Shown here: positions 1 to 64,000 of the stretch, one piece after another
Layout of the letters: each line of letters opens with the position of its first letter
How positions within the stretch are numbered: position 1 is the stretch's first letter
DNA from: an uncultured Prevotellaceae bacterium
Lineage (GTDB): Bacteria; Bacteroidota; Bacteroidia; Bacteroidales; Muribaculaceae
Assembly: GCA_900317835.1 (NCBI GenBank)
Contig: ONIL01000007.1
Span: 3,527 to 67,526, forward strand
Reading direction: 5' to 3'
Length of the DNA: 64,000 nucleotides
Notes under the pieces: generated by a model
Seen by the model: only the letters and a program-made list of their open reading frames with translations
Told to the model about the DNA's origin: nothing
Databases searched by the model: none
Translations under genes and position numbers: made by a program

Positions 1-2
1 AC

Positions 3-1388
3 AACTCCAACAGCAAATCCTCAATGGACAGCTACAACGTGGATGGACGCGTGGACTACCAGCGCCGAACCGGCCACAAGGGCGAGACGATCACCTTGAG
101 TTACATGCTCTCGGCAATACATAACAAGAACAAAGACAATTCGATTTATAGCGACTTGTTCCAGATGCCTGTCCCCTATACCGGCATCAATCAGAACGGC
201 AAGGAGAACTTCAACGAGCACACCTTACAGATCGACTGGACGCGCCCCATCGCTAAGAAGCACACCATCGAAACCGGTGCCAAGTACATCTACCGCTTGA
301 ACCGCAGCCACAACATGCTCGATTATCTGGGTATCGACAACACTACCGATTTGCGCTTCAAGCACCTGACCCAAGTGGGTGCCGCCTACTTGAGCTACAC
401 CTTCCACTCGGGAAATTGGGATGCCCGTGCCGGACTGCGCTACGAGCACAGTTACTTGCGCGCCAGCTATCCCGGTGGCGAGCAGGAGGCCTTTGATGCC
501 CACTTGAACGACGTGGTGCCCAGTGCGAGCGTACGCTACCAGTTTAACTTTGCCAACAGCCTCAAGCTCTCTTATGCCGCCACTATCAAGCGTCCGAGCA
601 TCGACTTCCTGAACCCCACCGTGGTAGAGAGCCCCACGAGCCGCTCTTTTGGTAACCCCGACCTGGGCAGCGCCCATAACCACTCGTTTAGCATGACCTA
701 TATGCACATTGGCCCCAGGATGACGTTCAATGTCACGCCGCAAATCCAGTTCAGCAACAACAGCGTCGGTTCGGTGCGTTGGGCCGATGGTCTGGTACAG
801 GTTTCGACCTATGCCAACACCCTCAAGACGTTCTCAAGTTCGCTGTCGGGATTCGTGCAGTGGATGATGACCCAGAAGACCAACCTCGTGTTCAACGGTT
901 CGATCTCTTACAACAAGTACAAGAGCCGTGAGCTCAATCTGGAGAACAGCAGGGTTTCGGGCAGTTTCTTTGCCAACGTCACCCAGTACCTGCCCTGGAA
1001 ACTGCAACTCACTGGATTCGCAGGCATGTGGGGCGGTTATGTGGGCGATCTCTACGGCCACATGGGAACGAGCTTCTGGCACGGATTGTCGCTGCAGCGC
1101 ACCTTCCTCAAGGAAGACCGCCTGACCGTGCAGCTGATTGCTGTAAGTCCTTTCGGCGGCAAGCACATGAGCTTTAAGCAATATACCGACCACGGTGACG
1201 TGACAGGTTGGGCCAACAGCAGGCATGTGGCACGCCAGTTTGCCCTCTCGTTGAGCTATCGCTTCGGCTCGCTCTCGACATCGGTTAAGAAGGCCAGCAA
1301 GACCATCGAGAACGACGACCTCCTGAACAGCGGCAAGCAGTCAACCGGAGGCGGCCTCACCGGTGCACCTGGAGGCATGGGGAATTAA
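3..1388 (+). CDS. Outer-membrane beta-barrel / TonB-dependent receptor-like protein, C-terminal part (5' end outside window)
   Basis: Frame open from base 3; amphipathic beta-strands (AGLRYEHS, SLKLSYAATIKRP, FGNPDL) and C-terminal LSLSYRFG followed by the Gly-rich tail typical of Bacteroidales OMP beta-barrel proteins. Confidence 0.8.
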   Translation, partial: NSNSKSSMDSYNVDGRVDYQRRTGHKGETITLSYMLSAIHNKNKDNSIYSDLFQMPVPYTGINQNGKENFNEHTLQIDWTRPIAKKHTIETGAKYIYRLNRSHNMLDYLGIDNTTDLRFKHLTQVGAAYLSYTFHSGNWDARAGLRYEHSYLRASYPGGEQEAFDAHLNDVVPSASVRYQFNFANSLKLSYAATIKRPSIDFLNPTVVESPTSRSFGNPDLGSAHNHSFSMTYMHIGPRMTFNVTPQIQFSNNSVGSVRWADGLVQVSTYANTLKTFSSSLSGFVQWMMTQKTNLVFNGSISYNKYKSRELNLENSRVSGSFFANVTQYLPWKLQLTGFAGMWGGYVGDLYGHMGTSFWHGLSLQRTFLKEDRLTVQLIAVSPFGGKHMSFKQYTDHGDVTGWANSRHVARQFALSLSYRFGSLSTSVKKASKTIENDDLLNSGKQSTGGGLTGAPGGMGN

Positions 1389-1478
1389 TTGAGTCGTACT
1401 ACAAATAATGGTTTTCGGCAGGCGCTGGCAATATTTTTGCCGCGCCTGCGTTACTTTAATAAAGGAAAACTGAATGTG

Positions 1479-2006
1479 ATGAGAATAGCGAGAATCATAG
1501 TGGCGTTTACCATCATGCTGTTGATGATGCTGTCCTGTGAGGACGACCACAAGGTCATCGAAACCGACTGGACCACGCTCGAGAGCGTGGAATTGCAGGA
1601 TCAGTACAACAAATACATGAATGGGGAATGGGTCTATCAGTATGACGACAGCATCAGCTTCATCGAGATGAACTATATCTTCAATACCAAGGACAGCACC
1701 GTTTGGGGATATTACAATGAACTGATTCGCACCAATGTCTCATCCGACGGCAGCCCAGAGCATGACGAGTGGCAGTTGCTGTGGCAGGGCGAGTTCACCG
1801 CCAAGTGGGTACTGCTCTACAGCGTGGACCTCAAGCAGGCCTACATCTGGCTAGGAAATCTCAAGTACAAGAATGTGCATGGAGTGTTGGCCAAATATGA
1901 CGTGTTGGCCGGACGTGTCCTTTTTTATGGCGCCAATCACAACACCTTGCGGGTGACCACGCCCATCACCTTCCGCCGCATCGACATGCACCACCCCACC
2001 AATTAA
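1479..2006 (+). CDS. Hypothetical lipoprotein
   Basis: ATG at 1479 gives MRIARIIVAFTIMLLMMLSC-EDD: SPII lipobox plus acidic residues after Cys; the TTG start at 1389 is probably an over-extension. Confidence 0.65.
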   Translation: MRIARIIVAFTIMLLMMLSCEDDHKVIETDWTTLESVELQDQYNKYMNGEWVYQYDDSISFIEMNYIFNTKDSTVWGYYNELIRTNVSSDGSPEHDEWQLLWQGEFTAKWVLLYSVDLKQAYIWLGNLKYKNVHGVLAKYDVLAGRVLFYGANHNTLRVTTPITFRRIDMHHPTN

Positions 2007-2016
2007 ATGAAACCCA

Positions 2017-2664
2017 TTACTTGGGCATGAAGCGCGTCGGGTCTTCTTTATCCTCGGCGGTTTTCTCTGTTTCTTCCTCGGCTTCGGGTGTTGAGGACGG
2101 GATTGTGGGCTGTTGCCTGGTTTTGTGAGACTTGTGCAGGTTCTCGAGGCGATTGAACTCCTGACGTACGTGGCGGCGACCGTCCTCAAAGGTGTCATCG
2201 ACAGCCTTCTCGATAGTCGCATTGAACTTGAACGGCAGCAACGAAATGAGAGCCGAAACGAGCGACAGGGCCGTGAGGACGTAAGAGAGTTTGTAGCCGA
2301 TGCCCATGCCGTTGACTGAAAAGCCCTCGCCCACATCGATGTCGGGCGTCACATCAGGACTGTGCTGGAGCATGATCTCTTGAACGTTACCGGTCGCACT
2401 GTAGAACCATAGCCAAACGATGATACAGGCAATGGTGCCAATCACCCACCAGCGTTTTTTAAGGCAATTAAGGAAAACTGCTGCAAAGCAGGCGATGAAC
2501 GGTAACGATGCCAACAAAACGTGGCGGAAGGAGAGGGCCTGTGAAATGGTGCCCGCGGTGAAGTTGAGCCCCGACACCGTGCCAGTCAATGCCAAATCAT
2601 AGAAAGGCAGGAAGACATAGCAGATGAGCGATAGCACAAGCAATATGTTGGTAATTGGTTTCAT
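2017..2664 (-). CDS. Hypothetical inner-membrane protein (~4 TM) with disordered C-terminal tail
   Basis: Four hydrophobic segments and a charged Pro/Glu-rich tail ending DPTRFMPK. Confidence 0.65.
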   Translation of the reverse strand: MKPITNILLVLSLICYVFLPFYDLALTGTVSGLNFTAGTISQALSFRHVLLASLPFIACFAAVFLNCLKKRWWVIGTIACIIVWLWFYSATGNVQEIMLQHSPDVTPDIDVGEGFSVNGMGIGYKLSYVLTALSLVSALISLLPFKFNATIEKAVDDTFEDGRRHVRQEFNRLENLHKSHKTRQQPTIPSSTPEAEEETEKTAEDKEDPTRFMPK

Positions 2665-2929
2665 GAATGATCGTCAGTGATTAGTGGAACTATGAGCCAC
2701 AATAGCTTGCGAATTTACAAATTATTGCTGAACCGCTCACAGAATGAAACCAAATTTTACACTAATTCACGTTTGTTAGTGCACTTTTGGTCGTCCTTTC
2801 CTCTACTCCACTCACAAAAAAGGGGGGCGTTCTCATGCGCCGCGTTGCAAAAATCATTTTGACTGATTTCTCGCGCACAGCACGATTCATCAGCCAACCC
2901 AAGCAAGGAAAAACAGTGTAAGGCAGATA

Positions 2930-3703
2930 TTAGTTGAGGGCCGTGGAGAGAACCTGTTCAGTGAATTGCTGGTCATGCTGCAGGCGCTCGAGGGCTTTCT
3001 TGGACGCGCCCTGGTGCGATTCCTTCTTGCTATAGCCCACGGCATCACTGGCGTAGATGCCCCCCAGGATTACAGCGGTGCGGAAAACGGGGTTCTTGTC
3101 GGCATCGGTGAATGCTTCCACTAGCTCAAACTCGATGGTGACGTGATACTTCTGAGTCCACTCAATCAGGCGTGATTTAAAGTTCTGCACGGTCTTGACC
3201 AAATCATTCAGGTCAAAGTGCTTCTTGATTAAACGATCGATGACAAACTTGCGGCATCGGTCATAACCCTGGTCAAGATAGACGGCACCAACCAGGGCCT
3301 CGAGGACGTTGCCACATAAGTAACTGTTGTGGGCCGACGAGTGCATTAAGGCACGCACATGCCTGTCGAGATGAAGCGAGTTGCCAATGCGGTTGAGGCT
3401 CTCGCGCTGGACAATCTTGGCTCGTGTGGATGTGAGGAAGCCCTCATGCCTGCCGGGGTAAGTCTGATATAGGAAATCGGCAACCACAGCATCTAGTATC
3501 GCATCTCCCAGGAACTCAAGACGCTCGTTGTTGGCCCATCTTCCGTTCTCCAGCTGCACGGGCTTGGAACGGTGAACCATCGCCAACTGGTAAACCTTGA
3601 TGTCGCGGGGATAGTAGCCGGTGATGCTGTGAATAAAAACATAAAGCTCCTTATCCTTGACGAAAAGGAGCTTTATGAGTGATATGGCGTTGCTTAAAGG
3701 CAT
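2930..3703 (-). CDS. rnc: Ribonuclease III
   Basis: NERLEFLGDAIL signature, GNVLEALVGAVYLD, C-terminal dsRBD (NFKSRLIEW...SKKESHQGA); follows acpP-fabF. Confidence 0.97.
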   Translation of the reverse strand: MPLSNAISLIKLLFVKDKELYVFIHSITGYYPRDIKVYQLAMVHRSKPVQLENGRWANNERLEFLGDAILDAVVADFLYQTYPGRHEGFLTSTRAKIVQRESLNRIGNSLHLDRHVRALMHSSAHNSYLCGNVLEALVGAVYLDQGYDRCRKFVIDRLIKKHFDLNDLVKTVQNFKSRLIEWTQKYHVTIEFELVEAFTDADKNPVFRTAVILGGIYASDAVGYSKKESHQGASKKALERLQHDQQFTEQVLSTALN

Positions 3704-3730
3704 CAGAGTGTCTTCATCCCAGTGTTGATT

Positions 3731-5014
<1,284 letters not shown>

Positions 5015-5039
5015 GTGGTAGTTAGGAAATTAAAAGATA

Positions 5040-5282
5040 TTATTCGGCTGCCTTAGCTTCCTCAATAAACTTAATGGCGTCGCCAACGTTTTGGATGGTC
5101 TCAGATTTGTCATCGGGGATCTTGATGTCGAACTGCTTCTCAAATTCCATGATCAGCTCGACGGTATCAAGACTATCAGCGCCCAGATCCTGGCTGAAAG
5201 TAGCCTCGGGCGTTACCTCAGACTCGCTAACACCTAACTTGTCAACGATAATTTGTTTTACTCTTTCTTCAATTTCTGACAT
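5040..5282 (-). CDS. acpP: Acyl carrier protein
   Basis: [14 protein letters not shown] phosphopantetheine motif, 80 aa, acidic. Confidence 0.98.
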
Positions 5283-5513
5283 AGTCGTAATTTTTAAATT
5301 GTTATTGTAAAAACTGTATATTCACATTTTTGAGACTGCAAAGGAAATATAAATTATTCAAACAATAAAGAAAAATTTACTTAATTTCTGCCCAATTGGG
5401 GATTTTTAGTCTTTATCTTGATGAAAGACAATGTTTTTAAACAAATTTTTAAACTTTTTACTTCCAGCCACCGTTAAAAAATGTAATAATTTTGAGTTTT
5501 ACTTAACTGGAAG

Positions 5514-6437
5514 TCATTTGATATCATTCAAGTCAATGACCAGTCCCTCGTTGGCCAAGCGGGTGGCGGGGAAGACGCCGCGAGCCTCGTCGAGCAACAC
5601 GGTCTCATCGTCATACCGCTTGGAGAAGTGACCCAGGATGAGCTGGTGCACACCTGCCTCGCGGGCGACAGTAGCCGCCTCGAGCGCGGTGCTGTGGTAA
5701 CGCTTGTGGGCCTTGACGCGCAAGCTGTCGTCGTAGGTGGCCTCGTGATACAGCCAATCCACGCCCTCAACACTCTTGATGACGCGTCTCGAGAACTTGG
5801 TATCACTGCAATAGGCATAGCTGATAGCGGGATCGGCAGGAGTCGTCAACTGGTCGTTGGGGATAATGACGCCATCGGGGCTGACCCAGTCCTGCCCTTG
5901 CCGCAGCGAGTTCATCGCATAATGCGGCACGCCCAATCGCTTGACCTCTTCGCCGATGATGTGCCGCATCTTGGGTTTCTCGGCAATAAGAAATCCCACG
6001 GCAGGAACGCGGTGCAGCAACGGGAAAGTCGTCACTGTGACGGCATCATCCTCGTGAATGACCCGCCGGTGAGTATCGATGATGTCGTAGCGCACCTCGA
6101 AGGGGCGCTCACGGCAGAAGTAGTCCAGCATTCTCGAGAACAGGTCCACACCATCCTTGAAGGTGTGGATCGTCAGCGAATTGCTGCGCTTCAACAGCGC
6201 CATCGTCGATACCAGCCCAGGCAAGCCGAAGCAGTGGTCGCCATGCAGGTGGCTGATGAAGATATGGTTGAGGCGCATCAGTTTGAGCCTCATGCGGCGT
6301 ACCCCCAACTGTGCGGCCTCGCCGCAGTCGATCATCATCAGGTTGTCGCGCACGTTGAGCACCTGGCACGAGGGACTGTGACGCGGCGTCATCGTCGCGC
6401 TCCCACATCCCAGTATGTTCAATTCAAGCCTTGTCAT
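5514..6437 (-). CDS. rnz: Ribonuclease Z
   Basis: ISHLHGDH MBL motif, LYHEAT, YHST, LGHFSKRY; start at ATG 6437 supported by a TAATTTTG promoter at 6450-6457 on the minus strand. Confidence 0.93.
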   Translation of the reverse strand: MTRLELNILGCGSATMTPRHSPSCQVLNVRDNLMMIDCGEAAQLGVRRMRLKLMRLNHIFISHLHGDHCFGLPGLVSTMALLKRSNSLTIHTFKDGVDLFSRMLDYFCRERPFEVRYDIIDTHRRVIHEDDAVTVTTFPLLHRVPAVGFLIAEKPKMRHIIGEEVKRLGVPHYAMNSLRQGQDWVSPDGVIIPNDQLTTPADPAISYAYCSDTKFSRRVIKSVEGVDWLYHEATYDDSLRVKAHKRYHSTALEAATVAREAGVHQLILGHFSKRYDDETVLLDEARGVFPATRLANEGLVIDLNDIK

Positions 6438-6552
6438 TATTCTAAAGGGCAAAATTACAAAACATCCATACAAGAAATGTGCCATTGACTGTTTTGAAAT
6501 TACAAAAAATGCAAAAAAACGTAATTTGTTTCTTAAATTCAAGCAAAATGAT

Positions 6553-6560
6553 TACTTTTG
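6553..6560 (+). promoter_or_regulatory. Bacteroidetes sigma-A -7 element (TACTTTTG) for the DUF5689-like gene
   Basis: Matches TAnnTTTG; context nearly identical to the promoter at 10258. Confidence 0.7.
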
Positions 6561-6621
6561 CGGCCAATTTAAAACAAGGTAGTGATGTACTGGTGTTATA
6601 TCTACACACTTTTTATAAAAA

Positions 6622-6730
6622 GTAGCGGGGAAACGATAAAACCGTTCTTCAAACCGCTGCGACATGCTGACGCTACCACTGGCTGCGCTTCATTAGATGG
6701 AATAGACCGCTAATGTGGCGCGATTTTTTT
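6622..6730 (+). promoter_or_regulatory. Structured 5' leader, copy 1 (stem-loop plus terminator-like hairpin); candidate riboswitch/attenuator
   Basis: GTAGCGG/CCGCTGC stem 6622-6660; hairpin 6685-6721 followed by T7 at 6724-6730; paralogous copy at 10333-10444. Confidence 0.7.
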
Positions 6731-6789
6731 GGATGTTGTTGCCCATTTGGGCATTGCTTATATCACATACTATTTATTTTTTCAGAACT

Positions 6790-8238
6790 ATGCAACACAA
6801 AGCCAAATTCTCCATGTTGGCAGCGATGTCCTGTAAGGATTCGACTGCATGGTCCCTGTCGGCAGTGCGTCACGACCGACGACTCTTCAAGCGCTTGCTC
6901 ATTTACTGTGGAATGCTATTCATGCTGGTTATTGCCACCTCGTGCAACGAGGAATTCGACATTCCACCGATGAAGTCCCCTCCCCCTCCCAACATGTCCA
7001 TCGCCGAGTTCAAGGCCAAGTACTGGCGCGACACGGTTAACTACGTTGACACCGTTCAAGACAACGATATCATCCACGGCTGGATCACCAGCACCGATGA
7101 GACGGGCAACATTTACAACACCATCTACATCATGGATGAGTCGGGCGTTGGGCTGCCCATCGCCGTGAGCAGCAGGGACATGTACACCCGATATCGCCTT
7201 GGAGCCGAAGTCGTATTGGAGATGAAGGGATATCATGTGGGCAAAATCACAGGCATGATGCAAGTGGGAGCACCCTACTTCTACAAGAACACTAATGTGT
7301 GGGAAACCAGCACCATGAATGAAGACACCTGGAAAAAACTGGGTCAAGTCAACGGATTTCCCGACTTGAGCAAGGTGGATACCACCGAGATCACCCTTGA
7401 TCAAATCCTAGGCAAAAACGACGCCGAGACCCTCATCAAATATCAGGGGTTGCTGGTGCGCATCAATGATGTGACCTTTGAGAACGCCAATGGCATAACC
7501 ACTTATTCCGATAAGAATCAAACGGTCAACCGCCGCATTGCGGACAGCAACGGCAAGAAACTGAATGTGCGCATGAGCAACTATGCCACCTTCGGCGATT
7601 CCATCCTGCCCAAGAGCGGTGTCGATATCGTGGGCTTGTTGGGCTACTTTGCCACCAAGGCTAACCCCAACGATCCATGGCAAATCTATCTGCGCACCAT
7701 CGATGATGTGATTGTTCGCCCGCCTCGCCCCGTGACGTGGGCCGATTTTGAGACCATCAGCGGGCACACCACCAATATGGGGACCTTTACCACCGAGGCC
7801 GGATGGGTGGCCACAAACTGCATGATGTTTGAAGGCGGCGACAAGGATGCCAATCCCGTTTTCGCCTTTATCGGCACAGCCACTAACAAACTCGCCACCT
7901 ACGCCAAGGCCCCGACCTTGAACGGTGGCACCGATGCCGTGGGGACTGTCGTCTCGCCTGTTCTTAACGGCGGCATGACGCGTCTGCGGTTTTCCTACGG
8001 CTACGCTTTCTCAGGCAAACAGCTTGCTTGTCGCGTCGATGTCAAGCAGAACGGCACGGTGGTCAAGTCATGGACGGTCGCCAATAATGACGTACAGACT
8101 AAAACCGCCTATTCCTTTGATGAGGAATGCCGTGTGGAGGGCGAATTCACCATCGAGTTCACTAACCTTTGCCCATCGGGCAAAACAGGCAAGACCGACC
8201 GGTTATCGATCTGGAACATCAACTGGGATATTGAATGA
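6790..8238 (+). CDS. DUF5689-like OB-fold surface lipoprotein
   Basis: Lipobox IATSC-NEEFD; IHGWITSTDETGNIYNTIYIMDESG, LVRINDVTF, VRMSNYATF and VDIVGLL motifs recalled for DUF5689 proteins; start uncertain (6790 or 6913). Confidence 0.75.
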   Translation: MQHKAKFSMLAAMSCKDSTAWSLSAVRHDRRLFKRLLIYCGMLFMLVIATSCNEEFDIPPMKSPPPPNMSIAEFKAKYWRDTVNYVDTVQDNDIIHGWITSTDETGNIYNTIYIMDESGVGLPIAVSSRDMYTRYRLGAEVVLEMKGYHVGKITGMMQVGAPYFYKNTNVWETSTMNEDTWKKLGQVNGFPDLSKVDTTEITLDQILGKNDAETLIKYQGLLVRINDVTFENANGITTYSDKNQTVNRRIADSNGKKLNVRMSNYATFGDSILPKSGVDIVGLLGYFATKANPNDPWQIYLRTIDDVIVRPPRPVTWADFETISGHTTNMGTFTTEAGWVATNCMMFEGGDKDANPVFAFIGTATNKLATYAKAPTLNGGTDAVGTVVSPVLNGGMTRLRFSYGYAFSGKQLACRVDVKQNGTVVKSWTVANNDVQTKTAYSFDEECRVEGEFTIEFTNLCPSGKTGKTDRLSIWNINWDIE

Positions 8239-8301
8239 ACGTTTTCCTCATGACACTTGCAAGAGTGAGATAAAACTAGTATCTTTGCGGTTGATGAAGT
8301 G

Positions 8302-8898
8302 ATGGAGAACAAATATGAAAATATCATCATTGGCATCGACCCCGGCACCAACGTGATGGGATATGCCCTGCTGGGGGTGAACGACAAGACACCACAACTC
8401 ATTGTCATGGGCGTGCTGCAGCTCAACCGCATGGAGGACCATTACATGAGGCTGAGGCACATCTATGAGCGCGTGAGCGGCGTGATTGCCGAGTACATGC
8501 CCGACGAGATGGCGATCGAGGCTCCGTTCTACGGCAAGAACGTGCAGTCAATGCTCAAACTGGGACGCGCCCAGGGCGTGGCGATGGTCGCAGCCTTGAA
8601 CCGCGAAATTCCCATCACCGAGTATGAGCCGCGCAAGATCAAAATGGCCATCACGGGTAACGGTGCAGCCAGCAAGGAACAGGTGGCGATGATGCTGCAA
8701 CGCACGCTGCACATCGACGAGGCCCAGATGCCCGCCCTACTCGACGCCACCGATGCCCTTGCCGCCGCCTTGTGCCACTTCTATGAGCGCCAAAAGCCCA
8801 TCTCCAGCCACGGCACCAAGTCCTGGAAGGCTTTCATTGCCCAACATCCTGACCGCGTGTCCAACCGCTCAAAAGAGCCCACCGCCAAGGCGCAATAG
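8302..8898 (+). CDS. ruvC: Holliday junction resolvase RuvC
   Basis: [33 protein letters not shown]. Confidence 0.97.
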
Positions 8899-8964
8899 CT
8901 CCTACTATTTCACGGCTAACCGAAACGTTTGTTTTATTACCCAAACAACTAAAATATAAACAAG

Positions 8965-10194
8965 ATGAAAAAGTTATCATTATTATTGTTTCTTGCCCTC
9001 CTTTGGGCTGCGGCCACCCCTGTGCTGGCCGGCTCCACGTTAAATGCCAACCCCGAAAAGAGGGTAATACCGACGACTGGAGTTTTTTATGATGTAGTGT
9101 GCATGTCAGATGTATATGATGTCACAGATACTAATGATGGTTACCTGATAGAGCCATCAGCACCGTCACAGTGCGGCATGCTGGCATTTTGCCGAGAAGA
9201 GGACGACCTCATGTTTGTTAGTCTCTTCAATGACCTCATGCTCATCGAGATTGACCGCGACAACATGAGCGCATTGCTCAATGAAAACTACTCAGAGGAC
9301 AGCAATGTCTCGACATCAGGCTTGCAGACGGTCACCACCGAGATCCACTACTACCTCTACTCAGAAGACTGCTTGAATGGTTTCCATGAAGAATCCAGCC
9401 CAGTGCAGGGCCACATTAATCCCGATGGATCAATCTCATTTGACAGTTTCGTTGTGGAGACCGAGCGCATTGTCACCATTACCAACAGTTGGTCCCATCA
9501 ATTGATTTCATCCGAGACGACAACCAGCCGCAACCTCTACCGCAGCATGGTTTTGGCCAAGCCCAACGGAGTTCACCGCTTCAACAAGCCTGCTGAGCCC
9601 GATCCGGGAACCGTGCAGCCAATGAGTAATGGTTTCGACAATCTGCCGAGGATTGTGCCCGTTTACATCGTTCAGCGCGACGACACGGTCATGGTGTGGA
9701 ACCTCTATAACATGGGAGGATTCAACCGCATGGTCATCGACAACGGTTTCTTTGACTGGCCATGGCAGCAGTGCGGCTATAACGAGGATGGTGGCTGCTG
9801 GTACAATTACACGGCCTATCGTTCCTATACACCCCAAGGAGAACCCATGCTTTCGGTAGTAACCTATCTGCACCGTCTGCAAGGAGTAAAAGGCAAGGTG
9901 ACACAGGATGGAATGACATGGGGCAACACCACATTTGGCAACGGCAAGGGAGTATGGTCGGCCGATATATTCTGCGACAACACCTTGACTTTCAAAGACA
10001 AGAGCTTTGACTTCACACCCACGGTTTGGAACATCAGCGACGTGACACGGGTGATTGACGGCATCTTGACCAGTGCTCCCGAAATCATCCTCCTGCCATC
10101 CAGTGACCCGAATGATGATGGAGACGTGGACATCAGCGACGTCACTTGGCTCATCGACAGGCTTCTCCTTGGCAATCCCGACAACGGTCAATAG
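8965..10194 (+). CDS. Secreted protein with degenerate C-terminal dockerin
   Basis: SPI signal peptide (AATPVLA); C-terminal NISDVTRVID...DPNDDGDVDISDVTWLIDRLL. Confidence 0.75.
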   Translation: MKKLSLLLFLALLWAAATPVLAGSTLNANPEKRVIPTTGVFYDVVCMSDVYDVTDTNDGYLIEPSAPSQCGMLAFCREEDDLMFVSLFNDLMLIEIDRDNMSALLNENYSEDSNVSTSGLQTVTTEIHYYLYSEDCLNGFHEESSPVQGHINPDGSISFDSFVVETERIVTITNSWSHQLISSETTTSRNLYRSMVLAKPNGVHRFNKPAEPDPGTVQPMSNGFDNLPRIVPVYIVQRDDTVMVWNLYNMGGFNRMVIDNGFFDWPWQQCGYNEDGGCWYNYTAYRSYTPQGEPMLSVVTYLHRLQGVKGKVTQDGMTWGNTTFGNGKGVWSADIFCDNTLTFKDKSFDFTPTVWNISDVTRVIDGILTSAPEIILLPSSDPNDDGDVDISDVTWLIDRLLLGNPDNGQ

Positions 10195-10257
10195 TATTTT
10201 CTGCCAAATGTTGATGCATTGTTAATAAAAAAAATTGTCAGATAAGAAAAATATGAC

Positions 10258-10265
10258 TACTTTTG
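10258..10265 (+). promoter_or_regulatory. Sigma-A -7 element (TACTTTTG) for the TonB-dependent transporter operon
   Basis: TAnnTTTG match in an AT-rich intergenic region. Confidence 0.7.
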
Positions 10266-10328
10266 CAGGCGAAAATATGACGCGTTTTTAAAGTGAAAAT
10301 ACATTCTTTTGGCATACCCTTTAGGATA

Positions 10329-10444
10329 TCTTGTAGCGGTGAGGCGGCAAGCCAGTTCTATAACCCGCTGCAAGAAAGTATAGCCAGCAACACACGCGCC
10401 ACATTAGACGGGGGATATTCCGCTAATGTGGCGCGAATTCTTTT
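10329..10444 (+). promoter_or_regulatory. Structured 5' leader, copy 2; candidate riboswitch/attenuator
   Basis: TCTTGTAGCGG/CCGCTGCAAGA stem; CGCGCCACATTAG-A-CGG/CCG-CTAATGTGGCGCG hairpin 10395-10435, then ATTCTTTT. Confidence 0.7.
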
Positions 10445-10517
10445 GTCAAAAAGCAATAGAAACAAACAATTTTTTAATAATTCATCATTTTTTCATTCAC
10501 TTAAACAAGTTTTTAAC

Positions 10518-13500
10518 ATGTTGAGAACAGTAAAGCTTTTAGCATTGGTGGCAATGTTCTTTGTAGCATTGTCGTCAAGCGCTCAGGTGACGACCTCGGC
10601 ACTGTCGGGTGTTGTGACCGATGAAAACCAGCAGGCGATGATTGGTGCTACGATTACCGCCCTGCACACCCCTTCGGGCACGAAGTACAACGCCGTGACC
10701 AATATGGACGGCCGTTACACCATCCAGGGTATGCGTCCTGGTGGCCCGTACACCGTGACGGTGAGCTATGTGGGCTATGAGTCCCGCAGCATTAATGGGG
10801 TGTCACTGCAACTGGCCGAGACCTCAAATCTTGACTTCGACATGAGTGTTGACGCTAATGCGCTGGGTGAAGTTGTCGTTACCGCGGCTGCCACCAAGTT
10901 CAGGGCTGAAAAGACCGGTGCTGCTACCAATATCAACAGCGCACAGATCACCAATCTGCCCACCGTGACCCGCAGTCTGACTGACATTACCCGCCTGTCG
11001 CCCTACGGTGGTAACGGCATGAGCTTTGCCGGTACCGACGGTCGTACCGCCAACTTCACGGTCGATGGTGCAAACTTCAACAACAACTTCGGTTTGAGCG
11101 ACAATCTGCCTGGTGGTGGCAACCCCATCAGCATTGAAGCCATCGAGGAGATGCAGGTTGTGATTTCACCCTACGACGTTCGTCAGACCAACTTCATTGG
11201 TGGTGGTGTGAATGCTGTGACCAAGAGCGGTACCAACAAATTCCGCGGCAGTGCTTACATCTTCCACCGCAACGAGAACATGCGTGGTGATGCTGTTGAG
11301 CGCACCCAAATCGGTCAGGCACGCGAGAAATTCAAGGTGACTACCTACGGTGCTACCATCGGCGGCCCGATCATCAAGGACAAGCTGTTCTTCTTTGTGA
11401 ACGGTGAGATGACCAAGCAACCGACCATCGTCAACATGTGGCGTGCTTCACAGAACGGTGTTGCCGTTCCTGACCAGTACATCTCTCGCACCTCCCTGGC
11501 CGACCTGGAGCGCGTGAGCAATTTCGTAAAGAGCAAATATGGCTATGACACGGGTTCATGGACCAACTTCCCCGCCGACGAGAACAACTACAAGCTGCTC
11601 GCCCGCCTGGACTGGAACATCAACCATGACCACCACTTGGCCCTGCGCTACAACTACACCAAGAACCGCTACTGGAGCAATCCCAACGCCACCTCGATGG
11701 ACGGTGGCACCCGTATGGCTACTGCCCGTGTATCTCAGAAGTCCTTCTCGTTTGCCAACTCAATGTATGGCATGGACAACCTGGTACACTCCTTCTCATT
11801 TGACCTGAACAGCCGCCTGAGCGACAACCTGTCGAACCAGTTCCTGGCTACCCTGTCTAAGCTGGACGACATCCGCGCCAGCAACTCGAGCGAGTTCCCC
11901 TTCATCGACATCACCATGACCGATGAGAATGGCGACACCGACAACTACATGGCCCTGGGTTATGAGTTGTTCACCTGGAACAACGCCGTTCACAACACCA
12001 TCTGGAACCTGCGTGACGACGTGACCTGGTACTATGGTAACCACAAGATCATGGGTGGTCTGTCATTTGAGCATCAGATGGCCGACAACCAGTACATGCG
12101 CAATGGTACCGGTTACTACCGCTACAACAGCGTTGACGACTTTATCAACGGTGCCGCTCCCGAGGTCGTTTGCTTGACCTACGGTTACGGTAGCGAGACC
12201 AAGCCTGCTGCCCGCGTGCAGTTCAACAAGGCTGGTATCTATGCTCAGGACGAGTGGAACGTGACCAAGAACTTCAAGCTGACCTACGGTCTGCGTCTGG
12301 ATGGTCTGTTCTTCAATAATGGTGACCTGATCACCAACAACGCCATTCTGGCCCTTGACTACTATGACAACGACGGCAACGTCCGCCACATCGACACCGG
12401 CAAGTGGCCGAGCAGCAACCTGATCGTGCAACCCCGCTTGGGCTTCAACTGGGACGTATTTGGCAACAAGGCACTCAGGGTGCGCGGTGGTACGGGTCTG
12501 TTCTCGGGCCGTCTGCCCCTGGTATTCTTCACCAACATGCCCACCAACGGTGGTCTGGTTCAGTATCAGGCACAGCTCAACAGCAAGAACACCGACATGA
12601 GCCTGTTTGCTGGCGGTCTTGTAACTGACTCCGAGGGACATGCCACTATCACAGCCCTGCGCAACAAACTCATCGAAATGGGTTATCCCGAGAACGTGAC
12701 TTCCGACATGGGTACTGTTCCCTCGGCTGTCAATGGTGTGGATCCCAACTTCAAGATGCCGATGGTATGGAAGACCTCATTGGCTGTTGATTACCAGATT
12801 CCTGTATCGTTCCCCTTCAGCGTAACTATCGAGGGTATCTTCAACAAGAACATCAACGCTGCCAGCATCAGCGACTGGTCTATCCCCAGCGTGGGTGGTT
12901 ATGCACGCTTCAACGGTGCTGACAACCGTCCCATCTATCCCGCCGGTTTCCGCACGGGAACCAAGGCCTTCGTCCTGGAGAACACTAGCCGCGGTTATGG
13001 CTGGATTGGCAACATCACCTTGAATGCTGATCCCACCGACTGGTTGAGCCTGATGGCTGCCTATACCCACACCGTGCAGAAGGAAGTCACCGGTATGCCC
13101 GGTAGCGCTGCTGAGAGTGCCTTCACCTATGTTCCCACCATTGAGGGTCCCAACAACATCAAGCTGCACAACTCGCAGTATGTAACTCCTGACCGTTTCA
13201 TCTTCTCGGCAACCGGTCATGACCACAGCGGTAACCACTACGGCCTGATTTATGAGGCTTGGCGTGGCGGTTACAACTACTCCTACATGATGGCCAACGA
13301 CATGAACGGCGACGGCTACAACTACGACGCACTCTACATCCCCACCGACGAGCAAGTGGCCAACCGCGAGTTCCGCTTCGTGAGCGAGGGTGACAAGAAC
13401 CGCTTCATGGACTATGTACACGCCAACGACTACCTGAAGAACCATCAGGGCGAGTATGCCGAGGCCTATAGCCTGTACAATCCCTGGGTTCACCGCATCG

Positions 13501-13802
13501 ACCTGAGCTACAAGCACGACTTCAATGTGAACGTGTGCGGCGCTAAGCACACCCTGCAGCTGCTCTTTGACGTGAAGAACGTCTTGAACCTGTTCAACTC
13601 GAGCTGGGGCGTGAGCAAGTATCTCAATCCCGAGATCGGCAGCGATCCCCGCATCCTCAAGTATGAGGGCGTTGACGCACAGGGTTACGCCACCTTCTCG
13701 ACTCCCAAGTCGATCGACGGTGCCACCAAGACCTTCGTTCCCAACAAGGCCATCGGTCAGTGCTGGAATGCATCTATCGGTATTAAGTACATCTTTAACT
13801 AA
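10518..13802 (+). CDS. TonB-dependent transporter (Oar-like, with N-terminal carboxypeptidase-regulatory-like domain)
   Basis: SPI (SSSA-Q), LSGVVTDE..MIGATI N-domain, plug motif GRTANFTVDGANFNNNFGL / GGVNAVTKSGTN, C-terminal IGIKYIF; ATG 10518 preferred over GTG 10293. Confidence 0.92.
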   Translation: MLRTVKLLALVAMFFVALSSSAQVTTSALSGVVTDENQQAMIGATITALHTPSGTKYNAVTNMDGRYTIQGMRPGGPYTVTVSYVGYESRSINGVSLQLAETSNLDFDMSVDANALGEVVVTAAATKFRAEKTGAATNINSAQITNLPTVTRSLTDITRLSPYGGNGMSFAGTDGRTANFTVDGANFNNNFGLSDNLPGGGNPISIEAIEEMQVVISPYDVRQTNFIGGGVNAVTKSGTNKFRGSAYIFHRNENMRGDAVERTQIGQAREKFKVTTYGATIGGPIIKDKLFFFVNGEMTKQPTIVNMWRASQNGVAVPDQYISRTSLADLERVSNFVKSKYGYDTGSWTNFPADENNYKLLARLDWNINHDHHLALRYNYTKNRYWSNPNATSMDGGTRMATARVSQKSFSFANSMYGMDNLVHSFSFDLNSRLSDNLSNQFLATLSKLDDIRASNSSEFPFIDITMTDENGDTDNYMALGYELFTWNNAVHNTIWNLRDDVTWYYGNHKIMGGLSFEHQMADNQYMRNGTGYYRYNSVDDFINGAAPEVVCLTYGYGSETKPAARVQFNKAGIYAQDEWNVTKNFKLTYGLRLDGLFFNNGDLITNNAILALDYYDNDGNVRHIDTGKWPSSNLIVQPRLGFNWDVFGNKALRVRGGTGLFSGRLPLVFFTNMPTNGGLVQYQAQLNSKNTDMSLFAGGLVTDSEGHATITALRNKLIEMGYPENVTSDMGTVPSAVNGVDPNFKMPMVWKTSLAVDYQIPVSFPFSVTIEGIFNKNINAASISDWSIPSVGGYARFNGADNRPIYPAGFRTGTKAFVLENTSRGYGWIGNITLNADPTDWLSLMAAYTHTVQKEVTGMPGSAAESAFTYVPTIEGPNNIKLHNSQYVTPDRFIFSATGHDHSGNHYGLIYEAWRGGYNYSYMMANDMNGDGYNYDALYIPTDEQVANREFRFVSEGDKNRFMDYVHANDYLKNHQGEYAEAYSLYNPWVHRIDLSYKHDFNVNVCGAKHTLQLLFDVKNVLNLFNSSWGVSKYLNPEIGSDPRILKYEGVDAQGYATFSTPKSIDGATKTFVPNKAIGQCWNASIGIKYIFN

Positions 13803-13825
13803 TTCCTAAAGACTGAAACAATATT

Positions 13826-15343
13826 ATGAAACTCAAATATTTTATTTCGTTTTTTGCACTGGTAGCCCTCTTGTCGAGCTGCTCGGATGACGATGCGATG
13901 ACATTGTTTGATGAGATTCAGGTTTCGTCGTCCTATGTGGCCATTGATGAGGCTGGTGGATCTAACACGATTACCCTCAACGCCAAGGAAGCTTGGACGT
14001 TTGACTCCGAGGAACTGCCCGAATGGTTGACCGTCAGCCCGATGAACGGTGGTGCCGGTGAGACTAACGTGACCTTCAGCGCTGAAGCTGCCCCCGACGG
14101 CCGCACCGCTGTCCTCCACATTGCTTGTGGCGACAAGAAGCAGACCATCAACGTGATCCAGGGTCTTGCTACCGTTAGCGAGGCTACTTGCGCCGAGGTC
14201 ATTTCAGGCCCCGAGAGCAAAACCTACCGTGTGACCGGTACCGTGAAGTCGATTGTTAACACGACCTACGGTAACTGGTATCTGGAAGATGAGACCGGCG
14301 AGGTATACATCTATGGAACGCTGGATGCCAAGGGTGGCACCAAGAACTTCCTGAGCTGGGGCATGGAGGTTGGTGACATTGTCACCGTCGAGGGTCCCAA
14401 GACCGTTTATAACGGTACTGTAGAGCTGGTTGACGTGACCGTCATCAATATCCAGAAGTCGCTCGTCAAGGTCGAGGGTTATGACCCCGAGGATGCTACC
14501 ATTCCTTTGGAGGGTGGCAACGTGGCCGTTAGCCTGAGCTGCAAGACCAACAACGGCATCTCGGTCGAGATTCCCGAGGATGCCAAGAGCTGGCTGGGCA
14601 TCGTCTCCATCACTGGTGGCGCTGAGCCCGTGGTAACCTTCCATGCCAATGCCAACAATGGCGGCGACCGCAGCACTACTGTAGTCTTCAAGACCACCGA
14701 TGACAAGGGCAAGGAATACACCGCCCAGGCAACTATTTTCCAGAAGGGCGCTATCGTTGCTTGCTCGATTGCCGAGTTCCTGGAGGCTCCTGTGGGCGAC
14801 ACCCAGTACCGCATCACTGGTGTGATCACCCAGGTAGCTAACCCCACCTATGGCAATGTTTACGTTCGTGACTGGTCTGGTGAGACCTACGTCTACGGCA
14901 TCGGCGCCAAGGGTGACTTTGAGGCTGCTGGTCTCAAGGTTGGCGACGTTGTGACCCTCGTGGGTAAGCGCGGCGAGTACAAGGGCGATCCTCAGATGAC
15001 TGGCGCGATCCTCGAGGCCAGCATCCCCGTGACCCCCATCGACATCGACTCGTTCCTGGATCAGCCCGATGATCCCAACACCTACTACATGCTGACGGGT
15101 ACCATTACCGAGATTGCCAACCCGACCTACGGCAACCTCTACCTTGAGGACGAGACCAACTCGGTATATGTCTATGGTACTTATCCCGGATGGGGCGCTA
15201 CTGGCGACAACCGCAAGAATTGGCTTGAGACCGCAGGTATTGAGGTCGGCGACAAGCTCTCGGTTATCGGCGTCAAGAGCACCTATAACGGCACTCCGCA
15301 GTTGGCCAACGGCATCTACTTCTCTCACGAGAAGGCCCAGTAA
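13826..15343 (+). CDS. Surface lipoprotein with BACON domains and three OB-fold repeats
   Basis: Lipobox LLSSC-SDDD; BACON-like WLTVSP/WLGIVS segments; three repeats of (Y/R)xxTGxIxxIxNxTYGNxYLxDxTGxVYVYG...VGDxVT. Confidence 0.8.
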   Translation: MKLKYFISFFALVALLSSCSDDDAMTLFDEIQVSSSYVAIDEAGGSNTITLNAKEAWTFDSEELPEWLTVSPMNGGAGETNVTFSAEAAPDGRTAVLHIACGDKKQTINVIQGLATVSEATCAEVISGPESKTYRVTGTVKSIVNTTYGNWYLEDETGEVYIYGTLDAKGGTKNFLSWGMEVGDIVTVEGPKTVYNGTVELVDVTVINIQKSLVKVEGYDPEDATIPLEGGNVAVSLSCKTNNGISVEIPEDAKSWLGIVSITGGAEPVVTFHANANNGGDRSTTVVFKTTDDKGKEYTAQATIFQKGAIVACSIAEFLEAPVGDTQYRITGVITQVANPTYGNVYVRDWSGETYVYGIGAKGDFEAAGLKVGDVVTLVGKRGEYKGDPQMTGAILEASIPVTPIDIDSFLDQPDDPNTYYMLTGTITEIANPTYGNLYLEDETNSVYVYGTYPGWGATGDNRKNWLETAGIEVGDKLSVIGVKSTYNGTPQLANGIYFSHEKAQ

Positions 15344-15365
15344 GCCAATTACGCATAACATTTCA

Positions 15366-15399
15366 AAAAGGGGAGTCACCATCACGGCGACTCCCTTTT
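15366..15399 (+). terminator. Intrinsic terminator after the TBDT-lipoprotein operon
   Basis: AAAAGGGGAGTCACC-atcac-GGCGACTCCCTTTT. Confidence 0.8.
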
Positions 15400-15414
15400 A
15401 TGTCTCAAACGACC

Positions 15415-15441
15415 GCACGTCTCACGACGTGCCACCCTGCG
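15415..15441. repeat. 27-bp REP-like palindromic repeat, copy 1
   Basis: GCACGTCTCACGACGTGCCACCCTGCG, identical to 15610-15636; internal GCACGT/ACGTGC hairpin. Confidence 0.8.
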
Positions 15442-15542
15442 GCAACAACGTCCCCACAGTGGAGCATCCCGCTACGCGGCAAGCTTCACTTCGGGGCAGG
15501 ATGACACGATCCATCGTGCCGCACCTCTTCAAGGTGCGGTCG

Positions 15543-15574
15543 TTTGCACGTTTCAATTATTATCACTACCTTTG
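15543..15574 (+). promoter_or_regulatory. Sigma-A promoter (TTTG-N20-TACCTTTG) of the phosphodiesterase gene
   Basis: Both -33 and -7 consensus elements with a 20-nt spacer. Confidence 0.75.
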
Positions 15575-15609
15575 TAGAAAATAACAGACACCTTAAGCAA
15601 GGCACAACT

Positions 15610-15636
15610 GCACGTCTCACGACGTGCCACCCTGCG
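15610..15636. repeat. 27-bp REP-like palindromic repeat, copy 2
   Basis: Exact direct repeat of 15415-15441. Confidence 0.8.
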
Positions 15637-15746
15637 ACGTTGGTTTACCCACAGAGGGTGAGTCATAACAGGTTAACAACTATATCAGGTCTTTGACCAG
15701 TTTCAATTGAGTAAATATAGACTAAACTGATATTCATACTAGACAC

Positions 15747-16952
15747 ATGATGATGCGAAGAATTTACCTTTTTATTTTGTTGGCAGCCGTGTTGCCATGG
15801 CAGGCATGGGCGGCAGGAAGTGACACTTACACGGTGATCATCTCGCTCGACGGCCTGCGGTGGGACTATCTCGACACCTATGACGTGCCATTCTTGAACC
15901 AGCTGGCGCGCGAGGGTGTCAAGGCGGTGATGCAACCGTCATTCCCGAGCAAGACGTTCCCCAACCACTACACGCTGGCGACAGGTCTCACGCCCGACCA
16001 CCACGGCATCATTGCCAACACCTTTTGGGATCGTGAAAAGGGCGTTGAGTTCTCATTGGGCAACAAGGTGACTCGTGCCGATGGCAGTTACTACGGCGGC
16101 GACCCCGTGTGGCTCACGGCCAAGCATCAGGGCGTGAAGACCGCCACCGTGTTTTGGGTGGGTAGCGATGTTGCCGTCAATGGAGAGCATCCCACCTACT
16201 GGCGTGACTACCAAACAGAGCAACTCGGCTTTGAGGAGCGTGTCGATGAAATCATCCGCCTGTTCAAGTTGCCCGAGAAGGACCGTCCCCACCTGGTGAT
16301 GGCCTACTTTGAGGAGCCTGACCGCAGCGGCCACAACTACGGACCGATGAACAGGTTGACACGTCGTGCGATGGAGGACATGGACCTGCTGTTGAGCAAC
16401 CTGTGGGCCCGCATCCAGTTACTGCCCATTGCCGACAAGGTGAATTTCATCATCACGGGCGACCACGGCATGACCAGCGTGGACCCCAAGCGATTTGTCG
16501 ATATCGACGACGTGGTGCCCAAGCAGTGGTATGACCGCTTCTGCAACGACTACCCCACCCTCATCTATGCCAGCGCGCCCGAATACATTGACTCGATTTG
16601 TAACGCATTGCGGGGTGTGGACCACATCCGCGCTTGGAAAAAGCAAGATGTGCCTGCCTATCTGGGTTACGGCACCAACAAGAACATGGGCGATGTGGTA
16701 GTGCTGCCCGACGTGGGCTGGCTCTTTGCCGACAAGCCCAGCAAGAAACAGCGCGGCAGCCACGGCTTTGACCACATGGCTGCCGACATGCAGGTGGGAT
16801 TCCGCGCCGTCGGTCCTGACTTCAAGGTGGGCTATGAGAAACCTGACCGCTTCCGCAACGTGTGCATCTATCCGCTGTTGTGCTACCTGCTAGGGGTAAC
16901 GCCATCGCCCAACGACGGCTCTCTTGACGAAGTGCGCGACATGCTGCGTTGA
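15747..16952 (+). CDS. Nucleotide pyrophosphatase/phosphodiesterase (alkaline phosphatase superfamily), secreted
   Basis: IISLDGLRWD, FPSKTFPNHYTLATG catalytic Thr, EEPDRSGH, TGDHGM, GSHGF; SPI signal. Confidence 0.92.
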   Translation: MMMRRIYLFILLAAVLPWQAWAAGSDTYTVIISLDGLRWDYLDTYDVPFLNQLAREGVKAVMQPSFPSKTFPNHYTLATGLTPDHHGIIANTFWDREKGVEFSLGNKVTRADGSYYGGDPVWLTAKHQGVKTATVFWVGSDVAVNGEHPTYWRDYQTEQLGFEERVDEIIRLFKLPEKDRPHLVMAYFEEPDRSGHNYGPMNRLTRRAMEDMDLLLSNLWARIQLLPIADKVNFIITGDHGMTSVDPKRFVDIDDVVPKQWYDRFCNDYPTLIYASAPEYIDSICNALRGVDHIRAWKKQDVPAYLGYGTNKNMGDVVVLPDVGWLFADKPSKKQRGSHGFDHMAADMQVGFRAVGPDFKVGYEKPDRFRNVCIYPLLCYLLGVTPSPNDGSLDEVRDMLR

Positions 16953-16999
16953 CCTCGATACTCAAGAGAGCCGTCCTTGGTTCGTCAGTATGTGATGTT

Positions 17000-18724
17000 T
17001 CAATTGTTGCCGAGAATCAGGTCAACGAGTGCTGTCAAGTCATTAACATTGAAAGCGCCGTCACCATTAACGTCGTTCACAGGATAGTTTCCTCCATTCA
17101 CACTGTTGAGCAGCTGATCGACCATGAGTGTGACGTCATTGATCATCAGTTTACCGTCACCATTCAAGTCACCTGCTATGATGTTGTTAATCATCACATT
17201 CACCTCGGATTCACCCAAGGGGTAACCATCAAACCACTGGCCCATTAAGCAGTAATCCCACAATTTCTCGTAGTCACGGATGTCAACAAACCCATCCAGG
17301 GTGACATCAGCATAGATTTGGTGGGATGGATCAATGTATGGATTACCGTTGTAGGTAATGCCCAAGGCAAAATACCAAGTGTCAATGAGATCTGAAATGT
17401 CAATTGACCCATCACCATTGATATCACCAGGCCAACCATACTCATACATATCCATGTCCATTGTTCCAGGAGTGAGGAATGGATTGATTTCGGGACGTGA
17501 GTCATAACCGCATGACGTCTTGCCGTAGATAGTGATTTCACCACCACAGAAGTTCTCCTCTACTCTGAACTTAAGCAAGAACAGTTCATGTAACCCAATA
17601 TCCCATTTTGCTGAACCTGTGTACTCATACTCGTCATACTCGTTGAGTTCATAATTGGATATGTTCTTCGTGTTGCCTCCGATACGTGTAAAATCATTGC
17701 TGTACGACAAGTTTGCACGGGATACACCGGGGATGCCTTCGTCGTCGGTGTAGGCTACGTTCAAGCCATCGCCATTCACGACACCCAATGGAGTGAGGCC
17801 CTCGGGGAACTGGAACTCAACACCCCACGAGCTGACGTAGTTCTCAAAATAGGCACGAACGGGTACGGTAATTACCTCACCCACTTGGTTGCTGATCACA
17901 TCAAAACCATCAATTTCGAAGAAACAATCGAATCCGGTGAGGAGATAGGTATGGCTGGTAGAACTGCACTCATGCAGCACATAGCCTTCATAGTATATTC
18001 CAGTTAAGATATAATCTGCCAAACTCGTCATATCCCTGATATCGACCACACCGTCCTGAGTGACATCGGCGTATTCTGCAAATACGTGACCAGCATTATC
18101 GGGATTTACAATATAGTCAATCAATGAGGTCACATCACTTATATTAATCATTCCATCTTGGTCAACGTCTCCAACAGGATAATCGGCCCCCCATGGAGCC
18201 GAAGCTTCATGCAACCCTGTATCAAAGTTTGCATCATAGCTGCAGGTGGTCTTTGTGTTGACGATGATATCGCCTCCATTGAAGTCCCCGTCCACTCTGA
18301 TTGTTAAAAGGAGCATCTCTTCATAGTTGCCAGATGGCCATTTTACAGAGCCCACGAAATTGCCTTCCGAATCACAATAACTGGTGAGCATAAAACCAGA
18401 AAAATGATTATAGTTTTGGCCTTGACACAGTTCCATGCTAGCCGTGAGTGAGTCGGTTCCCCAGTCAAGGTAGCTCACTGAAGAATCAGCACCCTTGGTA
18501 CATTTCACTGGAGTGAGGCCTTCAGGAAACTGGAACTCGACATCCCACGCGCTGACGGGGGTATCAAATGAAGCTTTAACGGGCACGGTAATCCTATTGC
18601 CGATGTCATCGCTACTGATGCGTAAATCATTGATGTACAAACGGTTCTCGGCATGGACAACCAGTCCCGCCAGACATGCTGCAACAAGCAGCAACAGTTT
18701 GGAATAAAATGTCTTTTTCATCAT
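17000..18724 (-). CDS. Secreted protein with two cohesin-like domains and three dockerins
   Basis: SPI; two repeats ITVPVxAxFxxxVSxWxVEFQFPEGLTP; three complete dockerin duplications (GDVDQDG/ADVTQDG, GDINGDG/ADVTLDG, GDLNGDG/NDVNGDG). Confidence 0.8.
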   Translation of the reverse strand: MMKKTFYSKLLLLVAACLAGLVVHAENRLYINDLRISSDDIGNRITVPVKASFDTPVSAWDVEFQFPEGLTPVKCTKGADSSVSYLDWGTDSLTASMELCQGQNYNHFSGFMLTSYCDSEGNFVGSVKWPSGNYEEMLLLTIRVDGDFNGGDIIVNTKTTCSYDANFDTGLHEASAPWGADYPVGDVDQDGMINISDVTSLIDYIVNPDNAGHVFAEYADVTQDGVVDIRDMTSLADYILTGIYYEGYVLHECSSTSHTYLLTGFDCFFEIDGFDVISNQVGEVITVPVRAYFENYVSSWGVEFQFPEGLTPLGVVNGDGLNVAYTDDEGIPGVSRANLSYSNDFTRIGGNTKNISNYELNEYDEYEYTGSAKWDIGLHELFLLKFRVEENFCGGEITIYGKTSCGYDSRPEINPFLTPGTMDMDMYEYGWPGDINGDGSIDISDLIDTWYFALGITYNGNPYIDPSHQIYADVTLDGFVDIRDYEKLWDYCLMGQWFDGYPLGESEVNVMINNIIAGDLNGDGKLMINDVTLMVDQLLNSVNGGNYPVNDVNGDGAFNVNDLTALVDLILGNN

Positions 18725-18936
18725 AATGTCAGCATTTATAGGTTAATAAAAATAGAATAATCATCACACATATTAGTATTAAGGCGCTTCAGAAATCGCA
18801 CTTCACAAAAACAGCCTTATAGATAATGTCTCATTTTGGCGACATCATCGGTTAAGAATTCATGCTGCGAAAATAAATAAAAAAAACGAACTATTGTAGT
18901 GATGGCTATAATAAGTGTAGTAGGGGTACAAAAAAA

Positions 18937-19034
18937 GGGCAAGTGAGCTACAGCGCGCCGCTACAACCTCGTTACCCTTGCTCCGGTCAAGGCCTGGGGG
19001 ATTGGGAGGGAGCTGGCCGTGTAGGACTTACCCG
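18937..19034 (-). ncRNA. ffs: Signal recognition particle (4.5S) RNA
   Basis: Minus strand reads CGGGUAAGUCCUAC...CCCCAGGCCUUGACCGGAGCAAGGGUAAC...GAGCUCACUUGCCC: long hairpin with CAGG/AGCA SRP loops, TACCTTTG promoter just upstream and U-tract downstream. Confidence 0.85.
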
Positions 19035-19123
19035 ACTGCAAAGGTACTGCTTTTTCCCGAACTGGCAACACTTTTTACTGAAAAATATTCCAAACAAGTC
19101 TTAACCAGCTGACATCAAATGTC

Positions 19124-19894
19124 TTAAATATTCAGTTTGAACAGGCGGGCGGCATTGCGGTCGCTTGCAGCGCTCACCTCTTGGGGGCTCACGCCCAACG
19201 ACCTGGCGATGAAGTCATTGATATAAGGGATATTGGCACTCTCGTTGCGCTTGCCACGGTTAGGAACAGGAGCCAGATAGGGCGAGTCGGTCTCAAGCAG
19301 CAGGCGGTCAAGCCCAATGACGGGCAACAATTGGGGCACAGCGCTTTTCTTGAACGTGACAATGCCGTTCACACCGAAGTAGAAATCGCCTCGCTCACGG
19401 ATGCGCGCAACGTCGTCGGGGGTGCCCGTGAAACTGTGGAACACCCCACGGGGAACAGGACAGTCCAGATGGTCAATAACGTCGAGAATATCGTCCAAGG
19501 CATCACGACAATGCATGATGAACGGCAAATCCCGCTCGTGGCACCAGTGCAGCTGGACATCGAGTGCATGGTGCTGCTGTTCACGCCAAGTCTTGTCCCA
19601 GTACAGGTCAATGCCTATCTCCCCTATCGCCACCACAGGATACTGGTCAAGCATGGGGCGCATCGTGTCAAGCACGGCCTGGTAGTCATCATGCACATCC
19701 TCGGGATGCAGTCCAATCGTCATCGAGACGTAATCGGGATACCGCTCGAGCATCGCCGCAAGGCGTGGAATGCTCTCCACATTCTCGTTGGGCAAAATGA
19801 TGTGGCGCACGCCAGCCTCTCTCGCCCTCGTGATTACCGCATCGCGGTCCTCATCAAAGGCATCGCAATAGATATGGCTGTGACTGTCTATCAT
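19124..19894 (-). CDS. tatD: TatD family DNase
   Basis: MIDSHSH, IGLHP, IGEIGID, MHCRDA, FHSFTG, LLETDSPYLAP. Confidence 0.95.
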   Translation of the reverse strand: MIDSHSHIYCDAFDEDRDAVITRAREAGVRHIILPNENVESIPRLAAMLERYPDYVSMTIGLHPEDVHDDYQAVLDTMRPMLDQYPVVAIGEIGIDLYWDKTWREQQHHALDVQLHWCHERDLPFIMHCRDALDDILDVIDHLDCPVPRGVFHSFTGTPDDVARIRERGDFYFGVNGIVTFKKSAVPQLLPVIGLDRLLLETDSPYLAPVPNRGKRNESANIPYINDFIARSLGVSPQEVSAASDRNAARLFKLNI

Positions 19895-19923
19895 GGGTGA
19901 TGATCTCTATTTCTGGGAAATTC

Positions 19924-20898
19924 CTAGTATTTTCTGCCTGCAAGGCGGTTGGCAAGAGCAATGAAGGCATCACGATCTTCATCGCTGATTTTCAATCGGT
20001 TGAAAGCTTCCACCGCAAGGTCGTTATAATGGGTGATTGCGTCCATGGCCAACTGACGAACGCCCAATCGCTCGTACAGGGCAGTCACAGCGGGCACCTT
20101 GTCGTCACGTGTGGCATACGGGTCGTTGAGCCAGTGGCGCAACTCATCGGCATCATCACCCTTGACAAGGCGCATGGCATTGATGAGAAGATAGGTCTTT
20201 TTATTGTTCATGATATCACCGCCAATCTCCTTGCCAAAGGTCTCGGGATCGCCCCACACGTCAAGCATGTCGTCCATGAGTTGGAATGCCAGTCCCATAT
20301 TCACGCCAGCCTCGTAGAGCGTGTCGGCTTGCTCCTCGCCGGCATCGGCAATGAGGGCGCCCATCTTGAGCGCACAACCCAGCAGGACCGACGTCTTGAG
20401 CCTGATCATCTTGATATACTCATCGACAGTAACATCGTTGAGCTGCTCATAGTCCATGTCCCATTGCTGCCCCTCATAGATCTCGATGGCGGTCTTGTTG
20501 AACAGGTCCATCACCTGCCAATTGGAACAGCGCGCAATATACTGCGTGGCAATCGTCAACATCGTGTCTCCGCTCAGGATGGCCGTGTTGTCATTCCAGC
20601 GGCGGTGCACGGTGGCTTTGCCGCGACGCACGTCGGCATTGTCCATCACGTCATCATGCAATAGTGTGAAGTTGTGAAACATTTCCAGTCCCACGGCAGC
20701 ATCAAGTGCCATCGAGCAATCGCCGCCCATGGCGTCACACGCCATCAGCATCAAGACGGGACGGATGCGCTTGCCGCCCAGTGCCATGTGATAGGCGATA
20801 GGTTCATACAATTGTGAGGGTGCGTCGGGATAAGGTATCGCGTCAATCGCTCGATTGACCAGATCCAGGTATTCTTGGAATGATTTCATAGTTATCAA
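19924..20898 (-). CDS. ispA: Polyprenyl (FPP/GGPP) synthase
   Basis: GGKRIRP, LLHDDVMD..RRG (FARM), KTS, FQLMDDMLD (SARM). Confidence 0.88.
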   Translation of the reverse strand: MITMKSFQEYLDLVNRAIDAIPYPDAPSQLYEPIAYHMALGGKRIRPVLMLMACDAMGGDCSMALDAAVGLEMFHNFTLLHDDVMDNADVRRGKATVHRRWNDNTAILSGDTMLTIATQYIARCSNWQVMDLFNKTAIEIYEGQQWDMDYEQLNDVTVDEYIKMIRLKTSVLLGCALKMGALIADAGEEQADTLYEAGVNMGLAFQLMDDMLDVWGDPETFGKEIGGDIMNNKKTYLLINAMRLVKGDDADELRHWLNDPYATRDDKVPAVTALYERLGVRQLAMDAITHYNDLAVEAFNRLKISDEDRDAFIALANRLAGRKY

Positions 20899-20904
20899 TC
20901 GTGG

Positions 20905-21564
20905 TTATTTTTTGATTTTCAGAGCTGATTTATAGGCTTTCTCAAAGGTCTTAAAATCCTCTTCAGTATAAATACCCCGCAGCTCGTTAATGCGGGTGTT
21001 GATATCGGCCATGTCGGCATTGGGCTGGTTCGCGTCTTCGGCCAGTGCTGCCCCTAGGGCCGCCGGTCGCGATGCCTGGGCATACACAAGCATCTGCTCA
21101 TGAACCGACAAATTGTCAACCGATGCCTGCAATGTACTGTCAAACACCTGGGCATGACGGGTATAGCCAAACACATCACACAACCAGTGAATGAGTGACA
21201 GATGGTCGGCAGCCGAGTCGGGCTCATCCTCGTGACGCATCAGCACCTCAACCATCGTCTGGCACTTGCGTTGGGCCAGTTCGGTGGGCGACAGCACTAT
21301 CACGTTGGCCGCTTGGAACAGCGAGTCACGGCCATCGGCCAGCAGCGGTTCTGTAAAGGCTCGGTTGGCCGCCTTGACCTCCCATGGCCAGCGCAGGCTG
21401 TCGTCACGCAAAGCATTGAAACGCTGCACGACCTGCCGCATCGCGGCTGTGTCGCCCCATGCGGCCATGAACGCGCGTCCTGCCGCGTCGCCACGTTTAC
21501 GGGCCCCGCTGCATGCGGTCAACAACAGTATGAGGCCCATCAATATCAAGGGTAACTTCTTCAT
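20905..21564 (-). CDS. Hypothetical helical lipoprotein
   Basis: Lipobox LLTAC. Confidence 0.7.
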   Translation of the reverse strand: MKKLPLILMGLILLLTACSGARKRGDAAGRAFMAAWGDTAAMRQVVQRFNALRDDSLRWPWEVKAANRAFTEPLLADGRDSLFQAANVIVLSPTELAQRKCQTMVEVLMRHEDEPDSAADHLSLIHWLCDVFGYTRHAQVFDSTLQASVDNLSVHEQMLVYAQASRPAALGAALAEDANQPNADMADINTRINELRGIYTEEDFKTFEKAYKSALKIKK

Positions 21565-21566
21565 CG

Positions 21567-21875
21567 TTATTTTGCGTCTTCGGGGAATATCGAGTGATAC
21601 AATGGTTTATCTTTCTCCTTGAGATAGGCACGGAAGGCCTCTTCGAACGCCTTGACCGCCGCCGAGTCGCGTTGGAGCGCATAGGCGCTCTGCTTTGCCT
21701 TGGCATCAATCACGGCACGTTCCATTGCCATTGTGTCGGTGTGGTCAACGGCAACCAGCGCAGCCGCAGCCCTCATGCCGCTATCACGAGCCTCGGCGTC
21801 CAGCGGCGACTTCTTCTCGGTGCAAGCGCCCAGCAGTACAGCCATTAACATTACTATATACAACAAATGCCTCAT
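21567..21875 (-). CDS. Small hypothetical helical lipoprotein
   Basis: Lipobox LLGAC; 2 bp from the next gene; TAAGTTTG promoter upstream on the minus strand. Confidence 0.7.
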   Translation of the reverse strand: MRHLLYIVMLMAVLLGACTEKKSPLDAEARDSGMRAAAALVAVDHTDTMAMERAVIDAKAKQSAYALQRDSAAVKAFEEAFRAYLKEKDKPLYHSIFPEDAK

Positions 21876-21983
21876 TATTCAGATATTTGCCGCAAACTTA
21901 CAAAAAAACCGGGAACATCCACTCGATTCTCACCCAAAAATTAAGTATATTTGCAGCAATTAACCATCAATACAAAAAAAGAA

Positions 21984-22976
21984 ATGGACGAACTGGAGAT
22001 TTTCAAGCGCATTGGTCTCAATGACCAAAACGAAGCCAAAGAGGCAATGAATCTTTTCCTCAATGAATACAGTAAGATAACGGGCACGCCCGAAGAGGAC
22101 GTCAGTGCTAAGTTACGGCGTCCTGAGGATATCGAACCCGAAGACGAGACATTGATTGATGGGGATATTCAGTCGGTAATTGTAACGCGGCCCGATGGCA
22201 CGACGACGATTGATCTTGATCGTTCCGTCAAAATCAAATTGGTGCTCGCCAATATCAAGAAATGGTTCACTAAGGAGACGTTGCCCGTGGCCAAGAGAAT
22301 TGCCCGAATGATCTCGGACAACGATACCGACATCGAACCCGTGGGCGACTATGTGCGCATGGCGGCTCATGTGTATGGGGACCTGTATGACAGCATTTTG
22401 ACCCATCAATGGAAATGCCTGGGCAATGAATACAATAACATCAAACTCGATGATGACAAATCGGGGCTCAGAGCAATGTTGTATGTCAACCAGGAGCAAT
22501 ATGAAAAGCCCCGATATGCCTATGCCATTTCAGGAACGCAGGATGCAAAAGACTGGCTCACCAATTTGGGTCAAGTAGTGGGTATTAGCGACCAGCATGA
22601 CCAGGCTGCCGAGGCTGCCGAAAGCCTTGCTGCCGAATTGGGAATCGAGAACCTGACCATTGTCGGCCACAGCAAGGGTGGTGGCCAAGCGGCTTACTGT
22701 GCATTGCGTACCGGATGCGACGCCATTACATTTAACCCTGCAGGGCTTGGACTTTATAAGTTCAACCTGGAACGACCGTCGTCCCCACGCATCGACTCAT
22801 TTGTCATGACTACCGACCCGCTCAACATCTTCCAACTTGTTGCTCAGTTGATTGCTTTTGACATTACCGCCGACGGTTCAGTCCACTACATCAAGCCCGC
22901 CAAGCACACCGTTTTCAACATCGACAACACGCACGGAATGGCAGGTTTCCTTCATCTGTTGGGCATTGACCTGTAA
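21984..22976 (+). CDS. Alpha/beta-hydrolase (lipase class 3 / DUF2974-like)
   Basis: IVGHSKGGGQA nucleophile elbow, AISGTQ, ITFNPAG, DPL, C-terminal HGM; start at ATG 21984 after a TATATTTG promoter. Confidence 0.8.
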   Translation: MDELEIFKRIGLNDQNEAKEAMNLFLNEYSKITGTPEEDVSAKLRRPEDIEPEDETLIDGDIQSVIVTRPDGTTTIDLDRSVKIKLVLANIKKWFTKETLPVAKRIARMISDNDTDIEPVGDYVRMAAHVYGDLYDSILTHQWKCLGNEYNNIKLDDDKSGLRAMLYVNQEQYEKPRYAYAISGTQDAKDWLTNLGQVVGISDQHDQAAEAAESLAAELGIENLTIVGHSKGGGQAAYCALRTGCDAITFNPAGLGLYKFNLERPSSPRIDSFVMTTDPLNIFQLVAQLIAFDITADGSVHYIKPAKHTVFNIDNTHGMAGFLHLLGIDL

Positions 22977-23143
22977 TTTTTGATTAATTAGGCTGTGTCT
23001 CGGGTTTCCACAAATAAAATTGATATTTTATTTAGCACTCCGCTCGACTTGCACTAATTTTTGATTAATTAGGCTGCGTCTCGGTTTTGCACAAATAAAA
23101 TTGATATTTTATTTGGCACTCCGCTCGACTTGCACTAATTTTG
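22974..23143. repeat. Two tandem 81-bp palindromic (REP-like) units
   Basis: Units at 22974-23054 and 23055-23135 differ at 4 positions; each folds AATTAG...CAAATAAAAT-TGAT-ATTTTATTT...CTAATT. Confidence 0.9.
23112..23143 (+). promoter_or_regulatory. Sigma-A promoter (TTTG-N20-TAATTTTG) for the hut operon, formed by the second repeat unit
   Basis: Consensus -33/-7 spacing; no other TAnnTTTG between it and ATG 23199. Confidence 0.65.
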
Positions 23144-23198
23144 TGGCTAGAATTAACCTTTAAACAATAAGAACTGAATACAAACATCTAACTATCAA

Positions 23199-24908
23199 AT
23201 GAGTATGGAGAAAAAAATCGTGGAATGCGTGCCTAACTTCAGTGAGGGACGCAACATGGCCATTATCAAACAAATTACTGATGAGATTGAAAAAGTGAAG
23301 GGCGTGAAACTGCTCGACGTGGACCCGGGAGAGGCTACCAACCGCACGGTGGTGACCTTCGTGGGAGAACCTGATGCAGTGCTCGAAGCAGCCTTCCAGG
23401 CCGTTGGCAAGGCTGGTCAACTCATCGACATGCGTGGACACCATGGTGCTCACCCCCGTATGGGTGCCACCGACGTGTGCCCGCTCATCCCCGTGGCCGG
23501 CATCACCCTGGAGGAGTGTGCCGAACTGGCCCACAAACTGGCCGAGCGCATCGCCCGCGAACACAATATCCCTTGCTACTGCTATGAGGCAGCAGCGATG
23601 AAGCCCGGACGCCAAAATCTGGCCGTATGCCGTGCTGGCGAATACGAGGCGCTGCCCGAGAAGATGGGTAATCCCGAGAAGGGTCCCGACTTTGGCGACC
23701 GCCCCTTTGACGAAGGTGTTGCCCGCACCGGTTGCACCGCAGTGGGTGCCCGCGACTTCCTCATCGCCGTGAACTACAACCTGAACACCACCTCGACCCG
23801 CCGCGCCAACGCCATCGCATTTGACGTGCGTGAGAAGGGACGCCCTGTGCGTGAGGGCAACCCCATCACCGGCAAGATTGTCAAGGACGAGAACGGTAAT
23901 AACGTGATGAAGCCCGGTACGCTCAAGGGCACCAAGGCCATCGGCTGGTATATCGACGAGTACAAGATCGCTCAGGTATCGATGAACATTACCAACATCA
24001 ACGTCACCCCGCTGCACGTCGCCTTTGACGAAGTGTGCCGTTGCGCCCAGAACCGCGGCATCCGCGTCACGGGTACCGAGATTGTGGGTCTGATGCCTAA
24101 GCGCTGCCTTATCGAGGCCGGCAAGTACTTCCTCGAGAAACAGCAACGCTCGACGGGTATCCCCGAGGAGGACATCATCAACATCGCCATCCACTCGATG
24201 GGTCTGGACGACCTCAAGCCCTTCGACCCGCAGGAGAAAGTCATCGAATTCATGCTCGAGGCCGATAACAAGACCGCAAACCGCCTGGTGGACCTCACCG
24301 TGACCGGATTTGCCGACGAGACATCGCGCGAATCACCCGCTCCCGGCGGCGGCTCCATCAGCGCCTACATGGGCGCGCTGGCCGCTTCGCTGGGTACTAT
24401 GGTTGCCAACCTTTCGAGCCACAAGCCCGGTTGGGACGACCGCTGGAACGAGTTCAGCGTGTGGGCCGACAAGGGTCAGGCCCTCAAGGTAGAGTTGCTC
24501 CATCTCGTTGACGAGGACACCGACGCATTCAACCGCATCATGGCCGCCTTCGGTATGCCCAAGAAGACCGAGGAGGACAAGGCTGCCCGCACGGCCGCTA
24601 TCCAGGACGCAACGCTCTATGCCACCCAGGTGCCCCTGCGCACGATGAAGGCTTCGTTCAAGGCATTCGAGATCTGCCGTGCCATGGTCGAGACCGGTAA
24701 CCCCAACAGTGTGACCGACGCTGGTGTGGGCGCTCTCGCCGCTCGTGCCGCAGTCATCGGTGCAGGCATGAACGTGAAGATCAATGCGTCGAGCCTTACT
24801 GACCGCGCCGTTGCCGAGAAACTCATCGGCGAGGCCAACGAACTCGTTGCCAAGGCCAATGCCGAGGAGGTTGAAATCACCGCTATGGTTGAAGAGAAAA
24901 TCAAATAA
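23199..24908 (+). CDS. ftcd: Bifunctional glutamate formimidoyltransferase / formimino-THF cyclodeaminase
   Basis: IVECVPNFSEGR, HPRMGATDVCP N-domain fused to SPAPGGGSISA...NVKIN cyclodeaminase domain. Confidence 0.93.
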   Translation: MSMEKKIVECVPNFSEGRNMAIIKQITDEIEKVKGVKLLDVDPGEATNRTVVTFVGEPDAVLEAAFQAVGKAGQLIDMRGHHGAHPRMGATDVCPLIPVAGITLEECAELAHKLAERIAREHNIPCYCYEAAAMKPGRQNLAVCRAGEYEALPEKMGNPEKGPDFGDRPFDEGVARTGCTAVGARDFLIAVNYNLNTTSTRRANAIAFDVREKGRPVREGNPITGKIVKDENGNNVMKPGTLKGTKAIGWYIDEYKIAQVSMNITNINVTPLHVAFDEVCRCAQNRGIRVTGTEIVGLMPKRCLIEAGKYFLEKQQRSTGIPEEDIINIAIHSMGLDDLKPFDPQEKVIEFMLEADNKTANRLVDLTVTGFADETSRESPAPGGGSISAYMGALAASLGTMVANLSSHKPGWDDRWNEFSVWADKGQALKVELLHLVDEDTDAFNRIMAAFGMPKKTEEDKAARTAAIQDATLYATQVPLRTMKASFKAFEICRAMVETGNPNSVTDAGVGALAARAAVIGAGMNVKINASSLTDRAVAEKLIGEANELVAKANAEEVEITAMVEEKIK

Positions 24909-24934
24909 AACAAACTAAAATAAGGACATTCATC

Positions 24935-26962
24935 ATGACCAAAGAAGAATTCATTGCCGACATTCGCGGTGGTATCCCCGAGGAACTGCCCGAGTTGCAG
25001 CCCTATGACAAAGAGATTAACCATGCGCCCAAGCGCAAGGACATCCTCACCCCCGAGCAGAAGAAACTCGCCTTGAGGAATGCCCTTCGCTACTTCCCCA
25101 AGCATCTCCATGCCGCCCTGGCACCCGAGTTTGCCGAGGAGCTGAAGAAGTATGGCCGCATCTACATGTACCGCTACCGTCCCAGCTATGAGATGTATGC
25201 CCGTCCCATCGACGAGTATCCCGCACGCTCACGCCAGGCCGCTGCCATCATGCTGATGATCCAGAACAACCTGGATCCCCGTGTGGCACAGCATCCCCAT
25301 GAGCTCATCATCTACGGCGGCAACGGCGCTATCTTCCAGAACTGGGCACAATACCGCCTGGTGATGAAATACCTAAGTGAAATGACCGACGAGCAGACGC
25401 TCGTGATGTACTCAGGACACCCCCTGGGCCTGTTCCCCTCGCACAAGAATGCTCCCCGCGTGGTGGTTACCAATGGTATGGTAATCCCCAACTACAGCAA
25501 GCCAGACGACTGGGAGCGTGACAACGCCCTGGGCGTGAGCCAGTACGGCCAGATGACCGCTGGTTCTTATATGTACATTGGACCGCAGGGCATCGTTCAC
25601 GGCACCACCATTACCGTGCTCAACGCAGCCCGCAAGCAGCTCGTGAAGCGCGGCCAGAAGGGTGGCGACATCCACGGCATGCTGTTCGTGACTGCAGGTT
25701 TGGGCGGTATGTCGGGTGCTCAGCCCAAGGCCGGTAACATCGCCGGTGTAGTGAGCGTTACTGCCGAGATTAACCCCCTCGCTGCCGAGAAGCGCTACGA
25801 GCAAGGATGGGTGGATGAGCTGCACGACAACCTCGACGAACTGATTCCCGCCATCCGCAAGGCTGTGGCCGACAAGCGCACCGTCTCGATGGCCTATGTG
25901 GGCAACGTCGTTGACTTGTGGGAGCGCCTCGCAGCCGAGGATATGCATGTTGACCTGGGTAGCGATCAGACCTCGCTGCACAACCCGTGGGCAGGTGGAT
26001 ACTATCCCGTAGGCCTCACCCTCGAGGAGAGCAAGCAGATGATGGCCGAGAATCCTGACCAGTTCAAGGAGCGCGTGCGCGAATCGCTGCGCCGCCAGTG
26101 TGCTGCCATCAACAAGTTGGCCGACAAGGGCATGTACTTCTTTGACTACGGCAACGCCTTCCTGCTCGAGTCGAGCCGTGCTGGTGCCGACATCATGACG
26201 GCCGATGGCAAATTCCGCTATCCGTCCTACGTTCAGGACATCATGGGCCCGATGTTCTTTGACTACGGCTTCGGTCCCTTCCGCTGGGTATGCACCTCAG
26301 GTGATCCCAAGGATCTGGAGACTACCGACCGCCTGGCAGCCCAGGTGCTCGAGGAAATCCGCAAGGACGCTCCCGAGGACATCCAAGGTCAGATGGATGA
26401 CAACATCCATTGGATCAAGGAGGCTGGCCCCAACAAGCTGGTTGTGGGTTCACAGGCCCGTATCCTGTATGCCGACGCCGAGGGTCGCGCCAAGATTGCC
26501 TTGGCATTCAACGACGCCATCCGCAGTGGTGAGCTGAGCGCTCCCGTCGTGCTCGGTCGTGACCATCACGACGTGTCGGGTACCGACTCGCCCTTCCGCG
26601 AGACCAGCAACATCTATGACGGCTCACAGTTCTGTGCCGACATGGCAGTCCAGAACGTGATTGGCGACTCCTTCCGCGGCGCCACGTGGGTAAGTATCCA
26701 CAACGGCGGCGGTGTAGGCTGGGGCGAGGTCATCAATGGTGGCTTTGGTATGGCTATCGATGGCAGCGAGGATTCGGCTCGTCATATCCGCGAGATGCTC
26801 TTCTGGGATGTGAACAACGGTATCGCACGCCGCAGCTGGGCCCGCAATAAGGGTTCGATGGATGCTATCCGCCGTGAAATGGAGCGCACGCCCGAGTTGA
26901 CCGTCACCATGCCCAACCTGGTTGACGACGATGTGATTGACAATGCCGTGACCATCTTCTAA
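24935..26962 (+). CDS. hutU: Urocanate hydratase
   Basis: YGQMTAGSYMYIGPQGIVHGT, GLGGMSGAQPKA, SDQTSLHNP, GRDHHDVSGTDSPFRET, HNGGGVGWG. Confidence 0.97.
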   Translation: MTKEEFIADIRGGIPEELPELQPYDKEINHAPKRKDILTPEQKKLALRNALRYFPKHLHAALAPEFAEELKKYGRIYMYRYRPSYEMYARPIDEYPARSRQAAAIMLMIQNNLDPRVAQHPHELIIYGGNGAIFQNWAQYRLVMKYLSEMTDEQTLVMYSGHPLGLFPSHKNAPRVVVTNGMVIPNYSKPDDWERDNALGVSQYGQMTAGSYMYIGPQGIVHGTTITVLNAARKQLVKRGQKGGDIHGMLFVTAGLGGMSGAQPKAGNIAGVVSVTAEINPLAAEKRYEQGWVDELHDNLDELIPAIRKAVADKRTVSMAYVGNVVDLWERLAAEDMHVDLGSDQTSLHNPWAGGYYPVGLTLEESKQMMAENPDQFKERVRESLRRQCAAINKLADKGMYFFDYGNAFLLESSRAGADIMTADGKFRYPSYVQDIMGPMFFDYGFGPFRWVCTSGDPKDLETTDRLAAQVLEEIRKDAPEDIQGQMDDNIHWIKEAGPNKLVVGSQARILYADAEGRAKIALAFNDAIRSGELSAPVVLGRDHHDVSGTDSPFRETSNIYDGSQFCADMAVQNVIGDSFRGATWVSIHNGGGVGWGEVINGGFGMAIDGSEDSARHIREMLFWDVNNGIARRSWARNKGSMDAIRREMERTPELTVTMPNLVDDDVIDNAVTIF

Positions 26963-26998
26963 TTTTTGTTGAATTACCTAATATCGTAACATATTAAT

Positions 26999-28486
26999 AT
27001 GACACATCAAATCAGTGCCGAGCATCTCACGATCCAAAAAATCGCCGAGATCATTGAAGGCCATCATACGCTCAAGCTCAGTGCCGATGCCGTCAAGCGC
27101 ATCACCCACTGCCGTGAATACCTCGACAAGAAGATTGCCGAGAGCGAGAAACCCATCTATGGCGTGACCACGGGTTTCGGTTCGCTGTGCAAAATCTCCA
27201 TCAGCAACGACCAGTTGTCCCAGCTGCAAATCAACCTGATGATGTCTCATGCCTGCGGCGTGGGCGAACGCGTGCCCAACGACATCGTCAAGATCATGAT
27301 CCTGCTCAAGGTGCAGTCACTCTCCTATGGTTACTCGGGCGTGAAGCTTGACACCGTCGAGCGACTCATCGACCTGTTCAACAACGACGTTTATCCTGTG
27401 GTCTACAAGCAGGGTTCGGTAGGTGCATCGGGCGACCTCGTGCCGCTGGCTCACCTCTGCCTGCCCATCGTGGGCCTGGGACAAGTGGAATACAAGGGCG
27501 AACTCATGAGCGGTGCCGACCTGTGCAAGAAGATGGGCTGGGAGCCCGTCAAGCTGGGTTCCAAGGAAGGCCTGGCATTGTTGAACGGTACCCAGAACAT
27601 GAGCGCACACGCCGTGTGGGCTCTCATTAAGGCCGAGCGTCTGAGCCGTTGGGCTGATGTCATCGCTGCCATCTCGTTGGAGGCTTACGATGGCCGCATC
27701 GAGCCGTTCACCCACGCTGTGCATGCCGTTCGTCCCCACCAGGGCCAGATCGAGACGGCTGCCCGCATGCGCGAGCTGCTCGACGGCAGTGAACTCATCC
27801 GTCAACCCAAGGTCAACGTGCAGGATCCTTATTCGTTCCGCTGCATCCCGCAGGTTCACGGTTCAGTGAAGGACACCATCCGCTACGTCGGCTCGGTCAT
27901 CGACACCGAAATCAACTCGGCAACCGATAATCCCACCGTTTGCCCAGATGACGACCTCATCATCTCGGCCGGTAACTTCCACGGTGAGCCCATCGCCATG
28001 CCCATGGACTTCCTGTGCATCGCCATGGCTGAGCTGAGCAACATCTCGGAGCGCCGCACCTACAAGCTCGTGTCTGGCACCCGTGACCTGCCCAGCTTCC
28101 TCGTGGCACAGCCCGGTGTAAACAGCGGTTTCATGATTCCGCAGTACACCGCCGCAGCCATCGCCAGCCAGAGCAAGACGCTGTGTATGCCCTCGTCGGC
28201 CGACACAATTCCCACCTCGCAAGGTCAGGAAGACCACGTGAGCATGGGTGCCAATGCCGGTGTGAAGCTGTGTAAGGTGGTCGAGAACACTGAGCGCGTA
28301 CTGGCTATTGAGCTCTTCAATGCCGCCCAGGCACTGGAGTTCCGCCGCCCGCTCAAGTCATCGTCGATACTTGAACATGTCCTGGCCAACTATCGCAAGG
28401 TGGTTCCCTTTATCAACGAGGACCAACCCATGTATCCGCACATTGCCAAGTCGGTAGAATTCCTGCAGAGCAACAAGATTGACTAA
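26999..28486 (+). CDS. hutH: Histidine ammonia-lyase
   Basis: YGVTTGFG, GSVGASGDL (MIO), KEGLALLNGT, QDPYSFRC, GNFHG, QEDHVSMG. Confidence 0.97.
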   Translation: MTHQISAEHLTIQKIAEIIEGHHTLKLSADAVKRITHCREYLDKKIAESEKPIYGVTTGFGSLCKISISNDQLSQLQINLMMSHACGVGERVPNDIVKIMILLKVQSLSYGYSGVKLDTVERLIDLFNNDVYPVVYKQGSVGASGDLVPLAHLCLPIVGLGQVEYKGELMSGADLCKKMGWEPVKLGSKEGLALLNGTQNMSAHAVWALIKAERLSRWADVIAAISLEAYDGRIEPFTHAVHAVRPHQGQIETAARMRELLDGSELIRQPKVNVQDPYSFRCIPQVHGSVKDTIRYVGSVIDTEINSATDNPTVCPDDDLIISAGNFHGEPIAMPMDFLCIAMAELSNISERRTYKLVSGTRDLPSFLVAQPGVNSGFMIPQYTAAAIASQSKTLCMPSSADTIPTSQGQEDHVSMGANAGVKLCKVVENTERVLAIELFNAAQALEFRRPLKSSSILEHVLANYRKVVPFINEDQPMYPHIAKSVEFLQSNKID

Positions 28487-28495
28487 CAACTATTT

Positions 28496-28568
28496 CTCAC
28501 GCTAAGTCGCTAAGACGCTAAGAACATTATATAATTATAAACTTAGCGACTTCGCGGCTTAGCGTGAG
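28496..28568. repeat. 27-bp imperfect inverted repeat built of CGCTAAGN octamers (REP/MITE-like)
   Basis: CTCACGCTAAGTCGCTAAGACGCTAAG (28496-28522) versus CTTAGCGACTTCGCGGCTTAGCGTGAG (28542-28568), 3 mismatches, 19-nt AT-rich loop. Confidence 0.8.
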
Positions 28569-28585
28569 GCATTTTTGAACACAAT

Positions 28586-29827
28586 ATGAAAAGATTGATT
28601 AAGAATATCGCTTGCCTGGCAGGCATTGATTCCGACAGGAAACATTGCCTGCGGGGCAGCGAGATGGAAACGCTGAACTGCATCAACGATGCCTGGCTGC
28701 TCGTTGACGGCGACCGCTTTGACTCTTGGGGCGAGATGGCAACCATGCCCGTGCCCGAAGACGGTTGGGAAATCATCGATGCACAGGGCGGCACGGTATT
28801 GCCCTCGTGGTGCGACAGCCACACCCACATCGTGTATGCCGGCAGCCGTGAAGGTGAGTTCGTGGACAAAATTCGCGGCCTCTCCTATGCCGAGATTGCA
28901 CGTCGTGGAGGCGGCATCCTTAATTCAGCCGACCGTCTGCACCTCTTGAGCGAGGATGAGCTCTACGAGCAGGCCATGCGCCGCGTGAGGGAAATCATTG
29001 CCAAGGGCACTGGTGCCGTCGAAATCAAGAGCGGTTACGGCCTGAACACCGAGGATGAGCTGAAGATGTTACGCGTCATCCGCCGTATCAGCGAGACCTC
29101 ATCCATCAAGGTGGTTTCCACCTTCCTGGGTGCCCATGCTGTGGGACGTGAATATACGGGCAGACAGGGCGAGTATGTCGATATGCTTATCCGTGAGATG
29201 ATTCCCGAGGTGGGCAAGCAGCAGTTGGCCGACTTCATCGACGTCTTCTGCGACGAGGGGTTCTTCACCCCCGACGAGACTTCGCGCATCCTTGAAGCTG
29301 GCGCCAAGTGGGGCATGAGGCCCAAAATCCATGTCCAAGAGCTGGCACCGTCAGGCGGTGTCGAGGTCGGTGTGAAACATAACGCCGTTTCGGTCGATCA
29401 CCTTGAGAGCATGATCGACGAGGACATCGAGATGCTCAAGGGCACCAACACCATCCCCACCGGTCTGCCCGGCACCTCGTTCTTCCTGAACATGCCGTTT
29501 GCCCCTGCCCGCAAGATGATTGAAGCCGGACTGCCTGTAGCCACCGCCAGTGACTACAACCCGGGATCCACACCCAGCGGTGACATGAAGTTTGTCGTTT
29601 CTCTGGCATGTATCAAGATGCGACTGCTGCCTGCCGAGGCCATCAACGCAGCCACCATCAACACGGCCGCCGCTATGGACCTGAGCAAGGACTACGGCAG
29701 CATCGCCCAGGGTAAGGTCGCCAACTTCTTCATCACCGACCCCATCCCCTCAATCGACTTCATCCCCTACTCCTACACCACGCCCATCATCGCGAGGACA
29801 TTCCTCCAGGGCCAGGAGGTGAAGTAA
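28586..29827 (+). CDS. hutI: Imidazolonepropionase
   Basis: DSHTH, EIKSGYG, FLGAH, DVFCDEG, KIHVQEL, DHLE, SDYNPG. Confidence 0.96.
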   Translation: MKRLIKNIACLAGIDSDRKHCLRGSEMETLNCINDAWLLVDGDRFDSWGEMATMPVPEDGWEIIDAQGGTVLPSWCDSHTHIVYAGSREGEFVDKIRGLSYAEIARRGGGILNSADRLHLLSEDELYEQAMRRVREIIAKGTGAVEIKSGYGLNTEDELKMLRVIRRISETSSIKVVSTFLGAHAVGREYTGRQGEYVDMLIREMIPEVGKQQLADFIDVFCDEGFFTPDETSRILEAGAKWGMRPKIHVQELAPSGGVEVGVKHNAVSVDHLESMIDEDIEMLKGTNTIPTGLPGTSFFLNMPFAPARKMIEAGLPVATASDYNPGSTPSGDMKFVVSLACIKMRLLPAEAINAATINTAAAMDLSKDYGSIAQGKVANFFITDPIPSIDFIPYSYTTPIIARTFLQGQEVK

Positions 29828-29851
29828 AGACGCCATTCTCAACAAATCACA

Positions 29852-29887
29852 GCGAGGGGCGGTGCCGCATTTGGCATCGCCCCTCGT
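29852..29887. terminator. Hairpin between the convergent hut and arc operons (probable bidirectional terminator)
   Basis: GCGAGGGGCGGTGCC / GGCATCGCCCCTCGT inverted repeat. Confidence 0.75.
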
Positions 29888-29910
29888 TAATTGTCATGTG
29901 GGATTTTATA

Positions 29911-30849
29911 CTACTTGACAAGCAGTGTACCGGTCTTGCCCTGCAGGGCCTCGCGGGCCTTGTCGAGCGAGGTGATCAGGGCAGTGCCGCCTGTGGTGTT
30001 CTCCACAAAGCTGATGCACGACTCCACCTTGGGCAGCATGCTGCCGGGGGCGAAGTGACCCTGCTTGATGTACTCGCGTGCCTCGGCGATAGTCATGCGG
30101 TCAAGATCCTTCTGGTCAGGCTTGTTGAAGTTGATCGAAACCTTTTCTACGGCAGTAAGGATCACCAGCATGTCGGCATTCAGGTCGAGAGCCAACTTGG
30201 CGCTGGCGCGGTCCTTGTCGATAACGGCTGCTACACCCTCATAGTCGCCAGGACCTTTCTCCACAACGGGGATGCCACCACCACCGACGGTGATAACTAT
30301 GCTGTGAAGACCAACCAGTTGCTCCACGATGGGCAACTCGACGATCTTGACGGGGATGGGTGAAGGCACCACGCGGCGGTAACCACGGCCAGCATCCTCG
30401 ACAAAGGTGTAACCCGTCTCGGCAACGATGCGGTCAGCGTCCTCCTTGCTGTAGAACATGCCGACGGGCTTAGTAGGCTTCTGGAAGGCGCTGTCGCTCT
30501 TGTCAACAACAACCTGGGTCACCACAGCAGCACAGGGTTTGTTGATGCCACGGGCGGCGAGTTCACGCTCTACAGCCTGCTGCAAGTGATAGCCGATGTA
30601 GCCCTGCGTCATGGCGCCACACTCGGGGAACGGCATGGCGGGTGTGCCGCCACCATTGTTGGCCGAGTACTCAAAGGCCAGATTCACCATGCCCACTTGT
30701 GGGCCATTACCGTGACCAATTACCACATCATACCCCTCCTCAACGAGGTCAACAATCGTTGACGCGGTGCTCTTAACCAGCTCCAACTGCTCCTGAGGAG
30801 TCTTGCCCAAGGCGTTACCACCCAGAGCAATCACAAGACGTTTGCTCAT
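29911..30849 (-). CDS. arcC: Carbamate kinase
   Basis: VIALGGNAL, HGNGPQVG, EDAGRGYRRVVPSP, GGGGIPV, VIDKD, GSMLPKVE. Confidence 0.97.
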   Translation of the reverse strand: MSKRLVIALGGNALGKTPQEQLELVKSTASTIVDLVEEGYDVVIGHGNGPQVGMVNLAFEYSANNGGGTPAMPFPECGAMTQGYIGYHLQQAVERELAARGINKPCAAVVTQVVVDKSDSAFQKPTKPVGMFYSKEDADRIVAETGYTFVEDAGRGYRRVVPSPIPVKIVELPIVEQLVGLHSIVITVGGGGIPVVEKGPGDYEGVAAVIDKDRASAKLALDLNADMLVILTAVEKVSINFNKPDQKDLDRMTIAEAREYIKQGHFAPGSMLPKVESCISFVENTTGGTALITSLDKAREALQGKTGTLLVK

Positions 30850-30880
30850 ACTCTAGTTGTGTCTAAAAATATGATGTGTA

Positions 30881-31873
30881 TTACTTCAACGTGGCGTACA
30901 TCACAGCCTTGATGGTGTGCATGCGGTTCTCGGCCTCGTCAAATACCTTGGATTGCGGGCTGCGGAACACCTTGTCGGTCACCTCCATCTCGGGCAGACC
31001 GAACTTCTTGTAGATGTCAGCACCGATAGTGGTCTCCAGGTCGTGGAACGAGGGGAGGCAGTGCAGGAAGATGGCGCCGGGATTGGCATTGGCCATAACT
31101 GCGTCGTTCACCTGATAGGGGCTGAGCAGCTTGATGCGCTGTTCCCAAATCTCATCGGGCTCACCCATCGATACCCAAATGTCGGTGTAGATGACATCAG
31201 CATCCTTGGTGCCTTTCTTCACGTCATCGGTCAACGTGATGGTGCAGCCGTTCTCCTTAGCGATAGCCTTGCAGGTCTTGACGAGCTTCTCGTCGGGCAT
31301 GTTGTCCTTGGGACCGCAAGCCACGAAGTTGATACCCAACTTGGCCGAAACGACCATCAGTGAGTTGGCCACGTTGTTGCGGGCATCACCCATGAAGACC
31401 ATCTTCAGGCCCTTGTAGTAACCGAAGTTCTCCTCAATGGTGAGGACGTCGGCGAGCATCTGAGTGGGATGGAACTCGGTGGTCAGACCGTTCCAAACGG
31501 GAACACCTGCATACTTGGCGAGGTCCTCGACAATCCGCTGGTCGAAGCCACGATACTCAATACCGTCAAACATGCGTCCCAGCACCTTGGCAGTGTCCTC
31601 GAGAGACTCCTTCTTGCCCATCTGGGATGAACCTGGATCAAGGTAGGTAACACCCATACCCAGGTCATTACCAGCTACTTCAAACGAGCAACGGGTTCTT
31701 GTTGAGGTCTTCTCAAACAAGAGCACGATGTTCTTGCCAGCAAGGTACTTGTGGGGAGTTCCGGCGCGTTTCATGCGCTTGAAATCCTTAGCAAGCTCAA
31801 GTAAATACTTAATCTCATCGGTTGAGAAATCGAGTAACTTCAGGAAACTTCTTCCAGATAAACTTCTTGGCAT
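30881..31873 (-). CDS. arcB: Ornithine carbamoyltransferase (catabolic context)
   Basis: [47 protein letters not shown]. Confidence 0.95.
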
Positions 31874-31940
31874 AATAATAAAAATGTTTTGTGTTAAATG
31901 GTGAATATTAATTAATGTATTGAAAGTTCATTCTTGAGAA

Positions 31941-33170
31941 TCAGCCCTCACGCCACAACGGCATGCTCATGCAACGGGGGCCTCCACGACCGCGGGAGAG
32001 CTCACTGCTGGGAATCTCGAGCACGGTGATGCCCTCGTCACGCAGGATAGCGTTAGTGACATTGTTGCGCTCATAGACAATCACCTTTCCGGGAGCGATG
32101 CACAGCGTGTTGGAACCGTCATTCCACTGCTCGCGCTCGGCAGTGATGAGGTCACCGCCGCCACACTTGATAAGGGTGACATGCTCCAGTCCCAACGACT
32201 CGGCCAGAATCTCTTCCAGGGTCTCCTCCTTGCGCTCCAACTTGATGGCATCGCCCTCGCCGCGGGTAAGCTTGAAGACCTCAAGCGGTCCCAGAATGCC
32301 CGGGTGAACTGTGAACTTGTCGTGGTCAATCTGGGTGAACACGGTGTCCAGATGCATGAATGCACGCGTCTCGGGAATGTGGATGGCCAGCACGGTATCG
32401 ATGGTGGAATTCTTGTTGGCGAAGATGTTCTTGGCAATCAACTCGATGCCGTCGGGCTCGGTGCGCTGCGAGATGCCAATGGCGAGCGTGTGCTCGTTCA
32501 GGTTGAGGATGTCACCACCCTCGATGCGGTAAGGCAGGTCGCGGTCATAGTAGTGCTCCACGTCCTTGAAATCGGGGTGATACTTGAAGATATAGTCCCC
32601 GTAGATGGTCTCGCGGCAACGCGTCACCGAGAACATGCGGTTGATGCTCACGCCCGTGCCGATGCAGGCAAACGGGTCGCGTGTGAAGTACAGGTTAGGC
32701 ATTGGCTTGACCACAAAACGGCTGTCGCCGCGCACCTGGTCAACCAGCGAGTTCTCGACCTCGCGGGGGTCACGCGGCAGGTCCTGCAGGTAGATGCCTT
32801 CCATCGTCTTCAACACGAGTTCCTTGCTCGACTTGATGCCGTTCAGGTAGTTATAGATGATGTCGTGGTATTTTGTCGCACAGATGCCGGCCTCCTCGAT
32901 GAACTGGCGCAGGAATTGCTCCCTGATTTCAGGGTTGATGTCCAGCACTTGCGCCATCAGGTCCTCAAGGTAAACCACCTCAACGCCATTGTCACGCAAC
33001 ACCTGTGAGAAAGCGTCATGCTCTTCCTCGGCCACCTTGAGATAGGGAATATCGTCAAACAGCAGCTCTTCCAGGGTGTTGGGTGTCAAGTTGAGCAGTT
33101 CACGTCCGGGACGGTGCAACAAAACCTTCTTCAACGGTTTTATCTCACTTGTAACATGAATTCCTTTCAT
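31941..33170 (-). CDS. arcA: Arginine deiminase
   Basis: VTSEIKPLKKVLLHRPG, LLFDDIP, FTRDP, IEGGD, MHLDTV, EQWNDGSN, GRGGPRCMSMPL; start at ATG 33170. Confidence 0.96.
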   Translation of the reverse strand: MKGIHVTSEIKPLKKVLLHRPGRELLNLTPNTLEELLFDDIPYLKVAEEEHDAFSQVLRDNGVEVVYLEDLMAQVLDINPEIREQFLRQFIEEAGICATKYHDIIYNYLNGIKSSKELVLKTMEGIYLQDLPRDPREVENSLVDQVRGDSRFVVKPMPNLYFTRDPFACIGTGVSINRMFSVTRCRETIYGDYIFKYHPDFKDVEHYYDRDLPYRIEGGDILNLNEHTLAIGISQRTEPDGIELIAKNIFANKNSTIDTVLAIHIPETRAFMHLDTVFTQIDHDKFTVHPGILGPLEVFKLTRGEGDAIKLERKEETLEEILAESLGLEHVTLIKCGGGDLITAEREQWNDGSNTLCIAPGKVIVYERNNVTNAILRDEGITVLEIPSSELSRGRGGPRCMSMPLWREG

Positions 33171-33360
33171 GACATTGGAAATTATTTCGTTTCTGTTTAT
33201 GATAATGGATGAATTTGTTTTAGTGGGGCAAAGGTAAGCAATTTCACTCAACCTCACACCATTTTTCACATCATTTTTATTAACACGACCTCGCACCATC
33301 ACTTTTTGCCTTCAAATAATTGGCCGAATCTAAAAAAAGCCCTACATTTGCATCGTGAAA

Positions 33361-33560
33361 TCAACGTGTTGAGGTTTCCTGCACGATTATGGGTTGCAGG
33401 AATCAAAAGGGAACCAGGTGAAAATCCTAGACAGTACCCGCTGCTGTAACTCCCCACAACACATCGCACGGCATCATGCCACTGGTTGCAACATCACTGC
33501 TGCATCATCACCGGGAAGGCGCCGCCGCGATGAGGGAGAAGTCAGAAGACCTGCCTCCAC
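33361..33560 (+). promoter_or_regulatory. Cobalamin (AdoCbl) riboswitch
   Basis: AGGT...AAAAGGGAACCAGGTGAAAATCCT...CCCGCTGCTGTAA...GCCACTG...GGGAAGGC...AGTCAGAAGACCTGCC (B12 box); TACATTTG promoter at 33343-33350. Confidence 0.93.
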
Positions 33561-33727
33561 ACGGCCTGTTTATCGTGGTTCACGCGGCATTTGGACCCTG
33601 GCGAAGAAAGATGATGCGGACACAAACTGCCCACATTCTCAAGAGATTACCATTTACCACCCATGGTCACTCATGCCTCATGAATTCGCGCTGAAACGTG
33701 AAGTTTAACATTATATATATTAATGAC

Positions 33728-34852
33728 ATGAGAAGAGCTCTACATCTTGCTGTGGTAATGGTACTGGCCGTGGTAGCGGCTCAAGCCGGTAACTCGCCTT
33801 ACATCGCTCGGGTATATGATTATCGGCCCGCGCCAGGACAGTTTGTTAACGTGTTCCCAGCTTACAAGCCCGGATACACCCAAGACAGCATCAACGCACA
33901 GCTCGAGGATGCCCTGTGCGGAAAACTGGGTGGCACGGTTAGCCTGGGCAGCTATGGCGGCTACATCGTTTTTGGCTTTGACCATCCTGTGGTGAACATG
34001 CATGGCTATGACGTGAAAATCTATGGCAACGCTATGCAGAGTGAGGCTGTGCCCGGCATGGCCGGCGGCAGTTGCGAACCTGGCATTATCATGGTGGGCG
34101 TGGACAATGACGGCGATGGCTTGCCCGGCGACGGAGACCTGTGGTATGAAATCAGGGGCGCTGACTATGACCGTTGCCTGCACGGCTATGAGATTACCTA
34201 CTACAAGCCTGACGAGAACAAAGTGCGCGTGCCCCATGACAGCTGGCGATTCATCACCGACGTTGAGTATGTCTATTGGACCAGCAACGACGAGAATCCC
34301 GACAGCACGAGCGGCTATGTGTGGCGCAATTCATTCCACAACCAGCCATATTGGCCCTTATGGCTTGAGGACACCGTGATGACCTTTAGGGGCACCAAAT
34401 TGCCCAACACGGCTATCGACATGAGTGGCGGTAACGGAAACAACTGGTTCCAGCCGTTCTTTGGCTTGGGCTATGTCGATAACCAGCCCAATGGCCAGGA
34501 ACCTGGTTTCATGATCGACTGGGCCGTTGACGAGGAGGGTAACTCCGTTTCAATCGACCATATTGACTTTATCAAGGTCTATTGCGGTCAGTTGGACTAC
34601 TGCGGTTGGCTGGGTGAGGTGTCGACTGAGGTTTGCGGTGCCGAGGATTTGCATCCCGATGCCGTTATGACGCTACCAGGAGACGTGAATTGCGACAATG
34701 CGGTGAACATCAGTGACGTGACCGCTCTTATCGACTACGTGTTGGGCAGCGAAGTGGCTACGATTAACACAGCTGCTGCCGATGTTAATCATGATAGCCA
34801 TATTAATATTTCCGATGTCACCCAATTGATTGATGAACTTTTAGGCTCATGA
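33728..34852 (+). CDS. BtuH-like cobalamin-binding cell-surface protein with C-terminal dockerin
   Basis: VYDYRPAPGQFVN, SLGSYGGYIVFGFDH, EPGIIMVGVDNDGDG, WYEI motifs recalled from Bacteroides B12-locus surface proteins; SPI (AQA-G); dockerin 34679-34852. Confidence 0.72.
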   Translation: MRRALHLAVVMVLAVVAAQAGNSPYIARVYDYRPAPGQFVNVFPAYKPGYTQDSINAQLEDALCGKLGGTVSLGSYGGYIVFGFDHPVVNMHGYDVKIYGNAMQSEAVPGMAGGSCEPGIIMVGVDNDGDGLPGDGDLWYEIRGADYDRCLHGYEITYYKPDENKVRVPHDSWRFITDVEYVYWTSNDENPDSTSGYVWRNSFHNQPYWPLWLEDTVMTFRGTKLPNTAIDMSGGNGNNWFQPFFGLGYVDNQPNGQEPGFMIDWAVDEEGNSVSIDHIDFIKVYCGQLDYCGWLGEVSTEVCGAEDLHPDAVMTLPGDVNCDNAVNISDVTALIDYVLGSEVATINTAAADVNHDSHINISDVTQLIDELLGS

Positions 34853-36522
34853 AAAAGATAGGTATATTTGTGATAATAGCCCTCGTGGCATTAGTGTCCA
34901 AGGCCCAGGAGTTCACATTCACTAATGGCATTATCTTCATTAATGAGGATCGTTATGGCGCCAATCAAGGCTCTATCAACTATTATAATTATGATTATAA
35001 TGAGATGGAGTATAACGTGTTCGCATTTGTAAACCCGGGCGTTAAACTGGGTGTGACATCTCAGCACGGGCAACTTTTTGGCGGTCGACTCTTCATCGTG
35101 AGCAAGCAGGCCAATGGAAACGAGTCCAGTGGAAGCACTGTGGGCTCAAGGCTGGCCGTTCTTGATGGTGTGACGCTCGTTCAGCAGGCCAACATTCTGC
35201 GTTTTGGTGCGTCAGCCGACAGCACCTATGACGGTCGCGCCTATTGCGCTGTCAATAACTATAAGGGTTATATCTCGACCAATGCCGGCATCTTTGTGTT
35301 GGATGTCGCCAGCATGACAGTTAGAGGCCCCATACAGGGCACGCAGTCCAGCGCTAGGGGCGACTACAACAGCCTGTATTACGACCAGTGTGGCGATATG
35401 GTGAGATTTGGGCAGTATGTCTATGCCGTGCAGCAAGGCAAGGGCCTGCATGTGATTGATCCCGAGACGGATGCGATTGTAACTACTTTGCCTTTCCCCG
35501 ACATTGTCACGGTGTTTGTCACGGCAGGCGGTAAACTCTATGTGGCCAATAACAGCCGTGAGGTCTATGACTTTGGTACAGGTCCATTTGAGGCCAATTT
35601 CACGCAGATAGACCCGGTGACTTTTGAGATAAAGAGTGTGCATAGCCTGCCTGAGGACAAGGGCGCGGTGTGTGCATGGGGAGCATGGCATGCCCGCATG
35701 TTATGTGTTGATCCTGTTGCCGAGCGTGTGTATTTCAACCACGAGGAGTATCAGAACTTCATCAGTAGTTATGATTTCAATTCGCGAGAGTTTATCGACA
35801 CGCTTATCCTCTTGCCTGAGGGCGTGGAGACCAATTGGGACGGAACAAAAGAGCGTCAAGGCCTATACGCCTCGGCGTTGAGTTTTGACCCGCACACTGG
35901 CGACATGGTGGTGCAGACCACCGAGGCAGCACCGATGTATGCTTACCAGAACTTCAATCACAACTGGGTATTGTTCTATAACGTGATGACAGGTGAACTC
36001 AAACGCCAAGTGCGTTTGCAGGACGCTTATTGGTTCCCTGCCTTAGCGGTTTATCCTGACCTGTATGCGCCCACTATTAGTGTCAGTGACATGACGTTGT
36101 CGAGAGGGACGAGCAGTGAAGTCAACTTGCTTCACGCCATTCAAGATCCCGATAACATGGCAGCGCTTGCCGTGACGACGGTCCAGAGCCGTGACGAGTC
36201 GATTGTGAGGGCTCGTGTCGTTGGCCTGAAACTGATCGTCGAGGCTGTTGCTCCTGGTCGAGCAACAATCGATGTGACCACCGACAGCAACGGCCAGTTA
36301 GCGACCACATCGTTTGTTGTTACCGTAACGGATGGCTCATCGCCGGGCGATGTGAATATGGACGGCAAGATAAGTATTGACGACGTGACGGATCTTATCG
36401 ATATCCTGCTAGGGTCGGTGCTCACGGTCTATGATATGGGAGCCGCAGATGTCAACGGAGACCACCGCATCACAATTAGTGATGTCACCGAGCTCATCGA
36501 CAGGTTATTAACCAACATCTGA
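34849..36522 (+). CDS. BtuG/YncE-like beta-propeller (DUF5074-like) plus Ig-like domain plus dockerin
   Basis: IFINEDRYGANQGSINYY, LGVTSQHG...LFIVSKQ, propeller repeats, WFPA; SPI (SKA-Q); dockerin 36346-36522. Confidence 0.72.
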   Translation: MKKIGIFVIIALVALVSKAQEFTFTNGIIFINEDRYGANQGSINYYNYDYNEMEYNVFAFVNPGVKLGVTSQHGQLFGGRLFIVSKQANGNESSGSTVGSRLAVLDGVTLVQQANILRFGASADSTYDGRAYCAVNNYKGYISTNAGIFVLDVASMTVRGPIQGTQSSARGDYNSLYYDQCGDMVRFGQYVYAVQQGKGLHVIDPETDAIVTTLPFPDIVTVFVTAGGKLYVANNSREVYDFGTGPFEANFTQIDPVTFEIKSVHSLPEDKGAVCAWGAWHARMLCVDPVAERVYFNHEEYQNFISSYDFNSREFIDTLILLPEGVETNWDGTKERQGLYASALSFDPHTGDMVVQTTEAAPMYAYQNFNHNWVLFYNVMTGELKRQVRLQDAYWFPALAVYPDLYAPTISVSDMTLSRGTSSEVNLLHAIQDPDNMAALAVTTVQSRDESIVRARVVGLKLIVEAVAPGRATIDVTTDSNGQLATTSFVVTVTDGSSPGDVNMDGKISIDDVTDLIDILLGSVLTVYDMGAADVNGDHRITISDVTELIDRLLTNI

Positions 36523-36568
36523 AAAACTGATTTATCGCATGTTTAACTATTAATAAAATGAAGACAAA

Positions 36569-37546
36569 ATGAAGAAGATTTTTACTCTTGCATCAAGCCT
36601 GATGTTTGCATCTGCCATGTGGGCAGGTATTGTAACTCTTGACTTGAACTCTCCGCTGAACCCCGAGTCACTCGAGTATAACGAGTTCGGCATCTGGACG
36701 GGCACCTACAACGACGTGGATTTCACCTGGCTGGAGTTTGGCAACCAGAATGGTCAATTCATGCTTTCGCACCTCATCGATGGTGAGGGCGCATCGTGGG
36801 GAGGATACTATTGGGACGGTTTCATTCCCGCCATTGGTGGCGATCAGACGGACTACACCTTGCCCAGCAGTGGCGGCACTTGGACTTCCAGGTTCGGTGG
36901 TTGTATGGCAGGTGGTGGTTGCGTCATCAATGCCGATGGTTCGGTCAGTGCCGATCCTAATCAGCCTTACCTTGTGGCTTACTACAGCAGTTGGGCAATG
37001 GAAGGTCCCAGCAATCAGGTGATGTTTATGGATAAGGACGGTTCCATGACCTTCAGGCCCGCTGGAGTATATGTGTGCAACCATCCTTGGGCATACTACG
37101 ACTGCTTGCATGGCGAGGGCTCCAGCAGAGCATTTGTCGAGGGTGACTACTTTGAGTTGATTGCAGTCGGGGTTGATGCCGATGGCAACGAGAAGAGTAC
37201 TAGCATTAACCTCGTTGAGTATGTTAACGGTGAACTGAATGCACTGAATGATTGGACCTATTTCGACCTGTCGAGCCTGGGCGAGGTAACCATGGTTTAC
37301 TTCACTCTGAATTCGACCGACACTGGCATGTACGGCATGAATACCGCTGCCTTCTTCTGCATGGATAAGTTACAGGTAAATGACAGTCCGAGTTCCGTAG
37401 AGAGCGTCAATACAGACAAGCAGGTGACTGGCATGAAGTACGTCAACTTGGCTGGCATGACCAGCGACAAGCCCTTTGACGGTGTGAACATTGTCGTTAC
37501 CACCTTTAACGACGGCACCACCAGCACCGCCAAGGTCATCAAGTAA
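36569..37546 (+). CDS. DUF4465 (BtuJ-like) protein with T9SS CTD-like tail
   Basis: WDGF, YLVAYY, GDYFELIAVG, INLVEY, WTYFDLSSLG, FTLNSTD.GMYGMNTAAFFCMD; tail SVESV...KYVNLAG...GVNIV...TAKVIK; SPI. Confidence 0.78.
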   Translation: MKKIFTLASSLMFASAMWAGIVTLDLNSPLNPESLEYNEFGIWTGTYNDVDFTWLEFGNQNGQFMLSHLIDGEGASWGGYYWDGFIPAIGGDQTDYTLPSSGGTWTSRFGGCMAGGGCVINADGSVSADPNQPYLVAYYSSWAMEGPSNQVMFMDKDGSMTFRPAGVYVCNHPWAYYDCLHGEGSSRAFVEGDYFELIAVGVDADGNEKSTSINLVEYVNGELNALNDWTYFDLSSLGEVTMVYFTLNSTDTGMYGMNTAAFFCMDKLQVNDSPSSVESVNTDKQVTGMKYVNLAGMTSDKPFDGVNIVVTTFNDGTTSTAKVIK

Positions 37547-37592
37547 CAACCACGATAACACACAGCATTATAGTATATAGTAACCATGATTT

Positions 37593-37637
37593 GAGGATGC
37601 GTCCCAACGGCACTGCCAGCCGCAAGGACGCATCCTC
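37593..37637. terminator. 12-bp perfect hairpin after the B12 operon
   Basis: GAGGATGCGTCC / GGACGCATCCTC. Confidence 0.65.
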
Positions 37638-37642
37638 TCGTT

Positions 37643-37687
37643 AAAAAACCAGCGCGCCCGTTCCTGTGTGTAGAAACGAGCGCGCTG
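37643..37687 (-). terminator. Intrinsic terminator of the greA-HIT operon
   Basis: CAGCGCGC...GCGCGCTG hairpin with an A6 run (U-tract on the minus strand). Confidence 0.7.
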
Positions 37688-37715
37688 TGGTTATTCCAGT
37701 CTATGATGTGACCGT

Positions 37716-38108
37716 TTAAAGTTCTGCAGCGATTGCAGCGGCAATAGCCTGCATTTCCTCGGCAGGAAGAGTCAATTTAGGACCACCGAAGGCCATGTCT
37801 TTCTCGCTCTGCAACGGCACGAGATGAATGTGGCAATGGGGCACTTCAAGACCCAGCACGCCGATGCCGATGCGCTTGCAGGGAACCGCCTTTTCAAGCG
37901 CCATGGCGACCTTGCGGGCAAATGCCCAAAGGCCGGCATACTCTTCCTCGTCGAGGTCGAACATGTAGTTCACCTCATGCTTGGGGATGACAAGCGTGTG
38001 ACCTTTGGCCATGGGATTGATGTCCAGGAATGCGTAGTAGCGGTCGTCCTCGGCCACCTTGTAGCTGGGAATCTCACCAGCGGCGATCTTGCTGAAAATG
38101 GTTGCCAT
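37716..38108 (-). CDS. HIT family nucleotide hydrolase
   Basis: TIFSKIAAGEIP, AFLDINP, GHTLVIPK, VPHCHIHLVP histidine triad. Confidence 0.93.
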   Translation of the reverse strand: MATIFSKIAAGEIPSYKVAEDDRYYAFLDINPMAKGHTLVIPKHEVNYMFDLDEEEYAGLWAFARKVAMALEKAVPCKRIGIGVLGLEVPHCHIHLVPLQSEKDMAFGGPKLTLPAEEMQAIAAAIAAEL

Positions 38109-38116
38109 GATAACAA

Positions 38117-38587
38117 TTAAATTTCAATTTTAAGGATTTCAAACTTCATTAAACCAGCAGGTGCCTGAACCTCTACAGTCTCGCCCACCTTGTGTCCCAA
38201 CAGACCCTTGGCAATGGGAGTAGAGATCGAAATCTTGCCCTCACGCAGGTTGGCCTCGGTCTCGGTGACAATGGTATAGGTTACTGTAGCCTTGCTCTTG
38301 ATATTCTTGATGGTTACCTTGGTGAGCAACTGCACTTCGTCGGTCGAGATATTGCTCTCGTCAATGATGCGTGCCGATGCGATGAGTGACTTGAGTTCAG
38401 CAATCTTGGCTTCGAGCATACCCTGACGCTCCTTAGCAGCATCATATTCCGCATTCTCAGATAAGTCACCCTTGTCGCGAGCCTCAACAATGGCGCGAAC
38501 TACCTCGGGGCGTTCGACATTCTCAAGATGGGAAAGTTCCGCCATCTTCTTGTCGTAGCCTTCCTGTGTCATGTAAGTAATAGCCAT
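38117..38587 (-). CDS. greA: Transcription elongation factor GreA
   Basis: ARDKGDLSENAEYDAAKE, ISISTPIAKGLLG. Confidence 0.97.
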   Translation of the reverse strand: MAITYMTQEGYDKKMAELSHLENVERPEVVRAIVEARDKGDLSENAEYDAAKERQGMLEAKIAELKSLIASARIIDESNISTDEVQLLTKVTIKNIKSKATVTYTIVTETEANLREGKISISTPIAKGLLGHKVGETVEVQAPAGLMKFEILKIEI

Positions 38588-38621
38588 GCTAAATACTGTG
38601 TTTTTTTAATTTTTAAGATTC

Positions 38622-38662
38622 AAAAAATTAGAAGAATCTCAATAATGGCATATGAGATCCCC
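38622..38662 (-). terminator. Terminator-like hairpin inside the greA 5' leader
   Basis: Minus strand GGGGAUCUCA-N11-UGAGAUUCUU-CUAAUUUUUU between the TATCTTTG promoter (38689-38696) and the greA ATG. Confidence 0.6.
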
Positions 38663-38799
38663 CGTGGTTAATACTTGTTTTAACGTTGCAAAGATAGATA
38701 TAATATTTTATTCACAGCATGGGATTGTTAATATTTTCCCTCTCTTTTATTAAAATTTAACCGATTTTGGGAAAGGATGCTATTGTTTTCGGTCAGCGA

Positions 38800-40236
38800 T
38801 CAACGACGCCACAGGGCAACAATCTGCCTGCCTGCTATAACCACACTGACTACTGTGATAACAGCAGCCATGACATGCCATCCTGTTTCCATAGCCAGCA
38901 TCACACACGAGGCCACAGCAAGAGTCCACAGCAGGTTATAGAGACAAGCCCGCGATAACGACAGGCGATAAACTTTGAAATAGACCACGGCGATAATGAG
39001 CGTGTAAAGCAGATAGGACACAAGGAAAGCCACACCCAGCCCTGTGAGTCCCCACCAGCGATAGAACACGATATTCAGTGCCAGATTGATGACGGCGCTG
39101 GCGACCTCAGTCCACAGATAGGTCTTGCCGTCACCCTTGGCAAGAACTGTGAAGGCCAGGCACCACGACAGCGTGCGCAGGATGGTGCCTATCATTCCCC
39201 ATGACACGAAGGTGAGGATGACATTGAACTCGGGTGTATAGAGGATCCACACGACCAGTTCGCGCAACAGGATGAACAATGCCACCACCGGTGCCATGAC
39301 TGCAATGGCGACATTTATCTCCTGCGACACAAAGGCACGCAGCCTCAAGCGGCTCTCGGCCACTTTGGCAAGCCTAGGATAGTATTCCATCCCCAATGCA
39401 GTGAGTATCAATCCCGTGTACTTGTTAATCAACGTGTAACCAGCCTGGTAATAGCCCACTGCCTCGGTGCCGGCATTCACGTTGAGCCAGGCATTGAAAG
39501 CGTAACTGGCGAGGATGCTCGCAAAATTGCCGAGAGTCATATAGATACCCAGACGGACAAAGCCTTTTCCCAGGTCAAATGTCTCGCGACGGCTCACCTG
39601 GACTGGAGGATATTCACGGCTGCGGAACAACCAGGCGAACAGGGCAAGCGCCAAAGCGTAGGCGATGATTGACGGCAAGATGCTGCGCTCCCGCAACAGG
39701 TAGAATAGCGGAATAGAGACGGCAAGACCCACAATGGTGCCCCACAGCGTCACACTGGCCAGTCGCTTGAGGCGAGCGGTACCCTGCAGCACAGCATACT
39801 CGCCATTAGTGAGTGCCTGCAGCAACACGGCGATGCTCAAAGCCACGAAACCCCAGATGTGGAACTGATCGCCAAAGGTAACCTGGCTCAAGAACGGAGC
39901 CAGCACCAGAGTGAGCAAGGCCCCGGCAAGTCCAAGCCACAGCGACCACTTGCGCACCACTGTGATGATGCGCGCCGCCATCGACGTGTCACGCCCTGAA
40001 AGGGCCTGCGAAATGTCACGCACGCTGCTGGAACGGATGCCCAAGTTAGTGCCCGTCGAGATCAATTCCAATGCGTTGTTGAACAGGCCGAAAAGGCCGA
40101 TTCCTACCGGCCCTATCCACAGGGCGACAAGCTTGGTGCGGATGATCGAGCACAGGATGCCCGCCACTTGGACGCCACCAAAGAGGCCCATCGCCTTCAT
40201 TGCCATTCGGGATATGTTGCTCGACTTACCTGACAT
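38800..40236 (-). CDS. Polysaccharide flippase (Wzx / MOP family)
   Basis: ~12-14 TM; IRTKLVALWIGPVGIG, YYQAGY, EYYPRL motifs. Confidence 0.85.
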   Translation of the reverse strand: MSGKSSNISRMAMKAMGLFGGVQVAGILCSIIRTKLVALWIGPVGIGLFGLFNNALELISTGTNLGIRSSSVRDISQALSGRDTSMAARIITVVRKWSLWLGLAGALLTLVLAPFLSQVTFGDQFHIWGFVALSIAVLLQALTNGEYAVLQGTARLKRLASVTLWGTIVGLAVSIPLFYLLRERSILPSIIAYALALALFAWLFRSREYPPVQVSRRETFDLGKGFVRLGIYMTLGNFASILASYAFNAWLNVNAGTEAVGYYQAGYTLINKYTGLILTALGMEYYPRLAKVAESRLRLRAFVSQEINVAIAVMAPVVALFILLRELVVWILYTPEFNVILTFVSWGMIGTILRTLSWCLAFTVLAKGDGKTYLWTEVASAVINLALNIVFYRWWGLTGLGVAFLVSYLLYTLIIAVVYFKVYRLSLSRACLYNLLWTLAVASCVMLAMETGWHVMAAVITVVSVVIAGRQIVALWRR

Positions 40237-40244
40237 GGATGCGG

Positions 40245-41195
40245 TTACAAGTTGATTTCAAAGGTGTTGTACACGATGCCGCGACCACCCAATCGGGACT
40301 TCTGCTGCACTAGACCCATATTGAGGTAACGCCCGTGGTCCTCGTTGGAAATGCCAAAATCAAAGTAGCGGTAACCCAAACCAGCATACAGACGAATAAG
40401 GTGGTCAAACAGCAAAGTCAAAGCCTTCATGTCCTTGCCCACTGGTGAAGCTGCAATATACTGGCAATGCGCCACGGGAGCCGCGAGGTACATGACCACG
40501 CCGGCCAACAATTCGCCGTCGAGCGTTGCCGTGTAGAGGCGGATATTCTCAGGGAAACGGCCATGCAGCAGGCAAATCTCATCAAGGCTATGGACAGGGC
40601 GTGTGTCATAGCGCGACCCCAGCAACGAGTCCAGCAATCGCCAATAGCCCTGCCAGTCGTCACTCTCACCCACAACGATGCCCGCCTTGCGGGCAGCATT
40701 GAGGCCGCTTTTGTTACCGCGGTCAAGCGGCAACGGACAGGACAAATCGATTGTCGTTGAGATATTCACCTCGTTTAACGTGGCCTGATGGCGGAACAGC
40801 GCATACAGGTCCTCCTCACAAGGATAGCGGTGATAAATATGAGGCACTGGCTTGTAAACCAGACGATTGATGCCATTAGCCGACATCCAGTCGCATGTGG
40901 CATCCATCACCTCAAGCATGACAGTGGCATCAAAGTGCTTGAGTGGAACCAGCCAACCGCCGTAAGTGAGGCCGCGGTGGGACCACAACGTGCCTTCCTC
41001 GACACAGGCAGGAAGCAGGGCGCACGGCTTACCGTCACGGCACGCGACAAGCGAGCAGTCGGTAAAGCGGTCGCTGTGATAGTCCATATAGCCCCGCTGG
41101 TGCAGGAATGTTCCGTTGCGGCTCATAAGCACCATCTCGTCCCAACGTGTTGCCATCGAGGGGTCATATCTCACGATTTCAATCATTCTCATCAT
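40245..41195 (-). CDS. GNAT (FemAB-like) acyltransferase
   Basis: NGTFLHQRGYMDYH, SHRGLTYGG, YFDFGISNE, QKSRLGGR. Confidence 0.8.
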   Translation of the reverse strand: MMRMIEIVRYDPSMATRWDEMVLMSRNGTFLHQRGYMDYHSDRFTDCSLVACRDGKPCALLPACVEEGTLWSHRGLTYGGWLVPLKHFDATVMLEVMDATCDWMSANGINRLVYKPVPHIYHRYPCEEDLYALFRHQATLNEVNISTTIDLSCPLPLDRGNKSGLNAARKAGIVVGESDDWQGYWRLLDSLLGSRYDTRPVHSLDEICLLHGRFPENIRLYTATLDGELLAGVVMYLAAPVAHCQYIAASPVGKDMKALTLLFDHLIRLYAGLGYRYFDFGISNEDHGRYLNMGLVQQKSRLGGRGIVYNTFEINL

Positions 41196-41267
41196 TATTA
41201 AAACGCAAAAATAACAATAAAAATATTACCTTTGCCAAAAAATTTTGAAATATACCTTCATTACCAG

Positions 41268-42449
41268 ATGAAACTGTCAAAGATTGGTCTATTGCCACGC
41301 ATCATCATCGCCATTATCCTCGGCGTGATCTGCGGCAACTTCTTCCCCGAGTGGGCTGTGAGGTGTTTTATCACGTTTAACAGCGTGTTCAGTAACTTCC
41401 TGTCGTTCCTGATTCCGCTCATCATCGTTGGACTCGTGACTCCCGCTATTGCCGACATCGGAAAGGGGGCAGGAAAATTGCTGTTACTCACAGCACTCAT
41501 TGCTTATGGCGACACCGTCTTCTCAGGCTTCCTGAGCTACTTCACCAGCACAGGTGTATTCCCGTCGCTCATCGACCGCAGCCAGGCCGCCCAAGCCGTT
41601 GCCAGCGCTGTGGAATTGGAGCCATACTTCACCATCGAGATTCCGCCGCTGCTCAACGTGATGAGCGCTCTCATCAGCGCCTTTGTCTTGGGACTGGGCA
41701 TCTCGTTCTTTGAGTCACCCAACCTGAAGAAGGCTTTTGACGAGTTCCGTGACATCATCGCCAAGACCATCGAGGTGGCACTCATCCCTATCCTACCCTT
41801 GTACATCTTCTCGATCTTCCTGAACATGTCGTTCACGGGGCAGGCCTGGCGCATCATCAACGTGTTCGTCGCCATCATCGGACTCATCTTCGTGATGCAC
41901 GTCTTCCTGTTGGTATTACAGTACTGCATCGCAGGTGCCATCGCTCGCCGCAACCCGTTCAAGGCATTATATAATATGTTACCCGCCTATTTCACTGCCC
42001 TGGGCACATCGTCATCGGCTGCGACCATACCGGTAACGCTGAAACAAGTCAAGAAGAATGATGTAAGTGACGGCATCGCCGGATTTGTGGTGCCCTTGTG
42101 TGCTACAATCCACCTGTCGGGCAGTGCGATGAAGATTACGGCCTGTGCTGTCGCACTGATGCTCATGCAGGGAGTCGAAATCTCAATTGGCCAGTTCACC
42201 GGGTTCATCATGATGCTGGGAGTGATGATGGTTGCCGCTCCTGGTGTTCCTGGTGGCGCCATTATGGCCGCACTGGGCGTGCTGCAGACCATCCTGGGCT
42301 TCAATGCCGAGCAGCAGGCCATTATGATCGCGTTATATATCACAATGGACAGCTTCGGCACGGCATGTAACGTGACGGGCGACGGTGCAATAGCACTTGT
42401 AGTTGACCGCATCTATAACAACAAGGAGCGGCTCGCCGCCCATTCATAA
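41268..42449 (+). CDS. Dicarboxylate/amino acid:cation symporter (DAACS family)
   Basis: LGTSSSAATIP, PLCATIHLSG, APGVPGG, DSFGTACNVTGD. Confidence 0.93.
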   Translation: MKLSKIGLLPRIIIAIILGVICGNFFPEWAVRCFITFNSVFSNFLSFLIPLIIVGLVTPAIADIGKGAGKLLLLTALIAYGDTVFSGFLSYFTSTGVFPSLIDRSQAAQAVASAVELEPYFTIEIPPLLNVMSALISAFVLGLGISFFESPNLKKAFDEFRDIIAKTIEVALIPILPLYIFSIFLNMSFTGQAWRIINVFVAIIGLIFVMHVFLLVLQYCIAGAIARRNPFKALYNMLPAYFTALGTSSSAATIPVTLKQVKKNDVSDGIAGFVVPLCATIHLSGSAMKITACAVALMLMQGVEISIGQFTGFIMMLGVMMVAAPGVPGGAIMAALGVLQTILGFNAEQQAIMIALYITMDSFGTACNVTGDGAIALVVDRIYNNKERLAAHS

Positions 42450-42532
42450 AGGGGTCCGCGCTCCATTTTCGGTAATTTTGTCTATTTTTTGGAAAAAAAG
42501 TCAAAAAAGTTTTGTAATTGAAAAATTGATAT

Positions 42533-42635
42533 TAACTTTGCAGTGCATAAAGGGAAATATTATTTTGATTTATCAAAGAGTTTCGGATTAACTATACTGT
42601 TGGTATAATAGAATGGTTAATCCATTCTTTTTTTA
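42533..42635 (+). ncRNA. Candidate small RNA (orphan promoter plus terminator)
   Basis: TAACTTTG at 42533-42540 with TTTG upstream; GAATGG-ttaat-CCATTC-T-tract at 42611-42635; no credible ORF. Confidence 0.35.
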
Positions 42636-42646
42636 TTACCCCACAT

Positions 42647-42688
42647 CATCAAGCGGGACGACATGTGTAATTGTCGCCCCGCTTGATG
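42647..42688. terminator. Long hairpin downstream of the BspA-like gene
   Basis: CATCAAGCGGGACGACA / TGTCGCCCCGCTTGATG. Confidence 0.75.
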
Positions 42689-42706
42689 GTATAGATTCAA
42701 TGCTAA

Positions 42707-45700
42707 TTATCTTTTACTCAGCATATAATGAATCAATAAATTAAGATCGGTGATATTCACCTCGCCGTCGCCGTTGACATCAACAAGAGGATTGCTGTAG
42801 TTATCGGTGAGGATTGCGTCGATGAGGTCGGTGAGATCCGAGATGTCAACCACGTAGTCACCATTCACGTCACCAGGCACGGGCTCGGGAATGGGCTCGA
42901 CGAATGTCGCGCCACACACGCCATAGGCCTCAACGCCCTCGACTGCAAAGGTCACGGTCTTTGGCATCGTCCCGTCTTCATTGGGCCTGGCAGGTAACTG
43001 CTTGATACCGCTCTTGTGCAACGGGTTATTCGGGTCAAGGGGCACACTGTTGCGAATGGCCTCGGCATCGCTGGCGGGAGCGATATAACTCCAGTAGATG
43101 TAATCGCCGTCGCTGTTGATCTGTGCCACGTTGGCGATCTCGCCGCTATCCTCGGCACCCTCGACCTTGATGGGGGAATCATCAATGAGTTCACAGTCGG
43201 CGATACGCAGGTTTTCATTGCCTTCCAAGTCGGCTCCGGTTTCCATGTCCTCGATCTTGTTGAGCGCGATGCGATAGATACCGGGCACACTGCCATAGGG
43301 GTCGATCTGCACCTGCATGTACAGGTAACCATTCTCCTCATCGAGATAGAAGGTCTTGATGATGGCATCCTTGAACAGCGCCTTATAGGTCTTGGTGTGA
43401 CCAGCGCCGCCATCAGGATAGATGTCGCCCTTCTTGAAGCGCAACAGGCATAGGCCATTGAACTTCTTGCTCATCCAGAAGATGCCGTGCTTGTCCTGTG
43501 CAAAGCCACCGGTAATCGAGCCCCAACTGATCTCATCGTTATAGAAGGGCAGCCACTGGTTCTGCAACAGGAACGGTTGCTGGCCATACAGACCTGTCGT
43601 GTCGGCATTCAGCTCATGAATACCCACGTTGCGGTCGCTGATGTAGATCTTGTTCTCGTTCTGGTCAATGAACATAGTGAAAGGATCCTCACTGGGCGCA
43701 TATCCCACATTATTTAATATAGTAACGCGGTAGAAGATGCCATTGGTGTTGTTCACATAGAACAATTCACCGTCACCCAGCGGTTGATTTGGATCCTGAT
43801 AGGTGAAACGCTGACCTGCTACTGCAACATACACGCGGTTCTTGTAGCTATGTAACGTGAAGGCGTGGGAACCGGCATTAAAGTTGGTATTCACGAGATT
43901 GCCGTCTTTGTCCTTATACATCAGGTCACCTGCAGTAGTTGCGTAGTACAGACCCGAGGGACAGCCCAGAGTCGAGCCATTGCCCGTGATGGTCGGGTCG
44001 GCCACAATATTCAGGTAACACCACTGGCTGGCGTTCTTGAACGATTCTACCGATGCGGGAGCAACCTTGCAGACGACGTCACCCTGTTCCTCACTGAACA
44101 CACCTGCTGCCAGAGCGGGAGTGTTGACATTGAGCACACGCAACATCTTGATGGTAGCAGGCACCGAGCCAGGTTCCATATAATTCACATTGGCGGGAAT
44201 CTCCATCTCCTCGAGCGCAACGCATCCCTCAAAACAGTTGCGCATCATGTTGGTCGTCGTGGAGGGAAGCGTCACACTGGTCAGGTTGGCACACTGGGCA
44301 CACAAGCCCTGGGGAATCTCGTTGCGGCCTTCACCAATGACAATTTGCTTGAGTGCTGAACCAGCAAACACGTTTTGACCCACAGTCACCTGCTGCTCAA
44401 GCGTGTAATTCTCTATGGCACTGTAAGCAAAGCCGTAATTGCCAATGTTGGCCAATGCGGGCAGGTCAACGCTGGCAAACGAAGCATATGCCAAGCCATA
44501 ATTGTCGATACTGGTTACCGTTGCATTGCTGTAGCTGGTGCCGATGTTGCCCTCGTGGGCCGAAACCAGCAGCCGCGTGCCAGCGGCATTGAGCAGCACG
44601 CCATTGTCGAGTGTGAAATTCTGGTTGCCGTCGGCCAGATGGATGGCGGCAAGCGGGGCAATGGGTGCAAAAGCGCCACTGCCGATGCTGGTCACACTGG
44701 CAGGAATGCTCACGGCTGTCAACTGGGTGCCGGCAAATGCCTGGGTGCCTACTGCCGTCAACCCGTCAGGAAGTTCAAGGTCACCAGCAAGTTTGCTGTT
44801 TTCAAAGGCACTTTGCCCGATGCTTGTGAGGGCCGAAGGCAATGCAATCGATGTCAAGGCAGTGTTATAGAATGACGTGATGCCGATACTGGTCACATTG
44901 TCGCTCATGGTAATGTGTTGCAGCGAGCGGCAACCGTTGAACACACTCTGGTCGATAACGGTAACGCCCGCGGGCAAGTCGATACCGGCCAAGGAAGTAC
45001 AGCCAGCAAATGCGCTTGAGCCAATAGATGCCACCTTATTGCCGTCCTCAAAGGTCACATTGGTCAATGCGGTGCAACCCTGGAAGGTGGTGCTCTGGAT
45101 CGCGGTCGTCTCACCACCAATTACCAGCGTCTTGAGGCCACTCATGTTGTGGAAAGGCTGGTCGGCATTGGTATATGCACTGGCGTCAACGTCACGGCCC
45201 ATATAAATGTACTCAATGCTCGCGAGGGCGGTACGTGCTTCGGCAGTGGTACCAAACATGGTAAGTTTCATGACTACAGGGGCATCACCCTCGGCAATGA
45301 TCAGACGCTTCAAGTTGGAACAGTTGGCGAATTCTTCGCTCACCGGTTTGGCCCAACCGGCCATGATGGTGACTTCCTCCAGACTCGTGCATCCATTGAA
45401 CACACCAGTGCCCACACTTGTTGCAGTTTCGGGAATCGGGCTAACGGCAAGCGAGGAGCAACCCTTGAAAGAGTTGCGCCCGATGGTCACGCAGGTCGCA
45501 GGCAGTGTCAAGCTGGTCAAGTCCCTGCAGTCCACAAACGAGTTGGCCGCAGTAGCCACCACGGTGTACTCTACCCCCTCATAGGTGAACTTCTCGGGAA
45601 TAACGATATCACCCGTGTAGAACAAGGTGTCGGCTGGGGTGGTTGCGGTCGCCTTGTTGATGGTGTACTTGGCAATCGTTGCCGTTCCATCGGCCTTAGT

Positions 45701-45820
45701 CGTGTAATTAATACCATCGACAGTGATGTTGGCCGAATTCACTGTCACCACTGTGGCCAGGCATCCCAACACCATCCACAGGCGGCTCATCCATTTTCCT
45801 AGAGTAAAGTTTTTTTTCAT
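42707..45820 (-). CDS. BspA-like leucine-rich-repeat surface protein with propeller-like domain and C-terminal dockerin
   Basis: SPI; repeated TpLRR units (LTSIxLPxxVTxIGxxAFxGC); C-terminal PGDVNGDYVVDISDLTDLID...DVNGDGEVNITDLNLLI. Confidence 0.88.
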   Translation of the reverse strand: MKKNFTLGKWMSRLWMVLGCLATVVTVNSANITVDGINYTTKADGTATIAKYTINKATATTPADTLFYTGDIVIPEKFTYEGVEYTVVATAANSFVDCRDLTSLTLPATCVTIGRNSFKGCSSLAVSPIPETATSVGTGVFNGCTSLEEVTIMAGWAKPVSEEFANCSNLKRLIIAEGDAPVVMKLTMFGTTAEARTALASIEYIYMGRDVDASAYTNADQPFHNMSGLKTLVIGGETTAIQSTTFQGCTALTNVTFEDGNKVASIGSSAFAGCTSLAGIDLPAGVTVIDQSVFNGCRSLQHITMSDNVTSIGITSFYNTALTSIALPSALTSIGQSAFENSKLAGDLELPDGLTAVGTQAFAGTQLTAVSIPASVTSIGSGAFAPIAPLAAIHLADGNQNFTLDNGVLLNAAGTRLLVSAHEGNIGTSYSNATVTSIDNYGLAYASFASVDLPALANIGNYGFAYSAIENYTLEQQVTVGQNVFAGSALKQIVIGEGRNEIPQGLCAQCANLTSVTLPSTTTNMMRNCFEGCVALEEMEIPANVNYMEPGSVPATIKMLRVLNVNTPALAAGVFSEEQGDVVCKVAPASVESFKNASQWCYLNIVADPTITGNGSTLGCPSGLYYATTAGDLMYKDKDGNLVNTNFNAGSHAFTLHSYKNRVYVAVAGQRFTYQDPNQPLGDGELFYVNNTNGIFYRVTILNNVGYAPSEDPFTMFIDQNENKIYISDRNVGIHELNADTTGLYGQQPFLLQNQWLPFYNDEISWGSITGGFAQDKHGIFWMSKKFNGLCLLRFKKGDIYPDGGAGHTKTYKALFKDAIIKTFYLDEENGYLYMQVQIDPYGSVPGIYRIALNKIEDMETGADLEGNENLRIADCELIDDSPIKVEGAEDSGEIANVAQINSDGDYIYWSYIAPASDAEAIRNSVPLDPNNPLHKSGIKQLPARPNEDGTMPKTVTFAVEGVEAYGVCGATFVEPIPEPVPGDVNGDYVVDISDLTDLIDAILTDNYSNPLVDVNGDGEVNITDLNLLIHYMLSKR

Positions 45821-45964
45821 AAGTTTATTGTTTTTGGTTATTAATTAGTGATTTCTTTATTTTAAACCACAAATATAAATAAAAAACCATTAAATCGGCA
45901 CCAAAAACAATAAATTTTCACAAACGCGGCATTCTTTTCTGCAATTTATCAACTTGGGCAAAAC

Positions 45965-46009
45965 AAAAAAGCAACCTGCCACATCACCAGATTACGGGAT
46001 GCGGCAGGT
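45965..46009 (-). terminator. Intrinsic terminator of the HU gene
   Basis: ACCTGCCACATC / GATGCGGCAGGT with an adjacent A6 run. Confidence 0.7.
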
Positions 46010-46062
46010 CGTGAATCATTGTCCTGGACTCACGTCCTTGACACGGCACAAGCAATTTGTTA

Positions 46063-46344
46063 TTACTTCTTGCTATTCACCTTGTCTGCAAGTTCTGCAC
46101 CAGCTTTGAACTTAACGACGTTCTTTGCGGGGATTTTGATCTTAGCCTTGGTAGCGGGATTGATGCCTTCACGAGCATCCTTCTTCACAACCTGGAAAGT
46201 ACCGAAGCCGATGAGGGCAACTTTCTTACCATCCTTCAAAGCGCATCCAACAGAGCAGAGCATTGCATCGAGAGCAGCCTTAGCCTGAACCTTGGTGAGA
46301 TTGGCTTTTTCGGCGATTGCTTGTACTAATTCAGTCTTGTTCAT
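46063..46344 (-). CDS. hup: Histone-like DNA-binding protein HU
   Basis: MNKTELVQAIA, LIGFGTF, AREGINPAT, KFKAG. Confidence 0.96.
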   Translation of the reverse strand: MNKTELVQAIAEKANLTKVQAKAALDAMLCSVGCALKDGKKVALIGFGTFQVVKKDAREGINPATKAKIKIPAKNVVKFKAGAELADKVNSKK

Positions 46345-46571
46345 AGTGTAACTTTTTAAAAAATTTAATGATGTGAATAAAATAAATTGTTGTTTTGTTT
46401 GCGCAAATATAAGTAAAACAACATTTTCTGCAAAAAAAATTCTGAAAAAATCGTTGAAAAACCCCTAAAAATGACGATTTGCGGCATTTTTAACCTCAAA
46501 AACACGTTTAATAGGGAGTTTTTCGCTATTTTTGTGCGTTATTTCAAAGAGAAATCATATACGTTAGATTT

Positions 46572-47261
46572 ATGCTACAGAATAATCGTTTTTCTGCTCT
46601 CTCTATACCTCAAGTAACGATGCACTTGCTCATCATCAATGTGTTGATGTGGCTGGCATCCTTGGCGTGTCTGAGGTTTGGCGTGGATCTGTTCCAGTGG
46701 TTGGGACTGCACTTCTGGAAAGCCAGCAACTTCAATGTCGCTCAGTTTTTCACCTACATGTTCCTGCACGACACGTCCAATTTCACACACATCTTGTGCA
46801 ACATGTTCCTGTTGTGGATGCTTGGTGGCGTTATCGAGCGCACTTTGGGAGCAAAACGCTATCTGTTCTTTTATATCACATGTGGATTTGGCGCCGCGCT
46901 CTTGCAGGAAGTGGTCTGGCAATTCACATTGCCCTCGATCATGGACAGCATAGCTGCCTCTGGACAGTATTTCCCGCTCGACAACGTGGTTTCGGTCGGC
47001 GCATCGGGAGCCGTCTTCGGCATCCTGTTGGCCTTCGGCATGCTCTATCCTAATGTGAACATGTATATCATTCCCTTCCCGTTCCCCATCAAGGCCAAGT
47101 GGCTGGTACTGGGATATGGCTTGCTTGAGCTGTTCTTCGGCATCAAGCAGATCATGCCAGGCATTGGCCATTTTGCCCATCTGGGAGGCATGATTACCGG
47201 TATCGTGTTAATTCTGTATTGGAAGCACAACGGAACAATCCGTCGCAATGACATTTATTGA
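46572..47261 (+). CDS. Rhomboid intramembrane serine protease
   Basis: TYMFLH, HILCNM, VGASGAVFG, GHFAHLGG. Confidence 0.93.
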   Translation: MLQNNRFSALSIPQVTMHLLIINVLMWLASLACLRFGVDLFQWLGLHFWKASNFNVAQFFTYMFLHDTSNFTHILCNMFLLWMLGGVIERTLGAKRYLFFYITCGFGAALLQEVVWQFTLPSIMDSIAASGQYFPLDNVVSVGASGAVFGILLAFGMLYPNVNMYIIPFPFPIKAKWLVLGYGLLELFFGIKQIMPGIGHFAHLGGMITGIVLILYWKHNGTIRRNDIY

Positions 47262-48153
47262 CGACATCAAGCGCAGTAATGTGAACGGCTCGATGCTGCT
47301 GAAGCTCATCTTCATCAACATCGGGGTATTCCTGTTGCTGCATATGCTGGCTCTCGGCGGGCTGATTTTCAATGCCAGTGACAGTGTGACCAGCTGGGTG
47401 GGTATGCCCAGCGACCTGTCATTGCTGCTCAAGAAGCCATGGACACTGGTCACCTACATGTTCTCACACTATAGCGTGATGCACATCCTGTTCAACATGT
47501 TGTGGTTGTACTGGCTGGGGCGCATTTTCATGGAATTCTTCTCGCCCAAGCAGCTCACGGGATTATATCTTCTTGGTGGCTGGGGAGGAGCCGCACTCTA
47601 CCTGCTGGCCTATAACCTGCTGCCTCACCTTGCCATGATGACTGGGATATTGATCGGGGCATCGGCATCGGTGATTGCCATTGTCGTGGCCACAGCGGTC
47701 TATACGCCCGACTACAAAATCGGGCTGCTGTTCCTGGGTGAGGTGTCCCTCAAGTGGATCGCCATCATCACAGTGGCCATCGACCTGCTAAGCTTGGATG
47801 CTGGCAACATGGGGGGCAGCATTGCCCATATCGGTGGGGCCATTGTGGGGGCATTGTTCTCGTTGCGCATCAAGCAGGGAAAAGATATCACCCGTCCATT
47901 CAATGCGTTGATCGACGGCATCGTTGGCATCTTCAATGGTCGCTCATTCTCAATGCCCCGATTTGAGCGCAAGTCAACTGATAAATCCCAGAAAGACATG
48001 AACCAGCCTCCCCGAGCCAATACACCTGGCGACCTTGTTGACGAGAAAGAGCTGGACAAAATCCTGGGCAAAATCAAGGCCGCAGGATATGATGCCTTGA
48101 CCGATGAGGAAAAAGACAAATTGTTTAAAGCGTCTAGGCGACGCTCAGTTTAA
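47248..48153 (+). CDS. Rhomboid protease with C-terminal cytoplasmic helical domain
   Basis: PWTLVTYMFSH, HILFNML, IGASA, AHIGGA; tail LDKILGKIKAAGYDALTDEEKDKLF. Confidence 0.92.
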   Translation: MTFIDDIKRSNVNGSMLLKLIFINIGVFLLLHMLALGGLIFNASDSVTSWVGMPSDLSLLLKKPWTLVTYMFSHYSVMHILFNMLWLYWLGRIFMEFFSPKQLTGLYLLGGWGGAALYLLAYNLLPHLAMMTGILIGASASVIAIVVATAVYTPDYKIGLLFLGEVSLKWIAIITVAIDLLSLDAGNMGGSIAHIGGAIVGALFSLRIKQGKDITRPFNALIDGIVGIFNGRSFSMPRFERKSTDKSQKDMNQPPRANTPGDLVDEKELDKILGKIKAAGYDALTDEEKDKLFKASRRRSV

Positions 48154-48178
48154 TGACACATTTATTTAGGATTAAAGA

Positions 48179-49306
48179 ATGACGAACTACCGAAACAGAA
48201 GAAAGAAACGCGTCAACTGGACGTTTGAGATACTGGTGGCTATACTGGCTGTCTTGTTAATCTGCAGTGCCTATGCCGGTCGCATCGACCCGCAAAGTTT
48301 CTTCTTGGCACCATTTGTCGCCCTGGGCTTCATGCCGTTGCTGCTCATTGGTCTCCTGGCCTTGATAGCAGCCATTATTTGGCGTCGCTGGTGGGCCTTG
48401 CTGGAAATCATCGTTGCCCTGGTGATTACCGCTCCTATTATCGGCAAATTCGTTCCCCTCAATAGTCCGGACGAAGGGCCTCCTGTTCCAGCCGACCCGA
48501 CAATGGTGCTGAACGTGATGACCTACAATGTGCTCGGTTTTAACTACAATGAACCCTTATTGAGCGGCGTACCGTCGGCGACCATGCGCTTGATTCTCGA
48601 TGCCTACCCAGATGTTGTCCTTTTACAGGAAGGCTCTCCTGGTGGCATTGACTGGGCCGACATTCCATCGCTGGTCCCGTATGTGTCAGAGATCAAGTCA
48701 AAATACCCTTACTATTACTTTGGTAATGAGGGACTTAACATTATGTCAAAATATCCTTTCACGACCGTACCCTTGGGCGAGTCGGTTGAGGCACGTTCCC
48801 CACTGGGATTTAACAGGAACAACACGTCATATCTCGCACGCGCCTACGACCTGCAGATGCCCAACGGCAAGCAGTTGCGCCTGGTGGACTTCCGTTTGCA
48901 GTCTTACCATCTGAGCTTCGGCAAGAACAAGAGTGTGCGCGTCTCGCCCGATATCAAGCCCTCACGCATGGAAAGGATGAAACGCTCATTCGCACTGCGA
49001 GGCGAAAATGCAGCCGCACTGCGTCAGGCCATTGACGATTCACCAGCCAATGTTATCGTCTGTGGGGACATGAACGACATCACCGAGTCACACGTCTATC
49101 GTGTCATCAAGGGTGATGACCTGAATGATGCCTGGTGCGACGCCGGTACAGGATATGCCGCTACCTATAACCGATTTGGGCTCAAATACCGCATTGACCA
49201 TATTCTCTACCGAGGAGCCATCAAGGCACTCAACGCACAACGGCTGACGGGTGGCAGCAGTGACCACTATCCGCTGATGGTGACGTTTGACATCGATATC
49301 AAGTGA
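48179..49306 (+). CDS. Endonuclease/exonuclease/phosphatase family membrane protein
   Basis: N-terminal TMs; VMTYNV, LLQE, IVCGDMN, RIDHILY, SSDHYPL. Confidence 0.9.
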   Translation: MTNYRNRRKKRVNWTFEILVAILAVLLICSAYAGRIDPQSFFLAPFVALGFMPLLLIGLLALIAAIIWRRWWALLEIIVALVITAPIIGKFVPLNSPDEGPPVPADPTMVLNVMTYNVLGFNYNEPLLSGVPSATMRLILDAYPDVVLLQEGSPGGIDWADIPSLVPYVSEIKSKYPYYYFGNEGLNIMSKYPFTTVPLGESVEARSPLGFNRNNTSYLARAYDLQMPNGKQLRLVDFRLQSYHLSFGKNKSVRVSPDIKPSRMERMKRSFALRGENAAALRQAIDDSPANVIVCGDMNDITESHVYRVIKGDDLNDAWCDAGTGYAATYNRFGLKYRIDHILYRGAIKALNAQRLTGGSSDHYPLMVTFDIDIK

Positions 49307-49349
49307 GCAACTAAAAACAACTAAATACTTTAACATTAATTATTGTGAT

Positions 49350-51473
49350 ATGAAAAAGTTTTTATTCACCGTTCTTGCCCTTGCAGCCCTGGTGCTCGTG
49401 AGCTGCAGCGAGAAAAAAACAGCCGAGAACAATCCTTTTATGTCAGACTATGCCAACGAGTACGGTATTCCACCGTTTGACAAGATTTCTTATGCCGACT
49501 ACGAGCCCGCCGTTGACGCTGGCATCGAGCAGCAGAACGCCGAGATTGATTCCATCATCAAGAATACGGCCGAACCCAACTTCGAGAACACCATTCTGGC
49601 CCTGGACAACAGCGGCGAGATCCTGAGCAAGGTCGCAGGTGTAATGTATGCCTTGAGCGAGAGTGACAACACCCCGGAAATGCAGAAAATCTCTGAGACC
49701 TTGATGCCTAAACTGACGGCCCAGAGCGATGCCATGTACATGAACGACAGTCTGTTCACTAAAGTGAAGACCGTTTATGACAACGCCGACAAGCTGGGTA
49801 TGGATCCCATCCAGAAGCGCCTCACTGAGAAGTACTACAAGAAATTTGTGCGCAACGGTGCCCTCTTGACCGCTGCTCAGAAGGACAGCCTTAAGGAAAT
49901 CAACCGCAAGCTGGGTGAATTCAACCTCAAGTTTGGTAACAACATTCAGCATGATTTGAGCGAATGTGTCTTCTTTGTTGATAACAAGGACGAACTCGCA
50001 GGCCTTCCCGAGACCATCATCGAGAACGCTGCCAAGCTCGCTGAAGAGAAGGGCAAGAAGGGCCAGTGGGCATTCAATGCCATCGCCGCTACCCGCCTTC
50101 CCGTGTTGACCTATGCCGACAGCCGCGACCTGCGCCGCAAGATGTACGAGACCTACACGTCCACCGCCAACCACGGTGATCAGTGGGACAACAGCGAGAA
50201 CATCCGCAACATCCTGCTCCTGCGTCAGCAGAAGGCTAACTTGCTCGGTTTCAACACCTATGCCGACTATGCAACTGATCCCTACATGGCTAAAACCCCC
50301 AAGGCTGCCGAGGATCTTCTCATGCAACTGTGGCGTCCCGCCATCAAGAAGGTTGATGAGGAAGTTGCCGATATGCAGAAGTATGCTGCTGCCCACGGTG
50401 ACACCGCTAAGATCGAGGCTTGTGACTATTACTACTATGCCGAGAAGGTGAAGAAGGAAAAATTCAACTTCAGCGAGGATGACGTGCGTCCTTATTTCGC
50501 TCTCGACAGCGTGGTGAAGAATGGTATCTTCTATGCCGCCAACAAGCTCTACGGCCTCACCTTTGAGGAGATGCCTGATGCGCCCAAGTACAACCCCGAG
50601 GTTAAGGTGTATGACGTGAAGGATGCCGAGGGCAAGCACCTCGCCGTCTTCATGACCGACTACCTGCCCCGTCCCGTCAAGAGCCCCGGCGCATGGATGA
50701 ATGCCATGCAGGAAGCTCACAACTATGCTGGCGAAAACGTACGTCCCATCATTTACAATGTGGGTAACATGGCTATGCCCTCAGGCGACACCCCCTCACT
50801 GCTCACTTGGGATGACGTGCAGACTGTCTTCCATGAGTTTGGTCATGCCCTCCATGGTATGCTGACCCGCGTGCAGTATCGTGGTCTGGCCGGCACCAAC
50901 ACCGACCGTGACCTTGTTGAGATGCCCTCACAGATCAACGAGCACTGGGCATTTGAGCCTGAGGTATTGAAGAACTACGCCCGCCACTACAAGACTGGTG
51001 AGGTGATTCCTGACAGCCTGGTGAAGAAGCTCAACGAGAGCGCACAGTTCAACATGGGCTTCATGACCACCGAGCTGGTGGGTGCTGCTCTCATGGACAT
51101 GTACTGGCACAAGAAGGCTTGGACTCCTGAGGAGGTGAAGAACATCGACGTGAAGGCCTTTGAGCAGGACGTGAAGAACCAACTCAACATGCCCGCCCTC
51201 GTCGAGTTCCGCTATCGCAGCCCCTACTTCAAGCACGTCTTTGCCAGTGACGAGTATGCTTGCGGTTACTACACCTACCTGTGGTCACAGGTGCTGGAGG
51301 CTGACGGCTACCTGGCATTTGAAAAAGCCGGTTGCTTCGATAAGGCTACTGCCGATGCCTATCGTGCTCTCCTCGAGGCTGGTGACACCGAGGATCCCAT
51401 GGTGCTCTACAAGAAGTTCCGTGGCCAGGCTCCCACTGTCGACGCCCTGCTGCGCAACCGTGGCCTGAAGTAA
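49350..51473 (+). CDS. dcp: M3 family metallopeptidase (peptidyl-dipeptidase Dcp), lipoprotein
   Basis: NNPF, FHEFGHALHG zinc motif, EMPSQINEHW, GYYTYLWS; lipobox LVSC. Confidence 0.92.
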   Translation: MKKFLFTVLALAALVLVSCSEKKTAENNPFMSDYANEYGIPPFDKISYADYEPAVDAGIEQQNAEIDSIIKNTAEPNFENTILALDNSGEILSKVAGVMYALSESDNTPEMQKISETLMPKLTAQSDAMYMNDSLFTKVKTVYDNADKLGMDPIQKRLTEKYYKKFVRNGALLTAAQKDSLKEINRKLGEFNLKFGNNIQHDLSECVFFVDNKDELAGLPETIIENAAKLAEEKGKKGQWAFNAIAATRLPVLTYADSRDLRRKMYETYTSTANHGDQWDNSENIRNILLLRQQKANLLGFNTYADYATDPYMAKTPKAAEDLLMQLWRPAIKKVDEEVADMQKYAAAHGDTAKIEACDYYYYAEKVKKEKFNFSEDDVRPYFALDSVVKNGIFYAANKLYGLTFEEMPDAPKYNPEVKVYDVKDAEGKHLAVFMTDYLPRPVKSPGAWMNAMQEAHNYAGENVRPIIYNVGNMAMPSGDTPSLLTWDDVQTVFHEFGHALHGMLTRVQYRGLAGTNTDRDLVEMPSQINEHWAFEPEVLKNYARHYKTGEVIPDSLVKKLNESAQFNMGFMTTELVGAALMDMYWHKKAWTPEEVKNIDVKAFEQDVKNQLNMPALVEFRYRSPYFKHVFASDEYACGYYTYLWSQVLEADGYLAFEKAGCFDKATADAYRALLEAGDTEDPMVLYKKFRGQAPTVDALLRNRGLK

Positions 51474-51505
51474 TCAGCTCGCTCTGTTATTATTAGATTT
51501 CACAC

Positions 51506-51544
51506 TTATCGGGGTCTTGTCGGCTGTTGACAAGACCCCGATAA
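51506..51544. terminator. 16-bp perfect hairpin terminator after dcp
   Basis: TTATCGGGGTCTTGTC / GACAAGACCCCGATAA. Confidence 0.8.
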
Positions 51545-51654
51545 TATAAATACTCAAGTTTTTCGGCAGATGGATGGGTTATTTGTGGATTTTGTGTAAC
51601 TTTGCAGGTTAATAAGTGAGATTATCATTACAAAAAAGATACATTGAATATAAT

Positions 51655-53376
51655 ATGGCGGAGAATTTAGAGAACATCAACGCTGGGGGCGAGGAGAAGA
51701 AGCCCTTGAACTTTGTGCAGCAAATTGTGGCCGATGACTTGGCCGCTGGTAAGAATGGCGGACGCTTGAACACGCGTTTTCCGCCAGAGCCTAATGGTTA
51801 CCTGCACATCGGTCATGCCAAAGCCATTTGCATGGACTTTGGCGTTGCCGAGAAGTTTGGAGGTACGTGCAACCTGCGCTTTGACGACACCAACCCACAG
51901 AAGGAAGATACTGAGTATGTCGAGGCCATCATGCGCGACATCCACTGGCTGGGCTATGACTGGGCCGACAGGCTTTACTATGCCAGCGACTATTTCCCCA
52001 AACTGTATGAGTTCGCCATCCGCCTGATCAAGGAGGGTAAGGCCTATGTTGACGACCAGACGAGCGAGCAGATTGCTCAGCAGAAGGGCACCCCCACCAC
52101 TCCTGGCACCAATAGCCCCTATCGTGACCGCACGATCGAAGAGAACCTGGACCTGTTCCAGCGGATGAATGCTGGCGAGTTTGACGAGGGTAGCCGCGTC
52201 TTGCGCGCCAAGATTGACATGGCCTCGAGCAACATGCACTTCCGCGACCCGATCATCTACCGCATCATCAAGACGCCGCACTGGCGCACTGGCAACCAGT
52301 GGAACGTGTACCCGATGTACGACTTCGCACACGGCCAGAGCGACTACTTCGAGGGCGTGACCCACTCGATTTGCACCCTGGAGTTTGTGCCTCACCGCGA
52401 CCTGTATGATTACTTCGTCCACGAGCTGGCCGGGGAGAGCGCATCTGAGTACTGCCCCCGCCAGATTGAGTTCAACCGCCTGAACCTCACCTATACTGTG
52501 ATGAGCAAGCGCAAACTGCTGCAACTCGTCAAGGAAGGTCTCGTTGCTGGCTGGGACGACCCGCGCATGCCCACGCTGTGCGGCCTGCGTCGTCGCGGTT
52601 ACACCCCACAGTCCATCAAGAACTTTATCGAGGACATCGGCTATACCAAATATGAGGCGCTGAATGACATCAGCCTGCTGGAGCACTCCATCCGTGAAGA
52701 ACTGAACCACCACGCTAACCGCGTGAGCGCAGTGATCAACCCCGTCAAGGTGGTCATTACCAACTATCCCGAAGATAAGGTTGAGATGATGGAGATGGAC
52801 AACAATCCCGAGCAGGAGAATGCCGGCACCCACCAGATGCCGTTCTCGCGCGAAATCTATATTGAGCGTGACGACTTCATGGAGGAGCCGCCCAAAAAAT
52901 TCTTCCGTCTCACACCAGGCAAGGAAGTACGCCTCAAGGGTGCCTACATCATCATGTGCACCGGCTGCACCAAAGATGCTGATGGTAACGTGACTGAAAT
53001 TCAGTGCACCTATGACCCTGACACACTGAGCGGCAGCGCCGGCAGTCAACGCAAGGTCAAGGGTACGCTCCACTGGGTGAGTGCCCGTCACTGTGTTGAC
53101 GCCGAAGTCAGGCTCTACGACCGATTGTTTGCCGTCGAGAATCCAAGCGCCGACACCGAGCATGACTTCCGCGAACTGTTGAATCCTGATTCACTGCGGG
53201 TGATTACCGATGCCAGAATCGAGCCTTTCCTGGCCCAGAACGCCAAGGTGGGCAACACTTTCCAGTTCCAACGCATCGGCTACTTCTGCGTCGATGAGGA
53301 CTCAACACCCGAGAAACTTGTCTTCAACCGCACTATCGGCCTGAAAGACAGCTGGGCCAAGCAACAAGGCAAGTAA
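51655..53376 (+). CDS. glnS: Glutamine--tRNA ligase
   Basis: [38 protein letters not shown]. Confidence 0.98.
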
Positions 53377-53396
53377 GCAATTGCAACTTAACCAAG

Positions 53397-53999
53397 ATGA
53401 GCCTATCAAAGGAACAAATACTGAAGAACCGCGAGCAGCAGGAAAATGATATCGTCCAATGCCTCAAGACATTGAGCGCGGGCGGGCTGATTCTCTACCC
53501 CACCGACACGGTGTGGGGTATCGGTTGTGACGCGACCAACGCCGAGGCTGTCAAACGGGTCTATCAACTCAAGCAACGCGACGACAGCAAGGCGCTCATC
53601 GTGCTCATCGACAATGCCGACCACCTGGACCACTATGTGGTCGATGTGCCAATGATCGCCCGTGAACTTATCGATGTAGCGGTCAAACCGCTGACCATCA
53701 TCTATGAGGGTGCATACAACCTGGCAAAGAACGTGCTAGGAGATGAGGACAGTGTGGGCATTCGCATTCCAAACGACGAATTCTGTCATCGCCTGTGTGA
53801 GCGTTATGGCAAGCCCATCGTGTCCACCTCGGCCAACGTCAGCGGCAAGCCCACAGCCAGGACCTTTGCCGACATCGACCCAGCCATCGTTGATGGCGTG
53901 GACTATGCCGTCGAGTACCGTCGTGGCGAGAAGACACCTCACCAACCCTCCAATATCATCCTGTTGAGCCGCGACGGCACATTCAAAATCATCAGATAA
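53397..53999 (+). CDS. tsaC: L-threonylcarbamoyladenylate synthase (Sua5/YrdC)
   Basis: ILYPTDTVWGIGCDA, LKQR..SKAL, VGIRIP, IVSTSANVSG. Confidence 0.93.
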   Translation: MSLSKEQILKNREQQENDIVQCLKTLSAGGLILYPTDTVWGIGCDATNAEAVKRVYQLKQRDDSKALIVLIDNADHLDHYVVDVPMIARELIDVAVKPLTIIYEGAYNLAKNVLGDEDSVGIRIPNDEFCHRLCERYGKPIVSTSANVSGKPTARTFADIDPAIVDGVDYAVEYRRGEKTPHQPSNIILLSRDGTFKIIR

Positions 54000-54003
54000 C
54001 GTT

Positions 54004-55440
54004 ATGAAAATCAGGTTAGACATCAAAAACAGGGCACATCGCCAACGCATCAAGTATGTGGTGGGCGACTTCGTGATGTCCAACCTTGCCTGGTTCACCT
54101 ACAATATCGTGCGTTACCAGATGGGTAATGTTGCGGGCTATGAGCACCTGTCGAGTTACTTGACCAGCAAGATTGTGTTGCTGGGTCAGGTGTTTTTCCC
54201 CTTGATGATGATGGTGACCTACGCCTTCAGCGGTTACTACAACAATGTGTGCCGCAAGTCACGCGTTCAGGAACTGCTCACCACAGCCGCCAGCTCGGCC
54301 ATCAACACGTTGCTCATCTTTTTCCTGGCACTCATCAACGATGTCATTGGCGTCCGTGGTCTTGACTACGAGATGATTTTCATCCTTTGGGCATTGTTGT
54401 TCGGCTTCGTCTATGCCGTGCGCCTCTTTATCACCAACAGGGCCACCAAACGCATCAATACGCGCCAATGGACATTCCCGACATTGATTATCGGTAGCGG
54501 CTCGGCGGCACTAGCGTTTGCCGAAAAATTGAACAAGATGCGCAATTCATCGGGCTATGACATCAAGGGCTTTGTCAACATTCCTGGCGAAAATCCTGCC
54601 AAGGGCAACCACTTGCCCTGTTATGACCTGGATATGATCAAGGATGTGTGCGAGAAAGAGGGAATTTGGGAACTCATTGTGGTACCCACCCGCGATGATT
54701 TCCACCAGACTATGAATGCCATCAACCACCTGTTTGCCTTGGGCTTGCCCATCAAGGTCTCACCCGACCGCTTCAACATGATGCAAAGCCAGGTGCGCAT
54801 TTCAGACATCTATGGCGAGCCATTGGTCAATATCTCCAACAGCAGTATGAGTGACAGCGGCAAGAACATCAAGCGGGCCATCGACGTCGTCTTCTCGATC
54901 ATCGCGTTGATTGTCCTCCTTCCCGTCTATGCTGTCATTGCACTCATCATCAAGCGTACCAGCCCTGGTCCGGTTTTTTATAAGCAAGAACGCATCGGCT
55001 TGCACAATAAACCATTCAAAATCATCAAGTTCCGATCCATGGTACAAGATGCAGAGGTGGCCGGCAAGCCTCAGTTGTCCTCTGACAACGATCCGCGCAT
55101 CACACCCTTTGGTCGCTTCATGCGCAAGTACCGCATCGACGAGCTGCCCCAATTCTGGAACGTTCTTATGGGAGACATGTCAATTGTGGGTCCCCGTCCC
55201 GAGCGCAAGTACTATGTCGACCTCATCACCCAGCGGGTACCCGCTTATGCCCTGCTACACCAGGTGCGTCCAGGCATCACCTCAATGGGCATGGTGAAAT
55301 TTGGCTATGCCAAGAATGTCGATGAAATGGTCGAGCGTGTCAAGTACGACCTGATGTACCTTGACAACATGTCGTTGCTCAACGACTTGAAGATACTCAT
55401 CTACACAATTAAAATCGTCTTTACCGGACGCGGCATGTGA
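54004..55440 (+). CDS. Undecaprenyl-phosphate sugar phosphotransferase (WcaJ/WbaP family)
   Basis: KRAID, FYKQERIG, KFRSM, DPRITPFG, DELPQFWNVL.GDMSIVGPRPE, RPGIT. Confidence 0.93.
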   Translation: MKIRLDIKNRAHRQRIKYVVGDFVMSNLAWFTYNIVRYQMGNVAGYEHLSSYLTSKIVLLGQVFFPLMMMVTYAFSGYYNNVCRKSRVQELLTTAASSAINTLLIFFLALINDVIGVRGLDYEMIFILWALLFGFVYAVRLFITNRATKRINTRQWTFPTLIIGSGSAALAFAEKLNKMRNSSGYDIKGFVNIPGENPAKGNHLPCYDLDMIKDVCEKEGIWELIVVPTRDDFHQTMNAINHLFALGLPIKVSPDRFNMMQSQVRISDIYGEPLVNISNSSMSDSGKNIKRAIDVVFSIIALIVLLPVYAVIALIIKRTSPGPVFYKQERIGLHNKPFKIIKFRSMVQDAEVAGKPQLSSDNDPRITPFGRFMRKYRIDELPQFWNVLMGDMSIVGPRPERKYYVDLITQRVPAYALLHQVRPGITSMGMVKFGYAKNVDEMVERVKYDLMYLDNMSLLNDLKILIYTIKIVFTGRGM

Positions 55441-57278
55441 TGGCACGAGGAATTGCTTCAACACGTCCCAGCACAGCCAGTGACTCTCCCGAGGGGGGCA
55501 ACTGGTGGATTAGACTGCTCGTTTGGCGCGAGCGGCACATCCCCGACAAGACTTTTGTCATCTTGCTCGCCCTCATCGTGGGCATTGCCGCCGGACTGGC
55601 GGCGGTATTGCTGAAGACGCTCATCGGATTGATAGCGGGCTTCCTGACAAGCCGCTTCGACATCGAGCGGGACAACCTGCTCTACCTCGTCTTCCCCGCC
55701 ATCGGTATCCTGCTGGCAAGCCTATATGTCTATTACATCGCACGTGAGCCCATTTCGCATGGTGTGACACGTGTGCTCTATGCACTGGCGTTGAAGAAGA
55801 GCCGCCTCAAGATCCACAACATGTATTCGTCGCTCATTGCTTCATCGGTGACCATCGGGTTCGGTGGTTCGGTCGGTGCCGAGGGTCCTATCGTGTTCAC
55901 GGGCGCTGCCATCGGCAGCAACCTGGGGCAGGCATTCAGGCTTACCCCCCAGAAGCTTGCCATGCTTGTGGCATGTGGCGCGGCAGCGGGCATCGCCGGC
56001 ATCTTCAAGGCCCCCATTGCCGGCATGCTGTTCACCATCGAGGTGCTCATGATGGATCTCACGGCGGGAGCAGCCATCCCACTGATTACCGCATCGGTGG
56101 CTGGTGCGACAGTAGCCTATGTGTTCACGGGTTATAATGTCGAGTTCTTCTTCTCACAGAGTGAGCCGTTCTTTGCCTCCCGCATCCCGTTTGTATTGCT
56201 CCTTGGCGTGTTTTGCGGCTTTGTCTCGCTCTATTTCATCACCCTTATCGACAGTGTGGAACGTGGATTCAAGCGCTTGCGCAACCGTTGGGTCAGGTGG
56301 GCCGTGGGTGGCATTACCCTGAGTCTGCTCATCTACCTGATGCCACCGCTCTACGGTGAGGGTTACGAGGGCATTTCCCGATTGATTAACGGCGACGTGA
56401 CAGGTATCTTCAACAACAGCCTGTTCTATGCCTACCGCAACAATACGGTGGCAGTGCTGATGTTCATATTCGCGTTGGGAGCCTTTAAGGTGTTTGCTAC
56501 AGCTGCTACCAACGGCGGTGGTGGCGTGGGTGGAACGTTTGCACCGTCACTTTTCGTGGGTGTGATGGCAGGCGTGTTTTTTGCCTACCTGTTCAATAAC
56601 CTAGGTTTCATCGACCCCGATACACCGCTCAGTATCAAGAATTTTGCCCTTATGGGCATGGCGGGTGTCATGGCGGGCGTCATGCATGCGCCGTTGATGG
56701 CCATCTTCCTTGCTGCCGAAATGACTGGCGGCTACGACTTGTTCCTGCCATTGCTCATCGTGTCGGCTAGCAGCTATGGCGTGTGCCGCATTTTCACTCC
56801 TTACGGCATCTACTCACGCCGTCTTGCCAAGCGCGGTGAACTGCTCACCCACCAGAAGGACCGCTCCGTCCTCACCTTGCTCAAGATGGATAGCGTGATC
56901 GAAAAGGACTTTTCCATTGTCCACCCTGACATGAGTCTCAAAGACATGGTTGACATCATTGCCCAGAGCCATCGCAACCTATTCCCTGTCACCGATGACG
57001 AGGGCCTGTTGCTGGGAGTGGTGCAACTCGATGATATCCGCAACATCATGTTCCGTCCTGACCTGTACAGGCGCATGAACGTCAACCGCTTTATGGCCAC
57101 ACCACCCGCCAAAGTTGTTGTCGGAACGCCCATGGAGAAAGTCATGAGGACCTTTGACGACACTGGAGCCTGGAACCTTCCCGTCATTGACGAGGACGGC
57201 AAGTATGTGGGCTTTGTGTCCAAGAGCAAAATATTCAACAGCTACCGCCAGGTGCTCAAGCACTATACCTACGATTAA
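55440..57278 (+). CDS. ClC chloride channel/antiporter with CBS domains
   Basis: SHGV, GSVGAEGP, GIFKAPIAG, GGTFAPSLFVG, two C-terminal CBS domains. Confidence 0.93.
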   Translation: MARGIASTRPSTASDSPEGGNWWIRLLVWRERHIPDKTFVILLALIVGIAAGLAAVLLKTLIGLIAGFLTSRFDIERDNLLYLVFPAIGILLASLYVYYIAREPISHGVTRVLYALALKKSRLKIHNMYSSLIASSVTIGFGGSVGAEGPIVFTGAAIGSNLGQAFRLTPQKLAMLVACGAAAGIAGIFKAPIAGMLFTIEVLMMDLTAGAAIPLITASVAGATVAYVFTGYNVEFFFSQSEPFFASRIPFVLLLGVFCGFVSLYFITLIDSVERGFKRLRNRWVRWAVGGITLSLLIYLMPPLYGEGYEGISRLINGDVTGIFNNSLFYAYRNNTVAVLMFIFALGAFKVFATAATNGGGGVGGTFAPSLFVGVMAGVFFAYLFNNLGFIDPDTPLSIKNFALMGMAGVMAGVMHAPLMAIFLAAEMTGGYDLFLPLLIVSASSYGVCRIFTPYGIYSRRLAKRGELLTHQKDRSVLTLLKMDSVIEKDFSIVHPDMSLKDMVDIIAQSHRNLFPVTDDEGLLLGVVQLDDIRNIMFRPDLYRRMNVNRFMATPPAKVVVGTPMEKVMRTFDDTGAWNLPVIDEDGKYVGFVSKSKIFNSYRQVLKHYTYD

Positions 57279-57288
57279 ACTTTTGGTC

Positions 57289-59040
57289 ATGAAAAGAATT
57301 ACTTTACTATTGTCACTGATTACCGCTGTGTTGGTGCCTGTTTCGGCACAGACAACAAGCGAACCGTCTTCTACCGATGAAACCATACTCAGCGCCGATT
57401 CTTTAACAATCGTTGTTGATGAAATGGACTCGGAAATAACTGTTAGTGAGACTGCGCCCGTTAATGCCATTGACACGCTTTCGGAACAATCAATGGCCGA
57501 GCAATTATCAGGAATAGAATACAGCCTTGATGCTAATCTGTTCCGCGAGTACAACGGCCCTGATTTTCATTTCCTGAAGAACACTACCAACCCTGCTGCA
57601 CAACGATATACTTTCTTGAATGACCAGACGTGGGTGGGTATTCCGGTATTCCTTGCAGGTTGGGCTATAAAAGGAGAGAAAGAGGCTTTTCGCCAAAACT
57701 ACAAGAACAAGAACACCAAAATCCGTCTCATCAAGTATGACTTTCACACCGAGATTGACAACTACACGCAGTTTGCTGGCATCGGCTTGACTGTCGGGCT
57801 CAAACTTGCTGGCGTTGAGGGCCGCTCCAGCTGGCCTCGTTTGGCTGCTTCATCTTTAGCCTCCTATGCCGTGATGGCTGCCTTTGTCAATGGCATCAAA
57901 TACACTGCCAGCGAGCTGCGGCCTGATGGCTCCACGCACAACTCCTGGCCCTCAGGACACACGGCAACTGCTTTTGTCGGCGCCACCATCCTGCACAAGG
58001 AATATGGCTTGACGCGCTCGCCATGGTATTCCATTGCCGGTTATACGGTAGCCACCGCCACTGGTGTGATGCGTGTGCTGAACAACCGTCACTGGATCAG
58101 TGACGTGCTGTCGGGTGCCGGCATCGGTATCCTCTCCACCGAGTTGGCCTACGGTATATGCGACCTGTTGTTCAAGAACAGAGGCCTGTTGATGAACGAC
58201 CTCAGTACCCATGTCGACCTTAGCAAGAATCCTTCGTTCTTCTCCATCTCGATGGGCGTAGGTTTTGGTAACAAAAACTTGACTTTGCCACCTTTTGACT
58301 TTGAAGGCTATGGAGAAGGTCATGACAATCAGCCCATGTACCTCCAGTTCGGTAACGCCACTGCAGTGGGAGCCGAAGCGGCCTACTTCTTCAATCGATA
58401 CGTTGGCGTTGGTGCACGACTGCGTGTAAAAGCCACCCCAATCAAGAAATGGTCATCGTTTGCCACCGAGGAGGAGGGTGTCATGAGAGAGCATATTTTG
58501 GAAACCGAACTTAAGGATGGTATCTCAGACCTTAAATTGTTCGTCGAGAGTGACCACCTCACAGAATTTGCTGCCGATGCGGGTTTATACATCAACGTGC
58601 CGTTTTCCTCACGGTTGGCTGTTGGTACCAAAATACTTGTTGGTCGCAGTGTGATGGACGACGTCGATGTGGATGGTCACATCGTGGGCTATAAGATGAA
58701 GATGGTGAATGGTCACTATGTCAAAACAGACGAAGCCATTGACGAGAAGTGGGATTACATTAACTTAAAAGCTTCGAACTCATACAAATTTGGTTCTGGT
58801 TTCTCGGTTACCTATTCCTACAAAAATTCCTTCTCATGGCGTTTGTTCTTGGACTATGATTATACGTCTAAGACTTATACCGCTTATTATTCCCCGCTTG
58901 CTTTTATCAAGGATTTTGCCCCCAAGGTTCTTGAACAATTTAATAGTGATGAATTTGACCCATCCAGGACGTATGCTTCCAGTGCTAACAAGCAGCTGCA
59001 CCAGTGGGTGCTCGGCGGGGCCTTGTGCGTTTCATTTTAG
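57289..59040 (+). CDS. PAP2 family phosphatase fused to a C-terminal beta-barrel-like domain
   Basis: SPI; KYTASELRPD, WPSGHT, RVLNNRHWISDV PAP2 motifs; C-terminal beta-strands ending GGALCVSF. Confidence 0.82.
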   Translation: MKRITLLLSLITAVLVPVSAQTTSEPSSTDETILSADSLTIVVDEMDSEITVSETAPVNAIDTLSEQSMAEQLSGIEYSLDANLFREYNGPDFHFLKNTTNPAAQRYTFLNDQTWVGIPVFLAGWAIKGEKEAFRQNYKNKNTKIRLIKYDFHTEIDNYTQFAGIGLTVGLKLAGVEGRSSWPRLAASSLASYAVMAAFVNGIKYTASELRPDGSTHNSWPSGHTATAFVGATILHKEYGLTRSPWYSIAGYTVATATGVMRVLNNRHWISDVLSGAGIGILSTELAYGICDLLFKNRGLLMNDLSTHVDLSKNPSFFSISMGVGFGNKNLTLPPFDFEGYGEGHDNQPMYLQFGNATAVGAEAAYFFNRYVGVGARLRVKATPIKKWSSFATEEEGVMREHILETELKDGISDLKLFVESDHLTEFAADAGLYINVPFSSRLAVGTKILVGRSVMDDVDVDGHIVGYKMKMVNGHYVKTDEAIDEKWDYINLKASNSYKFGSGFSVTYSYKNSFSWRLFLDYDYTSKTYTAYYSPLAFIKDFAPKVLEQFNSDEFDPSRTYASSANKQLHQWVLGGALCVSF

Positions 59041-59068
59041 TTAGGAGTTAGAAAATAATCAAGCAATT

Positions 59069-60046
59069 ATGGCTAAAGAGGATTTGAAAATCATATTTTT
59101 CGGGACGCCCGACTTTGCTGTTGAGAGCCTGAGCCGACTGGTGGACGGCGGCTATAACGTAGTTGCAGTGGTCACCATGCCCGACAAACCAGCTGGACGC
59201 GGGCGCCAGTTGCAAGAGAGTGACGTGAAACGCTATGCCGTTGAACATGGTCTGCCCGTGTTGCAACCCGTCAGTCTCAAGGACGAAGCGTTTATCCAAC
59301 AGCTGCAATCATTTCAAGCCCAGCTGTTCATCGTCATTGCCTTCAGGATGCTACCCGAGGCCGTGTGGCAGATGCCGCCACTGGGCACATTCAACCTGCA
59401 TGCCTCGCTGCTGCCCCGCTACCGCGGTGCCGCCCCCATCAATTGGGCCGTCATGAACGGCGACACCGAGACGGGTGTAACCACTTTCTTCCTCAAACAT
59501 GAGATTGACACGGGTGACGTCATCCAACAACGAAGCTGCCCCATTGGCCGCCAGGAAAACGTGGAGGACATCCACGACCGTCTGATGGAGATGGGTGCCG
59601 ATATGGTACTCGAGACCGTTGATGCCATCATCGATGGCACCGTCAAGCCCATTCCTCAAGACCAGATGCTCACAGCCGGGCAACAACCCACGCCAGCGCC
59701 TAAAATCTTCAAGGACACCTGTCGCATCGACTGGAATCGGCCTGCCGAGCAACTCTATAACCACATCCGCGGCCTGTCACCCTACCCTGCCGCTTGGACA
59801 ATTCTGAAAGATGAGAAGGACAACGAGACTTCCATCAAAATCTTCCAGACCAGCGAGCCCCAACCATTCTCAGGAAACGAGAAGCCCGCCTCAGGCGCAA
59901 TCCAGGCCGACCGCAAGACCCTGCGCGTCGCCGGCGCTGATGGCTGGCTACAGATTCTCTCCTTGCAGCAATCGGGCAAGAAACGCATGGATACTGATGC
60001 CTTTCTGCGCGGTTTCACCATCACATCGGGCACCCGTTTCGTTTGA
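59069..60046 (+). CDS. fmt: Methionyl-tRNA formyltransferase
   Basis: IIFFGTPDFA, VVTMPDKPAGRG, FNLHASLLPRYRGAAPI. Confidence 0.97.
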   Translation: MAKEDLKIIFFGTPDFAVESLSRLVDGGYNVVAVVTMPDKPAGRGRQLQESDVKRYAVEHGLPVLQPVSLKDEAFIQQLQSFQAQLFIVIAFRMLPEAVWQMPPLGTFNLHASLLPRYRGAAPINWAVMNGDTETGVTTFFLKHEIDTGDVIQQRSCPIGRQENVEDIHDRLMEMGADMVLETVDAIIDGTVKPIPQDQMLTAGQQPTPAPKIFKDTCRIDWNRPAEQLYNHIRGLSPYPAAWTILKDEKDNETSIKIFQTSEPQPFSGNEKPASGAIQADRKTLRVAGADGWLQILSLQQSGKKRMDTDAFLRGFTITSGTRFV

Positions 60047-60055
60047 GTTCACTAA

Positions 60056-61183
60056 TTAATTCTGAGGATTGAGCAACTTATTCCAGTAGTCAAGATAACG
60101 TTGGGCAACTACTGGTGCGGCATTGTGCTTCTCAACAAAGATACGGCTCGCACGGGACATTTGCGGAAGTTGGTCACGATGCTCAACCAGCCAAGCCAAC
60201 TTATGGTCAATATCACCCTCGACTAGCGGCGACACGTTGACGATTGGCTGATTGACTGTCTCGCCAATAAGGTCATAGTATTCAGGCTCTGCACCCGACA
60301 CAGCCACTAGGCCTTGAGCCATCGCAATCAGGGCGTTAGTCCCTGGTGTATAGCTGTACAGTTGATCCAGAATAACATGCGAGGCCCGCATACGCCTTGT
60401 GTATTCATCGTATGGCAGATTCTCCACGACCTCAAGTTCAGTAAGTCCCGGGTAACGGTCATGCACACGCTTCATAGCAGCCAATAGGCGATCGGTACCT
60501 TTGATGACGTGACGGTCGCGCTGGATACCGATAAAAAGGCGCACCTTATCAGGCACCTCATTAAGCGGACGGAATTCAAGAGACTCTGTATCAACGGGAA
60601 TGCCTGCGTAAGCCACATGATCTCCCATCAACGGCTTATAGGCAGCATAGTACTCATACAGGCAAGCCACCGCACCGTCAATTCCTGCCAGAATGTGATC
60701 ACTGTGTTCTCGCATGAACGGCTGTTTCCAGTTGTCTTGCTGTTGGGCAATATACTCACTGGAACCTACATAGGGCGATGGCTCATCACCAAGCATATAA
60801 TCACTGTAACGGAAGGTGTGGCCATCATGACATGCGTCATAGTAAACCATGTCAGTACCAAGCGCCGACAACACCATGTGGCGGTTATGGGCCTTGAGGT
60901 AATCAAACACGCGAGCATTGCGATGGGGCCTTAGCCTCAGAAAAATCGGGGATGCTATCTGAACGATGTCATAACCCGTCATCTTGGGCAAGGCTCGTTG
61001 GATATCATACACATAACGCAACGTACCCATTAACCCTGGCCGCCGCAACAGGTTAATGTCACGACCCGTGTTCATCCAGCGTGACCCGTCGGATGCCACT
61101 GTCGCCTCGTGACCCATGCGTCGCAGTTCGTGGGCCAGGCAGTTGTGCATGTTGCTTGCGTCTCCCGCAAATAATATTCTCAT
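60056..61183 (-). CDS. Glycosyltransferase (GT-B fold)
   Basis: MRILFAGD, LDQLYSYTPGTNALIAMAQG, FVEKHN. Confidence 0.82.
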   Translation of the reverse strand: MRILFAGDASNMHNCLAHELRRMGHEATVASDGSRWMNTGRDINLLRRPGLMGTLRYVYDIQRALPKMTGYDIVQIASPIFLRLRPHRNARVFDYLKAHNRHMVLSALGTDMVYYDACHDGHTFRYSDYMLGDEPSPYVGSSEYIAQQQDNWKQPFMREHSDHILAGIDGAVACLYEYYAAYKPLMGDHVAYAGIPVDTESLEFRPLNEVPDKVRLFIGIQRDRHVIKGTDRLLAAMKRVHDRYPGLTELEVVENLPYDEYTRRMRASHVILDQLYSYTPGTNALIAMAQGLVAVSGAEPEYYDLIGETVNQPIVNVSPLVEGDIDHKLAWLVEHRDQLPQMSRASRIFVEKHNAAPVVAQRYLDYWNKLLNPQN

Positions 61184-61269
61184 TGCGACAGCAAAAGTAG
61201 GACTTTTTTTGCGAATTATCAAAAAAAGCAGTACCTTTACCCCAACTAATCATGCTACATTCCGGTATT

Positions 61270-62250
61270 ATGGAGGTTTCTGTCATCATTCCCGTCTATA
61301 ACCGCGCTGCTGTGGTGGGAGCCACACTCGACAGCGTTCTCGCACAGACTCACCGCCCACTGCAAGTGGTGCTGGTGGACAACTACAGCACCGATGACAC
61401 GCTACACACGCTGGAACAGTTCAAGCTGGACCATGAGAGCGAGGACTTCAAAGTGGTTGTCACGCGCGAAGAGCACCACACTGCTGGTGCGGCCCGCAAC
61501 CGCGGATTTGAGCATGCGACCGGTGAGTGGATCCTGTTCTTTGACAGCGATGACCAAATGGCCGAGGGGTTAGTGGCTTCCTATGTCCGTGTTATTGAAA
61601 AAGCCCGGGAGAAAGGTAAACCGTTGGACTTGATCAGCGTTCGGTCAACGCTTGTCTTTCCCGATGGTAGCAGTCGCGAAGCTCCATTTCACAGGAACGA
61701 CCTGTTTGCCAACCACATTCTTCACGGCCAGCTGGCCACACAGCGCTATGCGGTGAGGAGGGATTTCTTTGCTGCTACCGATGGATGGAACATCGACCTG
61801 CCAGGATGGAACGATTGGGAACTGGGATTGAGGTTGTTGCTCGCCGCTCCACAAGTCTCATTTGACCGCAGCAAATCCCGAGTGACCATCAACCACAATG
61901 GGAACGACTCCATTACCGGCACCGAGTTCCACAGCCGTCAAGGACAATGGGAATATGTCATTGACATCATGATTAACGAGATCAGGTGTTCTAAACTCAA
62001 GCCTGAATACAAACTGCGCTTCGAGCGGTTACTGGAATACAGGCGCATGGTGCTGGCTGCACAATATCAACGCGAGAATTATCCCGACCTGGCTAAGCCT
62101 CTTTGCCAACAAGCCTACAGAGCGCTCCAAGAGACCTATCATGGGTCACGTCGATGGCGATGGATTGTTGGCCCAATTACCCGCCGATTGTTCACCCGTA
62201 TTGCAAGTGGAAAACGTGGGTCGGCACGCATCGCACGAATCCTCTACTAA
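61270..62250 (+). CDS. Glycosyltransferase family 2
   Basis: VSVIIPVYNR, LVDNYSTD, AARNRG, LFFDSDD. Confidence 0.9.
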   Translation: MEVSVIIPVYNRAAVVGATLDSVLAQTHRPLQVVLVDNYSTDDTLHTLEQFKLDHESEDFKVVVTREEHHTAGAARNRGFEHATGEWILFFDSDDQMAEGLVASYVRVIEKAREKGKPLDLISVRSTLVFPDGSSREAPFHRNDLFANHILHGQLATQRYAVRRDFFAATDGWNIDLPGWNDWELGLRLLLAAPQVSFDRSKSRVTINHNGNDSITGTEFHSRQGQWEYVIDIMINEIRCSKLKPEYKLRFERLLEYRRMVLAAQYQRENYPDLAKPLCQQAYRALQETYHGSRRWRWIVGPITRRLFTRIASGKRGSARIARILY

Positions 62251-62323
62251 ATCTTTGCAACTCGGTTGCACGGGATTGTGTGTATCTTTGCCTCCACAAT
62301 GATGATTAAACGGAGACAATGAT

Positions 62324-64000
62324 ATGATACACAGTCAAGAACACGAGAACACCCATTGTCACAGCCATGGTTGCAGTTGCTGTGATGACGCAAATCAACA
62401 CGTTCATGCCCAGGAAGAGGAAATGAGCTGGTGGAAACCGGCCCTATCGCTGGTATTGCTGCTGACAGGTATTGTAATGAGTGCGACAGACGTGCAGTGG
62501 TTCCAGAATGGTTGGGCCAGGTTGATCTGGTATGCAGTAGCATGGTTACCCACAGGATTCGGTGTCCTGCGCGAAGCTTTCGAGAGCATCCGAGAAGGTG
62601 ACGTGTTCAACGAATTCCTGCTGATGTCTTTGGCCAGTATAGGTGCATTTGCCATCGGTGAATACCCTGAGGCAGTGGCCGTCATGACACTTTACTGCAT
62701 TGGAGAGGCACTACAAGACCGTGCTGTGAGTCGTGCCCGTAGCAATGTCAAGTCATTGATTGCCTTTAGGCCTGATCATGCTGTGGTTATCATCAACGGT
62801 GAGCGTCACACCGTCGAACCTGCTGATCTCAAGGTCGGTGACACCGTTGAGGTGAAACCCGGTGAACGTGTTCCCATTGACGGGATATTGAAGGAAAGAG
62901 CGGCAGCTTTTGACACTGCTGCCTTGACAGGAGAAAGTGTTCCACGCATCATCGAGGACGGAGACGAGGTATTAGCCGGAATGATCGTTTGCGAGAGTAT
63001 CGTTCACATTCAAGTCACTCGCCAAGCCAGCGAAAGCGCTGTGTCACGCATACTCCACATGGTTGAGGAAGCAGCCGAACGCAAAGCCCCTGCCGAACTG
63101 TTTATCCGGCGTTTTGCCAGGATTTACACCCCCGCTGTGGTGGGACTGGCCGCATTGGTTGTTGCGGTGCCATGGTTCTATTCAATTGCCAACCCGTCGT
63201 TCAGTTATATTTTCACCGAATGGTTGCACCGTGCACTCATCTTCCTGGTTATCTCTTGCCCATGTGCATTGGTTATCAGCATTCCCCTGAGCTATTTTGC
63301 GGGTATAGGGGCCGCCTCACGGCGAGGAATACTATTTAAGGGAAGTAATTACCTGGACGCAATGGCTCAAATCGGCACTGTCGTGTTTGACAAGACAGGA
63401 ACTCTAACCACAGGAAACTTTGCCGTGAGCCAAGTCCATGGCTTGACTGATGAGCAATTAGCCATCATCGCAGCAATCGAACAGGATAGCCCTCACTCGA
63501 TTGCACAAGCCATCACTAACTATCACAAACCGGCTGATGTGAAGGTGGACAACCTGAAAAATATTGCTGGTTATGGCATGAGCGCTATCGTGGAAGGCGA
63601 CACATGGCTCGTTGGTACACCCAGGCTACTGAGGCATGAGCACATCGATTTTCCACCCGAGTTAAATGAGGTCGTTGGGACGATAGTCACCGTGGCGGCC
63701 TGCGGAAAATACCTTGGTTATCTCCTATTGAATGACAAGCCCAAGGAAGACGCAGGCATGGCCGTCACAGGACTTAATCGAATGGGCATCGAGACCGTGA
63801 TGCTATCAGGTGACAAACAATCACTGGTGAGCCAAGTAGCCGGGCAACTGGGCATTAGCAAGGCATACGGTGACCTGCTGCCACAAGACAAGGTAGACCA
63901 CATCGAGCAAATGATGACACGAAATGAAAAGAATAAGCAAGTAGCCTTTGTGGGCGACGGTATCAACGACGCACCGGTTCTAGCAATGAGCGACGTCGGC
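62324..64000 (+). CDS. Heavy-metal P1B-type ATPase (CadA/ZntA-like), truncated by the window end
   Basis: Not in the ORF track. ATG 62324 gives MIHSQEHENTHCHSHGCSCC; LTGES, ISCPCAL, FDKTGTLT, MLSGD, FVGDGINDAP; TATCTTTG promoter upstream. Confidence 0.93.
   Translation, partial: MIHSQEHENTHCHSHGCSCCDDANQHVHAQEEEMSWWKPALSLVLLLTGIVMSATDVQWFQNGWARLIWYAVAWLPTGFGVLREAFESIREGDVFNEFLLMSLASIGAFAIGEYPEAVAVMTLYCIGEALQDRAVSRARSNVKSLIAFRPDHAVVIINGERHTVEPADLKVGDTVEVKPGERVPIDGILKERAAAFDTAALTGESVPRIIEDGDEVLAGMIVCESIVHIQVTRQASESAVSRILHMVEEAAERKAPAELFIRRFARIYTPAVVGLAALVVAVPWFYSIANPSFSYIFTEWLHRALIFLVISCPCALVISIPLSYFAGIGAASRRGILFKGSNYLDAMAQIGTVVFDKTGTLTTGNFAVSQVHGLTDEQLAIIAAIEQDSPHSIAQAITNYHKPADVKVDNLKNIAGYGMSAIVEGDTWLVGTPRLLRHEHIDFPPELNEVVGTIVTVAACGKYLGYLLLNDKPKEDAGMAVTGLNRMGIETVMLSGDKQSLVSQVAGQLGISKAYGDLLPQDKVDHIEQMMTRNEKNKQVAFVGDGINDAPVLAMSDVG

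Follow-up and report, generated by a model that had tools for sequence, protein, structure and literature searches.

The classical leaders trpL, hisL, and thrL contain an open reading frame (ORF) of 14-30 codons with runs of the cognate codon, which stops before the terminator, and their RNAs form alternative 1:2, 2:3, and 3:4 pairings. The pyrBI and pyrE attenuators of Escherichia coli have no antiterminator and sense UTP through the speed of the polymerase. The pyrBI leader ORF, about 44 codons long, reads through the terminator without any competing RNA structure, and a ribosome close behind the polymerase itself prevents the hairpin from forming. The arrest sensors TnaC, SpeFL, and SecM act via Rho or via translation, not through an overlapping intrinsic terminator. 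In the Bacteroidales, regulation of TonB-dependent uptake is usually credited to hybrid two-component systems, to SusR-like or ECF/anti-sigma regulators, and to antisense sRNAs, and the phylum Bacteroidota is without Shine-Dalgarno-led initiation. To our knowledge, tight coupling of transcription and translation has not been demonstrated in Bacteroidota.

The closest experimentally studied parallel to the leaders described here is bmrB of Bacillus subtilis, a 162-nt ORF that controls the transporter genes of the bmrCD multidrug transporter operon by ribosome-mediated attenuation; its terminator lies inside the coding region, rare codons precede it, and translation is required (PMC4191407). Leader peptides in the phylum Bacteroidota have so far been suggested for amino acid operons (PMC9723704), and small ORFs in its long 5' UTRs have been listed as unverified (PMC7366714). 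Our search of the literature found no such attenuator family described for Bacteroidales transporters.

Here, we analyze two related leaders in a 64,000-nt stretch of DNA (the window) from an uncultured Prevotellaceae bacterium. On balance, each copy probably attenuates transcription through a ribosome that translates a leader peptide, in the manner of bmrB or pyrBI. Like the 162-nt bmrB, the family has a long small ORF (37-60 codons here) directly 5' of transporter genes, an intrinsic terminator that overlaps the coding region or lies within it, rare codons upstream of that terminator, and, as read here from the sequence, a single promoter from which the leader is co-transcribed with the downstream genes. 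Unlike the leaders described here, bmrB has three alternative stem-loops, including an antiterminator. It answers ribosome-targeting antibiotics, whereas the present leaders precede genes that appear to scavenge nutrients (nucleic acids). There is no sequence relationship between them, and they belong to different phyla.

Two leaders with a common architecture

The initial annotation of this DNA described a duplicated, structured leader in front of two different genes. Rereading and recounting the cores, spacers, hairpins, T-tracts, and promoter boxes, we find both leaders present as described. A gapless alignment of the 39-nt cores (6622-6660 and 10333-10371) shows 28 of 39 positions to be identical. 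Each core is followed by a divergent spacer of exactly 24 nt and then by a hairpin with a bulged A common to both copies, whose 3' arm is the identical 17-mer CCGCTAATGTGGCGCGA (6707-6723 and 10420-10436), a sequence for which 0.16 chance matches are expected in the window. T-tracts lie at 6724-6730 in copy 1 and at 10438-10444 in copy 2. The degenerate core pattern has just two sites in the window (0.00 expected), and the same two are the only ones in the whole 3.07-Mb assembly. The likeness between the copies begins about 20 nt 5' of the start given in the initial annotation; a covariance model of the family, described below, matches 6602-6733 and 10310-10446. The proposed order of promoter, conserved element, intrinsic terminator, and gene is upheld for both copies, as is the view that they represent a conserved cis-leader common to two functionally linked genes. 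The features are as follows.

6553-6560, + strand: Bacteroidetes-type -7 promoter box of copy 1 (type B), TACTTTTG; from the sequence, with a TAnnTTTG box in homologs
6585-6713, + strand: small ORF of copy 1, ATG start, 42 codons, TAA stop (MYWCYIYTLFIKSSGETIKPFFKPLRHADATTGCASLDGIDR); open frame in homologs
6622-6660, + strand: internal hairpin P1 of copy 1 (GTAGCGG...CCGCTGC, inner AACG/CGTT), within the small ORF and equal to the initially annotated core; from folding
6685-6730, + strand: intrinsic terminator of copy 1; from folding, dG -17.2 kcal/mol, with stem covariation across 48 homologs
6790-8238, + strand: DUF5689 lipoprotein gene 3' of copy 1; Pfam PF18942, E = 1.6e-47
10258-10265, + strand: -7 promoter box of copy 2 (type A), TACTTTTG; from the sequence, with the box in homologs
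10293-10445, + strand: small ORF of copy 2, GTG start, VKIHSFGIPFRISCSGEAASQFYNPLQESIASNTRATLDGGYSANVARILL; open frame and coding signature in homologs
10330-10374, + strand: internal hairpin P1 of copy 2 (CTTGTAGCGG...CCGCTGCAAG), within the small ORF; from folding
10395-10444, + strand: intrinsic terminator of copy 2; from folding, dG -29.4 kcal/mol
10518-13802, + strand: TonB-dependent transporter gene (Oar-like: CarboxypepD_reg and OMP_b-brl_4) 3' of copy 2; Pfam

In copy 1, the transcript is expected to start at about 6566-6569. The small ORF has an in-frame GTG at 6582 and ATA codons at 6615-6617 and 6636-6638, and its TAA stop (6711-6713) falls within the 3' arm of the terminator, which consists of a 5' arm (6685-6696), the bulged A (6697), an upper stem and loop (6698-6709), and a 3' arm (6710-6721). 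The transcript of copy 2 is expected to start at about 10271-10274. Its ATA codons begin at 10299, 10314, 10326, and 10380, and its terminator comprises a 5' arm (10395-10407), the bulged A (10408), a 3' arm (10423-10435), and a T-rich tail (10438-10444). In this genome, the copy 2 frame has no stop and runs on into the transporter, which explains the 1169-codon ORF at 10293-13802. A 4-codon mini-ORF at 10277-10291 was dismissed as a relevant feature, as it lies in the unconserved 5' UTR and is missing from the homologs.

By Pfam, a BACON/OB-fold lipoprotein gene (13826-15343) comes after the transporter, followed, with its own promoter, by a type I phosphodiesterase/nucleotide pyrophosphatase gene. 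Between the two leader-gene units lie ruvC and a 409-aa ORF without a Pfam match. A signal peptide of the typical kind starts at the transporter ATG at 10518 (MLRTVKLLALVAMFFVALSSSAQ). The genes under the presumed control of the leaders look like genes for the scavenging or uptake of nucleic acids (DNA/RNA).

Relatives of the leaders

Neither copy matches any Rfam 15 family, whether at the gathering score or at E values up to 10, in the comparison that the initial annotation had proposed; the sole Rfam matches in the window are Cobalamin (33355-33572) and Bacteroidales small SRP. Because the element is too diverged, nucleotide BLAST is nearly blind to it, and a search with copy 1 against 40 relatives gave one partial match, in G007. 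An exact scan for the 17-mer, using one genome per species, produced 41 matches, of which 14, in rumen Bacteroidales metagenome-assembled genomes (MAGs), show clear homology over about 135 nt. These MAGs are labeled Prevotellaceae, Muribaculaceae, Sodaliphilus, or RUG, and at least six are placed in the window's own genus, which makes Sodaliphilus its probable identity.

A covariance model of homologous leaders, also proposed at the outset, was built from 16 copies and then run on genome samples. It found no match in an even sample of 400 other genomes representing 237 genera of the order. Among 401 genomes of the family, nine had a match: seven in the genus, including the window's own, and two weak ones in other genera of the family (L083 and L084), which were judged false as they have no ORF. 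Outside the genus, the samples of family and order hold no confirmed element, and as a sequence family it appears confined to part of one rumen genus. Within that genus, the element is present in 46 of 133 genomes and only ever 5' of the same two gene families, which places the resemblance between the two copies far beyond chance.

A frequent pattern is a genome with one strong copy like copy 2 (type A) and one weaker copy like copy 1 (type B), separated by 1.4-12.6 kb and most often by about 1.8 kb. The gene context is the same throughout, as the initial annotation had suggested checking: type A precedes the transporter in 45/45 cases and type B the DUF5689 gene in 9/9. Type A lies about 70 nt (51-106 nt) 5' of the orthologous transporter, with the exception of one locus with a miscalled start, and the transporters concerned are 75-97% identical. 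Type B lies about 55 nt (49-121 nt) 5' of the DUF5689 gene, whose product is about 480 aa long in eight cases; the ninth frame is cut at 312 aa.

A small ORF in the conserved core

What is conserved in the core? The initial annotation took it for a ligand-binding RNA and mentioned a leader peptide at 6585-6713 as a competing idea. The peptide fits better than the riboswitch: the conservation of the core is a protein-coding signature, seen both in dN/dS and in the entropy of codon positions. Over 22 codons in 44 type A sequences, dN/dS (Nei-Gojobori) is 0.20 in the ORF frame; the two remaining frames give 1.55 and 1.19 and contain 44 and 100 stops. Entropy at codon positions 1, 2, and 3 of the 45 type A copies is 0.41, 0.38, and 0.80, so that third positions vary twice as much. 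Synonymous codons replace one another in type A: Ala is encoded by GCG, GCT, or GCA (18/13/9), Gly by GGT or GGA (21/18), Gln by CAG or CAA (21/18), and Pro by all four of its codons. The N-terminal indels (+3, +3, and -12 nt) are multiples of three. Every true match keeps this frame open over 37 codons or more, beginning with ATG, GTG, or TTG (GTG in 17/45 and TTG in 3/45 of type A), with the start codon 14-23 nt, usually 17 or 20 nt, 5' of the model start. Conservation sets in at the start codon; the 5' UTR just before it is unconserved and A-rich at -1 to -3, and a TAnnTTTG box lies 18-36 nt 5' of the small-ORF start in all 53 homologs scored. The small ORF is presumably translated.

Conservation at the protein level covers roughly the first 28 codons. 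In type A, the consensus peptide reads M-x4-FGIPF(R/K)ITCSGEAASQFYNPLQE-(variable)-RAxLDGxxxANVARxLL, while the type B peptides, including MYWCYIYTLFIKSSGETIKPFFKPLRHADATTGCASLDGIDR in the window, keep just scattered positions ([IL]PFxI, GE, and F[YH]xP[LM]). Near the hairpin, indels of 1-2 nt shift the C-terminal frame, and the position of the stop differs among copies. The C-terminus is therefore free of protein constraint, and this region is conserved as RNA. In a profile search of 5.8 billion proteins, the only relatives of the peptide were 53 unnamed, domain-less metagenome clusters with 53-90% identity to the query. AlphaFold2, supplied with a 54-sequence alignment, returned no predicted fold (pLDDT 52.7, pTM 0.16, no secondary structure).

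Geometry of the ORF and the terminator

All copies (54/54) have an ORF that continues into the terminator, and none (0/54) stops 5' of the hairpin, counts that overstate the number of independent events since the homologs share kinship. The stop falls within the hairpin in 13/54 copies, among them all nine of type B including copy 1, and beyond it in 41/54. The nine model-detected type B ORFs have 37-43 codons, and two further leaders read by hand (L181 and L182) likewise stop within the hairpin. In type A, 39/45 ORFs stop inside the hairpin or up to 85 nt past it, and the remaining 6/45, including copy 2 of the window, are in frame with the transporter ORF, a run-on that would yield an aberrant fusion protein. 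With the stop over 30 nt 3' of the hairpin in 20/45 type A copies, its position is no part of the mechanism. In both types, the hairpin begins 90-108 nt after the start codon, most often at 102 nt.

The terminator helix is well supported by covariation, with 9 of 13 pairs changed on both sides among 48 model-aligned copies (for example, GCGCUGUAUUUUACGG/CCGUAAAUGCAGCGC). Hairpin energies range from -14.6 to -29.9 kcal/mol, most being -20 or stronger, and a T-rich tail follows in most copies, a few being T-poor. Transcription would be expected to terminate at this hairpin. A strict -7 box between terminator and gene occurs in 0/54 copies; given its absence from this 55-70-nt spacer, the structural gene must be transcribed through the terminator.

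A rare codon and unrelated leaders in sister clades

Ile is rarely encoded by ATA, which accounts for 5% of its codons in 11 genes of the window and for 7% across 37 long ORFs. In the leader ORFs, the share of ATA is 161/217 (74%). In type A, ATA is nearly invariant at codon 8 (41/45) and codon 12 (43/45) and often present at codon 3, with neighboring codons that vary synonymously. The leader ORFs contain no run of a single amino acid.

An ortholog of the transporter is found in 124 of the 133 genus genomes, and the model matches only those with at least 83% identity. What precedes the more distant orthologs? We took 40 upstream regions from orthologs at 44-81% identity. Nine lack a detectable terminator: eight are short, and the ninth (L143) is 215 nt long. 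Of the 31 with promoter and hairpin, 26 have an ORF that reaches 25 codons or more and enters the hairpin, versus 6.4 expected from dinucleotide shuffles; with perhaps a dozen sequence families among the 31 leaders, the sample is effectively smaller, yet the excess is still clear. The start-to-hairpin distance in these diverged leaders is about 80-140 nt, and their peptides are largely unrelated. One feature is also common to many of their families, namely an ATA near codons 6-10, frequently preceded by GAC or GGC. Orthologous transporters in sister clades of the genus thus have unrelated leaders, which is unlike a riboswitch aptamer.

Alternative explanations

Could the leaders nevertheless be transcriptional riboswitches or targets of an RNA-binding antiterminator, with P1 binding a nucleoside, a nucleotide, a phosphate-related ligand, or a protein? 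Promoter, conserved stem-loop, terminator, and gene do stand in riboswitch order, and with no Rfam match such a riboswitch would be new. The P1 helix GTAGCGG/CCGCTGC is 91% paired in 48 copies, a hairpin of differing sequence occupies its place in every type B copy, and the third-codon positions of ACT, AGC, and CAA within P1 are without synonymous variation, which fits an added RNA constraint. However, covariation is seen at just 1 of the 10 pairs of P1, alifold gives a covariation term of -0.08, conservation does not extend to the inner stem, and folding z-scores of the P1 region average just -1.0 in type B and -1.5 in type A. The conservation of the core has a three-base period that fits protein, and the loop nucleotides vary at wobble positions. 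Nor is there a conserved antiterminator or other switch in the family: in two consensus folds, one omitting the 3' arm of the terminator and the other masking the 5' arm of P1, the 5' arm of the terminator finds no partner, and the consensus structure across regions 2 to 3 contains no pairs, with no classical 2:3 antiterminator pairing. The alternative CGCTAC/GTAGCG fold noted initially in copy 1 is not conserved in the family. An outer helix, GGCATACC/GGTATCC, is present in some copies and was discarded as inconsistent across the family. Finally, the phylogenetic range is narrow, with the element in part of one genus and orthologous genes elsewhere in that genus behind unrelated leaders. With a coding core, a single covarying P1 pair, no antiterminator, and unrelated leaders in sister clades, the riboswitch reading is not supported, and we consider it very unlikely. 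P1, a weakly supported helix, is plausible as a secondary element, perhaps a pause hairpin.

A different possibility, which we regard as unlikely, is that each small ORF is a free-standing gene with its own leaky terminator, the hairpin. Its product, a micro-protein of about 40-50 aa, would work in trans, for instance by regulating the uptake system or by associating with it. Purifying selection at the dN/dS given above would be expected of such a gene, the motif [IL]-P-F-x-I...G-E...F-[YH]-x-P-L is common to both paralogous leaders, and gene callers give a hypothetical protein in the 53 metagenome clusters; leader peptides with trans action, such as peTrpL, reportedly exist. Set against this are a C-terminal third of unrestricted frame and length, fusion of the ORF with the transporter frame in 6/45 copies, a stop never 5' of the hairpin, a fixed start-to-hairpin distance, the absence of a predicted fold, a downstream gene without a second promoter, and the same layout in sister clades with unrelated peptides. 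It is less probable still, and in our estimate quite improbable, that the terminated leader transcript of about 165 nt is a trans-acting small RNA, the copies being sRNA paralogs from 5' UTRs. The transcript would have its own promoter and a strong terminator, the two paralogs share the identical 17-mer, and it might have a dual function like that attributed to the attenuator sRNA rnTrpL. Small RNAs derived from 5' UTRs are known (PMC7366714). However, the 17-mer forms the 3' arm of the hairpin, rich in G and U, and can stay invariant while its partner drifts because wobble pairs let the 5' arm change; the leaders also show a strict cis association with two gene families. An sRNA would be compatible with attenuation by the same leader. 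As for the transporter truly starting at 10293, with the leader an annotation artifact or N-terminal extension, the ORF at 10293-13802 is indeed continuous in the window, and likewise in five other genomes. This was rejected, and we give it almost no credence, because 39/45 homologs have a stop between leader and transporter; a typical signal peptide begins at ATG 10518, and the terminator would fall inside the supposed extension.

A model of ribosome-mediated attenuation

How might attenuation by a translating ribosome operate here? A Bacteroidetes promoter would be followed by a short 5' UTR of roughly 10-30 nt, the small ORF, and a strong intrinsic terminator about 102 nt past the start codon. 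By default, with no ribosome near the polymerase, the hairpin would form and transcription would end. If a ribosome translated the leader as far as the hairpin's 5' arm, it would block folding, and the scavenging genes would be transcribed; no RNA antiterminator would be required. The early AUA codons (3, 8, and 12 in type A), P1, and the fixed 102-nt distance may together set the timing of ribosome and polymerase. The signal could be the speed of the polymerase, and through it the nucleotide pools, as in pyrBI; the decoding of AUA or the capacity for translation; or a nascent-peptide effect, the last because the peptide sequence is under selection. Translation of the leader would in this way modulate termination. 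Pure coupling does not explain purifying selection on the peptide. A nascent-peptide effect or a function in trans may be involved, and the selection itself is a hint that the sequence matters in cis or in trans.

A parallel with pyrBI, though inferred, is attractive given the nucleic-acid-scavenger look of the genes. The genes controlled by pyrBI and pyrE belong to nucleotide metabolism, and in pyrBI, as here, the ORF passes through the terminator without a competing structure. The sequence of the pyrBI peptide is not known to matter, whereas the peptide here is under purifying selection, and no U-rich pause cluster is evident here, the conserved rare AUA codon being found instead. With trpL, hisL, and thrL (Rfam Bacteroid-trp), the leaders share a promoter-proximal small ORF and an intrinsic terminator before the operon, and their ATA codons are candidates for control codons read by a scarce tRNA. 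Unlike the classical leaders, they have a longer ORF that runs into the terminator, lack a conserved 2:3 pairing, and precede non-biosynthetic genes, and none of the Rfam leader families matches them. They resemble TnaC, SpeFL, and SecM in having a conserved peptide in a regulatory upstream ORF, with control in cis of downstream transcription or translation, but no arrest motif is recognized here.

It is possible, if doubtful, that these leaders form a new class of attenuator in Bacteroidota. In such a class, a conserved nascent peptide and rare AUA codons, decoded by a minor tRNA-Ile, would time the ribosome against RNA polymerase, and the ribosome, without an antiterminator, would decide read-through 102 nt downstream. 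Translation speed, AUA decoding, or nucleotide supply would thereby be coupled to a TonB-dependent nucleic-acid-scavenging locus, and the same logic would have been rebuilt with unrelated peptides across the genus.

For riboswitch hunting, the locus advises caution: paralogous "structured" leaders with a terminator may owe their conservation to a hidden small ORF. If confirmed, ribosome-mediated attenuation would extend to nutrient-scavenging outer-membrane systems, it could dispense with an RNA antiterminator in a phylum whose initiation is not led by Shine-Dalgarno sequences, and a rare AUA codon would have been retained as a timing or sensing device.

RNA families and gene order around the leaders

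Only two Rfam matches were found in the window, a cobalamin riboswitch and the Bacteroidales small SRP RNA:

33355-33572, + strand, cobalamin riboswitch (102.9 bits)
18933-19040, - strand, Bacteroidales small SRP RNA (99.7 bits)

On contigs of other genomes (G892:C5, G861:C55, G762:C11 and G896:C10), the type B leader with its DUF5689 gene directly adjoins the type A leader with its transporter gene, with about 1.8 kb from leader to leader. The two units are separated in the window by ruvC and a second ORF, which occupy 8299-10194:

8299-8898, ruvC, between the two leader units
8965-10194, 409-aa ORF without a Pfam match, between the two leader units

Further downstream, a 27-nt direct repeat, GCACGTCTCACGACGTGCCACCCTGCG, lies at 15415-15441 and 15610-15636, on either side of the -7 box of the phosphodiesterase gene; leader-type small ORFs are absent from this stretch of the window, repeat and -7 box included.

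~15371-15399, terminator-like hairpin at the end of the BACON/OB-fold lipoprotein gene
15567-15574, -7 box (TACCTTTG) of the phosphodiesterase gene
15747-16952, phosphodiesterase gene

A third leader type

Other DUF5689 paralogues are preceded by a longer leader of about 400 nt (loci L172-L180), in which a terminator-like hairpin, GAGCGCAAAACC...GGTTTTGCGCTC, precedes a block of conserved sequence, ATATGAAGGCC...GGCCTCCCGAAAAAAGTATTATAGGACCC. Two or more of these leaders contain an ORF that exceeds 100 codons, begins MY.(V/A)C.KY and spans both elements; the lengths of two such ORF-bearing leaders differ by 51 nt, a multiple of three.

G864:C40:116420-116940, example of the third type, upstream of a DUF5689 paralogue

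Additional pairings and the transporter reading frame

Copy 1, the type B leader, is followed by a second small hairpin at 6740-6753 (TGCCCATTTGGGCA then TTGCTTATAT), 10 nt past its T-tract and ahead of the DUF5689 start. UAGCGG, in the 5' arm of the internal hairpin P1, has two complementary sequences: CCGCUG in the 3' arm of P1, and CCGCUA atop the 3' arm of the terminator. The second complementarity makes possible a 6-bp long-range alternative pairing, too short to call:

6623-6628 / 6707-6712, UAGCGG/CCGCUA, P1 5' arm and terminator 3' arm, copy 1
10334-10339 / 10420-10425, UAGCGG/CCGCUA, P1 5' arm and terminator 3' arm, copy 2

The copy 2 (type A) leader ORF has no stop codon in this genome and is in frame with the transporter, giving a single 1169-codon ORF (10293-13802); the same in-frame fusion occurs in 5 of 44 other type A homologues. 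Because the two frames are continuous, gene callers may wrongly extend the annotated transporter by 75 residues at its N-terminus.

Follow-up and report, generated by a model that had tools for sequence, protein, structure and literature searches.

A possible nucleic-acid import system around an Oar-type TonB-dependent transporter in a rumen Muribaculaceae genome

What does a TonB-dependent transporter (TBDT) take up when its gene stands among lipoprotein genes and a phosphodiesterase gene, with neither SusD nor a glycoside hydrolase beside it? The question is raised by a region of an uncultured rumen MAG (Muribaculaceae), studied here within a window of 64,000 nucleotides, the whole stretch of DNA that was analysed. 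A sequence-only reading had described this region as a 'PUL' for extracellular nucleic acids, split by ruvC and a dockerin gene. The gene list on which it relied was confirmed by Pfam and NCBIfam searches (Table 1), all named genes lie on the plus strand with intact frames, and a profile scan of the ORFs between 5.5 and 19 kb agreed that SusD and glycoside hydrolases are absent. Nuclease domains in the same interval are limited to those of cytoplasmic RuvC, RNase Z and TatD, as expected from the earlier remark that no secreted endonuclease is encoded here, and an NPP phosphodiesterase takes that position.

Table 1. Features of the region (coordinates in the window) and the evidence for each.
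Feature	Coordinates	Strand	Evidence
Leader copy 1	6543..6734	+	nhmmer E 1e-51; aligns with copy 2
DUF5689 (DdbD-like) lipoprotein	6790..8238	+	PF18942 E 1.8e-47
ruvC, Holliday-junction resolvase	8299..8898	+	PF02075 E 2.6e-41; TIGR00228
Secreted 409-aa protein, dockerin-like C-terminus	8965..10194	+	Sequence; no match in Pfam or NCBIfam
Leader copy 2	10248..10447	+	Upstream of transporter operon
Oar-type TBDT	10515..13802	+	CarboxypepD_reg + OMP_b-brl_4, E 3e-54
BACON/triple-OB lipoprotein	13826..15343	+	Pfam BACON; weak tRNA_anti-codon match; AF2
G+C-rich hairpin, then TTTT	15371..15395	+	Just 3' of lipoprotein stop
NPP	15747..16952	+	PF01663 E 6e-87; SPI signal

Two probable units, each with a copy of one leader

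The region would comprise two transcription units under the same attenuator-type leader. In the first, the gene for a short surface lipoprotein of the DdbD-like (DUF5689) kind would be followed by ruvC and the dockerin gene as passengers; the second would encode the Oar-type TBDT and a surface lipoprotein in which BACON domains separate three RPA-like OB folds, with a periplasmic NPP after them. The leader is about 190 nt long and terminator-bearing, with one copy at the start of each unit, and these are its only copies in the genome. Copy 1 consists of a Bacteroidetes-type promoter box (TACTTTTG), a conserved stem, a terminator hairpin and a T-run just 5' of the DUF5689 gene. When an nhmmer profile was run on the collected related loci, the copy upstream of the TBDT was found to be kept in the 14 closest loci (L038-L051), and in one of these, L046, the leader likewise precedes both the DUF5689 gene and the TBDT. 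The occurrence of the same leader at both units suggests that they are co-regulated. No Rfam family matched either leader, and a DNA BLAST of the leader against 150 family genomes, a method too insensitive for this purpose, gave nothing usable.

The DUF5689 lipoprotein scored well above the gathering cut-off of PF18942 (162.5 versus 28.6 bits). Its listed ORF opens at GTG 6715, which was rejected as the start because it lies inside the terminator of the leader, and the start was placed at ATG 6790. As read from sequence, both lipoproteins of the region carry the C-x-(D/E)(D/E) signal that serves as the surface-export criterion in PMC12478041 (C-N-E-E after the lipobox ...VIATS/C-NEE in the DUF5689 protein, and C-S-D-D with the lipobox LSS/C in the OB lipoprotein), and the DUF5689 protein is predicted to be surface-exposed. 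It aligns in two blocks (49% and 60% identity) with a 751-aa DdbD-like protein of contig C23, which belongs to the same genome and carries a canonical ddb-like TBDT-DUF5689-EEP locus, and it has no counterpart to the ~300 central residues (DUF6359 region) of that long paralogue. Judged by this alignment, it is a short paralogue of the DdbD-like protein. The best NCBIfam match, below cut-off, is the Riemerella M949_1556 lipoprotein family. DNA binding by DdbD itself is based on structural similarity only. The DUF5689 gene is separated from the TBDT by two genes and the second promoter/leader, a distance of about 2 kb, and only two of the 14 closest relatives have it at this position; the gene and its leader copy form the added part of the locus.

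The two intervening genes do not split a single locus, as had been proposed, since in most close relatives the gene immediately 5' of the transporter operon is ruvC, which precedes the TBDT leader in L038, L039, L041, L043-L046, L049-L051, L055 and L059. Judged by this gene order, ruvC, which is probably co-transcribed with the upstream gene, is an ancestral syntenic housekeeping neighbour, and neither an insert nor a functional part of the system. The 409-aa protein ends in a dockerin-like double repeat, and the same slot is filled in relatives by other dockerin-tailed proteins; this comparison marks the site as a hot spot at which dockerin cargo genes vary between genomes. A search of 5.8e9 proteins gave just 14 homologues of the 409-aa protein, its AF2 model has a pLDDT of 63, and no fold in the PDB matched it (best E 7e-3). 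The idea of a hidden nuclease in this protein was set aside as evidence either way, given the few homologues, the half-confident model and the absence of a fold match.

The transporter, its lipoprotein and the phosphodiesterase

The start of the TBDT (MLRTVKLL) was set by ortholog alignment A2, and the protein comprises a CarboxypepD_reg N-domain, a plug and a barrel of the 22-strand-type family OMP_b-brl_4. Both Oar-like gathering scores are passed (PF25183, 185 versus 30 bits; PF13620, 78 versus 32 bits), and the SusC/RagA model (TIGR04056) stayed below its cut-off of 368 bits, scoring 72 and aligning with the N-terminal 110 residues only. From its sequence, it is presumed to be the import channel of the system. 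Homologues number more than 8000 at E<1e-50, and orthologues (67-93% identity) occur in 80 loci out of at least 572 relatives.

The earlier reading referred to DNA-utilization loci with DUF5689 proteins in gut Bacteroidales, and such a locus has indeed been published: ddbABCDEF of Bacteroides thetaiotaomicron (BT3558-BT3563), with subtypes Bt1, Bt2, Pv1 and Pv2 (Sharan et al., PNAS 2025, PMC12478041). For comparison with DdbC, three DdbC-like TBDTs encoded beside DUF5689 and EEP genes (C23, G006 and L114) were used as stand-ins. BLASTP against these three gave nothing significant beyond the N-terminal domain, and hhalign aligned residues 9-92 only (probability 70%). Judged against these stand-ins, no homology of the TBDT to DdbC is detectable, so the region is not simply a ddb locus. 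Evidence on whether it could be the published 'Pv-type' DdbC leans against that identity: its homologues are, among the matches listed, from rumen relatives only (≥85% identity); the OB lipoprotein was found in 19 of 251 sampled Bacteroidaceae-family genomes, these carriers being small (2.2-3.6 Mb) apart from the genome studied here, G448 (4.2 Mb); and in B. vulgatus the BT3555-64 region is retained but BT3563 is missing from it (PMC8851478).

The lipoprotein encoded directly 3' of the TBDT has two BACON domains and three OB-like repeats in the order BACON-OB-BACON-OB-OB (AF2, pLDDT 85), and from this model it is presumed to be the substrate-capture partner of the transporter. That the repeats are OB folds, as the earlier reading held, and of an RPA-like kind, agrees with their modelled topology (beta1-3/helix/beta4-5) and with profile matches to PDB sequences, the best being RPA32, STN1 and RPA1, all weak (E 1e-3 to 0.9). 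PF01336 scored 25.5 bits, just under its cut-off of 27, which two relatives, P0136 and P0204, reach (27.0-27.7 bits), and RMI2 was also matched among relatives. The likeness of the OB repeats to RPA and to DUF5689 is weak (E 1e-3; hhalign probability 20-57%). The three OB domains and the two BACON domains all have a low pI (4.1-4.7; family medians 4.5-5.0), and such acidity is unusual for charge-driven DNA binding. Ten long members of the family were scanned for fused nucleases and none was found, the extra domains being OB, BACON, Big_2 and LTD only. A Foldseek search with the whole model returned only generic Ig-like strings (ciliary proteins, cadherins, SGBP-B) and was uninformative for the OB domains.

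A gap of 403 nt separates the OB gene from NPP and contains the terminator-like hairpin of Table 1, a possible (bidirectional) terminator, together with a promoter-like box of NPP's own (TTTG..TACCTTTG, 15541-15574). A 27-nt repeat pair near this promoter is unique to this genome and absent from relatives, and was discarded as evidence. The enzyme is presumably periplasmic because of its SPI signal. It matches the Xanthomonas axonopodis NPP 2GSN at E 2e-70, with a catalytic domain ~40% identical, and in this alignment it keeps the Thr nucleophile and all six metal ligands: the Asp of DGLR, the Thr of PSKTFPNHYT, the D/H of EEPDRSGHNYGP, the D/H of GDHGM and the His of GSHGFD are all in place. 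Its sequence motifs agree with a catalytically intact phosphodiester-cleaving enzyme. It belongs to the alkaline-phosphatase superfamily, and PhnA, PafA and PhoY models match it weakly. Enzymes of the NPP family (2GSN, vertebrate ENPP1/3, snake-venom phosphodiesterase) split nucleotide diesters and oligonucleotides to give 5'-mononucleotides, and also cleave nucleotide pyrophosphates; the present case differs from them in that NPP would serve an outer-membrane importer as an accessory linked to its operon.

The cassette and its neighbours in other genomes

In 74 of 79 related loci the OB gene directly follows that of the TBDT, and NPP lies 3' of the OB gene in about 12-13 of the 14 closest Muribaculaceae loci; a grouping kept to this degree is more than chance. 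The cassette accounts for ~1000 clusters at 50% identity and >570 species-level genomes, and its carriers include the cultured Limibacterium fermenti me31 (L105). The suggested synteny comparison showed that relatives of the TBDT/OB pair repeatedly adjoin Endonuclease_NS, Endonuclease_1 and EEP nucleases as well as ddbBCD-like genes. At least 31 of the 79 loci have a phosphodiester-cleaving accessory next to the cassette (NPP in 15, Endonuclease_NS in 12, Endonuclease_1 in 4 and EEP3 in at least 1), and the remaining 48 lack a recognisable nucleic-acid enzyme within five genes. Nuclease adjacency was observed in 16 of 79 loci, against ~3% expected, and needs at least seven independent changes on the TBDT tree. 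In G006, L094, L113 and L114, the cassette adjoins a ddbABCD-like set of BACON-Endonuclease_NS, EEP nuclease, DdbC-like TBDT and DUF5689, and nucleases beside the cassette contain a DUF5689 module in L081, L083, L089, L092, L101, L110 and G077. The supposition that nucleases are encoded elsewhere also proved right, as the genome has at least nine such genes: three Endonuclease_NS, four secreted Endonuclease_1 with dockerin or CTD tails, and two EEP, both frame-broken in the assembly.

Compared with ddb, the region is similar in being PUL-like without SusD and in combining a TBDT, predicted OB-type surface lipoproteins including DUF5689, and a periplasmic phosphodiester hydrolase with an SPI signal; a locus without a secreted nuclease is also seen in the Pv2 subtype (PMC12478041). 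It differs in its Oar-type barrel, in having the BACON/triple-OB lipoprotein instead of DUF5689 as the adjacent partner of the TBDT, with DUF5689 in a distant, separate unit, in an NPP as its sole enzyme in place of an Endonuclease_NS or EEP nuclease, and in the terminator-bearing leader at the head of both units. SusC/SusD PULs share with it a surface lipoprotein gene directly 3' of the TBDT gene, a periplasmic trimming enzyme and BACON spacers, but their SusD and glycoside hydrolases are absent here and the TBDT fails their SusC/RagA model.

Proposed function and alternatives

Taken together, the comparative evidence partly supports the reading of a nucleic-acid 'PUL': the nuclease neighbours and the DdbD paralogue speak for it, and the transporter, which is not DdbC-like, speaks against it. 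We consider it probable, with some reserve, that the region serves to capture, import and digest extracellular DNA and/or RNA in fragment form, and we infer the substrate, the protein contacts, the cellular locations of the parts and the signal sensed by the leader. Polymeric nucleic acid would be cut by secreted or surface nucleases encoded elsewhere (the four Endonuclease I and three Endonuclease_NS proteins), and the fragments held at the mouth of the transporter by the OB lipoprotein and probably by the DUF5689 lipoprotein too. Oligonucleotides would then enter the periplasm by TonB-driven import, where NPP would convert them to 5'-mononucleotides, and a 5'-nucleotidase, which is encoded elsewhere in the genome, and salvage enzymes would finish the process.

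The units may instead be unrelated neighbours, a rather unlikely arrangement in our estimate, with DUF5689 serving the DdbC-type TBDT of C23 and the cassette importing non-polymers that NPP can split (free nucleotides, NAD, FAD or nucleotide sugars) or another anionic phosphodiester polymer. The dissimilarity of the TBDT to the DdbC stand-ins, the acidic OB domains, the 48 cassettes that stand alone, the activity of NPP enzymes on nucleotide pyrophosphates and the absence of DUF5689 from this position in most of the closest relatives would all fit. However, the leader occurs at just these two sites of the genome and the pairing recurs in L046, the neighbours in other lineages are endonucleases that act on polymers, many of them fused to DUF5689, and the cassette is physically joined to ddbBCD-like sets in four genomes. 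Phosphate scavenging as the main role, in which organic phosphodiesters are used under phosphate limitation, the leader senses phosphate or a nucleotide, and gains of carbon, nitrogen and nucleobases are secondary, appears quite improbable: the superfamily of NPP, its replacement of nucleases in this clade and the poor value of DNA as sole carbon source for B. thetaiotaomicron are in favour, but a profile scan of the neighbouring ORFs found no phosphate transporter or PhoBR genes nearby, and the rumen is commonly rich in phosphate. Least credible is DNA uptake for natural transformation instead of nutrition, with ruvC serving recombination. A similar pair of DUF5689 surface protein and CarboxypepD_reg-headed TBDT, related to DdbCD, is essential for natural transformation in Riemerella anatipestifer (RA0C_RS04920 and RA0C_RS04915; PMC8459023), and ruvC belongs to the same gene string and is kept upstream of the operon in relatives. 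Unlike the Riemerella pair, the present transporter is of another family and has a phosphodiesterase attached, which would destroy incoming strands; moreover, the ruvC adjacency occurs in one Muribaculaceae lineage only and looks like inherited synteny with RNase Z, and no consistent transformation was obtained with gut Bacteroidales in one study (PMC12478041).

Beyond capture, import and digestion of nucleic-acid fragments, a broader proposal can be offered only tentatively. The TBDT and BACON/triple-OB cassette might be a second Bacteroidales nucleic-acid importer, separate from DdbCD, specialised for single-stranded oligonucleotides or RNA because its OB folds are RPA-like, aromatic-rich and acidic, so that duplex DNA would fall to DdbCD. 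Lineages would plug in different phosphodiesterases (Endonuclease_NS, Endonuclease I, EEP or, in rumen Muribaculaceae, NPP), and in this clade a dedicated attenuator leader would switch on the cassette together with the DdbD paralogue.

Nucleic acids in the rumen and gut are a large, fast-turnover pool of phosphorus, nitrogen and nucleobases, and their uptake by Bacteroidales has been experimentally tractable only since 2025, through the ddb locus. The duplicated leader provides a handle on the signal that controls the system, and the NPP variant suggests a route in which community or distal nucleases act first and digestion is finished in the periplasm. If the cassette is indeed a second widespread importer, with its own kind of barrel and binding protein, the triple-OB lipoprotein would define a new type of substrate-binding protein at the surface, working with TBDTs, and surveys that rely on DdbC homology would overlook a large share of the potential for nucleic-acid use in gut and rumen communities.

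Gene content and organization of the locus

Annotation with Pfam and NCBIfam identified six genes with intact frames in the interval 6.5-17 kb, all of them on the + strand. Neither a SusD nor a glycoside hydrolase was found among the neighbouring ORFs by the same searches, so the gene content described in the sequence-only reading is confirmed. The TonB-dependent transporter (TBDT) falls below the cut-off of the SusC/RagA model (72 bits versus 368), and its start was set by orthologue alignment. Housekeeping genes (RNase III, FabF, RNase Z, TatD and polyprenyl synthase) flank the locus.

Positions of genes and repeats in the window, on other contigs of its genome (C) and in loci of relatives (L)
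Feature	Position	Strand	Assignment or remark
DUF5689 protein	6715/6790-8238	+	PF18942, E 1.8e-47
RuvC	8299-8898	+	Pfam/NCBIfam
409-aa secreted protein, dockerin-like C-terminus	8965-10194	+	no Pfam/NCBIfam family hit
TBDT	listed 10293-13802, real start 10515	+	CarboxypepD_reg head, OMP_b-brl_4 barrel (Pfam/NCBIfam)
BACON/OB lipoprotein	13826-15343	+	two BACON domains, weak OB-fold hits (Pfam/NCBIfam)
27-nt motif	15415-15441; 15610-15636		either side of NPP promoter-like box
Nucleotide pyrophosphatase/phosphodiesterase (NPP)	15747-16952	+	PF01663, E 6e-87
Dockerin-protein slot, relatives	L038:1431-9628; L041:7676-9598; L046:5766-7589; L050:7793-9556		window slot 8965-10194
EEP-type nuclease genes, C23	L003:6938-8783	-	tandem
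Endonuclease I, secreted	C27:29173-30969; C19:27049-29013; C27:77027-79345; C45:55557-57263		568-772 aa
BACON + DUF5689 + Endonuclease_NS fusions	L081:7705-9894; L083:7855-9957; L089:7884-9956; L092:7855-9933		~700 aa
Second TBDT copy	L077:16388-19660; L092:15034-18354; L097:14919-18251; L113:6021-9326		32-34% identical
Second TBDT copy and second OB lipoprotein	L108:2503-7758		TBDT 69% identical
CBM9_2-like protein	L035:11541-12188; L091:14973-15620; L102:15656-16327		215 aa, after cassette

The locus had been described as split by ruvC. In most close relatives, however, ruvC lies directly upstream of the transporter leader, and RNase Z recurs in the neighbourhood; by this gene order ruvC is inherited synteny rather than an insertion. 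Between ruvC and the leader the content varies: dockerin-tailed secreted proteins that differ from one relative to the next occupy this slot, the 409-aa protein being one of them, which makes it a variable hot spot for genes of dockerin-bearing cargo. The family of the 409-aa protein has only 14 members among 5.8 billion proteins, and the confident N-terminal beta domain of its predicted model has no match among solved folds.

In the leader, which spans ~190 nt, a promoter box of the Bacteroidetes type is combined with a conserved stem and with a terminator hairpin that has a T-run. It is found upstream of the TBDT gene in all 14 of the closest loci (among the best 80 of at least 572), and no Rfam family matches it. 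Only two copies occur in the window's genome, the second preceding the DUF5689 gene. Short DUF5689 paralogues are present in 4 of 14 related genomes, with the leader only in L046, where the leader-DUF5689 module immediately precedes the leader of the TBDT gene. Co-regulation is best supported by the duplicated leader, which suggests that the DUF5689 and transporter units are switched together.

The NPP shares ~40% identity with that of Xanthomonas (2GSN, E 2e-70), and the alignment of the two shows the Thr nucleophile and every metal ligand to be kept. An SPI signal is present and a lipobox absent, which places the enzyme probably in the periplasm. It is separated from the OB lipoprotein gene by 403 nt, compared with 50-290 nt in relatives, and in this gap lie a hairpin resembling a terminator and a promoter-like box. 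A 27-nt motif, GCACGTCTCACGACGTGCCACCCTGCG, which includes a 7-bp palindrome, occurs twice in the gap; no further copy was found in the genome, and it is not kept in the closest relatives, where the spacer is much shorter.

Relationship to ddb and to nucleases elsewhere in the genome

In the DNA-utilization locus ddbABCDEF (PMC12478041), the TBDT DdbC has the DUF5689 lipoprotein DdbD as its neighbour, and the nucleases are secreted or periplasmic. A canonical ddb-like set is carried on contig C23 of the window's own genome, with a 921-aa TBDT, a 751-aa DUF5689+DUF6359 protein and two EEP-type (DdbB-like) nuclease genes, followed by a LytTR two-component system. Each nuclease gene is split across frames (family residues ~19-199 and ~253-357 fall in different ones), which reflects genuine decay or else misassembly of a tandem duplicate in the MAG. 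The window DUF5689 protein aligns with the 751-aa protein in two blocks (49% and 60% identity) and lacks its middle ~300 residues; on this alignment it is a short paralogue. Comparison of the window TBDT with the DdbC-like barrels of C23 and of two relatives (G006, L114) gave nothing significant outside the N-terminal domain, and, with these barrels as proxies for DdbC, the published anchor criterion does not class the window locus as ddb. Indirect evidence also leans against the window TBDT being a published Pv-type DdbC. DUF5689 is seldom mentioned in the literature searched, in which no paper was found that brings together BACON, OB-fold and TonB-dependent transport.

Besides the two EEP genes, the genome has genes for three Endonuclease_NS proteins (contig C16), one 5'-nucleotidase and four secreted Endonuclease I proteins. 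Of the latter, two have dockerin tails, a third has a dockerin together with a CTD-like tail, and the fourth has a CTD-like tail, suggesting that these nucleases are displayed via the genome-wide dockerin system.

The transporter-lipoprotein cassette and its substrate

With one genome scanned for each species, at least 572 TBDT relatives were obtained. The best 80 loci (67-93% identity) come from rumen Muribaculaceae, Prevotella, Paludibacter, Proteiniphilum, Mariniphaga, Prolixibacteraceae and Limibacterium, and among these best loci the triple-OB lipoprotein directly follows the TBDT in 74 of 79. Second TBDT copies beside the cassette indicate tandem duplication in some relatives, and a CBM9_2-like protein follows it in Proteiniphilum, Fermentimonas and one other genome.

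The AlphaFold2 model of the lipoprotein (input 40 orthologues; pLDDT 85) has the domain order BACON-OB-BACON-OB-OB, with the order beta1-3/helix/beta4-5 in each OB unit. The best PDB sequence matches of a profile built from 31 single OB repeats are archaeal RPA32 (E 1.4e-3), then STN1 and RPA1. Longer relatives score at the cut-off of the Pfam OB-fold model and also match RMI2, which is likewise an RPA-type OB. Likeness to the first OB unit of DUF5689 is weak (hhalign probability 20-57%) and suggestive only. All five lipoprotein domains are acidic (pI 4.1-4.7), a caveat to the nucleic-acid reading. The family comprises ~990 clusters at 50% identity (E<=1e-30). Both lipoproteins, DUF5689 and BACON/OB, carry C-x-(D/E)(D/E) after the lipidated cysteine, the surface-export criterion of Sharan et al. 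(PMC12478041).

The main support for a nucleic-acid substrate, drawn from gene neighbourhoods, is nuclease adjacency, seen in at least 16 of 79 loci against ~3% expected from the nuclease density of the window's genome; on the TBDT tree it implies at least 7 changes. Accessory genes differ between lineages and include a BACON-Endonuclease_NS lipoprotein (12/79), Endonuclease I, in some cases with DUF5689 and a T9SS tail (4/79), and an EEP nuclease plus DdbC-like TBDT, with or without DdbD (G006, L094, L113, L114). Four of the 12 Endonuclease_NS lipoproteins have an inserted DUF5689 module, and in several Bacteroidales of the rumen and hindgut their genes immediately precede that of the Oar-type transporter; here the nuclease itself bears a DdbD-type module. 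NPP accompanies the cassette in 15 of 79 loci, mostly in the Muribaculaceae closest to the window.

Counting against a nucleic-acid substrate, the cassette stands alone in 48 of 79 loci, where no nucleic-acid enzyme was recognised up to five genes away. The juxtaposition might then be due to chance, in which case the cassette would import nucleotides, cofactors or some other anionic polymer; given the repeated nuclease adjacency we consider this unlikely. Phosphate scavenging, which the NPP could serve, is still less probable as the main role. DNA uptake serving transformation is the least credible of the alternatives, even though ddb is related to the Riemerella transformation pair (PMC8459023).

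We favour, with moderate confidence, a system for the capture, import and digestion of nucleic-acid fragments that would be analogous to ddb. Capture and import would be carried out by a transporter and binding-protein pair other than DdbC/DdbD, and the NPP may act as the periplasmic enzyme that finishes digestion of the imported fragments.

Follow-up and report, generated by a model that had tools for sequence, protein, structure and literature searches.

Positions 10258–10444 of the 64,000-nucleotide stretch of DNA analysed here (the window) probably contain a ribosome-dependent transcription attenuator, not a riboswitch, acting on DNA-scavenging genes of rumen Muribaculaceae. A short leader ORF opens close to the promoter, encodes a conserved peptide core and then runs into an intrinsic terminator. 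From the conservation of these elements among orthologues, we infer that the leader is translated and that its translation suppresses termination. A paralogous leader in the same window precedes the gene for a DUF5689 (DdbD-like) protein.

Layout of the transporter leader

The leader of the transporter operon (leader 2) comprises the following features, all on the forward strand.

10258–10265 (+), Bacteroidetes-type −7 promoter box, TACTTTTG, read from the sequence
10277–10291 (+), four-codon mini-ORF, ATG ACG CGT TTT TAA, present in the window, conservation absent
10293–10445 (+), leader ORF with a GTG start, encoding VKIHSFGIPFRISCSGEAASQFYNPLQESIASNTRATLDGGYSANVARILL, with open frame and start conserved in 29/29 orthologues
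10308–10376 (+), constrained peptide core FGIPFRISCSGEAASQFYNPLQE, defined by pN/pS and by parsimony changes by codon position
10329–10339 with 10365–10375 (+), helix P1, wholly within the leader ORF
10343–10345 with 10351–10353 (+), small hairpin (GGC/GCC) forming the inner part of P1
10395–10444 (+), whole intrinsic terminator, overlapping leader codons 35–51
10445–10517 (+), AT-rich spacer from the terminator to the transporter start, containing no promoter box

The elements listed by the first-pass annotation at 10258–10444, namely the −7 box, the mini-ORF, the 11-bp stem and the terminator of 13 bp plus 3 bp, are each present in the sequence. The P1 arms, TCTTGTAGCGG (10329–10339) and CCGCTGCAAGA (10365–10375), form 11 base pairs, ten of them Watson-Crick and one G·U. 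The terminator stem consists of 13 perfect pairs (10395–10407/10423–10435), surmounted by a bulged A10408 and three further pairs (10409–10411/10420–10422). The stem is followed by AATTCTTTTG, with the U-rich tail at 10438–10444. The 175-nt leader folds more stably than its shuffles (z = −3.9), and the window has two matches to GTAGCGG-N25-CCGCTGC where 0.01 would be expected.

A TAnnTTTG box is located 23–33 nt 5′ of the leader start codon in all 29 orthologues. The mini-ORF does exist in the window and is not conserved: only 7/29 orthologues have any ATG in the 5′ UTR, and 3/29 encode an M-T-R peptide like it.

The leader ORF as a coding sequence

The analysis covers 29 same-genus leader orthologues, out of 45 blastn-positive genomes. 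The frame that begins at GTG 10293 in the window is open in every one (29/29), and its start codon occupies a single aligned position, as ATG in 17, GTG in 10 and TTG in one. Indels within the ORF preserve the frame: the one in L016 spans 12 nt, and those in L012 and L051 span 3 nt. Over a core of 24 codons (FGIPFRITCSGEAASQFYNPLQE), pN/pS is 0.30, versus 1.43 and 1.63 in the shifted frames, where 31 and 74 stops accumulate. Changes in the core, counted by parsimony on a maximum-likelihood tree, fall on codon positions 1/2/3 in the ratio 50/34/112 (chi-square p = 5e-12). The consensus of the core peptide is F-G-I-P-F-R-I-T-C-S-G-E-A-A-S-Q-F-Y-N-P-L-Q-E. Beyond it, codons 32–42, which span the linker and the terminator 5′ arm, carry 61/62/60 changes, and coding periodicity is absent. 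By this substitution pattern, it is the first ~30 residues of the peptide that evidently matter, the tail being dictated by the RNA.

Because the frame is open, the start codon is aligned and the core bears a coding signature, GTG 10293 is very probably the true start codon of a conserved leader peptide, and translation from it is very probable. The first-pass annotation had treated this GTG as an artefact of naive ORF calling; with 29/29 frames open and a pN/pS of 0.30, it marks the start of a conserved leader ORF. The same annotation had correctly placed the true start of the TonB-dependent transporter downstream, the naive ORF adding 75 codons: GTG 10293 is in frame with the gene, and ATG 10518 opens a signal peptide. 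This ATG start is conserved in all orthologues. Translation of the transporter from 10293, named there as the outcome that would speak against its reading, holds only as far as the start codon. Initiation at 10293 is very probable, while the product is a leader peptide whose joining to the transporter is accidental (3/29).

Pfam yields no match to four leader peptides. A search of 5.8 billion proteins with the leader peptide returns just 20 close matches, none of them named. These 20 close matches are cases in which metagenome gene callers, which do so occasionally, call the leader ORF as a hypothetical protein. A peptide HMM run over 300 genomes of the family finds nothing significant beyond the window's own genome, the best other hits having E ~0.002–0.01 and internal stops. 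On these searches, the leader peptide is clade-restricted.

Geometry of the leader ORF and the terminator

The leader stop codon is never placed ahead of the terminator, whether in the 29 type-2, the 6 type-1 or the 11 divergent-clade leaders (0 of 46). In the 29 orthologues of clade A, to which the window belongs, the stop codon is positioned as follows.

Terminator 5′ arm, 1/29
Hairpin loop, 1/29
Terminator 3′ arm, 1/29
U tract, 2/29
14–47 nt 3′ of the terminator, 18/29
Overlapping the transporter ATG (GT-ATG-T-TGA), 3/29
No stop, in-frame fusion to the transporter, window included, 3/29

Most clade-A stops thus lie 14–47 nt past the hairpin, and the position of the stop itself is therefore not tightly selected. 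The clade-A tails are also frameshifted in L008 and truncated in L010, L044 and L054. In the window the leader ORF meets no stop codon, reads across the spacer and joins the transporter gene in frame; judged by its frequency among orthologues, this fusion is an accident.

The spacer measures 68–83 nt across the 29 orthologues. A consensus scan detects a TAnnTTTG box within it in 0/29, so that the operon appears to depend on read-through from the leader promoter.

RNA structure of the leader

The terminator displays strong covariation, with compensatory double changes in 8 of its 13 stem pairs. In a duplex test, cognate arms pair at −19.1 kcal/mol versus −15.9 kcal/mol for non-cognate arms (p < 0.0002). 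By this measure the predicted intrinsic terminator is genuine beyond doubt.

P1 is maintained in a different manner. Its cells are paired in 95.9% of cases, with double changes in one pair and one-sided G·U changes in six. Nearly all variation is synonymous and pairing-preserving, as in the change from AGC/CCG to AGU/CCA. The core stem is kept, and its covariation is marginal (cognate versus non-cognate duplex test, p = 0.044). The inner hairpin is lost through the in-frame deletion in L016, and the loop is deleted or heavily rewritten in L016, L013 and L054, a 12-nt deletion being tolerated. An outer helix P0, pairing GGCAUACCUUUC with GAGAGGGUAUCC, forms when either window copy is folded singly; across the family the duplex test does not support it (p = 0.09), and the helix is regarded as optional.

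RNAalifold and single folds, cut before the terminator 3′ arm, reveal no conserved partner for the 5′ arm. The alternative CCGCTA/TAGCGG pairing suggested by the first-pass annotation is missing from about half of the orthologues. With a conserved antiterminator helix absent, the ribosome is the sole evident anti-terminating agent. The linker before the terminator is composed of A 36%, G 27%, C 19% and U 17%, and neither an NTP-specific pause tract nor a homopolymer run is found in it. Rfam 15, searched with both leaders at gathering and permissive (E <= 10) thresholds, returns nothing beyond noise. Rfam does match a Bacteroidales small SRP RNA, which accords with the origin of the window in a rumen Muribaculaceae metagenome-assembled genome.

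The earlier view of the element as a promoter-proximal regulatory leader with a covarying intrinsic terminator is thus borne out; the RNA-only switch that it implies is not, the core stem being enclosed in a conserved ORF.

Rare codons in the core

The core contains three rare codons: ATA at 10314–10316, AGG at 10323–10325 and ATA at 10326–10328. In the own genome, ATA encodes 9% of Ile residues (5.5 per thousand codons), and 8% of Arg residues are encoded by AGG. The two core Ile codons are ATA in 53/58 instances and ATC in none. The AGG-ATA-ACT-TGT block (AGGATAACTTGT) is invariant, third codon positions included. Peptides of the divergent clade B carry ATA at codon 8 in 8/8 and at codon 25 in 7/8 despite their unrelated sequence, and type-1 leaders carry ATA somewhere in codons 5–12. 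These conserved rare codons could serve as a timing device, as in bmrB, or reflect a constraint at the RNA level.

A paralogous leader and divergent clades

A second leader (leader 1) is identified upstream in the window by pattern match, peptide HMM and nhmmer.

6553–6730 (+), paralogous leader 1
6553–6560 (+), −7 box of leader 1
6585 to 6711–6713 (+), leader 1 ORF from ATG to TAA, MYWCYIYTLFIKSSGETIKPFFKPLRHADATTGCASLDGIDR
6622–6628 with 6654–6660 (+), P1 of leader 1
6684–6722 (+), terminator of leader 1, its 3′ arm containing the stop codon
6724–6730 (+), U tract of leader 1
6790–8238 (+), gene for a DUF5689 (DdbD-like) protein behind leader 1, Pfam DUF5689 E = 1.6e-47

Leader 1 is matched by the peptide HMM at E = 0.008 and by nhmmer with the 29-sequence alignment at E = 1.9e-12, and its fold is likewise more stable than shuffles (z = −2.9). 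Type-1 leaders were collected from the own genome and five others (G007, G434, G433, G370 and G402). All six contain an ATG-initiated ORF of ~38–42 codons that ends inside the terminator, and they precede DUF5689 genes.

The first-pass annotation had proposed a search of the rest of the genome for further copies of the leader. The terminator-arm pattern, the peptide HMM and nhmmer with the 29-sequence alignment find only these two; one further hit, on C43, has E = 0.26 and was disregarded. Its proposal of a small regulon agrees with the arrangement of two separately promoted units carrying paralogous leaders, and the pairing of leader 1 with DUF5689 and of leader 2 with the transporter recurs in other genomes.

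The leader is detected by blastn upstream of the orthologous transporter in 45/133 genomes of the genus, and diverged forms occur in further members. The transporter operon itself is present in 87/133. In members too diverged for blastn, the same transporter is preceded by a promoter, an ATG 28–30 nt later and an ORF of 42–47 codons. Leaders of clades B and C possess a covarying hairpin, CCUGGCAGU/ACUGCCGGG, inside the ORF, and their stop codon falls within the terminator hairpin in 11/11. The peptides of these clades, MALLQFFIFD..PGSQ.YTAGD.ISH.. and MK.FDFLIL..HYPGNQ.., are not alignable with that of clade A. Clade B, with the MALLQFFIFD peptide, nevertheless follows the same coding trend (pN/pS 0.54 versus 1.06 and 1.23 in shifted frames). 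As judged from this comparison, the leader layout is older than its peptide.

In a sister genus, the ORF enters the terminator in 2/3 orthologous leaders. The third (L112) has only a 24-codon ORF, with a stop ~60 nt before the hairpin. Sister-genus leaders show a motif ILPF.T(C/S), as ILPFNTC or ILPFSTS, reminiscent of IPFRITC. For three divergent members of the genus (L081, L082 and L095), inspection by hand places the ORF end in or just past a hairpin; the automated scan chose other hairpins, which no ORF enters, and L095 lacks a clear U tract.

The controlled genes

Leader 2 is followed by the transporter operon.

10518–13802 (+), TonB-dependent transporter, ATG start, signal peptide MLRTVKLLALVAMFFVALSSSAQV, Pfam OMP_b-brl_4, CarboxypepD_reg and TonB_dep_Rec_b-barrel
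13826–15343 (+), BACON and OB-fold lipoprotein (Pfam), a downstream operon gene in the set spanning 13826–16952
15747–16952 (+), type I phosphodiesterase/nucleotide pyrophosphatase (Pfam), a downstream operon gene

The transporter is the first gene of this operon. No nuclease gene is identified in the leader-2 operon, and BLASTP detects no similarity between the DUF5689 protein and the BACON/OB-fold lipoprotein.

The locus ddbABCDEF of Bacteroides thetaiotaomicron, described in 2025, serves DNA utilization (PMC12478041). Its DdbD, annotated as DUF5689, has been proposed to serve the DdbC transporter as a lid that binds DNA (PMC12478041). The controlled genes resemble this DdbC/DdbD transporter in that those for the DUF5689 protein and the TonB-dependent transporter occur alongside genes for OB-fold and phosphodiesterase proteins, the likeness to DdbC being one of gene content. 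As in ddbABCDEF, SusD and glycoside hydrolase genes are absent; unlike ddbABCDEF, the locus here is interrupted by ruvC and by a gene with a dockerin tail. The main text of the ddb paper does not treat regulation, and the words ‘promoter’ and ‘leader’ occur in it 0 times (PMC12478041).

Proposed mechanism

Transcription is expected to start a few bases past the −7 box at 10258–10265. Approximately 20 nt into the RNA, a ribosome would initiate at GTG 10293 and enter a leader ORF of ~50 codons. The first ~30 codons would specify the conserved peptide and, at the same time, helix P1, a hairpin at which the polymerase may pause and so be synchronised with the ribosome. Codons ~35–47 would then make up the terminator hairpin, from its 5′ arm through the loop to the 3′ arm. 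Since the leader ORF always enters the terminator, a ribosome that follows closely would cover or melt the 5′ arm (10395–10407) as the polymerase reaches the U tract, and with the hairpin blocked, read-through into the transporter operon would result. Conversely, when the ribosome is absent, late or stalled upstream, the hairpin would form and a leader transcript of ~170 nt would be released. Leader 1 (6553–6730) is presumed to act likewise on the DUF5689 gene. If both leaders work alike, the DdbD-like binder unit and the DdbC-like transporter unit would be co-regulated.

Three candidate signals may be considered. NTP-limited slowing of the polymerase, as in pyrBI, would be in keeping with nucleic-acid scavenging genes, with the qualification that a pause tract was not found. 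The speed of the ribosome at the conserved rare ATA/AGG codons is another candidate, and a peptide-specific stall a further one. We know of no demonstration of tight transcription-translation coupling in Bacteroidota. Pure coupling, moreover, needs no conserved peptide, yet the core is constrained at the amino-acid level, so that the coupling model leaves something unexplained.

Alternative explanations

The amino-acid constraint is the point from which an arrest peptide would start. Acting within the exit tunnel as TnaC and SpeFL do, the ~30-residue core would stall the ribosome at a defined codon, possibly on sensing a nucleoside, a nucleobase or another DNA-breakdown product, and where the ribosome halts with respect to the terminator 5′ arm would decide between termination and read-through. 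The restriction of the constraint to codons ~6–31 (pN/pS 0.30; 50/34/112), with aperiodic variation in the next 11 codons, is consistent with this explanation, as is the fact that the core has about the length of the exit tunnel and ends ~6 codons before the 5′ arm. An I-P-F-x-x-T-C-like motif extends to type-1 leaders and the sister genus, and the peptides match no Pfam family. However, the peptides of clades B and C, which serve the orthologous operon, are not alignable with that of clade A, a known arrest motif is absent, and the residues that would lie nearest the peptidyl-transferase centre of a ribosome stalled on the terminator are the unconstrained ones. An arrest peptide is accordingly considered unlikely. 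The more specific proposal, a nascent-chain sensor of a new arrest-peptide sequence class that reads a DNA or nucleotide breakdown product and thereby switches the DNA-utilization transporter, is quite unlikely. If it held, Bacteroidota would gain their first metabolite-sensing arrest peptide, and ddb-type loci their first known regulator.

Purifying selection on the core and the occasional predictions by metagenome gene callers (20 close matches) would suit an independent gene for a small protein of ~35–50 aa, such as a partner of the transporter, with a leaky terminator and incidental or constitutive read-through. Such a gene is unlikely. The C-terminal third of the peptide is unconstrained, with a frameshift (L008), truncations (L010, L044, L054) and fusions to the transporter (3/29); the stop precedes the terminator in 0/46 leaders, and no separate promoter box serves the operon downstream. 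The peptide lacks a signal peptide and a transmembrane segment, and peptides differ wholly between clades that retain the layout. A switch made of RNA alone would have the terminator governed by an aptamer for a ligand or a protein, built from P1 and its loops, with the open frame a coincidence; this is very improbable. Such an aptamer would leave the 3-nt periodic variation and the conservation of the start codon as an ATG/GTG interchange unexpected, Rfam offers no match to it at either the gathering or the permissive threshold, and no alternative antiterminator pairing exists through which it might act. Its P1 loop would also have to tolerate the loss of 12 nt and extensive sequence replacement (L016, L013, L054). 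What it does explain is that both folds beat their shuffles (z = −3.9 and −2.9) and that P1 is 96% paired, with synonymous changes preserving the pairing; the invariance of AGGATAACTTGT at third codon positions likewise suggests an added constraint at the RNA level.

Significance of the proposed attenuator

Attenuation by leader peptides, familiar from textbooks, has so far only been suspected in Bacteroidota. In B. thetaiotaomicron, small ORFs in long 5′ UTRs have been described as awaiting validation (PMC7366714). If termination in these leaders does depend on the ribosome as proposed, they would provide the first regulatory handle on the genes for scavenging extracellular DNA in rumen Muribaculaceae, and would place the design with the terminator inside the leader ORF at work in Bacteroidota. 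A compact system would be available for testing, a leader of ~190 nt that exists as two paralogues and in several natural forms, and whose conserved peptide and conserved rare ATA codons call for an explanation. The annotation would also be mended, the 75-codon N-terminal extension of the transporter being a fused leader ORF and not part of the mature gene.

Comparison with known attenuators

A ribosome positioned within ~10–15 nt of a terminator hairpin represses the folding of that hairpin (PMC4824070). In trp-type leaders, the stop codon is located more than 20 nt upstream of the terminator (PMC4824070). The leaders described here share with the trp, his and phe attenuators a short leader ORF, an intrinsic terminator and an internal hairpin that could pause the polymerase. 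Unlike these attenuators, they contain no tandem regulatory codons (the conserved rare ATA/AGG codons are not in tandem), codon runs or 2:3 antiterminator; their stop lies in or after the terminator, and the leader ORF is about three times longer. Peptide conservation, the mark of arrest peptides such as TnaC, SecM and SpeFL, is observed within clades only, A, B and C not being alignable.

The bmrB leader of bmrCD in Bacillus subtilis (~53-codon ORF) is alike in having its terminator in the coding region and transporter genes downstream (PMC4191407). Translation of bmrB is required, and rare codons tune the read-through (PMC4191407). Rare codons upstream of the terminator are found in both leaders, their role in read-through having been shown for bmrB (PMC4191407). 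The bmrB leader differs in having three alternative stem-loops, including an antiterminator, the last of which has no conserved counterpart here. It also responds to ribosome-targeting antibiotics and precedes resistance genes, in contrast to the nutrient-scavenging genes of the present operons (PMC4191407).

In pyrBI of E. coli, the terminator lies inside the 135-bp leader gene (PMC4824070). The present leaders are like pyrBI with its pyrL leader in that an ORF of ~45–50 codons contains the intrinsic terminator, an antiterminator helix is absent and the controlled genes belong to the nucleotide economy. Read-through in pyrBI requires a ribosome close behind RNA polymerase, and the same is proposed here by analogy. 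Unlike pyrL, the leader ORF here carries an amino-acid-constrained core; it bears no sequence or Pfam relation to pyrL and no PyrL-family match, and no U-rich pause tract precedes its terminator. Its target is outer-membrane DNA scavenging rather than a biosynthetic enzyme, and its phylum is Bacteroidota. Three sequence features of the pyrBI and bmrB type are found in these leaders: a promoter-near ORF that is kept open, a downstream region free of an internal promoter box, and a terminator overlapped by the ORF.

Continuity of the leader ORF with the transporter gene

In the window, no stop codon closes the leader ORF, which is fused in frame with the TonB-dependent transporter gene (joint reading frame 10293-13802), so that 75 leader codons lie ahead of the transporter signal peptide. 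The same in-frame fusion is found in two other genomes (leaders L040 and L049), and in three further genomes the stop codon of the leader shares bases with the start of the transporter gene (GTATGTTGA). Together, the fused and overlapping sequences suggest that ribosomes completing the leader could enter the transporter gene or re-initiate there.

Gene arrangement around the leaders

In the window, a segment holding two genes separates the DUF5689 gene from the leader of the transporter:

8299-10194, separating segment
8299-8898, ruvC
8965-10194, secreted protein of 409 aa with a dockerin-like C-terminus

A Pfam search with the 409-aa protein gave no match. In two genomes (G434 and G433), the transporter leader directly follows the DUF5689 gene; in two others (G370 and G402), the DUF5689 gene is followed by a dockerin protein and ruvC. 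In other genomes, orthologous DUF5689 proteins open with a signal peptide, after which comes a dockerin-like segment (GDLNYDREVNIADMNVL). The sequences compared were:

6790-8238, window DUF5689 gene
L076:356-1819, L077:441-1898 and L079:416-1873, orthologues at loci in other genomes

The window protein lacks this arrangement; its N-terminus is long and odd and offers two candidate lipoprotein-type starts, M1 (position 6790) and M42 (position 6913).

Rfam detects two RNAs elsewhere in the window:

18933-19040, - strand, Bacteroidales small SRP RNA (99.7 bits)
33355-33572, + strand, cobalamin riboswitch (102.9 bits)

A third leader-like fragment, L018, occurs in another genome of the same genus (G011:C44:43013-43053). 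Besides TTTTGGCATACCTTAC, it contains a hairpin resembling a terminator (GCGCCACATTAAACGG...CCGTCAATGTGTAGCG); it lies in GC-rich surroundings away from the transporter locus, and may be a decayed or retargeted leader copy.

Rare codons in the leader core and possible age of its motif

Rare codons, ATA and AGG, are fixed in the leader core (window 10314-10316 and 10323-10328). ATA accounts for 9% of Ile codons and AGG for 8% of Arg codons; among core Ile codons, ATA is used in 53 of 58 and ATC in none. The diverged clade-B and clade-C leader peptides, unrelated in sequence, again carry ATA at codon 8. Rare-codon sites in the diverged leaders are:

L084-L094, codons 8 and 25

Such fixed codons may act as a timing codon or a sensor codon, or may reflect an RNA-level constraint.

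In the sister genus g46 (L111 and L113), the leader of the orthologous transporter is about 300 nt long, and the bases just after the -7 box are identical (CACCCGAAT). The two leader ORFs terminate in the 3' arm of the terminator or its U tract, and they include ILPFNTC or ILPFSTS, which hints that the IPF..TC motif of the leader-peptide core predates the genus.
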